Notes under the pieces: model-generated
What the model saw: only the letters and a program-made list of their open reading frames with translations
The model's database searches: none
What the model was told of the DNA's origin: nothing
Program-made: the position numbers and the translations under genes
Part shown: one piece after another, positions 1-64,000 of the stretch
Layout of the letters: each line of letters begins with the position of its first letter
How positions within the stretch are numbered: the first letter of the stretch is position 1
NCBI GenBank assembly: GCA_030704615.1
Contig: CM060732.1
Location: 58,838,001-58,902,000, forward strand
Direction of reading: 5' to 3'
Source: Takakia lepidozioides
Lineage: Eukaryota; Plantae; Bryophyta
Length of the DNA: 64,000 nt

Positions 1-171
1 AGGCTTGTGGACGCATGAACTGGCGCGCGGTAAAATATAAAATGAGGGGAAGAACTTCGATTAAGAAATGATGTCAGTCCATTTTGCCTGCAGAATGGCC
101 AGACCATTCTGCCTATGTAGTGTCCAGTCGAACAAAATCTAGGTAGGCCCTCTGGAGAATCAGCCACACTT

Positions 172-2374
172 TTAAGACTCTGTTGCCAAGGATCTAAGAG
201 CAAGCATGTGTTTTTTCCCTTGCAGTGCATTGCTGTATATGTTGGTTGTGTGCTCTCTAAATATGATTGATCTGTATACAGCCGGATGTGCTTTGTCTAA
301 AAGCTCAGGAATAGGTTCAATGTGGGCCTCCGGGCCCGGGTCGTAGAATGTGCCACTCGACATGCGGGACCGTTCAGCATTCACAACGACACGGTGCTCT
401 ATACTCTTGTACTTTCCGTTGGTCAGTATCTGCAGGAATTTTAGCACATTACAGAAAGAATCATGCATCCTGCAATTTTAGCTCCCAAATCGTGTACATC
501 TTATGCAAACTATCAGAGATAGCAACAACCCTGTACTTCAAAGATGTCACAACTGGTGTGTAATCTGGCCCACTTCATAACTCCAAGGCTTTGCAGATCA
601 AGCGATCAAGGAAGAAATTATCCATTGTACAGCTAAGATACAAAACTGTCCAGCAAGCACTCACCTCTAACGAGTCACCCAAATTGACGATTAAAGCACC
701 AGGGCAGGTCTGCACCCAAACCCAAGCGCCGTCCTTACGCACTTGGAGACCCGGAGTTTCGTCTTGCCAAAGTATTGTGAGGGCACCCACGTCCGAGTGC
801 CCGCCTAGCCCTATTGCAAGGTCTGGCTGAGGACAAGGAGGGTAATAGTTGACGTTCATGTTCTGGTAAGGTTCTCCGATCGCCTCTTCCAAACGGGACG
901 AATGCAACCCCAGTGATTCTGAAACCATAGCCAAGAGCCTTCTAGCGAGCTGCGCTGTTTGCAGGCTATACTCTTCAACCGTGTCTCTGTTCCAATACAC
1001 TCGCTAAAGTCAGCACCTTATCCAGGAAATCATGGTCTTTAATCACCTGCTAGGCATCATTCCGGACATTGAGTTCCAAGATCTCACCTTGATCTCACTT
1101 TTAATTTCGTGTTGTTCACATAGTGAGAGAATGCACATGCTTCTTGCGAGGGCAGCTCCCTTTCTAAGACTCCTACACTTTCACATGCCAGCCAGTGAAA
1201 GGGGATCGACGTGTAGACACAGGACGTAGTTGCAATGAAAGCGGAGTCCGAAGCCATCAGCACCTCATGACCAATACTGGACATCCAGACCCAGAAATTT
1301 TATATATGTACCATTCAATTGTCGTTGGGCGGTAGGTGAGCAAAAAATCTATCAATCCTAAGAGGTCGATCTGCCTCAATGGATTCATTTAAAGCCCCTC
1401 CTTACTAATCGGGCATCATTCGAGCTCTTGTATATATGGCATATTTCACGGTTCAAGCATCAAGTGCTGGAATTTTCAGGTAGAGATGCACGTACCTATA
1501 GTGTGGGGGATTGGCAGGCCAGTTGGTGACAACTCTGCGAGAAATTGGCAGAGTGCGATGATCAAAATAGTCTCTCCAATTCAAAATGGCAACCTCATCC
1601 AACACCAATTTGCTGCCGTAGCCTTCAGGAACGAAATGCACCGGGCTTGATTTTGCCGCATACTCCATCCTCTCTTCCAAAGGTAGCCTAAAGAAAGTTC
1701 TGGCACAATCCTGCATTCTTTCCAGCAAGTCCAGGGGAAGGCCATGGTTGACCACTTGGAAAAAGCCCCAATCTTTACAAGCACGCCCTAACTCCGCCAC
1801 AATTTGTACACGATGCTCCTCAGTATCGAAGCCTGCCATGTCGATCACTGGAATGCTCTCTGTGGAAGCAGTAGCTACGTTGTCGGATGGATCCTCTGGT
1901 GTGCGGAATCGATCAGGCACATATCGCAAGCCTTGCTCAACCAGCGCTTGCACTCTCATTTCCTCACCCATCAATATTGTAGTGTCCGCTGCTGGAACAG
2001 CATGGTTTACAATCTCAATTACTTGAAATTTAAACACAATGAGCAGAGTACGGTTGAGCTCAGTTAAATTGCTGGGACTGGAAATCAATTGTACATACAC
2101 AATAGACTTTCAATACTGATCACCTGATCACTGCAGCTGAAGCATCCATCTTGACCAGCATCAATCACCACGTGAGGTAGAACCCACCTGGTACTCTCTG
2201 TGACATGTTTGCCTGAGCTTCACACACATTAGCCACGCGCTTGCGGTCTACATTCGCATCTCTCGCAAAGCAAGTCCGGAGGGGGAAAGTGCCAAACGAA
2301 GTGCAGCGGGGATGGCGGTTGGATGTCCATGATGGACAAGGCAGACGTAGGTGCAGCAGCGAAGAGGTTGCCAT
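172..2374 (-). CDS. 2-oxoglutarate/Fe(II)-dependent dioxygenase (DOXC class, JOX/FLS-like), 4 exons: 2374-2188, 2021-1496, 986-665, 429-172
   Basis: DIOX_N motifs (RVQALVE, IPVIDM, ACKDWGFFQVVNHG, LNWRDYF), NYYPPCPQPD, HSD...H and RMS all intact. GT-AG junctions keep frame. Exon 1 encodes a Ser/Thr/Arg-rich transit-peptide-like leader. Confidence 0.92.
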
Positions 2375-2768
2375 GGCCGAGTGTTAGTGCAGATGCAGGC
2401 AATGACCCAGACAAGCCATGAGCTTGATTAAAAGTGCTTTAAGGAAGACAGATGGTTGGACAAGCAAAGTCAACAAAAGCTATCCACGGCTCTTCCCGTC
2501 CGTCATCGTCCTCCCCCACCATTGCATCACCATTGAAGCAGCTTACATGCGCCTACAGCTCTAGGAATCAAATTCACATTTTTTACATTCAGTTTTTCCC
2601 TCCTAACTTGCAACTCATCCCTCTGTTTACTTTTTTGCCATTCTTCGGGAAGGGAACACCTCTGGCCCCTTGAGGACCATGGGGAACCAGACCCCTTTGC
2701 AGGTCCGGGACCACAGCTCCTGTCTGGGGACGAACCAGTCCTTCCCACCGTAGGTTTGGATGCCCAAA

Positions 2769-2927
2769 AATAATATTTGACGCCTCCCGAAGGAAGCGTA
2801 AATTATGGTGTCTCTCACCCCAAAGGGTTATGCCTTTCACTAGGAAGGTGGACACCTTTGTGACACCAAGGGTGGATTGAATGCACAACCACTTCTGAGG
2901 TGGTATGTGCCCATTATCACTGGGCTA
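2769..2927. repeat. Dispersed ~160-bp repeat, copy 1 (copy 2 at 59405-59575)
   Basis: AATAATATTTGACGCCTCCCGAA...TTGTGACACCAAGGGTGGA...CACAACCACTTC...GGTGGTATGT...TGGGCTA is shared by both loci. Confidence 0.85.
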
Positions 2928-5900
2928 CAACTTGGTTGTCTGGTGCCCACCTACCCTAGGCATGTTCCAGCTTTTTGGAATCCACCATTGGATCGGCAAG
3001 AGCATTAATGGTGAAATCAACAAAGGTTGTCTCCAGTCGGGCATATGTGGACAAAAACTCACCTCTAAGTATGTGCAAGGGCCCAGATGCTAAGGCTCTT
3101 ATGCTCTTTTGTCAGATCTTGGATGAAAAGTAGGAAGTGGTTGGTGAATTAAAACACAAGCGATCCTTAGCTACTTAACTTGTCCTATAAAGTGATAAGA
3201 AGAGCCTAGAGCGAAGCCGTTTGAGGTCCTGTAATCTAGTTTACCAATAAGAGAAGAGTAGCCGGATGTCCAGATTGGCCTCTCTCTATTATTTAATGGA
3301 AGTACGATCATGCTGCTGGCAGGATGTTTTGAGTGATCAAACTGGTGTACGGGATGTGTTTGTATCTACATGATATCTCTCTGATGCTCTATAGAACATC
3401 GTGATTGGACCTAGGCACTGCTTCCTCTTTGATTGACTCTCCCCGTTGGCTTAGCACAACTCTAAAGGGCTATTTTCCCCTTTGCGACCCTTGATTCTAT
3501 AAGAGGGTAGAATATCCCTGCATTGGGAGTTTTGGTGGAGATGGGGGCACGCTAATTTAGCGTGCCCTTGCATGGTTAGTGGAGATCTCATAGGATCGAC
3601 AGGAAGGTACAAAGAGATCCCGGGTGGCCATGGCGGCGCCAGGAATGCTACTCTGTGAGCCTAGATGTGAGAGCTGAGAGCTTGTATGCGTGAGCTAAGG
3701 CTCCGGGCTCACGAATGGGAAAACCCCATATACTTGCTGATTACATGTTGAGTATTGGAAGACCTATAACCGTGTAGACTTATGACAGAATAACCCCCTA
3801 TTTCTGCGATCATTTTTTGAGTGAAATAATAGGTCTAACTGCAACCGTGCACCTTGAGATGATTGCAGACAATTCCTACAAGGGCAAGACGTTGCTCAAT
3901 GAAGGAGGCCATGACCATCTCAATTAAACATTCTTCATGCGATAGGGGCCAATATGCGAGATGAAAATGGTACTGCTCCGAAAGGATTTTCCTGGGTGTG
4001 TTCATTCTGGGTATAAGCAGGCGCATACAGGTTTCAATGACAAAATGTATCTCAGATTTTAGTATTTTATTTATTTTAAACGAAATAGGGGACAGTGGCC
4101 CGTTTCCATAAAATAAAATAAATAAAATTCCATAAATTTCTTTTGGGCCATTTCTGACATCCGAATCTTATTCTATAAATATTATAAAATTTCAGATTTT
4201 TATTAAATAAACAATGAGTGAATGACATAATTATAAAATTAGGATTTATTTTGGAGAGATATTATATATTATTTTAATTATTTTAATTATTGATATCAAT
4301 TTTGAATCTGAATATATATTTTCATATATTGATACCTTCATAGTTTAAATATCCTAAACAAATTTTGAAATGAGATTAAATGACATTTTAAAACTAAGTA
4401 AAATAAATATTTAGTTTTTCTCGTCCAATGTATGATCCTGTAAAATATGGGTATGAGTTTTTATTTGGATTTTAATCATCAAAGTCAAAATGATGCTATG
4501 AGAAACATGAACTATCTTCGAATATAAGATCCTTATACAGTAGTCCGCAAAAATATGTCTTTTTTCTTAATGTTTTGACAACCCATCCATGCTCATAATT
4601 ATTTTATATTATGGGCTCACGATTTCTAGCTCACCACTCACACGTCTAGAGTCCCTGTGGCTAGAGTCCCTGTGGCTGCGCTCACTCTGAGTACTAACGA
4701 CACCTTTCAATCATTGTGTCAATCTTCTAACTGTTTCTAGCTGCTCAGTGTGCCTCTAGCTCGAGCCGTCCTGCTTCATGCAACGAGAATACCGCTACGT
4801 TTGAATTTGTCTTTCTGGGTGTTGTTCATGATCAAACTCCCCCGGAATTTTAGTAGAAGTAGAATGAGAGCTTTATGTCAAAAAGCCCAGGACTAAGATA
4901 CCCCTTGATATGCAATCTGAGAATTGGATTGGGAGATTTGAACATATTGCGATAGCCGAAGAATGCCGAGTGGTGCAAAGTACCGAAGAGGCTCATGAGC
5001 AGCAGCAGTCTAAGATCCACGCTGTAAGTAGGAAGGCTGCTACAGCGATTGCATGCTAAAGAGATTGTTAAGCTGGTACATTTGGCCGCGGCGCGCAAAC
5101 GTCTGGCAGCTGGAGAGCTACTTTCTCGAGCCGAGCTAGGCATGCCCACATTCGTAGTGACAAGGGACCGACCTGGGAGGCTTGAGAGTTTTCGCCACCC
5201 TACGACGATCAGCCCATTTCGCCTCTAGGAATTTGTGAAGGGTGGTTCGGCCGCTGCACTCACTAACATTTGTCCAAAGTGGGACGACGAGCTACATCCA
5301 GGTGACTTTACCTAGAAAGAAGTCATTGCAGGGCTGGCGCATGATAACTTCCGGTTTTGGGCCTAGAGACGTGGTGATTTTTCCAAATTCTGTGTTTGAT
5401 CAGGAGAGAATAGGGCTGTGTGACCCCAGCAAACCAGAGAAGTACTCTCCTTTGTACACGTTGATCTCGCAAGAACGGGTGGTTCGTCACGTCACCAGCG
5501 TCTCCATGCCCCAACCTCTGTTCATGATAATTTGATGGAAAATAGAGATGATATGATGACTGATGTTGACGGTTGCGAACCAGACGCGTCAACTTTTCCT
5601 CATCTCTCAATAAAGGTCCTCGTCACCATCATGATGAAGTGATTTCGCCCTTTTGCTTCTGAATTTGATGACGCCTGTTCTCTATCTTTCAATTGAGTAG
5701 TACATTGTTGCAATTTCTTTGAGTAGTCGGCCATTGCTGTGTCCATTCGAGCAGGTTCAGAGTCTGTTTGAAAAGATTTCGAAACAGGAGGCCTCTCAAC
5801 CTTGTATTGCTAGCACATTTTGTCCAGGTCGTACTGCAAGTGCACGAATCTCTATTGTCGTGTTATAAAGTGGAAACAAATGTCATACCAGATATGCAAT

Positions 5901-5989
5901 ATACTCCAGATTCATTAGAGGATATAATCGTTGTCCAGACTTGATCAACTCTTTAGTGTTGTATCAATATCGATTATCTTGTGTCTACG

Positions 5990-7150
5990 CAAAACTCTTC
6001 AACAGGGAATTGGGGGACTGGATGAAAGCACAGTCCACCGCATGGTTTTTTTATTTTTTGATGACACAGTATGAGATTCTCGGTGGATAGAACACTTTAG
6101 GGAGACCAGGCAATTCATGCGCCAATTGACTGAAAAAGTACGCCCTCACATGGAGAAAAGAGACACTAGATTTCGATGTGTAGTGCCTGTTACCATAAGA
6201 GTTGCATGCGCCATGTCTGTCACGAAGCTGAGTATCTCCATTGTTCAGAAATGTTCGCCGTGGGAAATCAACTGTCCATTTAGTGCTCCGAGAGTTTGTC
6301 TGTGCAATAAACAATATTTTTAGAAACCAAAGTCGGTGGCCAGAGGGGGACGATTTGCTACAAGTAATGCTTGGTTTCCCTTTGGTTTCCGTACCTTTTG
6401 TGGTCTTCATGGAATCCATGGTGCTATTGAGGTGCTATTGACGTTACCCACATACATATAACGAAGCCTCGAGGACAATCACATCTGATTACTTCAGTTC
6501 CAAATCCAAACCTTATAGTCTGCAGCTCCAAGCCGTTGCTGATCACCAGAAAAGGTTCAGGGACGTGTTTGTAGGAATGTCGGGCTTAATGAACGATGCT
6601 CGCATCTTACGCATCTCAAATCTGTATCAAAAGGCAACTATGGGTGGCTTGTTTAGACCTGAACTAGGTGATCAAGGCATCAAACCTTACATCATAGGTG
6701 ATAAAGGATACCCCCTGCTTCCATGGTGATGATCCCCTACAAGCATGGAAATGTATGCCACACACTGTTGGAGGCCTTATTCAATAAGCATCTCTGCCGA
6801 GGAAGGAGCGTCGTGGAGAACAGCTTTGGAATTCTGAAAAGAACATTCAGAGAGTTGCTACTTAAAACTACTCTACACCTGTTATTTTTGCTCGACGTTG
6901 TGGTTGTTGTATAATCTACAACTTGATACTTGAAAGGAAGAATTTGGATATAGATGCTTTAATGGCGCAGTTGGAATTGGAGGACCGCATGAACAATCGT
7001 CCTGGTATAAATCTTGGTGTTCGGAGGGAAGCTCGGAACAATGGATACCAGTAGAGAATGGAATTGATAACGAAGATGAACCGGTTTTAGAACCTGCTGA
7101 AATATCAAGAGGTGCACAACGCAATATCTTGGAGCAGTTTCTTGCCAATA
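5990..7150 (+). mobile_element. PIF/Harbinger DDE transposase, degenerate
   Basis: Fragmented frames give THIHITKP, YSLQLQAVADHQKRFRDVFVGMSGLMNDARIL, IIGDKGYPLLPW and FNKHLCRGRSVVENSFGILKRTF (DDE_Tnp_4/HARBI1-type), with stops and frameshifts. Boundaries approximate. Confidence 0.85.
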
Positions 7151-7395
7151 GACCACGTTAGACCACGTTACAACAGATTGAATTACAATGGAAAAAATAG
7201 CAGGCCTGAATTACTGCAATGGCAAAAGTAGCTTGAATGTACAATGGCAAGTTCAACCTGAATGATTGGAAAATTGAGCTATTGAGCTATTCATCATAAT
7301 CAAAAGAATTGATTGGAATGGCAATGTTCAACTATTCGACTAGCTACTTGAAAATTTTCCAAAATCAAGAACTGAGTGGAATCAGCAAGTCTTGC

Positions 7396-8350
7396 CTATA
7401 CTTGGGTGTCTGAGGAATCGGCATCAAAGGTCATCGGTGTCGGCATGTTCTTTTTGTCTGTTATGAAAGCATGACATATAGCTTGGCTGAGCTGAGAGAG
7501 CACAATGACCATGTTCTGACTTGTCTTGTCAATCTTCCTATCACGATGCTTGAGGTACTGCATGTGCTCTTTGGCAGTGCGCACACTCGCTTGGTTACGG
7601 CGGTCTTCAATCTCCATGATCTGTGTGGTGCTCAGGCGATCCATAGCATCTACTAGAATCTTGCTGTTGTGATCGCTGGATTCAATAACCGGGGCACAGG
7701 TACTCGTCCGTTTCTGTTTTACCCCTGTGTAGCTTCCTAAAGTATGAGTGGTATGTAGAATTGGAGTTTGGCCGGAGACCTAACTAGTCAAATTGATAAG
7801 GAACCTGGCAGCCTCGTTGGTTGTGGTTCTCTGAAAAATCATCCAAGTCTATGACATTGTAGTCTCTTGCTGGCTGGTCCAAATTGACTCTTCCTTCGGG
7901 ACTATTATGATTCACTTGGTGGTCTTCTAGCTTCTCATCAGGGATACCGTCCTCATCGAGTAATTCTTGCATGAGTGACGTTGGGGTAGGTACATAGTTT
8001 CCATCGCATTTAGCGTGTATGTCTCGGACATGTCTTGGGGCATTGATGATTCGCTCGCCCTGAAAGGCCTCAATAGCCTCAATAGCCTCATAGAATTCCC
8101 TATTGAATGATCGAGGGAGATGGAACGGGGATGGAACTTGTCTTTTTCAATGATCGTGAGTTCCCAGCAGTAAGTGTTGTGGCCAATACCCTTGTGGTAG
8201 TCTGACAATTTTTTGTAGTCAGAGTTAAGGCCATTCCATTTATCCTTACAAATTTTGCCATTGCGTGCAAACCTGTTCTTCACAATCTTATGAAGTTCCT
8301 CCGCAATGTTCATCCATCGTTGTGCAGCGGGAACCATGTGTGCCCTGGGG
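7396..8350 (-). mobile_element. Harbinger ORF2 (Myb/SANT-like DNA-binding protein), degenerate and 5'-truncated
   Basis: RWMNIAEELHK...RNGKICKDKWNGLNSDYKK trihelix/Myb signature, convergent with the transposase. A coiled-coil-like C-terminal fragment lies at 7396-7644. Confidence 0.75.
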
Positions 8351-9120
8351 TCTACAAGCGCTCCATCGAGAAGGCTTAATGAGGAATAGTTAAGTCCGCC
8401 TTGCCTTGAGTAATGGTGGTCGGCAGGTATGTATCGGAATTGGTGTTGCTGAGTAAACCGTGCCCATTCGCAATCTAATGGGGATGGGGATTTGTGTATG
8501 CCATTGTATGTGTGGCCGAGTAGGGCGATGTCTATGTTAAAGTTGCCTGCTAATATGTAGTGGTGATGTTGGTGCTCAGATTGGGTGATTGTATATGAGA
8601 TTGTGCGTAATATATTGGGGATCAGTGTGAGGTCATCAGCATGCGATGACATGTATAAGTGTATAAGGGTGATGGGGTGGAGCGGGGGCATGTGTAGTTG
8701 GATGATTTGAAGATGAGACCGAAGGGGGATAGGAACAATTAGTTTAGTAGTGGTGCTGGGGGAATGATGTGTGGAGAGGATGCCTAGTGCGACTCCACCA
8801 CGGGTGGGGTGGTATGGAACGGAGTGCCGTGTAAGGCACTGTGTAGCGGAGAGAGGGTTCCAATACAATAGATAGTAGGTTGGGAGAAGTTTGTTTATAG
8901 AGGAACTATTGGGATTATTTGTATTGAGCTTGGTTTCTTGCAAAAGGATGATGTGCGGAGGCGTAGAGTCTGTGAGAAGATGAATTAAACTCTGGACACT
9001 AGTGGCCATCGAACCGACATTCCAAGAGGTGATGTTGAGTGAGTTTGCGTGTTGGGAGGAGGTGGTGCGGGAATGATTGGGCGAGGCGGGTGATGGAGGG
9101 ACGTTGGTATAAGTGGGCAT
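8350..9120 (-). mobile_element. LINE APE-type endonuclease fragment
   Basis: NITSWNVG, IILLQETK, RGGVALGI, YILAGNFN (GDFN with D>N) and LSLLDG motifs. No RT follows. Confidence 0.8.
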
Positions 9121-9409
9121 GAGTGGTGGGGATGGGGATGGGGGTGGCGTAGGTAGGGGTTGGTATTCTAGGATGGGGGAACAAGCTTGGAGGGTGGCAA
9201 AGAGGATGTTTTTTTGATAGAAATGGGAATTTGTTAGTGATAGTGTGGCAATCTTGTGCGGATGTAGTTGAGTTTGCTAGATAATCGCCTGGTATTTTGT
9301 GAACTTCCCCGGGGTTGGAAACAGTGTATGGATACAAGTGGAGAGACTTTGCCTACCATACTTTTTCATTAAAAGTGTATGACATCTCGGGTGTATCTGG
9401 AGGAGTATT

Positions 9410-9735
9410 GCCTTTGGAGGATCTTTGGGGGGTCCTTTGAGGAGCTTTTGTAAGACACTTGAAGAGCTCTTGAAGGGGTGTTTGGAGGACTGTTTGGAGG
9501 ACTATTGGGGGTCCTTGAAAACCAATATTTGGCAAACATTTGGAGCCTTTGGAGGGCTATTTGGAGGACTATTTTGGGGTCCTTGGAGGTTAATATTTGG
9601 CGAGCTTAAGGAGTCTTTGGCAACTTGTCTGAAGGACTTTTTGGGGTCCTTGAGGGCCAAGATTTGGCAGGCTTTGGGGGCCTTAGTGAGATTGTTTGAG
9701 AGATATCTTGAGGGCTCTTGGAGAGTTATTTGAGA
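9410..9735. repeat. Degenerate minisatellite (~65-70 bp period)
   Basis: Recurring GGACT(A/T)TTGGGGTCCTTG...ATTTGGC units. Confidence 0.6.
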
Positions 9736-10269
9736 GACCCTAGAAGGTAGTTATGTCTGTTGGTCATGAGCAAGAGCGTTTAGAGATAGGGGGAGACTAG
9801 TGGGATGAGAGCATTCTGGGATTAGGAATTGCTTTAGTCTCTCTTCCTCGTAGGCTTCCACCCTCTATGTAGGCCAAAACCTTTCCATAGGTGGAGGCAA
9901 GAGTCAGTCCGGGTTTGGGCTGGGGTGTCCTTGCAGGAGCGACACTGTGGAGTGTTTTTTTTGGTGTGGGGGAGTTACTGTCTTGATTTTCTTGTGTTTG
10001 GATCCCCCCCACACTTGCATGCTGGACTTTGCGCCATGTCAGTTTTGTGTGGGCGCTTGTTTTCATAGGAGGTTGGTCCGGATTTGATCACCGGCCAATC
10101 CTAGAGCATGCTGTCGGTGGTGAGGCTGGGGTGATGACCAGTCAGACCACCATTGTTTCTCTTATGGTGAGGCTGGGTTGATGACCAGCAGACCGTATGA
10201 GTGCTTGCGGTGGATGCAGGTGCAGGTTTATGTTACAAACCTAGTAGTCTAAGCCATAAGCCGCAACAG

Positions 10270-13200
10270 GTTCTCTACTCGGTTACCTTGTGGAAAGGGG
10301 GATTAGAGACAGATTTACAACAAGTGTGGTTGTGAGTTTCATCACGGAGGTGCCACCAGTTGCTGAGGAGAGTGCCGGTACGAGCACCAGCGATACTAGT
10401 GGGTATACAAGATAAGGTGTGCGGTTTAGGCCACCTTCACCTTCAGTGTCTTCTGAGGAAGGTTCAGACTCACAGTTAGGAGGATTCTCGCCGAGGGTGC
10501 AAGCCATTTCCGTGCTATTGTTGTGGGATACGATGGAGGAAATATATGGAGCTACCAAGGGGCCACGTCGGTACTCTGGAGTTGTGGGCACCATCGAGCT
10601 TGATGATTTCATACAGGAGTTTGATAGTTGGTATGATTTGCAGCAGATGCGCAATCCACAACTGTTTACGCCTTTTATGGCGTGGAAGGGGCTGTTTCAG
10701 CACCTTGAGGGGCCGCCCATGGATGACTACCATGAGTTTAGGCGGGGACATGAGGTGGAGATTGAGGAATGGCGGGTGTATTGGTCACCTGACTATGTCT
10801 CCATTACTAGAGGCACAAGGGCAGTGGTGACACCGGTAGCTATACCGGCAGCTTCTGCAAGCAGCAGTGGGACGTCAAGTGGAACAGGAGCTGGGAAGTC
10901 CACCCAAGCTCCTGCTGCAGCACCAACACCCGTGCCTGCCTTTAACCCAGTTGTGAAGTTCTTCGAGGAGTTAAGGAGAAACTACCAGGGGATAAGGACG
11001 GAGAATTGCGGAGTTTGCAAGAGTTCCAACGAAAGTCTGCCGAGAGTTTGAGGGAGGCTTACACTCGCATGAGACGCTTGATAAACGTAACCCAAGGGGT
11101 TACAAAGCTTAGGCAGTCCAGTTCTGGTATGGGATCCTGGACAAAGAGCTGAAGAGAAGGGTGCGGGATGCAACTCTCATACAAGTGGACCAACCCACCT
11201 TAACAAATGTGTTTTTGCTGGCAGAGCGGATAGAGCTCAATATGGTGGAGGAACGAGTGGTCATGGTGGGGTTTGGTCAGGAGATACAACGAAGTGGGGC
11301 TCCTAGCCAACAACAACCACTACCCCAACGTGCTCAAGGCAACAAGGGGGCTCAGGCGAAGCCCAAGGAAGGGCCGAGAGGATCTCAATTGCAGAGGTCA
11401 TTTCCTTCATTCTCAGGCCAACAACAGTCGGGTGTGACATGTTGGGATTGTGGAGGACCCCATGTTAAGAGAGATTGCCCGGAAAGAGGCAAAGGGTCGG
11501 CACAGGCACAGCCTACACAACTACAATGTGGGCATTGTGGCAAGTATGGGCATGAAGAGGCCCATTGGTATGACTTGCATCCTGAGCTATGGCCAGGCCA
11601 GTTCCAAGGGAACAATGGTGGCCGAGGACGAGGCAATGTAGTCCAGAGAGGTAGAGGAGGCAGAGGTCGGGGTGGAGGACGTAACTAAAACCAAGGAGCA
11701 CAGGGTCAGGGTCAAGGTCATGCATGGTGGATAGACTTGCCTAGCTAGAGCAACGTCTTGCTGCCATGGCCACTACTCATGTTGCGCCAGCTCCAAGGCT
11801 TGAGGTTCAAGCCCCACCTGCATAACCTCCTATGCCTAGGGAAGACCAGATTGATATGGGCTTCATGTGTGGAGCCGCACTTGCAGGACCATTGCATGTG
11901 GACTCTGCAGCTGCTGTCACTCGAGCAGCAACGCGTGCTCCCGAGCCAAGAGGAGCGGATGTGGATTTTGATCCATAGAGAGGGGAAGCAAGTCGACAGA
12001 CAAGGCTTCCCCTGTCTTTCACATTGGCTGAGACAGTACCAACCACACCATCGATGGTGCCAGCTCGTCCAAGTGTGTCAGAGGTAGAGCCTGCAAGAGT
12101 GCCAATGGGGAGAGTTGGCATGGCTCGGGGGATGTCAGTGGATGATACTGCAAAGCAAGGTGCGGCCAGTACATTGTTGGGGGCGGCTACGGCAATTTGC
12201 CAAGCTCCATTGTTTTCTGCCACGACAATTGCAATGCCGGGGAGGCCAGCTGCAGTGTTTAGACTGGCAGCTAGACTCTGTGAGAGTGGTGATGCATCGG
12301 CATTATCTGCAGGGATAGCGGATCAGGTGCAGTGCATGGATGCCCTGGATTCAAGGGTGAAGACAGCCACAGCTGCGCCATGGCAAGCGGCAGCTGCAAG
12401 GTTGCAAGAGTTGTCAGCTAGACCAGCCATTGAGCTTAGTATGGTGACTCCTGGGGTAGTCCTGGTGGACAATCAGGATGGTGTGTTTCAGTTGGGTGGC
12501 CCGCCCGGGAGGAGGTATAGACCACTGCGGGTCTTGTTGGACTCGGGAGCACAGCCATTGATGTTGGGGAGAGCAACAATTGCAGGCTTGGATTTTACAG
12601 AGGCGGATTTGGAGCCTTGCCATTTCCAAATTCAAACATCTTTGGGCGGTTTAGAGAAGGCACGAGGGATTACACGCCATGAGCTCTTCATTCGATTGCA
12701 GCCAGATCATCCTACAGATGGCTCTGTCATGAAAGCTAAAGCCATTGTTACGGACGCGATGTCTTATGATGTGCTTGTTGGTGGGGCTGTGTTATACCCG
12801 ATGGGCTTTACTTTGGACTTTTGGGAGGAAACGGCATCCTACAGGCCGGAATGGCAGTCAGGGGATGGTCGACGTGCACTGCTCCCAGTGCGGTTTATTG
12901 GGAATGTAGCAGTGGATCATATGAACATGATACCCACATTGGCTGCATTCTCAGGGGTGGCGGCTTAGGATGGTGAGCTCTTGGAGGGCAATAGCTATGC
13001 AGATGATAGGCCACCACCTGATGAGGACAAACAATTGATTTGCTTCCTCATGTGTCTGTTCATATTCCACTGTGGGGTACAGTTAGGAATTCGCATCGAA
13101 TAGCAGGCGAGTATGTGCACCAAGCATGGCAGGAGGCATATCCATTGGTGAGTGAGGGGAGTTCAGTGACATCACCTAGACTTCCTCAGTTAGCTCCTTT

Positions 13201-16200
13201 GGATACAGTGCCCATTACCTGACAACCACCTGACTTAGGGATTTGTTTGCTAGACCTGTTTGGAGGCATGAGCACTAGGCTTGCAGGAGTGTTGCAAGGT
13301 GGGATTAAAGTACGCAAGTACTTGTATGTGGAGAAAGATGAGATAGCTCGGCGTATTTCTATGCGCCACATCGCCTTGCTCACACACCAGTACCCTGAGT
13401 TGTTGCCTCTCTCAGCCATTCAAGGGTATCAAAAGGCCTTGCCAGCAGACATTACCTTGCTAGGGGCAGATGATTTGGACCGGCATGGTGCCATTGACTT
13501 GGTGATAGCTGGATGGCCTTGCCAAGGACACTCTCCCGCAGGTCATGGGAACGGCTTGCATGATGCACGATCGCATTTGTTTTGGGAGATGTTGAGAGTG
13601 TTGCGTGACTTGCAGACGAGGCAAGTGCAACAGCCTATATCTTGGAGAATGTTCCTCTTATGGGGGACTCTCGGGCCAGGGTTATGGCCAGTGTGCATCA
13701 GGTGCGGTCTTGGATTGGATCGGCGGTGCTATTGGATGCAGCAGCGGTAGGATCACGAGCGCATCGACCTCGATTGTGGTGGACCAATCTTACACCACCA
13801 GAGCTGCTCAAGAGAGCATACGATTCCATTCAACAGCCACCAATATCACAGTTGAGTGTATTTTGGACCAAGGGAGGCAACCACAGAGGGTGCGACATGA
13901 TGACCGTCCACCTCTAGCAGTGGTAAATCGAGTGGGGCAACCACTTGCGGCCTTGCCTACGTTTATGAGCTTTCCCTTGTCTCATGCTTTTCGAGACAAT
14001 GGTCCTGGGTTGATTTGGGACAGTGTGCTACAACAATTGGTGGAGCCCAATGCAGATGAGCGAGAGCGGGCAATGGGATTTGCCACGGGCACTACAGCTG
14101 TGCCAGCTCTGTCAGAGGCATCACGTCGACATATGTTGGGTCAAGCAATGGATCTAAATTGCTTGACATGGGTCATTGGCTTGTGCATGGTTGTGCAACA
14201 GAGGTTGTAGATAGTGGTGGCTACTTCTGCACTCCCATTTCGTATTGTATCCCCTCTGCCAACCGGGACGGTTGAGGCAGTGAGTGGGGGCGAACACAGG
14301 ATCATGAGGTGCAAACACCCATGGCAGATGTGGGATGAGATGTGGAAAGAGAGAGTCATTGGATCTCTCAAGCAACAATATAAGGAGTGGGGAGAGCCAT
14401 ACACTGAGGATCAGTTGGAGGCCAAGGTGGCCAATGTTTTTGAAGAGGTTGAGAATTTTTCTTCCCCAAAGGATGTTCTCAAGGTGGTTATGGCAGAGCA
14501 AGTGGAGGCTACGCCACAGTCAGATTGGGCGGACAAGGCCCAAGAGGTTGCTATCTAGCAACCAAAGGATTCGTCTCCTACCTCCAAGCCTGATGTACCC
14601 AAGGTTGCAGTCACTGAGGACAATTGGAAACCAGATGTTGGACCTACAGTCACCGGAGGAGAGAGACGGAGGATCCAGCGATTTCTAAGGGCTTAGAGAA
14701 ATTGCTTTGCCTTCTGTTTGAAGGATTTGGGAAGTTTGAAGGGTCAGGAGATTCGTATTGATTTGGCAAGTGACACGCCAATCTTTCGAAGGTCCTACCG
14801 GTATAGTGACATGGAGAGGTCATTGATCCAGTCATGGACTATGGAGTTGTTCGAAGCTGGATTGGTGGAGTTGTCAGGCGGGGAGTATGCCTCTGCAATG
14901 ATGATGCAAGCTAAGAAGGATATCTATGGCAATTGGACAAAAAGAAGGATGTGTGGGGACTATCGTCCTGTGAACCATCAGACTAAGTCCGATAGATATG
15001 CCATGCGAACTCCAGAGGAAATCTTTGATGCCATTGGGCATGCGAAGGTGTTTAGTACGTTGGACTTGCGATCCGGTTACCACCAGTTGCCAATCAAAGA
15101 GGCTGACAAGCAAAAGACGACATTCTGGGGGATTGACCAACATGGGAAGGATTGCTTGTACCAATGGCGTTTCCTACCGTTTGGGTTGAAGAATGCTCCT
15201 GCAGAGTTTCAGAGGGTTATGGATAGGGTTCTCGCGGGGCTAGACTTTGCCCGGTGTTACATTGATGACATCATCGTCTTTAGTGCTACGGTTGAGGAGC
15301 ATGAGAGATACCTTCATGTGGTGTTTGAGCGCTTGAGAGCGCATGGGTTGAAATTGCACCCTGGGAAATGCAAGTTCTTGCACAACCAGATTGTTTATCT
15401 GGGCCACATGATATACCCTGGAGGATTGGGTGTTCAAAAGACGAAGGTGGAGGCCATTGCACGCATTCCACGCCCCATAGATGTTAGCAGAGTTCGTGCT
15501 TTCATGGGGTTGGCAAACTACTATCGACGGTTTGTCAAGGGATTTAGCAGCATTGCAAAGGCTCTTACTAAGTTGACTAAGGTAGGTCAGGAGTGGCAGT
15601 GGGAGGAGGAGCAGGAGGAAGCCTTTGAGGAACTCAAGGCTCGATTGACTTCTACACCTATTCTGAGGCGGCCTATTCGGGGGCGGCCTTTCCAGCTACA
15701 TATGGATTGGAGTATGCTGGGGATTGGAGTAGTGCTCACACATATGGATGATGAGGGAAGAGAGTTTGTAGTGGCATATGCTAGCCGCTCAAACAATGAT
15801 GCCGATGCGAAGTATAGTTCCTATGAAGGGAGTGTCTAGCTGCGGTATGGGCAATGGCACATTTCAGATGCTACCTCTATGACAATCTCTTCACCCTTGT
15901 CACGGATCACCAACCATTGAAGTGGTTGACGGAGTCAGACAAGCTTACAGGGAAGCTTGCACGGTGGGCACGTATGCTTCAAGAATACGACTTTCAGGTG
16001 GTGCATCGAGCCGATATTGTCAATCGGGATGCAGATGGATTGAGTCGTAATCCATGCACGAACGAGCATGATGATACTGGAGCTCGGTGGCATGGTGAGA
16101 CGGATGAGGAGATGGTGCCAGGATGGCATGCATCTGCCTTTTTGTGCATCCTAGCAATGGGAGCTCAAGCTGGTCCATCCCATAGCATTGGTCATGTAGA

Positions 16201-17565
16201 TGGTGTACATGACGATCCGGAGATCAGTGAGGAGCTTGGTGGTGCTAAAGATGTGCATGAAGATGCAGCAGTGTTGGCCTACCTTCGTACTAGAGAGACA
16301 GCAGTCAGTGTGACTGCTAAGGATAACGAGCCAAGAGGTTCAAGTGGGAGGGGACTCACCTATTCCGAGTATGGGAGGATGGACAAGCGAGGATTGTGCC
16401 TCATCCAACACAACGAGCGCGATTGGTACGCCATGCCCATGAGGAGTTGGGACATTTTGGGGTGCGGCGCACTCATAGTTTGCTGCAAGGACAGTACTGG
16501 TGGCGGGGCATGCACACGGATGTGCAACAGTTAGTGTCAAGGTGCATGGTGTGTGATAAAATGCGAGCTTCTTTCAATGCACCTACTCCACAATTGCATC
16601 CTTTACCCATTATGGGTTTGGGCTATCATTGGAGTCTGCACTTCGCAGGCCCATTGTCACTAACGATTCGCCATAACAAGTATGTGCTGGTGATGGTGGA
16701 ACATTTCTCCAAGTGGATTGAACTAGTGGCATTACCTGACAAGGCAAGTGAGGGGGCTGCGTATGCAATCTTAGATCGAGTGCTTAGCCAATTTGGTGCT
16801 CCAGCCGAGGTACTCACGGACCAGGGGAGAGAGTTCTTGGGGGAGTTTCAGGCTTTGTGTGAGCAAGCCTTGATAGATCACCGCACTACTTTTCGGGATC
16901 ATCCCGAGGCTGATGGCATGGCATAGAGGGTTGTACAAATAGTCAAGCGAGGCTTGCGCAAGTATGGCTTGCAGAAGGGACACTTAGGAGATTGGGACCT
17001 TCAGCTACCTTGGTTGACCATGGGCTACAGGTTTAGCAAACAAGCATCACTTGCCTCGTTCTCGCCTTATTTCCTTCTCTTTGGCCGAGAGCCAGATTTG
17101 CCTGCATCTATTCGCAAGGAGACTGCAGTAGTTCTCAACCTTGATGATCCGGATGTATGGACACAAGCATGTGCCCAGCGGGCAGAGTTGTTCAAGAGAG
17201 TCATGCCTATGGCTTTTGAGAACCTTGCTATTGCCCAATACCGAGACACATTGAGGTACGCCACTATACGTGGAGGGGGATATCGGCGAGATGTTCGACG
17301 TTTCCACCCTGGGGACTATGTGTATCTGCAGCAGACAGCGCCTACGACTTTGGATGTCATAGCAGGGCGTGTGATTCTAAGGGTCCGGGAGGTGTTACCT
17401 TCGTTGATTCTGGAGGGTCGACATGGAATGGTATGGAAGGACCATGTGTGCAATTGTGCGCCATGTCACCTTCCCCATGTGGATGGGAGGATAGATCCCA
17501 ACCTTGCAGTGGTACCTGTAGGGTTGCGTTGCATGCTATGTGGGCATGCTGGTGGTGCCGCGACC
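10270..17565 (+). mobile_element. Ty3/Gypsy LTR retrotransposon internal region: gag-PR-DNMT-RT-RNaseH-INT, decayed and 3'-truncated
   Basis: Zinc knuckles CWDCGGPHVKRDC and CGHCGKYGHEEAH; protease VLLDSGA (~12530); RT MCGDYRPVN, FSTLDLRSGYHQ, YIDDII; RNaseH VVAYASR, LVTDHQPL; integrase HAHEELGH..CMVC, LTDQGREF. Integrase after RT is the Gypsy order. LTRs could not be delimited. Confidence 0.95.
13240..14210 (+). pseudogene. DNMT3-like C5 cytosine DNA methyltransferase domain inside Gypsy pol
   Basis: Motif I LDLFGGMST, II YVEKD, III ADIT, IV DLVIAGWPCQGHS, V LFWEMLRVL, VI YILENV, VIII AHRPRLWWTNL, IX ERERAMGF, X RRHMLGQAM, in non-permuted order. Two frameshifts (~13630, ~13840). Confidence 0.9.
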
Positions 17566-17643
17566 GATTGTGGCATAGCTTTCTAGGATTGTGTGCTTAG
17601 AATGTATGGTGGACAGCGATGTATGTTGTGGCACGATGCTTAG

Positions 17644-20440
17644 GTGCACGACAGACACTTGGTTGCACAAAGCGACCTTCTGGAGCCAGGTGAGACTATA
17701 AAAACATTGTGACTGTTCCAACAATGAGTACATGGTTTCTTATGTTTATTAACTCAAAATGTGGCGGATGGTTGTGCAGCTGGAGAAGCGGGCAATAGAT
17801 ACTTTTGAGAAATCACTGCTGGACTACAAGATCACAATGACCACTCCGAGCATCAAGTTCCAGTCATATGTTCGGAAATGGAGAAGAGAGCTGTGGAAGT
17901 ATGCATTTTTCCGTGAGTTCAAGAAGGAAGGGGGAATACTGCGCTCGCAAGACTTTGACCATCAGTATAACGGGGAGCAGGCAATGAAACGAGTTATGTA
18001 CAAGTACTGCCTTTTATGTTGATGGCACTACATTAAGATGTCATTGACGACATCTTAAAACAGACATTGTCTGTAGTGCAAATAGCAATTTTTCGGTACT
18101 ACACAAAGAATTTGATGTATGAACTGGGTCGATTTAAGGTGGTGTTGACGACACCTTAAATCGGTGCCCTTTGGGCTCTTCAAAACTGTATAGTTGCACA
18201 CATCTGTTTCTTGTTCATCTGCAGGTCTTCATTGTTTTGTTGTGCTTCCTGCAATTCAAGATGTCGTAACAGGCATCCTTTTGTAGTCCAGAAAGTCATT
18301 TTTCGTCAGACAACAAAAAAATACCATGTGCGTAGGGGTTGATTTAAGATGGCGTTGACGACATCTTAAATGGCTGTTCTTTGGGCTCTCGGAAATAGTT
18401 CAGTTGAGCATGTCTGTTTTCTGTTGTTCTGTATCTCTTCAATTTCTCTTCAAGTTCCTGGATTTTATGATGTCGTCAACGACATCTTAAGGTGTAGTTT
18501 GCAAATATGCAATGAACAGGTGAGTTCTTGTGGTCTGTGGGGATATATGCTCTGAGTAAGAACACTGGTGTGGATGCAGGTACTTTCACTTCGTTCTTAT
18601 TCCAGATAAGGCTCTCAGTGATGATCCGGACTTTATTCGTGGATGGGCGAACCCAGACGACGACACCACTATGTTCACTGCGGGAATTGTGAAGGACTGG
18701 GGTCGGGCACATTACAGCGACTGCGGGTGGTACCTCGACTGCCCTCGGCAGTCCACTCCGTGGGAGGAGAACGTCTTGAGGAATCAGAATGAGAATGCAG
18801 ATGCCTTGGCACCCCGGACAGATGAGGAGTTGCAGGCTAGGTTCCTTGCACAGCTGAGTAAGAAGGAGCCAGCAAAGACGTCCACCCCCGCGGGTGGGAA
18901 GAAGAAAAACAAAGGGAAACAGACTGCGGAGGCAGGTGGGTCTGCCGGTGCTACGACTGCCGTTGATTCTGGGTCAGGGCCTGCAGGGACTGGTGGGGCA
19001 TTTCTTGATCGCCCACAGGCAGATCATCGCATTGTGCATACAGAGGTCCAGCAGATTTCCATGACAGCTGATGAAAGGACTAACCACAGGGCAGGGAAAC
19101 GACCTTACGAAGCCCGACTTTGTGTCTCCAGAGTAGTGGGGCCGCAGTTCCAGCGGAAAACAACAAACGTCAGCTTCCTGCATATGATGGAGTCCAAGAA
19201 GTCCACATTCACAGGGGTCAAATCTCCTGCATGGGACCACCTCTGTTCTTTCCTCACCCTGGTAATGCCCATGCATCTTTCAACTTTGATTCCCATTTCA
19301 TGACATTGTGGGGTTTTGGATTTGCTGGATTAAGATGTCGTCAACGACATCTTAATCCACCAGTGCTTTGTACTACCAGTTCCCTAAATGTATACCAACT
19401 ACCCAATTTCATTCGCTTGCATTTGCTTTTGGCAGGTGACAAAGAATCCATGCTGGGTGAACGGTGTCCAGCAGCCTTACGCCGCTAACCTTGTAATCCT
19501 TGACATCCCGGATGGGCAGCCTGTGCTTGATATCATTCCCCCTGCTGTGACTCCACAGTGGAATGCTCAAAACCCTCTGTATTGGCAGTGGGCATTCTCT
19601 TTCTGCAACAAGTTCCTCTCTGACGCAGGGGGCCTTCTGATATTTCAATCTGACGACATGGCATCCCGCCGGATTCTTCATAGCTACATGAAGTCCTCTG
19701 GGTTCCAAATCAACAAAATATGGACATGTGTTAATACACCGCCTCTGTCGAAGGGGGAGTTTCCAGGGCAGAAGGTATATCCTGTAACTTTCATTTGTCT
19801 TCGTCTGTGTTGTCGTTGAATACCCATAGTTGCTGACATATTTCCATTGTTGCTGGTGCAGACCCATGTGTTCAAGGCCATTTGCCTGTCACGAATTCGG
19901 CCTGCCAACACTCCTGCTTATGTTGGGCATTTCGACATTTGGGGAGGAGGTCTGCACATAAACCCAGATTGCGACCCAGTCGAATCTGATGTTGTTCACA
20001 ACTATGTGGATGCGTCCCAAACTCTGAAAAAGACTTGAGGAATTCCATGGAGAGGTGCCCGGGAGAAGTTGCCCGCGTTTATGCAGACCTTCATTGAGAC
20101 ATGCAGCCGGCATGGTGGCAAAGTGGTTGACCTCTCCATGGGCACAGGTGCATGCCGAAACTCTTCTTCATTCTTCGTTGCACATGTTCCTCTCCTGTTT
20201 TGGTTTCTGACATGGTTTCGTGCTTTCATTCGCTATCCTACAGGGGCTTCGTTCCATGCCTGCAAGTGTGCAAGAAGACATCTTTTTGGGTTTGAGGGGA
20301 ACGAGGAGCTTTACTCTCGAGTCATCGCTCCACTCTATGAGGGATCCTCGCATTCAACCCAGACTGAGAAGATTGTTGAGGAGGAAGATCTGCAAGAGCC
20401 GGATGCTCTGGATGTGGATTCGGATTTTTCATGTGACTAA
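17644..20440 (+). pseudogene. Spliced gene with C-terminal beta-class N6-adenine/N4-cytosine DNA methyltransferase-like domain; exons 17644-17689, 17780-18003, 18580-19261, 19436-19774, 19862-20147, 20244-20440; 5' end missing
   Basis: All five GT-AG introns join in frame. NLVILDIPDG (DPPY-like motif IV), KFLSDAGGLLIF, then EKLPAFMQTFIETCSRHGGKVVDLSMGTGASFHACKCARRHLFGFEGNEELY (motifs X, I, II). One in-frame TGA at 20036-20038. Confidence 0.72.
18033..19359. repeat. Six copies of a ~26-34-bp palindrome (TTAAGATGTCGTYRACGACATCTTAA) in introns
   Basis: Copies at 18033-18058, 18131-18162, ~18255-18280 (degenerate), 18342-18371, 18465-18490 and 19326-19359 (perfect 16-bp arms). The first five lie in a ~210-bp tandem duplication. 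Confidence 0.9.
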
Positions 20441-20532
20441 GTGCATGTTCTTTTGTGGCAACTCATAGACCCCATGACGGATCCTTTTGGTGCTCCTTTG
20501 TTTGGCTGTAGTTTGGCTTCCAGAGTATTTAC

Positions 20533-21325
20533 CAGTGTTGGGCGGTTCTTGCCTTTGTGAAGGAACCTTCGGTTCCGGTTCCACAAATTTTTGAAGAGAC
20601 GGTTCCGGATCCGGATCCGGTTATTTTTTATTAAGGCGGTTCCGGTCCGGTTCAGGTTCCGACTTTCTAACATGGGGGCGGTTCCGGTTACCGGTTAGTT
20701 GCTGGAAAAAAAACACCGGTTCCCGGTTAGGTTCCGGTTCTTTTTTTAAAATATATTAAATTCTTTTAATTTTTTATTCTTCTGGAAAATTAGATGAACT
20801 GATCTGATTGGTCATACTGAGAATTTTCAACTAAAACCAGGGAATTTATTAGTAAAACAGAAGTAAATAAACTTATATGTTTTTTGTGATTGTCTTTTAT
20901 GGTATATATAACTAGTTATATACGCATGGTCTCCATTAAAAACGGAAAACCAGAGATTTTATAAGTTGTCGTACGGTGTAGCAAAGAACAACTAAAACAA
21001 ACTAACTACATAAGGATCTTAATTCAAAATACAAAACAAATTAAACATGTGTAATTCTATGGTTACCTTTTATGGTGCAGCAAAAGCACAACTAAAAAAA
21101 ACTACATAAATTTGGACCGGAACCGGAACCGGAACCGCTTTGGAGCTGGAACCGCCGGTTCCCACACATGTGGTCGTAGCTGGAACCGCCGGTTCCGGTT
21201 CCCACACAATCCCCAATGAGCGGTTCCGGTTCCGGTTCCGGTTTTGCACAGGCGGGTCCGGTTCCACATAACCGGAACCGGAACCGGCGGTTACCCGGGC
21301 CCAGGCGGGTAACCGCCCAACACTG
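20533..21325. mobile_element. hAT-type MITE
   Basis: 15-bp TIR CAGTGTTGGGCGGTT, 8-bp TSD GTATTTAC (20525-20532 / 21326-21333), subterminal CCGGTT/AACCGG arrays, AT-rich core. Confidence 0.95.
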
Positions 21326-22084
21326 GTATTTACCAATTTTACTCATTATTGTGTGGTTGCAGGAGTCCTATGACGCCACGGTTTCTGCCCTTCTTTGCCA
21401 ACCCGGATTTTTTTCCAAGTCCTCCAGCACAATTTCATTTGCCAGCTTATGCGGAGGCTGCGGCTAAGGAGTATAGTCTGCTGGCATCTCCACCTTCTCT
21501 GCTACACGAAAGACATGGTTTTCAGCAGAGCAGGGCTAGGGTCTTTGTGGACAATTCTGCCTTCATCCTGAACAGTGCGTCCTGTAGCAGTGGATCTTCT
21601 TTGTCCGAATGAATCGATTCTTTTGAAGGGTTTGTTTAAAAACCAAGAGTTCACCTGTTTGCCTTCTTCATGATTGGATGTGATCCTCTCTATCAACGTT
21701 GTATAACTGGGAAAATGACATGTGGTCCTTCTCAATCAACAAAGCAATGTGGACTCAAAGTTTGCAATATACACTGCACCCGACATAATTGTTTTTCAAG
21801 CAAGACAAGTATGGTTTCATGCATCTCCGAGCTTTTGGGAGCTACCACTACAAACAACTATCTAATCTTTCATTTATGTCATTCATCCACCTCTCATTCG
21901 TTACACAGACATTCATCCGACATTCATCCCTCATTCATCCAAGCAACATCCATATCCGACCTTTTGATACTGGCCACTCTGCGCAGTAATAGGTCTTCTA
22001 AGTCGACTGGACGTCCGCGGTTATAGGTAGGCAGGTCCTCAAGCATGAGCAGATTTCTGCTCACGCAATTTTCTGCGCGCGGGA

Positions 22085-23360
22085 TCTGCTCACACAATAG
22101 CATCCCCCAGTCTTTTCTTGAATCAGATGATGGTGAATCTTAATATGCTTTGTGCGAGCATGAAAATATCTTATTTTACAGAGCAATATTATACCCTTGG
22201 TTGTCATCATATATGACCATTGTATCCCTTTGTGGTTGACCAACACTAGAGAGAAATGATGATAACCACAATGCTTGTCTTGTAGCTTAAGATGCAGCCA
22301 TATATTCTGCCTCATTGCTCGAGCTAACAGCACCATTTGCTAGCATAAAAATATAGTCAGATGTAGAATGACAGTCATCAACATATTTACCAACCCAATC
22401 TACATCACAATAGCTGTATACTCTGTGCTCTTAAGCTAACAACACACCATTTGCTAGCATAAAAAAATATAGCTAGATGTAGAATGACGGTCATCAACAT
22501 AACTACCAATCCAATCTGCATCACAATAGCCGTATAGCTTTGTGCTCTTGCAAGCACTATCGAGATACCATTTGAACCCACTTGATCTAACCGAACATTA
22601 TCATTGTGCTTTCTCAAGCACAAACCATAGTCATGTATGCCTCTCAGATAACGGAAAATCCGCTTTACTGCAACCCAATGGAGTTGCCCATAATTAGCCA
22701 CAAATTGACTCACAACCCCTACTGTCTGTGCAATATCCGACCAAGTATAGACCATTACATACATGAAACTTCCCACAACACTCTGATATGGAACATCTCT
22801 CATTGTCTCTAAGTCTATAGCACTCTAATTAAGATTCATCTCCTTTGAGAGTTTGCAATTTGAAACAAACATGGTATTTACCAGTGTTGTACTGGTATGT
22901 CCATTTTGACATACCAGGGACATACCATACTGGTCCTGGTATGCCTAATAGACCTCTAAGGCCAAGCTGGTAGGACCAGTGTAGATCCATAGTGGCATAG
23001 GTAGGGTACATGGCTGGCATGATACTAGGCATAAGTAAGTCAAATTTTTAATGGAGATACTAGCTCTATATGTGTAAGGGTATGGTATGTACATATTAGG
23101 AGTATATATTATATATATACAGATATGATATGTAGAGAGTGATTTCGTCTTTTTTTTGGGGTAAAATTTGCAAAGATATAGTGTTATTTTTACCAGTACA
23201 ACACTAGTATTTACCGGCATATTTTTAGCCAAACCAAAGCACTTTAAGATACCTTCAAGATACTTATGCTGATTCACGTAAATCATTCGGTCTTGTCGAA
23301 CACAAGATACCGATACCCCCCAAGCAGTACTAGATCTCTTTCAGATCCTCCTATCTCAAA
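22085..23360 (-). mobile_element. Ty1/Copia RT-RNaseH remnant
   Basis: IYVNQHKYLEGILKCFG, VPYQSVVGSFMY..HWVAVKRIFRYLRG and FHARTKHIKIHHHLIQEK. Interrupted by a MITE. Confidence 0.85.
22882..23206. mobile_element. hAT-type MITE inserted in the Copia remnant
   Basis: 16-bp TIR (C/T)AGTGTTGTACTGGTA, TSD GTATTTAC (22874-22881 / 23207-23214). Confidence 0.9.
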
Positions 23361-23640
23361 CTTATCGCTCTGTCTTTTTTCAACAAAGCCCAATCAAATA
23401 TGACTACAAAGATCTCTTTTAGATCCACTATCTCAAATGTCTTTGAGATATCACTCTGTCTTTTTCAACAAAGTTTGATCAACACATGATCACATGATCT
23501 CTTTCAGCTATCTCAAACTCCTTTGACTTTGTCTTTTTCAAAGAAGCCTGATCAACATATGATCACAATTATGATCTTTTTCAGATCCACTATCTAAAAC
23601 TCCTTTGAGATATCCCTGTGTGTGTATTTCAACATAACCA
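23330..23640. repeat. Degenerate tandem repeat (~70-80 bp, about 4 copies)
   Basis: Recurring GATCTCTTTCAGATCC..TATCTCAAAC..TGTCTTTTTCAACAAAG. Confidence 0.7.
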
Positions 23641-24568
23641 AACTTTGAACTAAAGCTTTGAACCAAAGCCAAAAAATTTCAAGCTTAGGTTCAAAGCTTG
23701 GCTATAGTGACATCAATCTACGCCTATTGTGGCTTTGAACCCACAACCACTTGTAAGGTGGCCTTGTGCCTAACCCAGGGCCCATTGACTAGTAAGCTCA
23801 TAGTCCTATGTCTATCCCGGAGCGATCACAAGCAAGAGTGCTCAATTTTCTATCCTAGAACGATCACAAGTAAGAGTGCTCAATTTCAGTTTTGATTTTG
23901 TATGGACCAGTACTGGTGCATATATCACAGGACGTTTGCCTAGTGTATCAAGATCAGATCTGGTCAACAGAATTCCTACATGAACCTTGGGGGGGTTGGC
24001 AAGTTCTCAACTGCAATCTGTCTGCACCCTGTGGTGAATAATTGTGTGATATACTATGTGGGCTAGTTACTAGAATAAATTGCTGCAAATCCCACCCCAT
24101 CAGGACTCAGGAGTGGCAAAGGAACTTGAGCTAGTGCTGGTAGAGCTAGTTCTAAAATGTCCTCTTTCGCTAGCAGCAAACCTTTGTGTTGTGCAATTCT
24201 TTTGTGTATGAGATAAGCATATGCTGCTCTTTACTCATATCTATTGTAAACAGCATGGGTGGGCAAGAGTCCATGACCCTGGCAAGCAAATGTTGAGTAG
24301 GTTAAGTAGTTATCATCTCTAATAATTGTAGTGTACACATCAACGCTTTGTTGCAGACTATGAACAATGGCCAAAGCTATGTTAGTGCCACCCTAGCAAT
24401 TTCAGCAAGGACTGTGTATCCGTCAATTCACTTGCTTACAGGGGAAACAATTCCCATATCTGATACAAGACTCAGAAGATGCAATCTGTCTGGTAAGAGA
24501 CTGGGGAAGGACAAAATACCCTTCTTCCATGACAAAACTGAAATCCTGAGCAAAATGTACAAATCAGC

Positions 24569-26419
24569 CTACTGTTCGGACAGTGTCTGAATATATTTTT
24601 TGCCATCAAGACCATTGGAGACAATGGCAGCCATGTACTCTCCAAACACAACTTCATGGTACACCGGTCCAGCTTTTTGGAGAAGCTCCGGAGCTGGTGC
24701 AATGTGACGGTCATCATAAGGCATGTAGAATGTGGCATAGGACATTCGCACTTTCTCACAATTCACCAACGCACGGTGCTCCACACTCTTGAACCTGCCA
24801 TTGCTCAGTATCTGTCGCCAAAAGCCACATGTAACACATATGGGCATCAAAAGTGCTGGTAGCTAGTCCCCAGCTCTCCCAGACTTCGTATACCCTGAGG
24901 TTACCCACAACCCCCTCACTGTAGCAGCCTCTCACAAAATGACCTATCGTCAAGGCTTACTTTGTCCCCCCTGGTTTCTTTCACTGCATTTATTGACCTG
25001 CATCAACAAATCCATTTTGGACTGCTCGCTTAAGCACCTATAATCAACCCAGCTGTAAAGTGTGCACTGGAAGCCTTAGTAGATAGATACGGCACGCAAA
25101 TTCTGCATAGAAGGCAGAAATATCAACAAATCAGAACAAATGCATTCCAAGTGGCATAGATCATGCCAGTTCCATGCATGGAGAGCAATAAGAGCTTCAG
25201 TAGGATATAGCAGTATCTACCATCGTCATTTGATTACATGAGTACTGCAAAGATGGTGCCTACCTCCAGCTGGTCTCCCACATTAACAACCAAAGCGCCA
25301 GGACAAGGCTGCACAGTTACCCACAGGCCATCCTTACACACCTGCAGGCCTGCTACATCTTCTTGCATCAGGATAGTCATGGCCCCTATATCTGAATGTG
25401 CCTCCAACCCCAGCACCAGCTCTGGCTGTGGACACGGTGGGTAGTAATTGAACACGATTGCCTGGCACGGATCTCCAATGGCATCTTCCAAGTAGGAGGG
25501 GCACAACCCCAGCGCTTCCGACATCACAGCCAACAGAGTCTGCGCCAAGCCTTTCATGTGCAGGCTGAACTCTTCAATCGTTTGCCTGTACAACTCCGAG
25601 AATCTGTAGTTTAGGACAATCATAGCTTGTTACGACGCTCCATGGCTCTCTTGCAGTCTAATAGAACCATGCTGGCCGTCAGTGACACCTGTTGAGATTC
25701 AAGTCAAAACATAACAGAACAGAGATGGCGCTATGGACGCTTCACTAGAGAATTTGGTTTGTAGCGTAAGAGGGGATGTCTCAATTGCTCAATTGAGGAG
25801 GTTAATAAGAGATGACGAGCTGCCACGATTCCGTGTTTTTAGGTTCGATTTCAAATCTCTCCTCCACTTACAGGGTTGATTCCTGATGCCAAGTCTTGAT
25901 GTGCAATCACCTGTACGACGTCGGCTTGTCAGGCCAGTTGTTGATGTTCCGTCTGGACAGAGGCAGAGGGTAGTGCCCAAGGTAATCTCGCCAGGACAAG
26001 ACAACGTTGTCGCACTCTGTATGACGACTGCCATATCCATCCGCCCGAACTCCTGCTGGGCAAGCATATGCCATCTTCTCCTCCAGGGGTCGAGCAAAGA
26101 AGTGATGTCCACATTCGCGCACTTGCTGTAGCAGGGCGAGTGGCACACCATGGTTAAGCACTTGCAAGAACCCCCAATCCTGGCAAACCCGACCCACCTC
26201 TGCAACAGCAGCATCACGTAGCAGAGGATCTCTCAGGCGTGCCAAGTCCAGCTCGGGGATTGCTAAGGCGCTGCCATCGGGGCCCTTCTTGGGTCTTTCC
26301 TGTTCTGGTCTGACGAAGAGGTTGGGTACTCTGGTAGCCCCCTTCTCGACAAGGGCTTGCACTCGCAGAACCCTGGGGTCCGCCCAATTCTGATTCGCGC
26401 CATCCTCCGCTGCGGTCAT
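24569..26419 (-). CDS. 2-oxoglutarate/Fe(II)-dependent dioxygenase (DOXC class, JOX/FLS-like), 3 exons: 26419-25911, 25585-25264, 24811-24569
   Basis: RVQALVEKG, DWGFLQVLNHG, LSWRDY, NYYPPCPQPE, HSD, EHR, RMS. Intron positions match those of the 172-2374 paralog. Confidence 0.93.
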
Positions 26420-29400
26420 GATTGCTCTGATACACTACAAGTGCAGGCGAGGAAATTGTCGATCCTGTTTCCCGCAGGGAGATGAAGGACCCTCGGCAAT
26501 GGCACCAATTGGATTTCTGAACCCAGTATAGGAGGAGGGGAGAAAGGTCAAGTCACAATTCAACGAGAGCAACAAGTGATGATCTTTTCCACCAGCAAAG
26601 AGCAAAGACTAGTTTGACGATCTGATGATCCTACCCTCCCCTCCAAGTGATGATGCTATCAACCTTGGAAAAGATCGAGGGAACTCTTGGCGCTGGATTG
26701 AAAAATTGGAGCGTTTGGATGAACCCACCTTGCCATGCCATGTCCATCACTAGCACTAGGAGCGACGGCACATCAGATCCATGCAGTGAACTTAAACGGA
26801 GTTGGACTTTTGAGAGCTATGGCGTCGGGGTGATGGTGGCGGCACCTCGTCTTTTCTGTATTCAATAGCCGCAAGGCTGAAGTGAGGGTTTGGGACAACA
26901 GGAATTCACAAGCGTAACGGAGGAATTAAATGCAATCCACTGACAGAGGATGTGCGTCTATATTGCTTCCATGGCCCATTTTGCTTAAGGTGCCGATCCA
27001 GGTCCAAGGTTTGGGCGTTAAGGTTGATCCCAAAAGGCGATGCAGCTATGGCGAATTAGGGTACAGCCAAACTCACAAGAGCCCAGTGTGTTTGTCTTTA
27101 ACTCTTTAGGGGATTCTGATTTCTACTTCTAGTCTAGTATTTTAGATACTCATTCTGCAGATGAGGGGTTTTATACTTTATACCTTCGGTGGGCTATGGA
27201 GTGTTCTTGTGGGTCGAATACAGACTGCTGGAGAGCCTTCCTGTGGAGGAGCCAGGCTAGGCCACTACTTATGTAGTGTAGACTAATTGAATCCTTATGT
27301 CCACAAGCTGTCCAGAGTTGAAGGACCCTCATCCCCTCATTGAGCTTGTTGAACGGTCGCTAGCTTCCACACTATACTGCGACGGGGCTTCTTGGTTTAA
27401 TAACCTTTCTTGTTATAGAGTTGGAAGAGGCAAACGTGGCCACAGCTTGCTTTGATAACTTGCTTTGACCTTGCCATTAGTATCTATGGGGGGAGGTCAA
27501 TGACGCTCAAGGTTCAAGTTCATGCGTCCTAAAGATCAAAAGGGACAGTAACTTGGCATTGACGTCCATAATTGGGTACATTGCTTTCGTTGTTAAATTG
27601 ACAAATTGCATGCGGAAGTCCATGCTGGGCCGAAGAGATTGTCTGGGTGCATGAAAGAGGACGAGTATGTGCCTGGCACACGCCTAGTATTGTATGATGT
27701 CGGCAGAGCAAAAGCAGTACTTTATGTGTGCCACCACAGTGAATGTTTCGGGTGGAACGCCCTGAATATCATAGGTACCGATGAGCACAAGCACAAGCAC
27801 ATGAACGAGCTGCAGCAAAAGTGCCCCTCAAACTTTGCGCAAACCTGATAGCTCTTGCTGCGAATACTTCTCCCGTTCAACCCCAGGAATAATCAAAGTC
27901 TAGCTACTTACAGCAAAACTTCAGAGAAGAAAGTTTTTCTCATAACCCACAATAATGTAAATTATGAGGAAAGCTCTACTGAGAGGACGATCACGCCCCC
28001 GGGCTCATCCTCTGGGCAACAGATATAAGTTAACGCACATCTCAAACTCAAGCTCCAACTTGAAAGCTCGGGCAAATGCTTCCAGTATTCAAATCCAGTC
28101 ACCATCATTCACACATCGCAAAGTCTAGTCAAGCTGCAAGCTTCACAGGAAATTCTTTTTGTGTAGCCACAATACTACACAGGTTAATGTGAGGTACCTA
28201 GTGCGGAGCACCAACACATCAAGCTCATCCTCCAGAAGCAGTACTCAACATCACGGATGGTTGCTCAAGTCGGAGCAAATTGTACTTGCAGCATTCAAGC
28301 CCACTCATCCTCATCATCACTGACAAATTGCAACTACGAGTTCCACCCGGCATCACACAAATCCTCTCCAATCATCCTCCTCCACCTCTTCTCTCTGCCT
28401 ACCGCCTTCACATCCCACCACCTCACACCCCATTCATCAACACCACCAAGCTCTCACCGCACACATCTGCAGCAAACAAGCCCCTCGAGCCACTCGAGGA
28501 CCTCGAGGACCAGGCTCCACACGCCTGACGAGAGGGTCGTTCTCGTAATAAAATAGACCAAGAAAAATGCACGAATAAAGCACGTTGCCCGCTTTACTGC
28601 AGCCGTATTTATACAACATACATATATATATACTCGTACGAATACTGTGGCTCATCTTCACTCCATGACCGTATCCATACAAATATACTCTGGCACCGTA
28701 GATCTGGTATCATGTGCTGACGTGCCTTATTTTAGGTTGCATTAATCCGCTCTGTCAGATCCCGCCTTTTTCACTGTGTGGATGAAGGATGAAAAGTATG
28801 GGTGAGTGCGGCTGCATGCCATGATAAGCTGGCGGCAATTACATCCGCCAGCGTGGATGTGGCTGTTCATCCACATGCCTCGGCTGACAGAGCGAATGAG
28901 TAGTGGGTGATACTACGGACAAACAGTGGGCCAGTTGGTCATTGCCATGTGCCTCATATTTCCTCTCATCCATTAGAGGTTTCTGGTTTATCTCATCAAA
29001 TAATTTTCGAGATAACTTTTCTCGTAAATACAAACAAGCGGCCGTGTATGGCTCGAGTCCTCCTTGTGACAGTGGAATCTACAATCATCCATAATAGAAC
29101 TTGAAGATTCATCCATTTCTTGTTCAGAAAAAAGATGTGAGCTGCTAGCTGGGGAAGGCACAACAGGGCTTAGCGACTTTTGACATTGATGCCTAGTCTC
29201 CTTCTTTAGAGTAAAGAGCTTAGAAGAGCCAATCAAGTAAAAATATATTTGGAAGAGAAAAAGTGCATATAATACATGCAAGCCCTACCATGATTGGTAT
29301 ATGAAACCATCAATCAATGACCAGCACCTGCCTATTGTTTTGCAACTGGTATTCTTTATGCTCATTTGTGCACTCTAATGCCCATATGAACGAGTCGGCC

Positions 29401-30029
29401 CTCCATAGTTGTTAATCTAAGAAAAACTGTAACACTTAAAGGATTGTAACACTTTAACACATACAAATTTAGGATCAAAGAAAGGTAACATTTATAAAGT
29501 TCACTATTACATAAGGAGCCCTAAAAAATGGCCTCTCATTTTTAAATAATTGGGAGTTTATGTCCCACCTGTGAGACAGGACACGCACGGCCGCACGGAC
29601 GCGGGGTCTCCCGCCCCCCTACCCCACCCACCCTGACCTGCCAACCGCGCCGCGCGGTCGGCAGCCCCGCAGCCACCCGCGGTCGCCGCTGGCTCCGTCC
29701 GCCATTGGGTCCCCACTGGGTCTGCCCGGTCTGGGTCTGGGTCTGGGTCTGGTGAAGCTGGGTCTGCCCCGGATGGGCTTTGTTGGGTCTGCCCGCAGAG
29801 CAGCCCGATCCGGCATACCCAAACGCACCCTACATGACGTGGCACCCATCTGACCGTGAAGCCGCGCTGCTATCCTAGCCGGCCGGATTTTAGGGCATGG
29901 CAGTGGCCGCCAGTCGTGGGCGAAGACTGTTTCATCGATCTTTTCCTCCCTCTGGTCTATTCCTACCAACGCGTTTCCCTCCTGCCAAGAACGTGCGTGT
30001 TGTCGTCCTTTGCTTCCACTTTTGCAGGT

Positions 30030-33000
30030 CGTATTGCATGTGCTTTCGAGTGCGCGAAAGGGTACTGTAGTGTAAATGGCAGCGGCCATCGATGCCCAAC
30101 CAGAAAGTTTTCTTATATGTCCACTGCGACAATGTCTTCAAACACCAAAGGATGGGCCATTTTCCTGCAAAGATCTTTACTAGAAGAATGATAGTCGCTC
30201 TGGATACATGGGCTCTCAAATGCGGGTCCGCACGGCCTGTATTCCCTGGGACAGAGTGGCCGACTTTGTACTTGGAGAGGAGAGTAGAGACGGGTGTTCA
30301 ACCCAATTTTACATAAAAGTGCATGTTAACGCGAAGCCCAGCACGCCAAAAGCTCCAAGAGCTAACACATATATAACATCTCTCATGTCTGCACCGTATT
30401 CCCGCATTTCCTTCCTCTTTGTTCCTGTGCTTGTGTCACATGTACATGCATCATATGAAGATAGGGTTTAGGCTGTCTTGCATGCTTGCAGAACTCCATG
30501 GGTGTCGATGACATACTCCAATACGAACATGTCCAGGTATCAGTGTTGTTATGGTCCAGTGGACAAACGCACCAACAATTTGACCATCACGGATCATAAA
30601 GTCAAGCGAAGAGGTCCGGACGTCGGGGTTGGAAGCAGTAATCCTTAAAAAGGTCCAAGACGAAAAAAAATCGAATATGGCGAGTCTTACAAGCGTGGTT
30701 GTCTCTATTGTTTCAAAGTCTCGCAATGTTATCTTGCTCCAGACATTGGGATCATCACATATTATAACAACATGCAACACCTGGATGTGTCCGGAAAACC
30801 CTCTCATGGCGGATATGCTGAGTTCCAGTTCACCCGATATGCTTATGCTCCATGTACATATTAGCGAGGAGCTGAAAAAGTGGATCATGGAATGCTTGTC
30901 CCGAGGCTTGAGTGTCGCGCAAGTCATGATTGAACACAAGGAGCACGTCATGCAGAACACTGGCTTGGGAGACGCATGGACACGGGACAACTTTCTCCTC
31001 GAGCAGGCTGTCCGAAATCTCGCAGAAAAACGAGCCTGGCAGACCTTCAAAAAACACGCTGATGATGCACAATCCGTCCGTACGTGGAAAGATCAAAACC
31101 CGGACTCGGTCTTGTTCTACCAGGAGGAATCATCGGCACCCACATTTCAACATTTTGATGGAGATTTGACCTTCACCATTGGGATTCAGACTCCTTGGCA
31201 GGGGCAGAAGATGTTGGACTTGGGCCATGCGCGCATCGTAGCATGCGATGGTACATTTGGAACTAACCATCACAAGGTCTGCCGTCGACCCTGTCCACGG
31301 GGACCTGCTAGCATGATAGCATACTACACTGGTCTCCCACTCCTGTTGTGCATTGTTTTTTTGTCCTCAATCTTGGTAGACCCTGTCCCACTGCACCCTG
31401 TTCCAGCAGACCCTCTTCCAGTGCACTCTATTTTAGGGTAGACCCTCCCAACGTGCCCACCCTGTTACAGTAGACCCTGTGCGTTTTCACCCTATTATAG
31501 TAGACCCTGTGCTAGTACACCCTGTTAAAGTACGGCCTGTCGGTAGGAGCACAAATGTGTTTATGTACAATTCCCGTTGTACACGTTGATGGTGTAAGAA
31601 ATTCCGGTTGCATACATATTGTCAGCACACAATCGAACATCAGACCTTATCCCGTGGATGTTAGCATTGCGTGAATCCCTCCTTAAGGAAAAGCCCAGCT
31701 GGCGGCCAAATGCCTTCATTGTCGACGATGCTGAAGTGGAAATCAATGCAATCCGGTATGCCACATATTTTCACTTTGTTGTACGGTCTGCCCAGTTTGG
31801 TCTCCCGCTTGTGGCAGTGGTGAATACGAATGCCCGGTCCAGGCCCTTTTGACTTTTTGGCCGCATGCAGGTCTGTTTTCACATGAGTGTACATTTTCCT
31901 TTGTCTTTGGCATGTACGCAAGGCCTGGGTGAAGCAATCATGCTAGAAAATCAGTGATCCGGGAATATCCTCGAAACTATTGGCAGATATGGGAGACCTT
32001 ATATACTGCAGAGGTGGACCGCAGAAAGAAGACGAAGCTGTGAAATGGGTTAAGAAAAAATTGAAGGCAATGAAAAAGAAATATCCTACTGGTGAGTTGT
32101 TCCTCCACTACATTAATGTGTACTGGGTTCCCAAAATCGCTATGTGGTGTACTGTTGCCCGTAACATTCCACATGCAAGCCAAGATACAAATGCAAGCAT
32201 CGAGGCATACCATGAAAACTTAAAGGCGAGACTTAATATGGGCAAAGGCAAAATGACGGGTTGAAGAGCCGACTGGCTCATATGGGAGTTGACTAGGCAT
32301 GTACTTGTCCACTACTGGTACGCCATTCATCTGAAGACGCATGGGTTCATTCGCAACGATAAACAGGAAAAACACATTTCCAGTGCAATATGTGTAGCCC
32401 GTGACATACCTTTTTTCACGTGTGACATTGCCTGCAGCACCTGGGTAGCCTACTTATGTGATCAGCTCCTCCGATCTGAATACCACGTACACCGTGTACA
32501 GTCCAGAGTCACAGTGGGCCTGTTGCACCTGCCCGTGGGCCCTGAAGGGAAATATGTCCAAGCACCAGGTCCGGCTCATAAAGTTGCTAAAACCAGACCT
32601 GCAAGACGGTCTCATTGTCCGGACATGTGGTACTCACCTCGGTTCTGTTTACGGAGGGTTGGAGAATTCGGACTCACATGACAGCATGGCAGGATATGAC
32701 CTCGAAAGCGGTAACCAGAATTTGCACCCAAGCGCAACCCCTGCCACGACGGAGTCATTGCTCACTCTAGACCTGTTGGAAGCTATTTTGAAACGGGAGA
32801 TAACCGACCTACTCGACCTTGTAGGCAATGATGCATATCTTATACACCATTACTTGTCTGCGGTCCGTGTTTGCTGAGGGCAGATCCAGGACATCCTCGT
32901 CAAAAAGGCATCTGGCATGTTACACCCGACTGCAGCACGAGCGTTCAATCATATAAAAGACAACAACAATATGTCATTGAAGAGGAAAAATGATTTTGTG

Positions 33001-33135
33001 GAAAAATTTCAAGTTCGCAGAAAAATTAAACTAAATGGGGGCAATCGTGTGTCTGCCCTTCCCCCTGTTAGCCACATTTATTCGGCTCTGAGGCGGGTGT
33101 CTCATTGTCCACAACTGAGAAAGAAGGACATTTAA
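30030..33135 (+). pseudogene. MULE transposase with SWIM zinc finger, spliced, degenerate
   Basis: IGIQTPWQ..ACDGTFGTNHHK, FPLYTLMV, FIVDDAEVEINAI, LCLWHVRKAW, TNASIEAYHENLK, SWIM CTCPWALKGNMSKH. Stops and frameshifts present. Confidence 0.85.
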
Positions 33136-33149
33136 CTATCATTCTAAAG

Positions 33150-33950
33150 CGGTCAAGAAGACACCTGCAGTAGACCAATGCTCCAGACCATGGCAAGAGA
33201 CCATCTGGCAGACCCTTTATGTACTTTGTAAAGGATTGATGAAGAAGACAAATGAAGCAATACAGCCAAAGTCAATCAGTAGACCAGGGAATGTAGTACA
33301 GTAATGAAGTAAGCTTAAATCAATGAGGCAGACCACTTGATGTAGTAGACCACCAAGACAGTGCCACAAGTCAGAGTACACCACCAAGACTGTACATCGT
33401 TGAAGACAGTGGACTAATGATGCAATCGACAGACCTATGCCAAACAATACACCAACTTTAGGGGACCAGGGAATTGAGTAGACCACTGAATATAGTAGAC
33501 CAATGAAGCCATCGCCCGACCTATGTACAACACCAAAAACAAAGTCTGATGATTCAAATGGCATACTCAAAACGTACAAGTGGAGCAGTGTATCAATGGA
33601 AAGACAGTAGACCACCAAGACAATACATCACTCAGTCCACTATGCCAACCAGCAGACCAGCACAAGCATACCAACACGGAATTGACCAAGTAGTAGACCA
33701 ACATCGCACTGGACTGACCAGTAGACCATGGACACGCAGCCAACATCAAGTAATAGACCAAGACAGATGTGTGCTGACCACGTGTGACCACATGTGGCAG
33801 ACCTAGGTGAAGCAGCAAAACGACAGACCTGAGCACTATACCAAGACTGTGCATGCAGAATGGAGTAGACCAACGACACAACAACGCACCAACAACCAGA
33901 GTCAAGCTGTAGACCAAACCTAACATTCAACAGACCATGAACAGAGTACA
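33150..33950. repeat. AGACC-rich degenerate short-unit repeat array
   Basis: Dense GTAGACCA/GCAGACC motifs. Similar arrays at 31375-31525, 35270-35425 and, inverted, 42275-42560. Confidence 0.6.
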
Positions 33951-34161
33951 GTATTCAAGTCGAGTTCCAATATATTCTTGTACTCTTGTCCATTATTATA
34001 AAGATCGTTTTGATTCATATTTACTCACCATGCATTCGGCCACGCCGACCTTGACTTCTTGTCTAGTCTTGTACCTCTAGTCTGATCTCTTGTTTGTGTT
34101 CAATCATGTTCTCGTCCTTGACAGTTTGGCGAGACTAAAGTTTGTTCTTTAGTTAGTTAAG

Positions 34162-34742
34162 ATGGAAGGCACATTTGTGGAAATGGTCGACACCTTGCAG
34201 AGTCTTCAACTCCAGATGCAAGAACTTCGTACCTCTATTGCCTAACTACAAGTTGATCAGTCTCAAGATCTTGACAACGCTCTCAACAATTTGCAACAAC
34301 ACAGAGTTGAAAGAGTCGAACAATGGATCTTCAACCTTATTACAACAACTTTTACTTCAACGGTTCTTCCAAATCTTCAACAGATTACAAGGGAACCAAA
34401 GGTCAGCATGCCCGAGAAATTTAATGGGACGAGATCAAGATTTCGTAGTTTTGTTCAACAAGTACAATGTTCCTACAACTACATCCACAATGCTACCCTG
34501 ATGAAGGTATTCAAGTGGGATTTGTGGGCACCCTTCTATCAGGCACTGCCCTATCTTGCTTCGCACTGCTATTAGAGAAAAATTCGCATTTACTATACAA
34601 TTTTGAAGCGTTCATGTCCGAGTTCACTGCAACGTTTGGAGAGAATGATAGAGAGAGAGTTGCAGAGACAAAGATGCGAAATCTTCGACAAGGAGCACGT
34701 CCTGCTTCCGTTTATGCTGCCGAATTTCGACAACTTGCGTAA
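34162..34742 (+). mobile_element. Ty3/Gypsy gag fragment (PEG10/RTL-like capsid), nested in the MULE
   Basis: EPKVSMPEKFNGTRSRFRSFVQQV / FLQLHPQCYPD..LLSGTALS..LRQGARPASVYAAEFRQLA. Frameshifted and truncated. Confidence 0.8.
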
Positions 34743-34873
34743 GCCCGTCTGCCCCAGTGTGGTCTGTTGCCAGTCTGCCGCAGAAGTACGAAGGTTTGCT
34801 GGAGGACGGCTCACCACTGAACCGGGTCTACTAAACAGACCCACAGTATGCGATGCAGGGTGGACCTTCTAGG

Positions 34874-36449
34874 CTAACGGAGGTAGGTCTGCTGCCGGGC
34901 TGCAATAGCATCAGCGGACTGTGGATACAGACTGAGGATGTACTCCCAAATATCCCTAACCTCGTTCCGGACAAGTGCATTTTCCAAGGGAGGACCGTTG
35001 GAGTACTTATGCTTCCAGATTTGCAAAACCCTGTGACCGCGGTTGTCTTGGGCGTTTGCCTCCTGAAACTAAACAAAATACTTTAGCCCATAGAAGAATG
35101 TTTTGAAGAATAAATGTGACAATTTCTAAATGATAGTAGACCTACACATTGAAAGTAATGCAGACCCCTATACAAAACTGTACACCCAGAACGACCTATG
35201 AGCAAATGATGTGGGAAGGGTAAAGGCAAACCTGGTCACGTTCGTTTGTAGATGCAATGGGTGTGCGATATCTGGCAGACCAGAACTTAAGTGGCAGACC
35301 ATTAGACCATAGTTGACAGAGCAGAACTAATCTGGTAGACTAGTAGACCATATGTGGCAGACGCGAACTTATATGGCAGACAAATCGACCATGTCTGGCA
35401 GCAGACATACCAAGCACAGTAGACAACTCAAAAAAACACGTGCAAGACCCTACAAAGAGTATTTAAAGTACCAGCAGGCCGTTGTAGTCTTCATCCCGTG
35501 GGCATGATCGTGCCTCCACCCAATTTCTCTGTGTTGTGTAAATGGTCCTCTGTATTTGCCCCGACCTTACATAACCATACAAAAACGGGAAGAACTCCGG
35601 ATGTGATTCTTTTGGGCACTCGGGAGTGCTTGTTGGGTTTGATTGAGGGTCTGCTAGAAGGTCTGCTTGAGGGTTTGTTTCCTCCATGGGAGTATCCGAG
35701 TCAAGGTTTATGTCATGTACCGGCGGGGCGTACCCAATGGGGTCTGAGACCAAGTAGGGTCTCACGATTAGCTGCAACAGCTGTGTCGTCATGTCCTGCA
35801 CATCTTCGTCTTCATGGGACTCCTCGTCAGTAGAGTCATCCTCACTGGATGACAGAGTTTCAGCAGCACGCTCTGGTCTGCCGGCCTTGGTCCGCTAAGA
35901 CGGACCTGCTTACACTTCTTTGCTTGTCACTCTCTTATCCCGTGGTCTGCCAGAGGCACTAGCAGACCTGTGACTTTTGCGCTCTACATTCTTTTTGGCG
36001 CCATCACTGAGCTTCATTTTCTTCACTGGCACAATGCGACCGGGGCCAAGCAGACCTGCTTGAGTGTGATATCGCTGTCGCACTTCGTCGACAGACTGAG
36101 AGACGGCAGATGCACCCCTCAACTTCATCACGATTTCTTTACCAGCCTTTGAAGAACTTGGCTTGGGCCACGGCTTGAAGTTGTCAAGGACGACACATTT
36201 GCATCCTCCATCAAGGACATGCCGGTTTAGAGTCTCCTTGTCCTTCACGATATCAGGGCAAAAGGGGCACTGAAAACGGTCCTTTGGCCATTTCTCTTTG
36301 TCCTTGTCTACGCGCAAGTCCAGAAATGCTTCTACTATTTTAGCGTCATAGACATGTGGCTCATACCAGTACATTCTCTTTGGCTTGTTGCGGGGGGCAT
36401 GTACATATTGCACCCAATCCGGTCCACCCTTTGGGCACGCTTCTTCCAT
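34874..36449 (-). pseudogene. MULE cargo gene of unknown function with a zinc-finger-like motif; exons 36449-35472 and 35062-34874
   Basis: CPFCPDIVKDKETLNRHVLDGGC, an acidic tract, an in-frame GT-AG intron, and two in-frame stops near 35895-35912. Confidence 0.5.
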
Positions 36450-36787
36450 GACTGCAAAATCGACAGGAAGTGTGTCAGGGACGGTCTGCTCAAACGAACT
36501 TCAGAAGCGGGACTGAGAACGGAAATGAAGGTTGAAGGTGAAGAAGGAAGGTGAAGTTCATACCTTCAGAGCGTACATTGGCAACGACGGCAACGCGACC
36601 TTTCAGGAAACGGCGAGACCTTTGCTTCTCAGTCGGCAAGCCTGTAGCGTCGAATCGTCGCGGTACTATGGAAGAGGCACCAACCGCGACCCTAAACCCA
36701 CAGCGTCCAAAAGGAAACTGGAAAGATGCGCAAGATGGAAGATGAGGAAGAGGTGACGTGCCAAACGTAACGGCTAGCTGCACGAAG

Positions 36788-39700
36788 CACTAGTACAGAC
36801 TAACGTTTTTATAACTATGGATATCACTGCATTTGCAATGATAAGTGCTGTTATGACTACCTCACTCTGCAGTGACAAACACGAAGTCAATTCTACCATG
36901 ACTACGGAGTGATAAGTGCGAAGTCATGGTCGTCACTGAGGACGTGGCATGGGATAGTGATGCAGGGTTTGGTGATGTAGTCATAACAAATATGACTACA
37001 CGACTGAAAGTTATGACTGAGGTTACGACTACATCACTACAACATTGCGCCTACATGGAGAGGCCTCTGTGTGACACGTGGGATCCTTGGGCATTGACAT
37101 ATGTAATCATCACTTGATGGTGCAGTGGAGTAGTCATATCTTTATGACTACACGACTATGGGTATGATTATATCACTACAACACTACAGATGGCACGTGG
37201 TCTCGTTGGAGCAGGTGTGACTGACACGTGTTGATCATGTAAATTTTACAATTTATTAAATGTTATTTAATTTTAAATGACTAATTTAGATATTAAATTA
37301 AATTAAATTAATATGAAATTTAACTTTGTGGAGCTCTCATAAGCACAACAATTGGCAAAGAGGAAAGGCCATCTATACCAAGACACAACCCCTATGAGAG
37401 AGCATGCATTAATCTTTCAATGACCAACGAATCAACCCCCAACCCTGTTGGCAGTTGCAAAGAGTGGCAAAGAAAGATTCTACCACCAACCTTGTTGCAT
37501 AGACTGGCAGAAGCAACAACATGATACAATATGAAAGACACAACTACAATCAAACATGTCATCCATAGAAACACCACACACAACCTCAGAGGACATTGCA
37601 CCTTCGAACGATATTGGATGTTAATACATCAGACACTGACATGGTGTTTGAACCAGTCTGCCTATATATATTCCCAAAATATACTTCATCCTTCAAGCAC
37701 AATGTTGCTAAGCACTACCGCAACAAGAAATTGACCATCTACGTAGGTTTCTTGTAGCTATCCTTCCACAGGGAATCATAGGTAATCTGGAGCTTGAAAT
37801 CCAACCTTCTTGGATGAATCTGGACGCACACTCTATCCCTGCTCCTTCAGCTATCCATGCTTCTACACAAAATCATGCATACATCCTTGCTTTGCTGCTA
37901 GCAGCTGACAATGACAGCCTAGATTTGTTCTAGGAAACACCCAACTCAACTTATCACACTAGTTCATATGCTCAATGGCATCTGCTACTCTCTGTAATCC
38001 AACAGGCATTCACCTTTTTGCCTCGATTGTCCCACCATTGACTGGAGTCAGAAAGTATTCATTCCATAGCTTCTCCTCGTCTCTGTTACCTGTTTCTGGA
38101 CACTTTCCTGTTGTCACATTGGCAATACCATGTCAAAGTCACTCCAAACTATCAAAGGTTCACTCAACCAGCTACCTTGCAGAATTGAACATGAAAATTT
38201 AGAACCGATTTCTGATTAGAGGGGAAAACAAGGTTAATTGTGTTGAAGAAGGTGCCTTGATTACTAGTGCCTGATTTTATATGGAATCATAGGTAATCTG
38301 GAGCTTGAGATCCAGCCTTCTTGGATGAATCTGGACCCACACTCTATCCCTGCCCCTTCAGCTATCCATACCTCCGCACAAAATCATGCATACATCCTTG
38401 CTTTGCTGCTAGCAGCTGACAATGACAGCCTAGAATTGTTCAAGCAAACACCCCAACCCTACTTACCACACTAGTTCATATGCTTAATAGCATATTATGC
38501 TACTCTATGTAATCCATCAGGCATTCACTTTTTTGCCTGGATTGTCTCACCATCGACTGGGGTCAGAAAGAATTCATTCCACAGCTTCTCCTCGCCTTTG
38601 TTACATGTTTGTGGATACTTTTCTGTTGTCACATTGACAGTATCATGTCAAAGTCACTCCAAACTATCAAAGGTTCACTCAACCAGCTAACTTGCAGAAT
38701 TCAACGTGAGGGCCGATTCCGATTAGAGGGAAAAACAAGGTGAATTGTGTTGAAGAAGGTGCCTTGATTACCAGTGCATGATTTTATCAATTGTGCCGCT
38801 GCTGCTGCGGCTTCCAGTTGACCATCTACCCATGCAGGTTTCTTGTAGCTATCCTTCCACATGGAGTCATAGGTAATCTGGAGCTTGAAATCCAGCCCTC
38901 TTGGATGAATCTGGACCCACACTCTATCCCTGCCCCTTCAGCTATCCATGCCTCTGCACAAATCATGCATACATCTTTGTCTTGCGGTTAGCAGCTGACA
39001 ATGACAGCCTAGAAATGTTCCAGCAAACACCCCAACCCTACTTGTCACACTAGTTCCTATGCTGATTTGCGTCTGCTTCCAATAGACATTCACCTTTTTG
39101 CCTCGATTGTTCCACCATTGACTGGGGTCTTAAACGTATTCCTTCCAAAGCTTCTCCTTAGCTACCTTGCAGAGTTCAACATCAAAATTCAGGGACGACT
39201 ATGATAGCAAGAAAAACAAGGTGGAATGTGTTGAAGAAGGTACCTTCATCAGCAGTGCCTTGTTCTATCAATTGTGCAAGCTCAAGTGATGGGCTCAAGA
39301 GAAGTTTATTTTTTGATATCCAGTGGGGCCTTTTGCAGAAATCATCCTTGAAATCACAAGCATACACCATATCCTTCTTTCGTCCTCTCTCCTCACCAAA
39401 ACAGAGTCCCTCCTTATCTTGACTATTTGCAGAAGCAATCAGCTTGTCAGTCAGTAGTTACCCCTTCTTATCTAAGTGTGCATCCCACAAACAAATTAAG
39501 ACCTTAGCTTGCACTCAGGCACCCATTGATAAGTTTCCAGGGCCCTATACTCTCTCAGTCTGATAACCCAACATCAAGCAAGAGAATCCCTACTGCAACT
39601 ATATGTAAAGCAGGAACAACCATCAGATTGTAAAGTATTCACCAAATGCATCCCACTACTTGGTGCATGCTGGTGCTGTACCAGACCCTAACTCTTGACA

Positions 39701-42161
39701 GATAGAGCCCTCATTCCCAATCCATGATACTATCCAGCAACTCCCTCTTATCTTTACCCTACAGCAAGTTCTCTGCAGATTTGATTGCCATGAAAACCCC
39801 AATGCAAAGTTGATCCCATACTCACAATGCTGGAACCAGAATATGAAAAACAAGCTCAAGACAACACACTCTGTGACTGAGGGATTGGAGAATTGAATCC
39901 CCTCAGTCAGCATACCAATCTACACTTCCATCACCTCCCTTTCTCTCTACATCTCCCTGGTTTGAAGTTCAGACAATCCCTCCATTCCATTTTTCAAAAA
40001 TGTATCATCTCCCTCATGCTAACTTGAGAGCATCAACCGGAAATTTCAACAACATCTATCTTAAGTAAAAAGAAAAGAAGCCTCCAAATCATCGCACTTA
40101 GCTGTTCTTATATCCTTCCTTAAGCGGTGGATGTCTATCTGTCGGTTCATCCCCCTTCCCCGCTTCTGCTGCCAGCTCGATCTCATCTGCCGTTGTCACT
40201 GCCATACTAGCGCACCCAGAAAGACATCATACATTACTCTATGGTGCTAAAATCTTTCACAACCGCCTCAGCAACCCGTCATAAATTCAACAACTCGACA
40301 AGCCCTAATTTCCACGATCAGCAGCACGGATCACCACACCGCCAGTCCTTTCCGCCCCTTCCTTCATCACCACTACTATTTACATGCCTAAACTATAATC
40401 AAAACTAGGTAGAAACATGTTATCCGCATCTGATCGTCATAAACAGGTTGGTATCGCTCCGCCGCCATGCCCGCCAGTACTCCATCGTTGCCATAGCCCT
40501 TGGCAACACCACACACTTAGGTTATCGCGCTTCCCTTTCCTTCCTTATCTCCTACTGCTTGCAGCCCGATTTACCAGGCTGCCATTGCCTTTTGCCCTCA
40601 TCTCCTTCATCATTACCTCTAATCAAAGGCCTACAGTAAAATAAAAAATAAAAAAACACAGAGAACTCGTTCTGTCTTGTCATAAATAGATTGCCTTGCT
40701 TGGCATATTCACATGCCTACGAACCCTATCTTACAGGTGATCCGATTCATTACCCACTCTGCTCCTCCTTTGAGGTCATCTTTATCAAGTAAGAATTATA
40801 AAGCCATGCGGCACCGCTTCCCTTCACCTGTACTTGCACAACACACCACGTGGTCTCCCTCGTAACTTGATCTTTCTGAAACAGATCATCATAAAGAAAG
40901 AGGCAGCACCGCCTGCAGCTGCACACCCTACCAAGCATCGCCCCTTAACTGACTGCTGCACCGCATGCCACGACGTTCTCCCCATAAGGTAATCTCCCAG
41001 AAATCGATCATTACCAAGAAGATGGCGGTACCATTAACACAGAGCTGAATCTGCTCTTTGTGTCCTTGCCTACTCTCCCTGCTCATTCCATTGCCCGCAG
41101 CAGAATCCACTAAGTGTTTTCCTGCCTACGCTCCCTGCTACACACAGTTTTGCTCGTTCTTCTGCTCATAGCACCCCGTAGGGCATTCCCCGCCATCGCG
41201 CACAGATGAAGTTCATTCATCTCCTGGATGAAAAACACACCTGGCCATACATTCATCCTCATGGATGATAAATCATGGATGGATGATAAATCTCAGGTAC
41301 TTACGCTATATCCTGGTCGAGCGTTCCAACGTTCCCATGATGTTCCTAGAACATGGATGAACTTCATTCATCTTGTGGATGAAAAATCCATTGTTTTCAT
41401 AGCTTACCCACTTCCATCCAGGCGAAAATCCTTTTCTCAACTCTTGAAATAACGTGGAAAATATGGAAGTACTCCGCCATCGTTGGGATGATAGATCAGG
41501 GAGAAAATCTGTCCATTCAATGGATGAAATAAACTCACAGGGATAGCTCAACTTCCTTCCCACTGGTATCAGAGCCCCTATCTTGTAGAAATGCAGAATC
41601 TGAACAAGTAACAACAAAAATTTCAATGTCACTCCCCTGCATTCATACTACACTGTGTTCATGGCTGAACGTGGGCAACCGTAAAGCAACTTTTTGAATT
41701 TTTTAACTTTTTGCACTTTGTGTCATTCCATTGACACAAGTGCTTCGTTAAAGATAGATGGATGAACCCATTTATGTATATGCCTTAAGATGCCACGTGT
41801 AGTGATGTAGTCATATAAACAGAGCTGTGAAACCTCTTGTAGTCATCTAGTCATAAGCTTTTATGGCATGTCATCAATGTGTAGTACTGGTGTAGTCATT
41901 TAGTCATAAGCTTATATGGCACATGTCTGACGTGTAGTATTGTGTATGACTACTAGTTATATAACCCAAGCTTATATTCATGGTCAACAATGTTTGACCG
42001 CGGCTCCTAGTCATGTAGTAAAACATATGACTGCATTAGATTAAAATATATTAAAATGCGCCCAACAATGGGTTTCATCACCTCGTAGTCACATGTATAG
42101 TCATATTGGTTACCAAGGTTTATATCACCCGTAGTCATAAAAACGTTAATCTGTAGTAGTG
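36788..42161. mobile_element. Non-autonomous CACTA (En/Spm) element nested in the MULE
   Basis: TIR CACTA(G/C)TACAGA(C/T)TAACGTTTTTAT, 3-bp TSD AAG (36785-36787 / 42162-42164), subterminal ATGACTAC/GTAGTCAT repeats at both ends. No transposase seen. Confidence 0.93.
37735..39270. repeat. About three tandem copies of a ~510-580-bp unit inside the CACTA
   Basis: GGA(A/G)TCATAGGTAATCTGGAGCTTGA recurs at ~37772, ~38283 and ~38863, with collinear downstream sequence. Confidence 0.9.
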
Positions 42162-44534
42162 AAGAGGCGGGCACACACTTGCGGAATGACCCATGCACGC
42201 CATACACTCGGGCGCGACCCATTGGATGGGCGCTGGAAACATGTAATTGCCATGTGTCGCAATAATGGCCGCCGTCAGGGTCTGTCGTCCTGGTCTGCCC
42301 TAACTCTCCCTCACAGTGGTGTGCCACACGGGTCTGCCATAGGGGTCTACCACCACGTCTGCCACAATACTGCTCCGCCACACTGGTCGGTGGTCTGCCA
42401 CACTGGTCTGCCAATGATTGAGTGTATTGACTCCCATAAGGAGCAGACCCATAATTTACTACAAGACCGTTTCCATGCTGGTATGTTGTGCCGGCTATAT
42501 GGTCTATTTTGGTATGGTCTGATCTTGTCTTCTCTTGGTCTGCCCATCTCGTCTGCCTTTTGTCTACATTTCTGTCCCCATCCGTTTGACCATTTTAATG
42601 GTCCCCTCATGAGGTCTGTTGATCCCCGCACTGTCATGCTAACATATGGAAGGTCCATTAGTTCGGTGCGCACAAAACTCCGCCACACATTCCCAGTAAT
42701 CCGGGTCCCCAGGCTGTGTCCACTTGCAAACAACGTTCAAGAGAGGCAACTCGAGAGCCAATTTGAATTTTATACAGCCAACCATGTACATATGCTTCCG
42801 CCATTTTCGCAATGCTATTCTACACATGGAATATGGAGGACAAGCCTCAAAGAAGACAACACGGCGCCGGAAAGGCCGATTGACATTTCCTGTCCACTAA
42901 AATGATCCTACTTCCGGTTGTTACATCAGAGCTACATACTTCCATTCAAGTCTGCACTGCAATCAAGGTAAACACCGACGTCTTCCGCGTCCTGATATAC
43001 AATCCCATCAACAGGGGAACAACAACGCAAAAATAGTAGAAGCATATGGACAAATGAGGCTGTGGCTTGAAACGATGGACTCCGACGTTGGCACGGGAGT
43101 CCACGACTGCTTCACGCGCCGTCATGCTATATGATTCTTCACTTCCGTTGGGTCCAAACAGTCAAACAACCAACATCATACACCAAACAACAAACACGAA
43201 AAGGCAGGGGACGAGGGAAGACGAAAGAGGAGGAAACACAAAAAAAAAAAAGCAAAGGGAGGTCGGCGACTGCGATACCCTAAACCCTACATGCAGGCCT
43301 TATCCAGTTGGTGAATGGTTGCATTTTTGTTGATGACGGGGATGTGGCGCCCATCTGCCCGTCCATACGCGGTACAATGAACGCACTAGGGTCTCGAGGT
43401 TTGTAGGGTGGAGGAGAAGTTTTCGAAATTTTTTTGTGTGAGTTAGCATCGGGCAATGTCAGAATATACGTCCAGCACAGCGGTCGGAAGCTCCTCTGGA
43501 AGTAGGGGCAGGGGCAAGGGCAAAAAAAGGAAGCATGAGACGACTTATTTGAAGAACAAAACTAGGATTGCCCCTTGGAAGACGGACATGTTTGCGCCCA
43601 ACGAGGCCTCGGTATCTGCTCTGCTGTGCGGGTTCGGGGTGGTCTGCCGGACGACATGCAGACCTAGCGGGGCGACCGCGGGTGGGGGGACTACTGTCCA
43701 CGGGCCGCGATCCGCGTGCGCCGAGGCTGCCGACCGCATTGCGCGGTTGCCCGGTGGGGGGGGGAGGGAGGGGCGCGGGCGCGGGCGCGTGGGGTGGGGT
43801 GGGAGACCCCGCGTCCGTGCGGCCGTGCGCGTCCTGTCCCACACGTGAGACATAAACTCCCAATTATTCAAAAATGAGAGGCTAAAAAATGTCCACGTTA
43901 ATAGAACTACAAAAAGGGAAAAATCGTCATCACGGCTGATGATGTACAGGCAGTGAAGGTTGGAACAAAGATTTTATACATGTATGATGTGAATGTGACA
44001 TTCTCAATATCTCTACACCTTTTGCAAATTTCTCTAACTTGTCTACCAAGTGCATGACCTCAGTTGACCTCTGCTCCAAGAAATGATGCAACATTTCAAG
44101 AGCAACGTGTGCATCTTTAAAACCTACTGGGGTTACACTTGGATCAATAAGTACTTATACATTCACTCTATTCTTCCTCTTCTATGACAGTTGCTTGAGG
44201 CCCGAGCATCTCCAGTATCACTGCTTCACTTCATAGTTTCCGCCTCTTCTATGATAGTTGCTTGAGGCCCGAGCATCTCCAGTATCACTTAATAGTTTCC
44301 TGCTTTCACTTAATGCCCCTAGAGTCTCTATTATTAAGCTCATTTATATATGCCACTTGAGTTGATCGGAGACATAACTTGAGTGAATGAAGAGCATTTT
44401 AACACATACACATGGAGTGATGAGTGTTTAACAGTTAAACACTTAATATAGTTCACCCCAAGTAGGGAGTAAGAATTATGCTAACACATATAGTTTTTTA
44501 ACGCTTATGGAGGGCCTACTTAATTACCAAGAAT

Positions 44535-45035
44535 GGTGAGAGTTGGGGCTGACTTGGAGCCATAATTCTTTGAGGAAGCTAAGAGCTTGTTTATCAAATA
44601 CAAAGATGTATTTGCTTGGAGCTATGAAGATCTGCAAGGGATACCACCTGAGATCTGCCAGCATAAGATTGAACTGGAACCAGGGTCAGTACCAATTAAA
44701 TAGGCAAGGTGCAGGATGAATCCCAACTATGCACAGAAGGTTGGGGAAGAGATTAAGAAGTTGGCTGAGGCTAAGTTCATATACCCGATAAAGTATACAA
44801 CTTGGCTATCACCCATTGTGATGGTTCCCAAGAAGAATGGCAAACTAAGAGTTTGTGTGAACTATAAGAAGTTGAATGATTGTACAAAGAAAGATCCATT
44901 TCCTTTGCCATTTACAGATGCTGTATTGGACACTGTGGCAAGCCACTCGTTCATGGATGGCTTCAGTGGGTATAACCAAGTATAAGTAGCCGAAGAAGAC
45001 CAGTGAAAGACTGCTTTCATCACAAACTGGGGTGG
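44535..45035 (+). mobile_element. Ty3/Gypsy RT fragment
   Basis: YKDVFAWSYEDLQGIPP..WLSPIVMVPKKNGKLRVCVNYKKLN..FMDGFSGYNQ..KTAFITNWG, with stops. Confidence 0.88.
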
Positions 45036-45840
45036 TTCTCTTGAATTAACTCGCTTGTTAATCCAAACTATGGGTGCTCTATTCGAGAACCCTTTGCATA
45101 GTTAGGCTGCCTTCCCAATAAGGAAACATTTAAATATTTAAATTCACAAATTAGTAGCCAGAACTAAGAATAGCGGCAGCAACTCCAAGCGCCTATTTTG
45201 ACGAGTCTAGAACTTTCACCCCTGCCCCAGACAGGTGGGGCCTGCCCTGGACGTGGACGTGTGGATGAGGAACGGATGAGGACAGGTTGGATGCGGATGA
45301 AGAGGGTGGGTGTGAGCAAACCTAAAAGTGGGTCTTATTGGCGCTGGGTTGGTGCCGCACCATGTTCTGGCTCGGCCCATGTTCTGGGGTGGCCCATGTG
45401 CCCGACGTAAATACGCGATGAATTATTTACGAAAATGCGACTGGGGGGCGTCAGTGGCTGGGGGACAAGGAGCGCAGAGCCGATCAGGCGACCGGCTGTG
45501 AGCAGGCGGCATTGACTGGTGACCGTGGGTGATGCGGCAGCGGTGGCAGCGCTATACGGGACGGCGACGGAGAGCACCGGTCAGAGCCATGTGTCAGAGT
45601 CTGACACGGACTGTTATTTTGGTTAGACTGAAGTGGGCGTTAAAGCGGCTTGATGCGGCATGATTGGTTATAGGACGCCGTATGTCAGGTTTCGCCAGGT
45701 TTCGCCACTATTCTGCATTCCCCTCGCTGGCAGTTTTAAGAACTTACGTGAAACAGGGACCCTACTTAAGTATTTGCTTTAGAAAAAATAGCCCAGCTAC
45801 ATTATTAAAAACATTTTGTATTTCTCCATATTCAACCACC

Positions 45841-46030
45841 GGTTGGTAGTTCAGTTGGATAGAGCACTCAGTGCCACCCAGGCAACCCTTGGTTCAAATT
45901 CTCCCCCTTCCCCTTCCCTGAGCCTGGTGCTTGCCTCCTCAAGGCAAGGTTATTATAAAAGTGGTTACTTTCTCCTCTCCCTATAATTAAGGGGTCTGAT
46001 TAACCTTAGGGGGATAAAAAAAAGAAAAGA
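45841..46030 (+). mobile_element. tRNA-derived SINE-like element
   Basis: A-box TAGTTCAGTTGG and B-box GGTTCAAATTC at tRNA spacing, then unrelated body and A-rich tail. No proper cloverleaf and no TSD seen. Confidence 0.5.
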
Positions 46031-47247
46031 AGCGGGCTGATTTGTGAGCGGTCACTCTCTTGGGAATATATATATAAATAGAATCAATATTTTGGCAAGA
46101 TTTTCTCATTTTGCATACATGTCGCAATTCCGCCTGAGCCATCTCGGATTCTTCATACATGTTTTGCAAGTCTTGGGATCCCATTCTGCAAGTCCTTTGG
46201 AATTGAGGCCCAGAGTTTCCAATGTGTGATCGTAATAATACTCAAATAAAAAACTAAAAACCCACAATTTGCTACCATTCTGCCATTTCAACAAAGGGGA
46301 ATGGAGGCCCTTTTTTTTGGCTTTTTTTGCGGTTTCCAAGGAAACACCCCCAGCCAGTGTTTTTTTTTTGGCGAAAAATCGCCAAATGGCGACCTCGAAA
46401 CATTAAAATGGAATATTCTGTCGGAAATTCCCAATTTTTTCATGGATGAAATCGCCAAACTTCTACAAGGAAAATAAAATAAAATGGATGAATTCGCCCA
46501 AATGTGGATGATGTAAATGGATGAAAGTACATAGGAGGATGATTCTATCCAAATTTTCAATGGATGAACAGAATAATAGCTATTTCTTGTAGCCACTCGT
46601 GCTATTTTTCAAGTTTAAGAAAAAAATCACTGCCCCCAGCCCATTTTTCTTCATTCAAGCCTCCATTTAATCTCATATATTTAATTTCTTTTTCGGATCC
46701 CGGGCAGGAGTGGAATATCTCAGAAGGAATGAAATGACACAGGACGGTGTCATTGAATGGTTAATAAAGCAGCATGGGTTATCGTTAATCCGGATTGTGG
46801 GGGACCAATGACCATAAAGGCAAATAGTGCATATTTGAAATATAAAATAGGCCTGGCAAACGGACGTTTCATTTAATTGCAGTGATGGTGGGCTCATAAA
46901 GGGCGCAAAAATGGGATATTCAGTTTAGGGCACTAGTCAACTCACTAACAGGGAGGGAACGGAGGCGATTAAGGCGAAATCCGAGGAGCGCAGTGCAGCG
47001 TGCAGTCACTAATGAGGCGGATTAGTGCGACTAGTAACTGCGACGCCGAGCCGGGCGTCGCTGGCCGGCTCGGCGCTGATTGCGCCCTTCCGCACTGCGC
47101 ACTTTAACTAGAGCGAGCTGCAGCCCTCCCCCGCTCGTGCACTCCTGCTCTCGCACCTCGCTCTCTCGCCCCATCTATCTTCCCTCGAGGAGGAAGAGCA
47201 GCGTCCGCTACCAATCTGCCAAGCTCGGTCTCACCACAGACCACGCA

Positions 47248-49061
47248 ATGTGAGTCCTTTACTTCCCGGTGCTGATGAAGCTAGAAACTTGTCATTGCTT
47301 AGCATTCCGTCTCGGTTCTAGTTCGGGGTCTGATAGTGAATGCCATGGCTCATGCCGATGTCTGGGTGTGTGAGCGCTGTGTGAGGACTCATTTTGCACC
47401 TGGGTATTTGCTTAGTTCCCACTCATCTTGTTTCTATGCAATGTGCCTGTTTGAGGGGTGTGTGGATTTCCTGATTCAGTGATGAGTGTAGTCGTGTTCC
47501 TCGGTCTGTTGTGAATGCTGGTACTGATTTGTTAGCTTGTAGCGGAGTTGTTCTAACGAAGGGCGGTCTTTTGTGAGTGCTGGTGTTGATTTCTAATAAA
47601 GGGCTGGACTGACACGCAGGGCTCTGGTGGCGGTGCTTGCTGCGTTGGTTTGGCTGGTGCTGCTGGCCGGTGGGGTCAATGGGAGCAGCGTGGCTCTAGG
47701 AAAATACAAATTGGGAGATAGTTCGTTGCAGTCGACACAGAAGTTCGATCTCAGTAAGAAGGTGTATGAAGATGTGGATGGAAGTGCATTCGCGAAGACA
47801 GAGGTGCGAACGTCCATGGATTCGACTTCTGAGAAGAGCGCGTTACTGCCTCGCGGGCAGGGTGAGGAGGCTCCAAGGGATGACGGTCGGGACTTCAGGA
47901 CAGCTGCATACAAGTATTACGCATTCAGAGCTAAAGAGCTGATAAGGAAAGCTGCTAGTCAAGGTGCCGCTGGCCCGGCATGGAGCGATGGCCACGCTAC
48001 GTTCTACGGTGGGGCTGACGCCTCCGGCACTATGGGTAAGTCGTTATGACAGTAATGCGACTGATAGTAGGAATAGAGTGGCAGCATATTCTACTGTTTC
48101 TACATGTTGTAGACGTTTTCTGCTGGGAAGTTCAAAGCTCTTTAGTTTGTTCACTTCACCAGGGGAGACGATCTCTATCGTTAGCCTGCTCTCATTTTGT
48201 TTGTTATGTTGGTGCAGCTGGTGCTTGCGGATATGGAGATCTGTACAGTCAAGGTTACGGCACCAACACCGCCGCTCTGAGTACCGCTCTGTTCAATAAC
48301 GGAGCTACCTGTGGAGCATGCTTCCAGATCAAATGTAATGATCCAAGCTCGTGCCTACCAGGATACATTGCTGTCACTGCGACAAACTTTTGTCCACCCA
48401 ACTTCGCGTTGGCCAACAACAATGGTGGTTGGTGCAATCCACCTTTGCAACATTTCGATTTGGCGCAGCCTGCTTTCCAACAGATTGCGCAGTACAGCGC
48501 GGGCATCGTCCCAGTGTTGTTTCGAAGGTAGCCTGCTACTTTATGCCCTTCCGTTTATTTGGGCTTGGTATAGATCCGTTCTTGTCCAAGATCTAACTTC
48601 TCACTATCTCTAGTGCCGCTTCTTTGTTCTTCGACTCGACGCCTTCACAGTTGTGCCCAGGGTTGTTGCCATTTACAAGTCTGTCGCTGCTGGCTCAGCT
48701 TATTGGTCTGTAGTAGATCACCCTTCCTGAGGTTCTGGTGAACGTTGGTTTTTTCAGGGTTCCCTGTGCTAAGCAAGGAGGTATTCGTTTCACGATCAAC
48801 GGCAACCCCAACTTCAACCTTGTCACTATCACCAATGTGGGTGGTGCCGGAGATGTTGTGAGCGTAATGATGAAAGGCTCTCGCACAGATTGGTACCCGA
48901 TGCAACGAAACTGGGGCGCGAACTGGCAGTGTAGCTACATGATGGTTGGACAATCTCTATCCTTCCAAGTACGGACAAGTGACGGTAGGGTCCTGACTGC
49001 GATGAATGTGGCGGACCCCAGCTGGAGTTTTGGCCAGACTTATGAAGGGCTACAGTTTTAA
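47248..49061 (+). CDS. EXPA: Alpha-expansin with long N-terminal extension; exons 47248-47249, 47620-48035, 48218-48527, 48758-49061
   Basis: Signal peptide [19 protein letters not shown]; [56 protein letters not shown]. Confidence 0.95.
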
Positions 49062-50800
49062 TTTCCACCTTTTGGCCCAGTCTGCAAGCTTAAGTTTTGA
49101 GAATGCCTTCCGAAGGAAGGGATCAGTCTTAGTCTGTACAAAATCGTTGCAGGAAGTGATTGGAGCCTGAATTGTCTAATGTGCCCTCAGAGATGTTTTT
49201 GGATTGTCAAGTTTACTCAGACTAGTATAAGCGATTAGACTTTAGTGGGGATTTATGCCTCTGATTTTGGGGGCTCTGACAGACGCGTTTCAAAAGGAAA
49301 CGGTTTGTTTGGAATACATTCAATTTGGGAAGTGGTGAAGAAAATTCACGAGACGCCAGCTGAAAGTCAGCACAGGAAGCGTCCGTTTCTGATGGGAATT
49401 TTGTCTTGCGAGAGTACTGTCAAACGTCAATGGTAGCTGAGGTTTGGTGAAGGAGCCACCCGCCCCTCGCGATGCTCAAGGCAGCTGTGGTGGTTAGTGG
49501 TCGCCCGCTCCAGAGAATGTTGCGATTTCCTAGTTGGCACCCAGCGGTGTGCAGTTTCATTTGCCACCATGTATTAACTGTCAGTGGTGGGAATTTGTCA
49601 GCCACCTGTGTCATTTATACACTAAAACTTTCTCCTGCCCTTGCTTCTACGAAGAGAGAAGATCTCTGTGCTGTACCCATTCAAATTTCCAGATGGCTGT
49701 TGTTTCATATCGCTGCTTCCCTTTTTTCATGTTGTCATGGATGTTGGTGAGGAGCGAGTGAGAACTTTTGGTCACTGCCCTTCTGATCGGGTACCCATAC
49801 TCCAGCTTTTTATCTCTGTGGGAAATGTACGAAAGTTTTCGAGGGTAAGATCTCGCCAGTGCAAATCACTTCACAGCTGCTCTACTCGAAGGAGGAATAT
49901 CCCTCCGACGCTGCTGATGGATCGACCATGTTTTCAGACTGCGTATAATTGTAGAAGTGTTCTCGGGAAGTACAGCGAATCATTTCCCATTGTTCGTTGA
50001 TTTGTTGCGATCAGCTCTGCAAACAGCTCTTGCAATTGAGGGAAATGTGTATAACTGGCAACTGGTAAGCTATAAATATCCTAAAATGTATCTTAAAGTC
50101 GTGTATTCATTTCTTACCTTGGGCAATAGCTCTTCGAGGCGAAATGACAACAAAATCCATGCTGGAGTCTTCCCCTCTGTCTATCTCTCTCCCGCCTTGG
50201 TTTTTGGGAGAACAAGGGACTTGTTAGAAGAACTGTAAAATAACTGTCCCTGACGCAGTTCTATTCGGCAATAAACTTCATATGTTAGTCCTGCACATTG
50301 ACCTAAGGTGTATGCAGGGTCAAGCAACATTCTCCCATTCCCATCTACAAGCAGCTTGTTCTGCATTAGTTCGCCTATGATTCTGTGCTGATCTGTTGTC
50401 GTAGCATGAGCTTGTTTAAGAATTTGCATTGAGACTATGCTTCGTGAAAATTCTGTGTGCTGCAAAATTGAAATACCTTATCACTGAGAAAAATTATAGT
50501 ACAGCATGTATAAAATGTCTGGTGACATGTTCCATGTTCCAACATAAAACTATCTCGGGTGCCTCCAGCCACTTCCACACTCGACAATTTCTAGTACTTC
50601 AGCCCAACAGCCCTGCAAGAGCTTATGTTACTTCCGTTATTGCCAGATAGCCACAGAACAACTCCTTCTCAACATCCCCTGATCAGCATTGTGGCTACAC
50701 CACCTTTGAACTCGCACACAACCAACCAACAGAGCCGCTTTTTGATGTGTATTCCATTGGGCCATAGAGGTTCTGAGTATATACCAGAAGCATAGGGTAA

Positions 50801-52570
50801 TTAGGACACGGCAGCATATGCCATGGGGATTGCAGCTTGCAAACCACAATCGACATTGGGTCCTAGATCATCCACTCCAAAATAGCCATTAAGGAAGTAG
50901 CTGTAGTGGGAGATGCGGTCCTGCATGCGGGGATCATCACCATGCCCACACTCCACATCACCTGCCAGAATGTTGATGGTCATCCCAAAGCCTGGAGCGC
51001 GACTGAGTAGTGTATCATTCTTGGTTGGCACCCACTTGCCTATCATGACATCATGTGGAGAAGGGCGTGTCTTGGCTGGGGTCATCCAAGACCAGATCGC
51101 TGCCTGAAAGGCCAGTGTGGCGTTGGTGCTCAGCAGATCCGGGTTGTTCAATGCATCAAATTTCAGTGCCACTCCTGTTGCTCCATAGTTGTAATTCCTG
51201 TGAACAGACCAAAGCACAAAGAGGAGCCAAAGAAAGTGGCATGAAACGGCTTTTGACTCAACTATCCACTTGATTCAACCATGACCGAGGAAATTACAAA
51301 TACATTGGCATACCCCTGCATGTCCACAAAACAAGAGAAAATCCAATGCTATTAGTAAGAGTACAGACCAGTAGATGGGGAGGGCCCCGCGGCCATAGTA
51401 GCCAACACCCGGAACACACTTATACACCAACTGAGAAGGATCGCAATACATTTGGTCAGGTGCTAGTTCCTGATTGTAACACAGCCCCCACGCGTATGGT
51501 CCATCCTTTGCACCTGACCACCCACCTGTCCTCCCACCACAATTGCTTTCCCTCATTTCAGCTGAAAAAACCCTGCTTACGGCATACATCAGTATAACAC
51601 GACTCAGCAGTTGGGAAGCATAGCATAGGTTGAGGCCAATACGAATTTGGACTTCTGCCAACGTCTTTGCCAATCAAACCTTACCTTTCCATCTACATTT
51701 CTCGTCTTGCCTACTGAGTCAGGGAGCAGTGAAGTTACTGAAAAACAGTAAGCCATCAGTCGCAGCATGTTGAAGACATTCTAACACAGGCCGACAACTA
51801 AATCAGCAGATAGCAAATGTTGTGTATGATACATTTTGCTGGCAGGTCCTATGAACAATATTCTACTTCCACAACTTACAGCCAATGACCCAGAAAATCA
51901 AGATCCCTACACATACATGGCATGGGCGGCATTGCATCCTCCAGTGCGCACACCGACGAAACAGTGTGTGTAAAAAGCTGTCCAAATGTGTGACATATCA
52001 ACTCCACTAGTCGGCACCTCAAGACCTCTACCACAAACTGCTGCCAACACACTTTTTCCTTTCGCATCGACACACATTTTCTGGGTCTCTTCCATCATCG
52101 TTCCGATCCACAAACAGATACTATATCAACTTACAAAGTAACCAGGTGCCGTGAATGAGAAAAGTACAGCATAGAGTAGTCAGAAACAGAAGCGTGATGA
52201 GGAACCTACATGAGGTCTCATGGGCTACATGAGCCAAAAAGGCGGCCAGCTCTCGCTTCTGCATGTCGTCACCACCCACGCTGCCAAAGCCCTTGCTTTC
52301 AAACAGCTTTGCCGCATCTATGAAGCTCTCGTACGTCCAGAAGTACTGGGCATGGGCAGAAGGATCATTTCGGTGGTTGAACATGGCCTCAAACATGTCG
52401 ACTGTGAAGAGGTCGCTCACAGTCTTGTTGCAGCAGAGCTCGCCCACACATTGAAGGCTCTTGTCACAGGTGCCCACGGCCATACCCTGCCCAACCAGCA
52501 TTGCCACCACCAGGGCTGCCAACGCCACTATCATTGTACCACCCCTCATCTCTCCTCCTCCCCGATCCAA
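50801..52570 (-). CDS. CTL: GH19 chitinase-like protein (CTL1/CTL2 type); exons 52570-52210, 51525-51369, 51197-50801
   Basis: Signal peptide, [68 protein letters not shown]. No hevein domain. Confidence 0.9.
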
Positions 52571-53409
52571 CCTCTCAACAAGACAACCTCCTGGCAGCTT
52601 CTATACACAGCAAATAGACCCTCTTAGGTCCCTCTCCTTCTCTCCCTCCCTCTCCTCTTCCTTCTCTCCCTCTCTAACTCCTCTCTTCCCCTGTGGCTCC
52701 TCTCATTGAGGGCGGGTGACGCAGCCTCTGTCAAAAGTGGCAGGTAATAATGCCAATAATGGGGTTCCACCCTACCGCTTCCTGCCACGTCCCACCTATA
52801 ATGTCCTGCGTGCCCTGATATGGTACCCTCCACAAAAGCTTTTCTTGGCCTCCCCCCCCAGCCCCTTGTAATGCAGTGCCGCACTAATATAGGGGCCCAC
52901 TTTGAATATATGTTATACTACACATGCCTTGCTTGTCACTCCTCTTCTGAAGAAACCCATTCAGAGCGAGATGACTTGGCCTTTTCACCTTTCATCAAGG
53001 TTAGCTTTTGAGGGTGGTGCTCCATTACATCAACAGGTTTACACAGGCATTGTTGAGTAGTCTCTTGGAAGTTCACCCACAAATTTCCATAGATAAAAGA
53101 CAGCTGGACGACCTGCCGACATTGCAACGTTCATGTTGATGGGCCCCCATCAATCATGTGCTCCAATGACTGTCGTCCAAAGGAGGGCCCGGCTCTTGGC
53201 CTTATAGACGACAAAACACAAGCTATCACCGTCTAAGGGTTGCAGTTGGGTCCCCTTATCTTTCCTCTGAGCTACAAGCGGAAGAGCTTTATGCGCGTGC
53301 ATGAGTGCTGACCAGCTTACGGTACTCTGAAATCTGCTAGATCATGAGAAGAGAAAGTAGGGTGGAAGGCATTATCAGGCCCACCTGAGGATTCTTGTTT
53401 CTTTCTTCT

Positions 53410-53920
53410 GGGGGAAATGCGAAGAGAGGATTTACTTCATGAGAATATTGGAAAACCTTGTGGGCACGCAGTTGATGGTAGAGGAGATCTGAGTGTGAGC
53501 CCTGTGCGGAAGTGGAAACTGTATGAAGATAAAGTAGTGTACATATACATCCTGGCAGAATCAAGTGCCCAGATGAAAAAAAATCATCAGTGTTTTTAAG
53601 TATGCCTACTAGAATTCTGCATTGTACTCTAATCTCTGCCTGTCTGTTCTTGTTTCTTTCTTCTGTGGGAAATGCATGAGGATTTACTTCATGACTGTAT
53701 TGGAAAACCTTGTGGGAATGCAGGTTTATCATCCATCAACTGATAGAGGAGATCATACACATCTCAGTGTGAGCCCAGTGCGGACGACGAAACTGTATGA
53801 AGATAATGGAACGAAAAGTAGTGTACATATACATCCTGACAGAATCAAGTGCCAGACGAAAAATCATGAGCGTTTCAGTATGCTGCTAGAATTCTGCGTT
53901 GTATGTTGATCTCTGCCTGC
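53410..53920. repeat. Tandem duplication (~250-bp unit) between the CTL and GH9 genes
   Basis: GGATTTACTTCATGA..TTGGAAAACCTTGTGGG..AAACTGTATGAAGATAA..CAGAATCAAGTGCC..CTAGAATTCTGC occurs twice. Confidence 0.8.
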
Positions 53921-54071
53921 GAGGGGTCTCATAAACTAATTGAACACAAAAATTCTCCGTTAATGGTACCTATCAGAGATGCTGGGAGAACAAAAAGGAT
54001 ATCTTAGTCTGGTTGTGGACCGAAACTCAATTTGGCGTGAAGTACATTTTAGTTGTTAACAATTAGGCATC

Positions 54072-57000
54072 TCATTGAAGTCGCTCTGTCCAGTTTGGCA
54101 CTTGATAGTTTTCTTCAACAGCGAGACCAGCTACAAGCCCAGCCATGCCTGCACTGTTGTATGTGGTGGGCTCATTTTGGCGGACGTTGTCACGAGAATC
54201 TGTGTAGGTATCGTTCTTGAAAGGCCCCCCAACAAGACCACCGGTGCACACATTAGGATTACTGGAAGGTGACGAGAACCACATGAAGCCGGTTTTGCAG
54301 CCATACACAGTGGAGCCCCCCCAGGGGATTGACGCATCACGATGGTGTACGAGCTTCGGATACTCAGTGCCATAACCCACCAAGTAGCTAATCTGCATGG
54401 GGTTAGCTCCCAATATGTAGTCCGCCTACATCCAGAATTCAGAGTGAATAACCAGTTATAACCCGAATGAGGATTGACATGACTCAATACATAACCAGTA
54501 GAAACCAAAAAAACTTGCCTCCCGATCCATCTTCTCGGTTGTTTATACCACCTCCCGGTTATATCAGGCTACCTACATGTGAATTCCTTAGAAAACCACA
54601 TTTATCTGGACCCGGCGGATGTATCAATTTCAAAAAGGAAAACATTTATCCAGACACAACAGATATGCAAAATACTATGTACCCACCGAACACTTGTCAG
54701 TACAGTCATACTCAATTGACAAAGGCCCAGAGTATAACCACAGAGGAACGGAGAGAGATGGGGTTTGTGGAGATGACAACATGCTAGAAGGCGAGGAGAG
54801 AGGGTCTGGGAGATACAAACCTGAGAGGCTGCAAATGAGTGCAATTGTTGAGCAGTGAAGTTGGAACCAGAGCAGCTTAAAGTGGGAATTTTGGCAGTCA
54901 CGAGGTAATCACTGTAGAATAATGCTAAGAGTGCTAAATCGACAGCATGCTGTATAGGATTCCATTCCGTCACCCAGAGCAGGCCCCCTGCTACACATCC
55001 ATGTCACTCCATTAGCTCAATGCAAAAGACTTGCACACTTATTGAATTTATAGAAGACTCCCAAGTGATGAGTAGGCATGAGTGTAACCATGTTGGACCT
55101 TTTTTGGACAGACAAACCTCTGAGCAGGATGACATTGAGTTCAGCTTAGGAGGGGGATGCATGGTATTGTTCATAGTACTATTTTGCATAAAGATTGTGT
55201 TGCAGAAGGTGCTTCAGCATCATGACCCGCGAGTTAGAAAGGCAAGCCTTTCAGCCTTCCAGATGGTATAGAATAACAAGCCCCATACCATATTCTCATA
55301 TTGCAATTGTCAAGTGGTTGTTATGAATGTGAGTGAACTGGGGTTGTGTAATTTCACTACCAGGGAACAGGTTATCTCCTTTGCCTTGGTTTCCAGGGAA
55401 AACAAGAGCATCTGCCAATGTGCAATTGAGGATTGCACACAGCAAGGTAGGCCGTGTCTGAGGTGGGTGTATTTCCAGTTAGCAACAATACTTCTCTTGG
55501 GCCGCACAAGGACACTCCCCCCAGTAACAACAATTAAGGGGCAGAAGCAGCAACATTTGGAGCAATTGGAGCTATGGAAGACTAGGTGTTTCCCAGAAAT
55601 GACCTTTAGTGCGGTCCCCTGTGGCTGTGGGCGACTGGGGAAGAAGAGCACACATAAGAGCATCTGCTGTGGTCTTATACTGTTGCAGGCCCATGGTGGT
55701 GTTATGGTCCACATTTTGAGGAGGTTGCAGCATTTGCAGTCTGGCCAGTAGCACCTGGTCCCATCCTCCCATTGTGTTAGCAGTGCCCACAGCACGACAC
55801 TAAGCCATAGCATGTTAGAGTATATCCATCATCTGCACATACCATGAGGAACCAAATTGCACTGCAAAATGTAGCCAGACTACCTGAACTCCTGCAAGTT
55901 TGTTGTCCCAGCTGAACCAAGAGGGAGCTTGTCCCCATTCAGCATAAGACAGGCCGTTGGTGCCTGTGACATACTGCAAATATGTGGTTTCACCGGTGGC
56001 ATAGAAGAGCCAGGTAGCAGCCCACAGCAACTCATCCCCAAAACCTGTGGAGTTGTAGTATGCCTGCACACTTGGGTTGCTGATACTGTACGACACTCTG
56101 TAAGAGTCACCAAACACAAACAGCTGCTTTGCATGTGTGAGCAGAAGGTCAGCATAGGCTGAGTCAGAGCTGCGGAACACTAGGGAGGCTGCTGCTAAGG
56201 CAGCTGCACTTTCCGCTGCCACTTCAGTTCCAGGAGTGGACGGGTCAAGCTTGTAGGATGGCCTTGAAATGTCCATATTCTCTGCTCTCTCCCAGCAACT
56301 GTGATCTGTTTTTGGATCCCCCACCTGTTGCAAACCTCCTCTGTTAGCTCTCTCTGCATACCGCCTGCCACATGTCATCCTTTTTATATTTAAAGAATAT
56401 GGGAGGCTGGGGAAGCCAGCAATTGATCCTCACCTGATAGTAGAACTCCTCACTGGAAGGATGAGCTTTGATCAGGTAGTCGGTCACCCAACGGATGGAT
56501 TCAGTGGCATGACTTAACTGTTGGGCTGCATCCATGACAGGACCATACTCCAATACACTCCATGCCAGCAGAGTGGCAGTGAAAGCCATGGGCAGTCCAA
56601 ACTTCACATGGTCGCCCGCATCATATAGGCCACCACTTAGATCCAGGCCCACATCACTGCCATCCCGAAGTGCTGAATCACCCCTCCATAGAATGGGCTG
56701 GTTGCTCGGTAGCTGCCCCGCTGTTTAACACACAAGACGTCGATGATTGGCAGGGTAGACAGCAAAGTAAAGACACATTGATAGGAACAAGACAGGTGAC
56801 ATTAGACAAAGCCATGAACAGATGTCAGTGGCGTCAAGCATTCACAACCTATGTAGCTAACCCCCAATGCCCTCCCAGTGGCAAATCTTTCCTCAAACAG
56901 AAGCAACACATTGAGTGCAAGTGAGTACTGGTAAGTGCAGTCAATACTATTGGCAATGGGTGTCCTTCTCCTGTGTACCAAGGCAGGAGATTGGCCAGCA

Positions 57001-57627
57001 GAGAAGCACAGTCAGGCAGTTCTAGAGACAGAGTTTGAGTTCCGTCGGAGCTGTGACCAGGTCGCCAAAACAACAGATGAGGGAGACACGAGGACTAAAT
57101 TTTGGAGCTTGCAGATTACAAAAGATTAGCAGCAAATGGCTGATCACAAGCATTACAAGAGTGACACTAGACATGGTGTGCATTCAAAGAAGGTAATGTG
57201 TGTGTGTGTGTGTGTGTTTGTGAAGAAAAGAGAAAGGACGAAAATTTATCACGTCCAGAGGGGCAACGGGGAGCCAGAGAAATAGAGTGGGGGTAGAAGC
57301 AGCGAAAATCCTCCAGCATACATTGTTGAGTGCTAGATCAGGGAAGAGGTGAGTACACTTTTGAACATCAAGGAACAGCAGAGACAGCTGAAGCGCTTGC
57401 GAGAAATTCCTGTTGACCACAACAGGAGGCCTCGCAGGCTGGGCAGGCGCCTGGGCCGCCCGTTGCATCCGACGAGAATGCGCAAGCACCACCGCAGTCA
57501 CCGCTATCGTCGTGACCAAAGCTGCCACAATCACCGATAACGCCCTCCACTGCCACCCCTTGGTCTTTTCCATCGTGATCCCCATCTCCAATAACCTCCT
57601 CCCTTCCGTTGCAGCTGCCCCTTCCAC
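54072..57627 (-). CDS. GH9 endo-1,4-beta-glucanase with N-terminal TM anchor (GH9B5/B7-like); exons 57627-57357, 56720-56434, 56324-55884, 55754-55604, 54987-54821, 54425-54072
   Basis: WRGDSALRDG, GGLYDAGDHVKFG, DELLWAATWL, FSWDNKLAGVQV, GANPMQISYLVGYG, VHHR, DSRDNVRQNEPTTYN. Splice phases consistent. Confidence 0.93.
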
Positions 57628-58450
57628 TACTTTACCCTGGATCCATGCCTACCAAAGTTAGATCGCACACTGGAAACCCACATCTGCTACATCAGCTACA
57701 GCTACGACTGCCGCAACAAGCTACTCTGGGGCGATCCCAAGCTCAAATGCAAAGCACCTTCCAAGCTTCCGGCGGAGGCCCAACTGTTTTATGCAGTTGC
57801 CTGTATGCCAGTCCTGTTGGTCCCATTGTCATCATTAATGTCCCTGGCACGATCTTATATGCAAACCGAGTACGGCAAGCCCGTAGCCAAACTGACATGT
57901 AGAATGTGTGTCAGAGACTCGGAGCAGCTGCCAAGAGTGGAAGGCTTCTTTAAAGAACGTGTTCAACCTTTGCTGTTATTGTTTTTGCCACGTGTGGGCC
58001 ACCGCCATGGCTGTACTAATAATGCCCCTTCCTCCTCCACGTCCTCCTCCCTCCTTCGCTCCCTCCGCCATCTCCTCGCAAAGTTCTCCCTCCACAGAGA
58101 CACCAGGACAAGTAAGGTAAAAGCATGGCTGCTGCAGCAACTGATCAGGATCCATGCACAGCGTACGTCCAGATTGAGCAGACGATGACTGGCGCTGACA
58201 CTGACAGGAAATGCTTCATGTTGCTACTCCTCCCCAAACTTTATTGGCTCTCTTGTAGAGAGAGACTTTGCGGAGACATGCAAGTCAATGGAGAAAATGT
58301 GGTCAAAGTACGTTACACCGTGTCAAGGCGCTGATTGGTGTGTTGTGCTGAGTCATGCTCCCTAGTCCTACCTTCCTCTTATAGCAAAGCAAAGCAAGAG
58401 AGCCCATTGGCTTGTTTATATCTGTAAATGCACTGATTGGTGGTCCAAGT

Positions 58451-61301
58451 CAGTGTTGGGCGGGTATTATATTTCTTAATACCAGCCGGGTCCTATTATT
58501 TTTCAGTACCAGCCGGTTCCATACTATTGGAATATTCACTTTATTCTAATATCCGCCAGTTCTCCATAGTATGATTTTTCATTTGTGGAGGGTATGAGGA
58601 CGGGTATTCCAATTGTATGAATACCATCCGGTTGTAAACCTGGATACAAATAATTAAAATTAAAATTAAAATGACCACCAAATTATTAATATGGCTTCAA
58701 TTTAGAAGCATACTTGATTTCACAAAGTTAATATATATATATATATATTCTGTTGCAAAATTCAGACTTTGAATTACATAATAAAATTGCGAATTTTAGT
58801 ACGCATAATGAAGCAAGCTTTGTTAAAAGAAAAGACAACCAAGTTTCATACCATTGTTGATACTAGGTCTCCAAAAAACAGCTGGCATTATTGATACCCT
58901 ACAAGTACCAAAATCTGGGTTTTTTCTTAATATTGCATACCCTTGTTTGGGTCACTTCTAAATTGTTATAGTATCAGGACCCTCCTGGTATCTCCAAAAC
59001 AGGATACTAGACCAACACTGGTCAATACCCTACACAGGGCTGGTATTGACCAAGAAATACCCGTGCAACACCTGTATTATGGGCAAAACAAGGACTATAC
59101 ACATGGTATGGATATGAAGTTGGCATGTGGTCAAGGCACATCCAGCCCAAAGGGCCCACTATTTTTCATTTTTAACACATGTCGGTGGGGCAATGTCCAC
59201 TTCGCATTCAGTGACAACCTCGACAAATTAGTGCTACTTTTAAATAATGGGCCGGATGATGTGCAAACGGATTGCAAGGTGGTTGAGCAAGGGATCAAGG
59301 ATTTCTTTTTGTCGGAAGACAATAACATTGATGAAGATGAGGACCTCATTGTAGATGCTGGCATGTTTGATAATGAGGCTTGTAATCAGTTTTCTTTTAA
59401 TAATAATAATATTTGACGCCTCCCGAAAGAAGCATAAATTATGGTGTCTCTTCACCCGGAAGGATTACTGCCTTCCGCTAGGAAGGTGGACACTGCACAC
59501 TTTTGTGACACCAAGGGTGGACTTAACCCACAACCACTTCCGAGGAGGTGGTATGTACCCATTACCCCTGGGCTAGATACCTGCTGATGTCAACTTGGGG
59601 TAAAGTATTTGAAAAAATACATTTTAGAAAAAAGCACACACTGATTGTAGCCTGCAAATTCACATGCTTCCTATATAATGAGGTACAACATTATGGACCA
59701 AATACCACACTGCTCACTACTTTAGAAAAGACCACTCTACCCTGATCTCGTGGGCTGCAATTCCCTATACGGAACCGTCTGGTAGGGGCTTCCATGCCGG
59801 GTTGATACCGGGGTTTTTGTACGTACCAGACCAACACTGATATTGAGTGTTGGGCGGGTATATTGATTTCAATAAACCCTTGGGGTATAAGTAAATTATT
59901 TTGATCAAATCATTTACCCTCCGGGTACGTATAAATTGAAATCTCAAATATTTATTTACCCTCCGGGTATGGGTAAATTAACTTTTCAGATTTCTATATA
60001 ACCCCCGGGTAAAGATATATATGCCAAAATATACCCTGAGGGTATGGATAGTTTCCATGTATGGATAATTATTTAAATCAATACACAATTGAATGGTTTT
60101 TAAAATTGTGATGTTTTCCAATACAAAACAAAAGAAACAATCTATGGTAAAAAAGAAAATTGATGAGATATTGCATAATGTTTTGGCTTTAATTCCCAAT
60201 GCAAAGAGAAATGAGGCTTGAGATTCAAATAATATATGCAGGATCTAAGGAGGTTTTCGTTGGGTTATATGACATTTTAGGAATGATAGATATGTAACCT
60301 TTTTTTTTTAGCCGTGCTGAAGGCTCCTTAACAACTTAATAAAAGAGAGAAGACCTAGCACGTAAAAACCTAGTTAGTGTAGTTTTGGTGGGCTTTAAAT
60401 AGCATAAAATCCTGAGTGTCCTGTTAGGCCGTGGAGCCCATGGGCAGATAGGCAGGTAGTTTTCTTCTCACATGGTCATTTTCTTCTCACATGGTCTACA
60501 ATGCAGTTTTTACTTAAACTACTAGATTTTGCTAGATGGGTGAGATTCCCTAAAAGTACCTCCACGCTAAATGTCACCTCGAATGCTACCGCGGTTGCTA
60601 TGCTACCACCGTCGAATGCTACCGCCGTGGCTATGTTAGCTTAAATATCCTGATTAGATATAACATATACCCTTCAAAAAAGTAGGATATATTGGACTTC
60701 TTGATGCAGGGTAAATATAAGGATAAGGGTATATCATAAAAATATACCCAAATATAAGGATATACATCCAAGTACATAAAGCATTCTCAGATTTTTCTCT
60801 TTGTTAATATGGGGGCTCCTCCCAGAGCACAATAGCCCGATTGACGAGGGAGGGCAATACACAACTATGGAATGCCCCCCGAAACGTGGGACACATTGGT
60901 GGAACGCCCCCTAAAACGCGGGAGCATGGAATGCACCGCGAAATCTTCACCTGCTTTATGCAGGGGAAGGCCTCTGGGGTGGGGGTTCCCTGGATTTTCG
61001 GGCACAGCCTAGGGCTACCGCCGTCGGCCTAGTGCCCTTAAATCCAGGAACCCTCCCCTCGAGGCCTTCCCCTATACCTAAACTTGCCACGCCAGGGTAT
61101 ATATATATCAATATACCCTGATATACCCGGCGGTAATCAATATACCCGCCCAGCACTCGTATGGACTTAAGTATTGGAATTGTCAATACCAGGGTTCGGC
61201 TATGAACCCTAGTACTACAACAGCCACTACCAGCCGGGTCGGTTATTTAATACCTTGGTTGACTCATACCCGGCCAGGCCCTATATACCAGTCCAACACT
61301 G
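58451..61301. mobile_element. Compound hAT-derived element with nested or internal termini
   Basis: Outer TIR CAGTGTTGG(GCG/ACT)GGTAT with TSD GTCCAAGT (58443-58450 / 61302-61309). Inner element 59845-61158 has a 24-bp TIR. Extra right ends at 59020 and 59839. DNLDKLVLLLNNGPDD (~59210-59260) resembles a hAT transposase C-terminus. Confidence 0.8.
59405..59575. repeat. Dispersed ~170-bp repeat, copy 2
   Basis: Matches 2769-2927; preceded by (TAA)n. Confidence 0.85.
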
Positions 61302-61617
61302 GTCCAAGTGGCACATCTGAACCATTCAGCGCCATCCAATGAGCGTGTCAGATCGCCTGACAGAGTCTCGCTCCGCCGAGCTCATCCCGGGCTCAAATCC
61401 TGGATGGCAGATGCCACATTGTTCCGTGCTCCTTCATTTTAGAGGATAGAAAAAAAAAAAAATAAGGCCTCCATAATGTCAGATTTTGGGCGGGAACTCA
61501 TGTGAGTGGTCTCTCAAATCGTCTCTCCCGCCAAAGCTCGTGTGGGTTGCGTTGGCGAAAGCGAAGGTGATGGAGGGAGAGGAGACTGCAGGAGGGTGCG
61601 AGAGTAGGGTTTGAAGG

Positions 61618-64000
61618 ATGAGGGGCCGGGGGTATGGCGCACGCGGACGAGATGGAGATGGAGGAGGAAGAGGGAGATGGAGAGGGAGAGGGAGAGGGAG
61701 AGGGAGAGGAAGAGGGGGGTTTGGGGGGGAAGGGATGGGAATGGAGAAGCAAGGCAAGGATTTGAAGGAGGGGGACAGAAGAGCAGCGAGAGGACGAGCG
61801 TGGCGGACAGCTGAGGATGCCTTGGAGGCGAGCTTTGGTTTCCATGTTTTCACTGAGGGAGAGCCGCGACTCGGCTGGCTTCTCAAATTGGCCTCGGTAC
61901 GTGATAGCTGGCCTTCTGCTGCTTATCCGTGCTTATTTGAGTAGCCTAATACGAACTGACGTGCAGTGCCATACGTAATGTTGGTGCTGACAGTCATCCA
62001 TGGAAGATCAGGACAATGACAACCTTCAATTCAGCTGTGTCAACCTCTACTTCATGTGCCAGGTATAATTCACGCTGCAAGTTGGAATTGAGGACGGGTT
62101 TTTCTAAGGGCTCAGGCAATTACAGTTTTTTCACCTGATGTATGTATATGTGTGGTCTCTTAGCTTTGTAGCTGATCACATTTAAGTAAGAGTATGTGGT
62201 TATCAATCTCAGGATGGCTCGACATTCAAAGCGCAAGTCAAGTTTGCGCCCTACTTCTACATTGGCACTAAGGTTAGTGCAGAAAAATAGCTCATTTTCC
62301 CCTATGTGTAGCGGATGGAGAAAGCTAGGACAGGAACTATGTAGGTGGTAGTCAGAGTGAAAACGGAGGGGGACTCGTTTATGATCTTACCTGTGGTGAT
62401 TGATCAATTCGTTCTCACTTGAATCTGTGGATCGTTGCTCTGTTGTACACTCCTTTACAACGTACTCAATGAGATCACCTATCCCTGTTGGCTTCAATTT
62501 TTTCCCACAATTGCTGTGAATCACAGGAAAACATGGAGCTGGAGGTGGATGCATACCTCCGGCGGCGATACGAGGGTCAAATCTCCAGCATTGACCTTGT
62601 GGAGAAGGAAGACCTTGGATTGGTGGGTGTCTTCCTCTTTGGAACCTCTGAGTGCTTCTCAGATTTCCAGCTGCTTATCAACTCTACTCTGGCGCCCTTG
62701 CAGTTCTACAGTTCTTTTTAGTTTCTGCATAAGCAATATGTTGGGACCTTCTGTCGCAAAGCAAAACTGTACAAGAATCGAATCCTGTGGCTGATACCCT
62801 GCCTACAGGAAACACCTGTTTGTGAACTGATAGAATGACTGATGCAGCGACCTTCCTTGTTTCTCAAAAATTAGGGTTTCTGTCCAAGGTCAATGTTTGC
62901 TGGATACCTGCAGCAAGGGAATTTCCACCTTCCAAATCATTGTTATGCTGGCTTTCAGAGCCCTGAAGTTTTTGGGAGAGATTGTTCAAGTATTTCCATG
63001 TACCAGCGGAAGGAAGCTCTTTTCATGGACCAATTTGCTGGGCTAACCAACCACATGAGGATAACATCTTTGTCAAGAATGTAAGAAGTACAAGTATGTC
63101 TTGCAATGGTTGGGGTGCAGAAGAACCATCTGTCAGGTCTGCGACGTGCGTATTTGAAGGTCAGCTTCAACACTGTCCAGGAACTGATGAATGTGAAAAG
63201 TGAGTTATTGCCTGTCGTCAACCGTAACCAGGCCAAGCTGGAAGCCTCCCAGGCCTATGAATCTCTATTCCACGGCATGAGGTAAAGACAGCAAGATCCT
63301 GGTTTCTGTTGGACCATAGACAGAAAAGCCTCCACTAAATTGCATGAACATTTGTGCAAATCCACACCAAATGCAATAAATCGGTGATCTTGCTTTGCTT
63401 CTGTCTGTACTTAAAATCAGAAAGGGGTAGATGGATGAGTCGGCAGTAATTTCTATCCTGCAAATTAAAGGGATTGGGTATTCATGCTTATGTTGAGTGG
63501 CAATTGCCTCCAATAAATGGCCTGGACTACACTGCAATGCCATTTGTGCAAATAGTTTCTACCCTGCAAATTGAAGGGATCAGTTGCTCATGGGTGTTGT
63601 GGGGATGGCAGCACTAAGCAAGATACAGTAAGGGTACAGGATTATGCCGATTTTTTGGTAGAGCTGCGGGAGTATGATGTCCCTTATCATGTCCGGTTCG
63701 CCATCGATAATGGTTTGCCCAACCACTCTCGCCTACTCTTGCTGCATTTCTCTGGTTTCTGGCCCAGGCAGGCGGGTGTTTGTTGGCTTGCCAAGGTTAC
63801 GATCAAGGTTCTTTGTTTATACTATTCGACCTTAGGTGCTTGCCCCTCTCTGTAATGGAGAAAAACTCTAGACATACATGAGGCACTGTATGCACTAAAA
63901 TAGACACAAGTAACTCTCAAATGATTCATTTGGTCCATAAAAGTGGAAGACAGTTTGGGTGTGCTCATTGGCTGATGTGTTATTTTGCAAATGGGTACAG
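61618..64000 (+). CDS. POL2A: DNA polymerase epsilon catalytic subunit A, 5' part; exons ~61618-61896, 61993-62062, 62213-62271, 62527-62621, 63121-63281, 63612-63712; continues beyond the window
   Basis: EDALEASFGF..EGEPRLGWLL, FAPYFYIGTK, EVDAYLRRRYE..VEKEDL, KNHLSGLRRAYLKVSFNTVQELMNVK, LREYDVPYHVRFAID. Start codon and some exon ends are approximate. Confidence 0.93.

Follow-up and report, generated by a model that had tools for sequence, protein, structure and literature searches.

The locus and its decayed Gypsy element

The window, by which we mean the whole 64-kb stretch of DNA that was analysed, carries on its + strand a decayed Gypsy retrotransposon extending from ~10,530 to 17,653, in which gag, protease, methyltransferase, reverse transcriptase (RT), RNase H, integrase and half of a PHD finger are recognised (Table 1). 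The window is land-plant DNA, to judge from exons of two 2OG dioxygenases, an expansin, a GH19 chitinase and a GH9 glucanase. The N-terminal 86 residues of its gag match the Marchantia protein P0004 at 76%, the gag being further interrupted by frameshifts near 11006 and 11105 as well as by stops, and the RT frame is the same as that of the protease and of the tail of the first open reading frame (ORF1). The stops at 12966, 13220, 14208, 14694 and 16924 correspond to codons which are open in relatives; the first three had been interpreted as decay in the original prediction, and this interpretation holds because the same codons are open in a Marchantia relative. The locus is almost certainly a dead copy of a liverwort and moss Gypsy family whose first frame encodes Gag, protease and a DNMT3-type methyltransferase (DNMT).

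Table 1. Features of the Gypsy element in the window (positions are those of the window)
Feature	Position	Strand	Evidence or remark
gag with CCHC knuckles (first at 11440)	10533..11690	+	tblastn against Marchantia P0312, 46-57% identity
Aspartic protease, D-S-G at 12534-12554	12450..12860	+	57% to protease region of P0004
Predicted DNMT3-type C5 cytosine methyltransferase, motifs I, IV, VI, VIII, IX, X	13241..14207	+	PF00145, motif positions
ORF1 C-terminal tail behind the DNMT	14211..14555	+	stop at 14208 is decay of a single copy
Conserved in-frame stop, TAG CAA CCA (UAG-CAR-YYA)	14556..14564	+	same position in relatives
Reverse transcriptase, YIDD at 15258	14757..15536	+	RVT_1, E 2.2e-30
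RNase H, frameshift near 15830	15602..15990	+	PF17919, E 6.7e-20; PF17917, E 1.7e-16
Integrase, HHCC zinc finger and DDE core, stop at 16924	16405..17112	+	PF17921, E 6.3e-17; rve, E 5.7e-13
PHD finger, first half; a deletion cuts the window copy	17530..17565	+	colinear with intact L029 ORF2 to 17565
3' end, repeat B remnant, terminus CACGACA	17590..17653	+	local alignment to repeat B of L033

The element is high-copy in the organism of the window. Indeed, for the other copies the summed contig depth, which is not equal to copy number, ranges from 6e4 to 5e5 across the element, DNMT included, with the depth over the DNMT being of the same order as that over the RT, and it is ~2e3 beyond 17,738, the bins past 17737 showing a ~100-fold drop. 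The CpG observed/expected ratio of the element (0.49) lies inside the range of the window and is uninformative about the DNMT. No relatives were found in viral contigs.

Several other remnants are noted in the window. Upstream of the Gypsy element, a LINE-type endonuclease fragment is joined to a Myb/SANT-like fragment (7927-9276, - strand), which may have displaced the Gypsy 5' end. A heavily decayed, separate RT remnant lies at 44572-45033 (+), and a strongly CpG-depleted repeat of ~510 bp is present in three copies at 37772-39268. Just downstream of the Gypsy element, at 19437-20437 (+), an intron-containing and stop-broken gene piece resembles N6/N4 amino-methyltransferases and is regarded as a lead only: 24 of its 30 ESM Atlas feature matches carry PF01555 (score 0.92), while Pfam and PDB sequence searches were without match. 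This piece lies inside another repeat with palindromic subrepeats (18040-19350) and is of interest in the light of the liverwort 4mC enzymes.

The methyltransferase domain

The original prediction had placed the motifs of a C5 methyltransferase at 13240..14210 in the pol region, and all six strings are present at these positions on the + strand (LDLFGG at 13250, GWPCQ at 13511, ILENV at 13639, HRPRLWWTNL at 13762, ERAMGF at 14064 and RRHMLG at 14124), being spread over three frames, which change near 13633 and again near 13845. The profile check then suggested gave a match of the first piece to Pfam DNA_methylase (PF00145) with an E value of 5.3e-10, better than the curated cut-off. The domain lies between protease and RT and its motif order is canonical and non-permuted. 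We have further analysed P0001, a close intact relative which matches the methyltransferase domain of the window at 73%: its best match among PDB sequences is human DNMT3A (E 6e-12), followed at a distance by DRM2 (2e-4) and HhaI (4e-3), and a fold search with its predicted model (pLDDT 86) recovers a C5 methyltransferase fold with DNMT3A/B as best match (E 4e-18). Also, the catalytic cysteine, the glutamate of the ENV motif and the R-x-R of motif VIII are invariant in 20/20 diverse aligned relatives. The domain is thereby of the DNMT3 type, as had been proposed from the motifs, with DRM, DNMT1/CMT and bacterial enzymes being less close, and is predicted to have C5 methyltransferase activity.

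The DNMT is kept by purifying selection. The dN/dS analysis, likewise suggested at the outset, yields 0.12 over 319 codons for the DNMT domains of the relatives L029 and L031, both of which are stop-free; elsewhere in this pair the ratio is 0.11 for the protease, 0.04 for the RT and 0.59 for the ORF1 tail. Comparison of the window with its sister lineage (lineage 1) gives pN of 0.16-0.24 and pS of 0.65-0.84, these being partly saturated, and Ka/Ks of 0.07-0.14 where dS is unsaturated. Two decayed lineage 1 copies have a dN/dS of 0.71, as neutral decay predicts.

Distribution of the family

Three protein searches retrieved 26, 78 and 89 relatives, among which the named bryophytes are Marchantia polymorpha (many loci), Calypogeia fissa, Sphagnum troendelagicum and S. 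fallax, and the named green algae Monoraphidium, Haematococcus and Cymbomonas. In a scan of metagenomes 310 stretches were confirmed, from which 80 loci were kept, all with the domain order Gag-protease-DNMT-RT-RNase H-integrase-PHD as far as the contigs extend. The methyltransferase is a trait of the family, then, and not a one-off insertion, as Marchantia, Calypogeia, Sphagnum and the 80 metagenome loci have the domain. In M. polymorpha, full-length Gag-protease-DNMT ORFs stand under ordinary gene identifiers (e.g. Mp_4g09160, Mp_5g06330 and Mp_Vg00370), and at least two of them, Mp_Vg00370 and Mp_Vg00540 (P0004 cluster), are on the male V chromosome, where they are annotated as hypothetical or CCHC proteins.

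Two layouts are distinguished among 312 DNMT-matching proteins: the RT precedes the DNMT in 99 (algal type), the DNMT precedes the RT in 20, these being read in one frame and several of them being spliced gene models, and a further 69 have protease and DNMT without RT. Trees were calculated for RT (51 rows) and DNMT (57 rows) by a quick search with SH-aLRT support only, taking one in three of the 81 algal-type rows plus the named ones; the DNMT tree was drawn from its midpoint and is not rooted, and the Symbiodinium protein P0275 dropped out. Both trees split the two layouts (support 96) and group the window with Marchantia, Calypogeia and lineage 1. From these kin of the element, the host is likely a bryophyte. 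The elements bearing the stop described below form one supported group (99 on the RT tree, 98 on the DNMT tree).

The algal-type sister group (P0045-P0083 and P0237-P0272) is large, with members in Monoraphidium, Haematococcus and Cymbomonas, and has the layout RT-RNase H-DNMT3-integrase-PHD, many members having Trp-Glu-Cys instead of Pro-Cys at motif IV. These elements share homologous DNMT3 and PHD domains with the window family, from which they differ in having a single Pol frame where the DNMT follows RNase H and precedes the integrase, and in lying on the opposite side of the branch with support 96. No description of a chlorophyte Gypsy-DNMT3 element was found in those parts of the literature on DNMT-carrying elements that were accessible. 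A second DNMT3-PHD lineage (lineage 3, L041-L080) occurs in the same metagenomes as lineage 1; it has no stop and has GWECQ at motif IV, and its split repeats, palindrome and self-priming site are the same as in the stop-bearing relatives.

Ends, repeats and integration

No paired LTRs were found in the 64-kb window, and neither repeat A nor the 5' end was recognised in the window copy, which retains only a B-like 3' end (local alignment score of 32 to repeat B of L033, while none of 200 shuffles scored above 25). Position 8031, which follows a GACA, was considered as a 5' end and discarded because it belongs to the minus-strand remnant of a Myb-like gene unrelated to the element.

The anatomy of the ends is evident in relatives, which have no terminal LTR pair and are arranged as A1 - internal - polypurine tract - B1 - A2 - B2, the 3' end being of the B-A-B type in 10 loci and a single B in 7 loci. 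Repeat A begins with TGTCA and repeat B finishes with CGACA; the internal B|A junction is a near-palindrome, CGACA-NN-TGTCA, in three lineages. A 4-bp target duplication is found in 6/8 loci with both ends and fails in 2/8, L072 being unscorable. The last 15 nt of A1 can pair with a site that lies 162-183 nt inside A, with at least 12/15 pairs in 17/23 loci (some of them duplicates) and in 4/920 control windows. This complementarity suggests a primer site matched to repeat A and fits self-priming of the kind known from Tf1-type elements. No tRNA-type primer site was found for the four motifs tried in four loci, and no self-primer or second repeat was found in L029, whose contig begins inside the leader.

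The A2|B2 joint equals both ends of a conventional BA repeat joined together, the primer-site end being linked to the polypurine-tract start. Since the insertion ends come from inside this conventional B+A repeat, an integrase cutting a circle at the palindrome is suggested, and a cut with a 2-nt stagger would presumably leave ends like those of processed retroviral DNA. On the basis of these sequences we incline, slightly, towards integration from a circle. A circle with two repeats is expected to give insertions in two orientations, A-B-A..B as well as A..B-A-B, and B is found upstream of A1 in 0/23 loci; this one-sidedness favours the alternative that A..B-A-B arises from linear cDNA via an unusual strand transfer and with no circle, which we consider the less probable of the two but a serious contender. 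Against such a transfer stand the identity of the A2|B2 joint with the ends of a conventional repeat, the derivation of the inserted ends from a palindrome with a 2-nt spacer inside that repeat, and the 7 single-B insertions, as would result from circles with one repeat or from B-B recombination.

A PHD finger behind the integrase

Wherever the integrase C-terminus is visible in relatives, it bears a complete PHD finger. That of L029 matches the fingers of CHD4, PHF12, PHF21A, KDM5 (PHD1) and ATXR5 with E values from 1e-16 to 1e-11. Fingers of this type mostly bind histone H3 unmethylated at K4, the mark read by the ADD domain of DNMT3, and by analogy the element PHD is predicted to bind H3 unmethylated at K4.

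A conserved stop between DNMT and RT

The window copy has an in-frame stop at 14556-14558 that was absent from the stops listed in the original prediction, TAG followed by CAA CCA. That prediction had put the DNMT inside pol, in one original polyprotein: the DNMT is indeed in frame with protease and RT in the intact relative L029, but the conserved stop separates the RT from it. From the reading frames, ORF1 is Gag-protease-DNMT, with the DNMT ending this frame in the lineage of the window. In L029, 1,369 open codons are followed by TAG CAG TTA and by 1,047 open codons in the same frame, the TAG being the sole stop in 2,417 codons. The first methionine after the stop is at codon 117 in L029 and codon 85 in the window, and lies 3-5 codons past the stop in lineage 1 and L031.

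In lineage 1 a stop is present at 30 of 31 located junctions (23 TAG and 7 TAA, the remaining junction having TAC), or at 23/24 without duplicates. The junctions were found via a flanking pattern, so that flank conservation is partly built in, while stop positions were left free. As a control, the 5,936 other codons contain 45 incidental stops, at most 6/18 at one site, and CARYY follows only 4 of the 45. The sequence UAG-CAR-YYA is exact in the window, L029, L031 and L039, this last having TAG CAA CCA like the window; the lineage 1 context, CAA CCC, agrees in 5/6 consensus letters, and that of L069 and L072 is decayed. Eight Marchantia ORFs (P0004, P0010, P0014, P0305, P0306, P0312, P0313 and P0317), read at the protein level, all end 79 residues past the DNMT match. 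Among the other copies in the organism of the window no variant of at least 5% is listed at 14556-14564 (depth ~1.3e5), but the control stop at 14694 is also without an entry, the table extending to 14687, and this weakens the comparison.

In lineage 3 no stop occurs in the 75 codons checked in 16/24 anchored loci, and no stop site is common to more than 3; an apparent gag/pol frameshift in this lineage was rejected on reading the frames. The stop is also absent in single-ORF proteins such as P0270, and persistence of the family does therefore not require DNMT at capsid level.

UAG-CAR-YYA is the type I readthrough consensus, the signal of tobamoviruses (Firth and Brierley 2012, PMC3542737). 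In tobamoviruses, as in the present elements, this stop and hexamer are followed in frame by a replication ORF (PMC3542737), the difference being that here the stop belongs to an LTR-type retrotransposon and stands between a Gag-protease-DNMT frame and the RT. The conservation and context of the stop make it quite probable that it is read through to produce RT-RNase H-integrase-PHD. Readthrough also occurs in SIRE1 and other retroelements.

Proposed mechanism and alternatives

The following cycle is proposed. The RNA would start ~165 nt into repeat A and prime itself; most ribosomes would halt after the DNMT and a few percent would read through, the DNMT being made at capsid level with many copies per particle. 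Reverse transcription would yield BA-internal-BA DNA, given that the polypurine tract marks the start of B and the primer site the end of A. The DNA ends would join into a circle, which the integrase would cut at the palindromic B|A junction, resulting in an A..B-A-B insertion with a 4-bp duplication, while the PHD finger would steer the integrase to histone H3 tails unmethylated at K4. Packaged DNMT would methylate the cDNA, which would enter the genome already marked like host heterochromatin. As a whole, the reading that combines a conserved leaky stop, DNMT at capsid level and methylation of the element's new DNA is one that we favour with some reserve; as to its last part, that new cDNA is the putative substrate of the DNMT, we consider the question evenly balanced.

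With readthrough granted, the DNMT could act instead on chromatin at the insertion site, on other copies or competing elements in trans, or on element RNA. An abundant enzyme made at Gag level could work in the nucleus, DNMT3 is a de novo enzyme, and de Mendoza et al. leave several such roles open (PMC5890265); on the other side, a Gag fusion would put the enzyme in the particle beside the cDNA, and the fold is DNMT3-like and not DNMT2-like. Taken together, we regard these other targets as rather unlikely.

The main rival to readthrough is splicing onto the AG of the stop: the TAG would be a 3' splice acceptor, or the mark of a subgenomic RNA, and an intron would remove the end of ORF1 and join the upstream frame to the RT, as in Ogre elements. 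TAG is valid as an acceptor, a T-rich run precedes it in lineage 1, and introns are drawn across the junction in public gene models of Marchantia and Sphagnum; these models, however, differ in their boundaries and none resumes at the stop. The 7 TAA copies of lineage 1 represent 6 changes, as in shuffles, corresponding to independent decay and to no clade, and therefore do not exclude AG as splice acceptor. Weighing against splicing, the supposed acceptor falls together with the ORF1 stop and the RT frame in lineages with tails of 80, 112 and 124 codons, it is the downstream CAR-YY (Gln-Pro, Gln-Leu) that the lineages have in common, a sequence for which an acceptor has no need, and a strong pyrimidine tract is absent in the window; we therefore judge splicing improbable and retain readthrough as the preferred explanation of the stop. 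That the window copy, being a pseudogene, reflects a one-off capture of a host DNMT3 or a functionless passenger is contradicted by the domain's presence at the same place in hundreds of relatives, by the agreement of the RT and DNMT trees, by purifying selection and by the comparable depths of DNMT and RT in the organism's other copies, and is extremely improbable.

Relation to known elements

DNMT cargo in Gypsy elements is already known. KnitGypsy-Dnmt3 of Klebsormidium nitens is a Gypsy element with an intronless, non-permuted DNMT3 in the Pol ORF, with purifying selection (Ka/Ks < 0.2) and a DIRS-like repeat layout combined with Gypsy domains, and its description confines it to the K. nitens lineage (de Mendoza et al. 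2018, PMC5890265). The kinship in kind with Klebsormidium elements that had been proposed is borne out by this combination of Gypsy domains, DNMT3 and DIRS-like repeats (PMC5890265). Both KnitGypsy-Dnmt3 and the bryophyte family have the order protease-RT-RNase H-integrase with a DDE integrase, split repeats and a DNMT with Ka/Ks < 0.2, and both have an intronless DNMT3 within a polyprotein frame, which in L029 is the same as that of protease and RT. They differ in that the DNMT is not continuous with the RT in the lineage of the window, although it is so in lineage 3 and P0270. No named Klebsormidium protein was among the protein-search matches, and the likeness to KnitGypsy-Dnmt3 is one by description. 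The text of PMC5890265, as far as it was accessible, names no land plant as host and describes neither a PHD finger nor a stop that separates DNMT from RT, nor target duplications, nor self-priming; its figures may show the domain order, the PHD or the stop. Later papers name 'streptophytes' as hosts, without land-plant detail in the parts accessible (PMC12344493; bioRxiv 10.64898/2026.05.21.726589).

DNMT3 cargo is also carried by SymbioDIRS-Dnmt3 in Symbiodinium (PMC5890265). The bryophyte family differs from DIRS elements in having a DDE integrase and 4-bp target duplications (6/8), and a profile search found no match to a tyrosine recombinase in the window element. Split-direct-repeat DIRS elements of the PAT/Ngaro type have the A..B-A-B repeat layout and a likely circular intermediate. 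EpiLTRs/DAM-LTRs are Gypsy elements with DAM, a DNMT4-sister enzyme and a chromodomain (bioRxiv 10.64898/2026.05.21.726589); the likeness to these lies in the pairing of a DNA methyltransferase with a chromatin reader, the bryophyte family having DNMT3 and PHD instead. Unlike chromoviruses, it has no chromodomain at the integrase C-terminus, the PHD finger being there instead. New here are the occurrence in bryophytes, with intact ORFs in Marchantia, the conserved stop of readthrough type and the anatomy of integration; none of these was found in print in a search that took in a minority of subscription journals.

Significance

The reason why retrotransposons keep a host silencing enzyme has been open since 2018, partly as Symbiodinium and Klebsormidium are hard hosts, and the full-length ORFs of Marchantia polymorpha make the question testable in a genetic model; bryophyte methylome studies may be missing these extra DNMT3 copies. 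If leaky as proposed, the conserved stop would give many DNMTs for each RT, a dosage by which the hypotheses can be told apart. Split repeats, palindrome and target duplication together point to an integrase acting on circles, which would be unusual for an LTR element. Lacking paired terminal LTRs and interrupted by an internal stop, such elements will be missed or mis-split by annotation tools.

In its widest form, which we put forward only tentatively and hold to be doubtful as a whole, the proposal is of a Gypsy lineage extending across green plants which would prime itself, circularise and integrate through a palindrome within its repeat, with one bryophyte-containing clade loading DNMT3 into the particles at capsid stoichiometry via readthrough of the plant-virus type and producing premethylated copies aimed by the PHD finger at chromatin unmethylated at H3K4. 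If true, this would constitute a self-contained writer-plus-reader module that rebuilds the logic of DNMT3 and its ADD domain, with intact ORFs in Marchantia.
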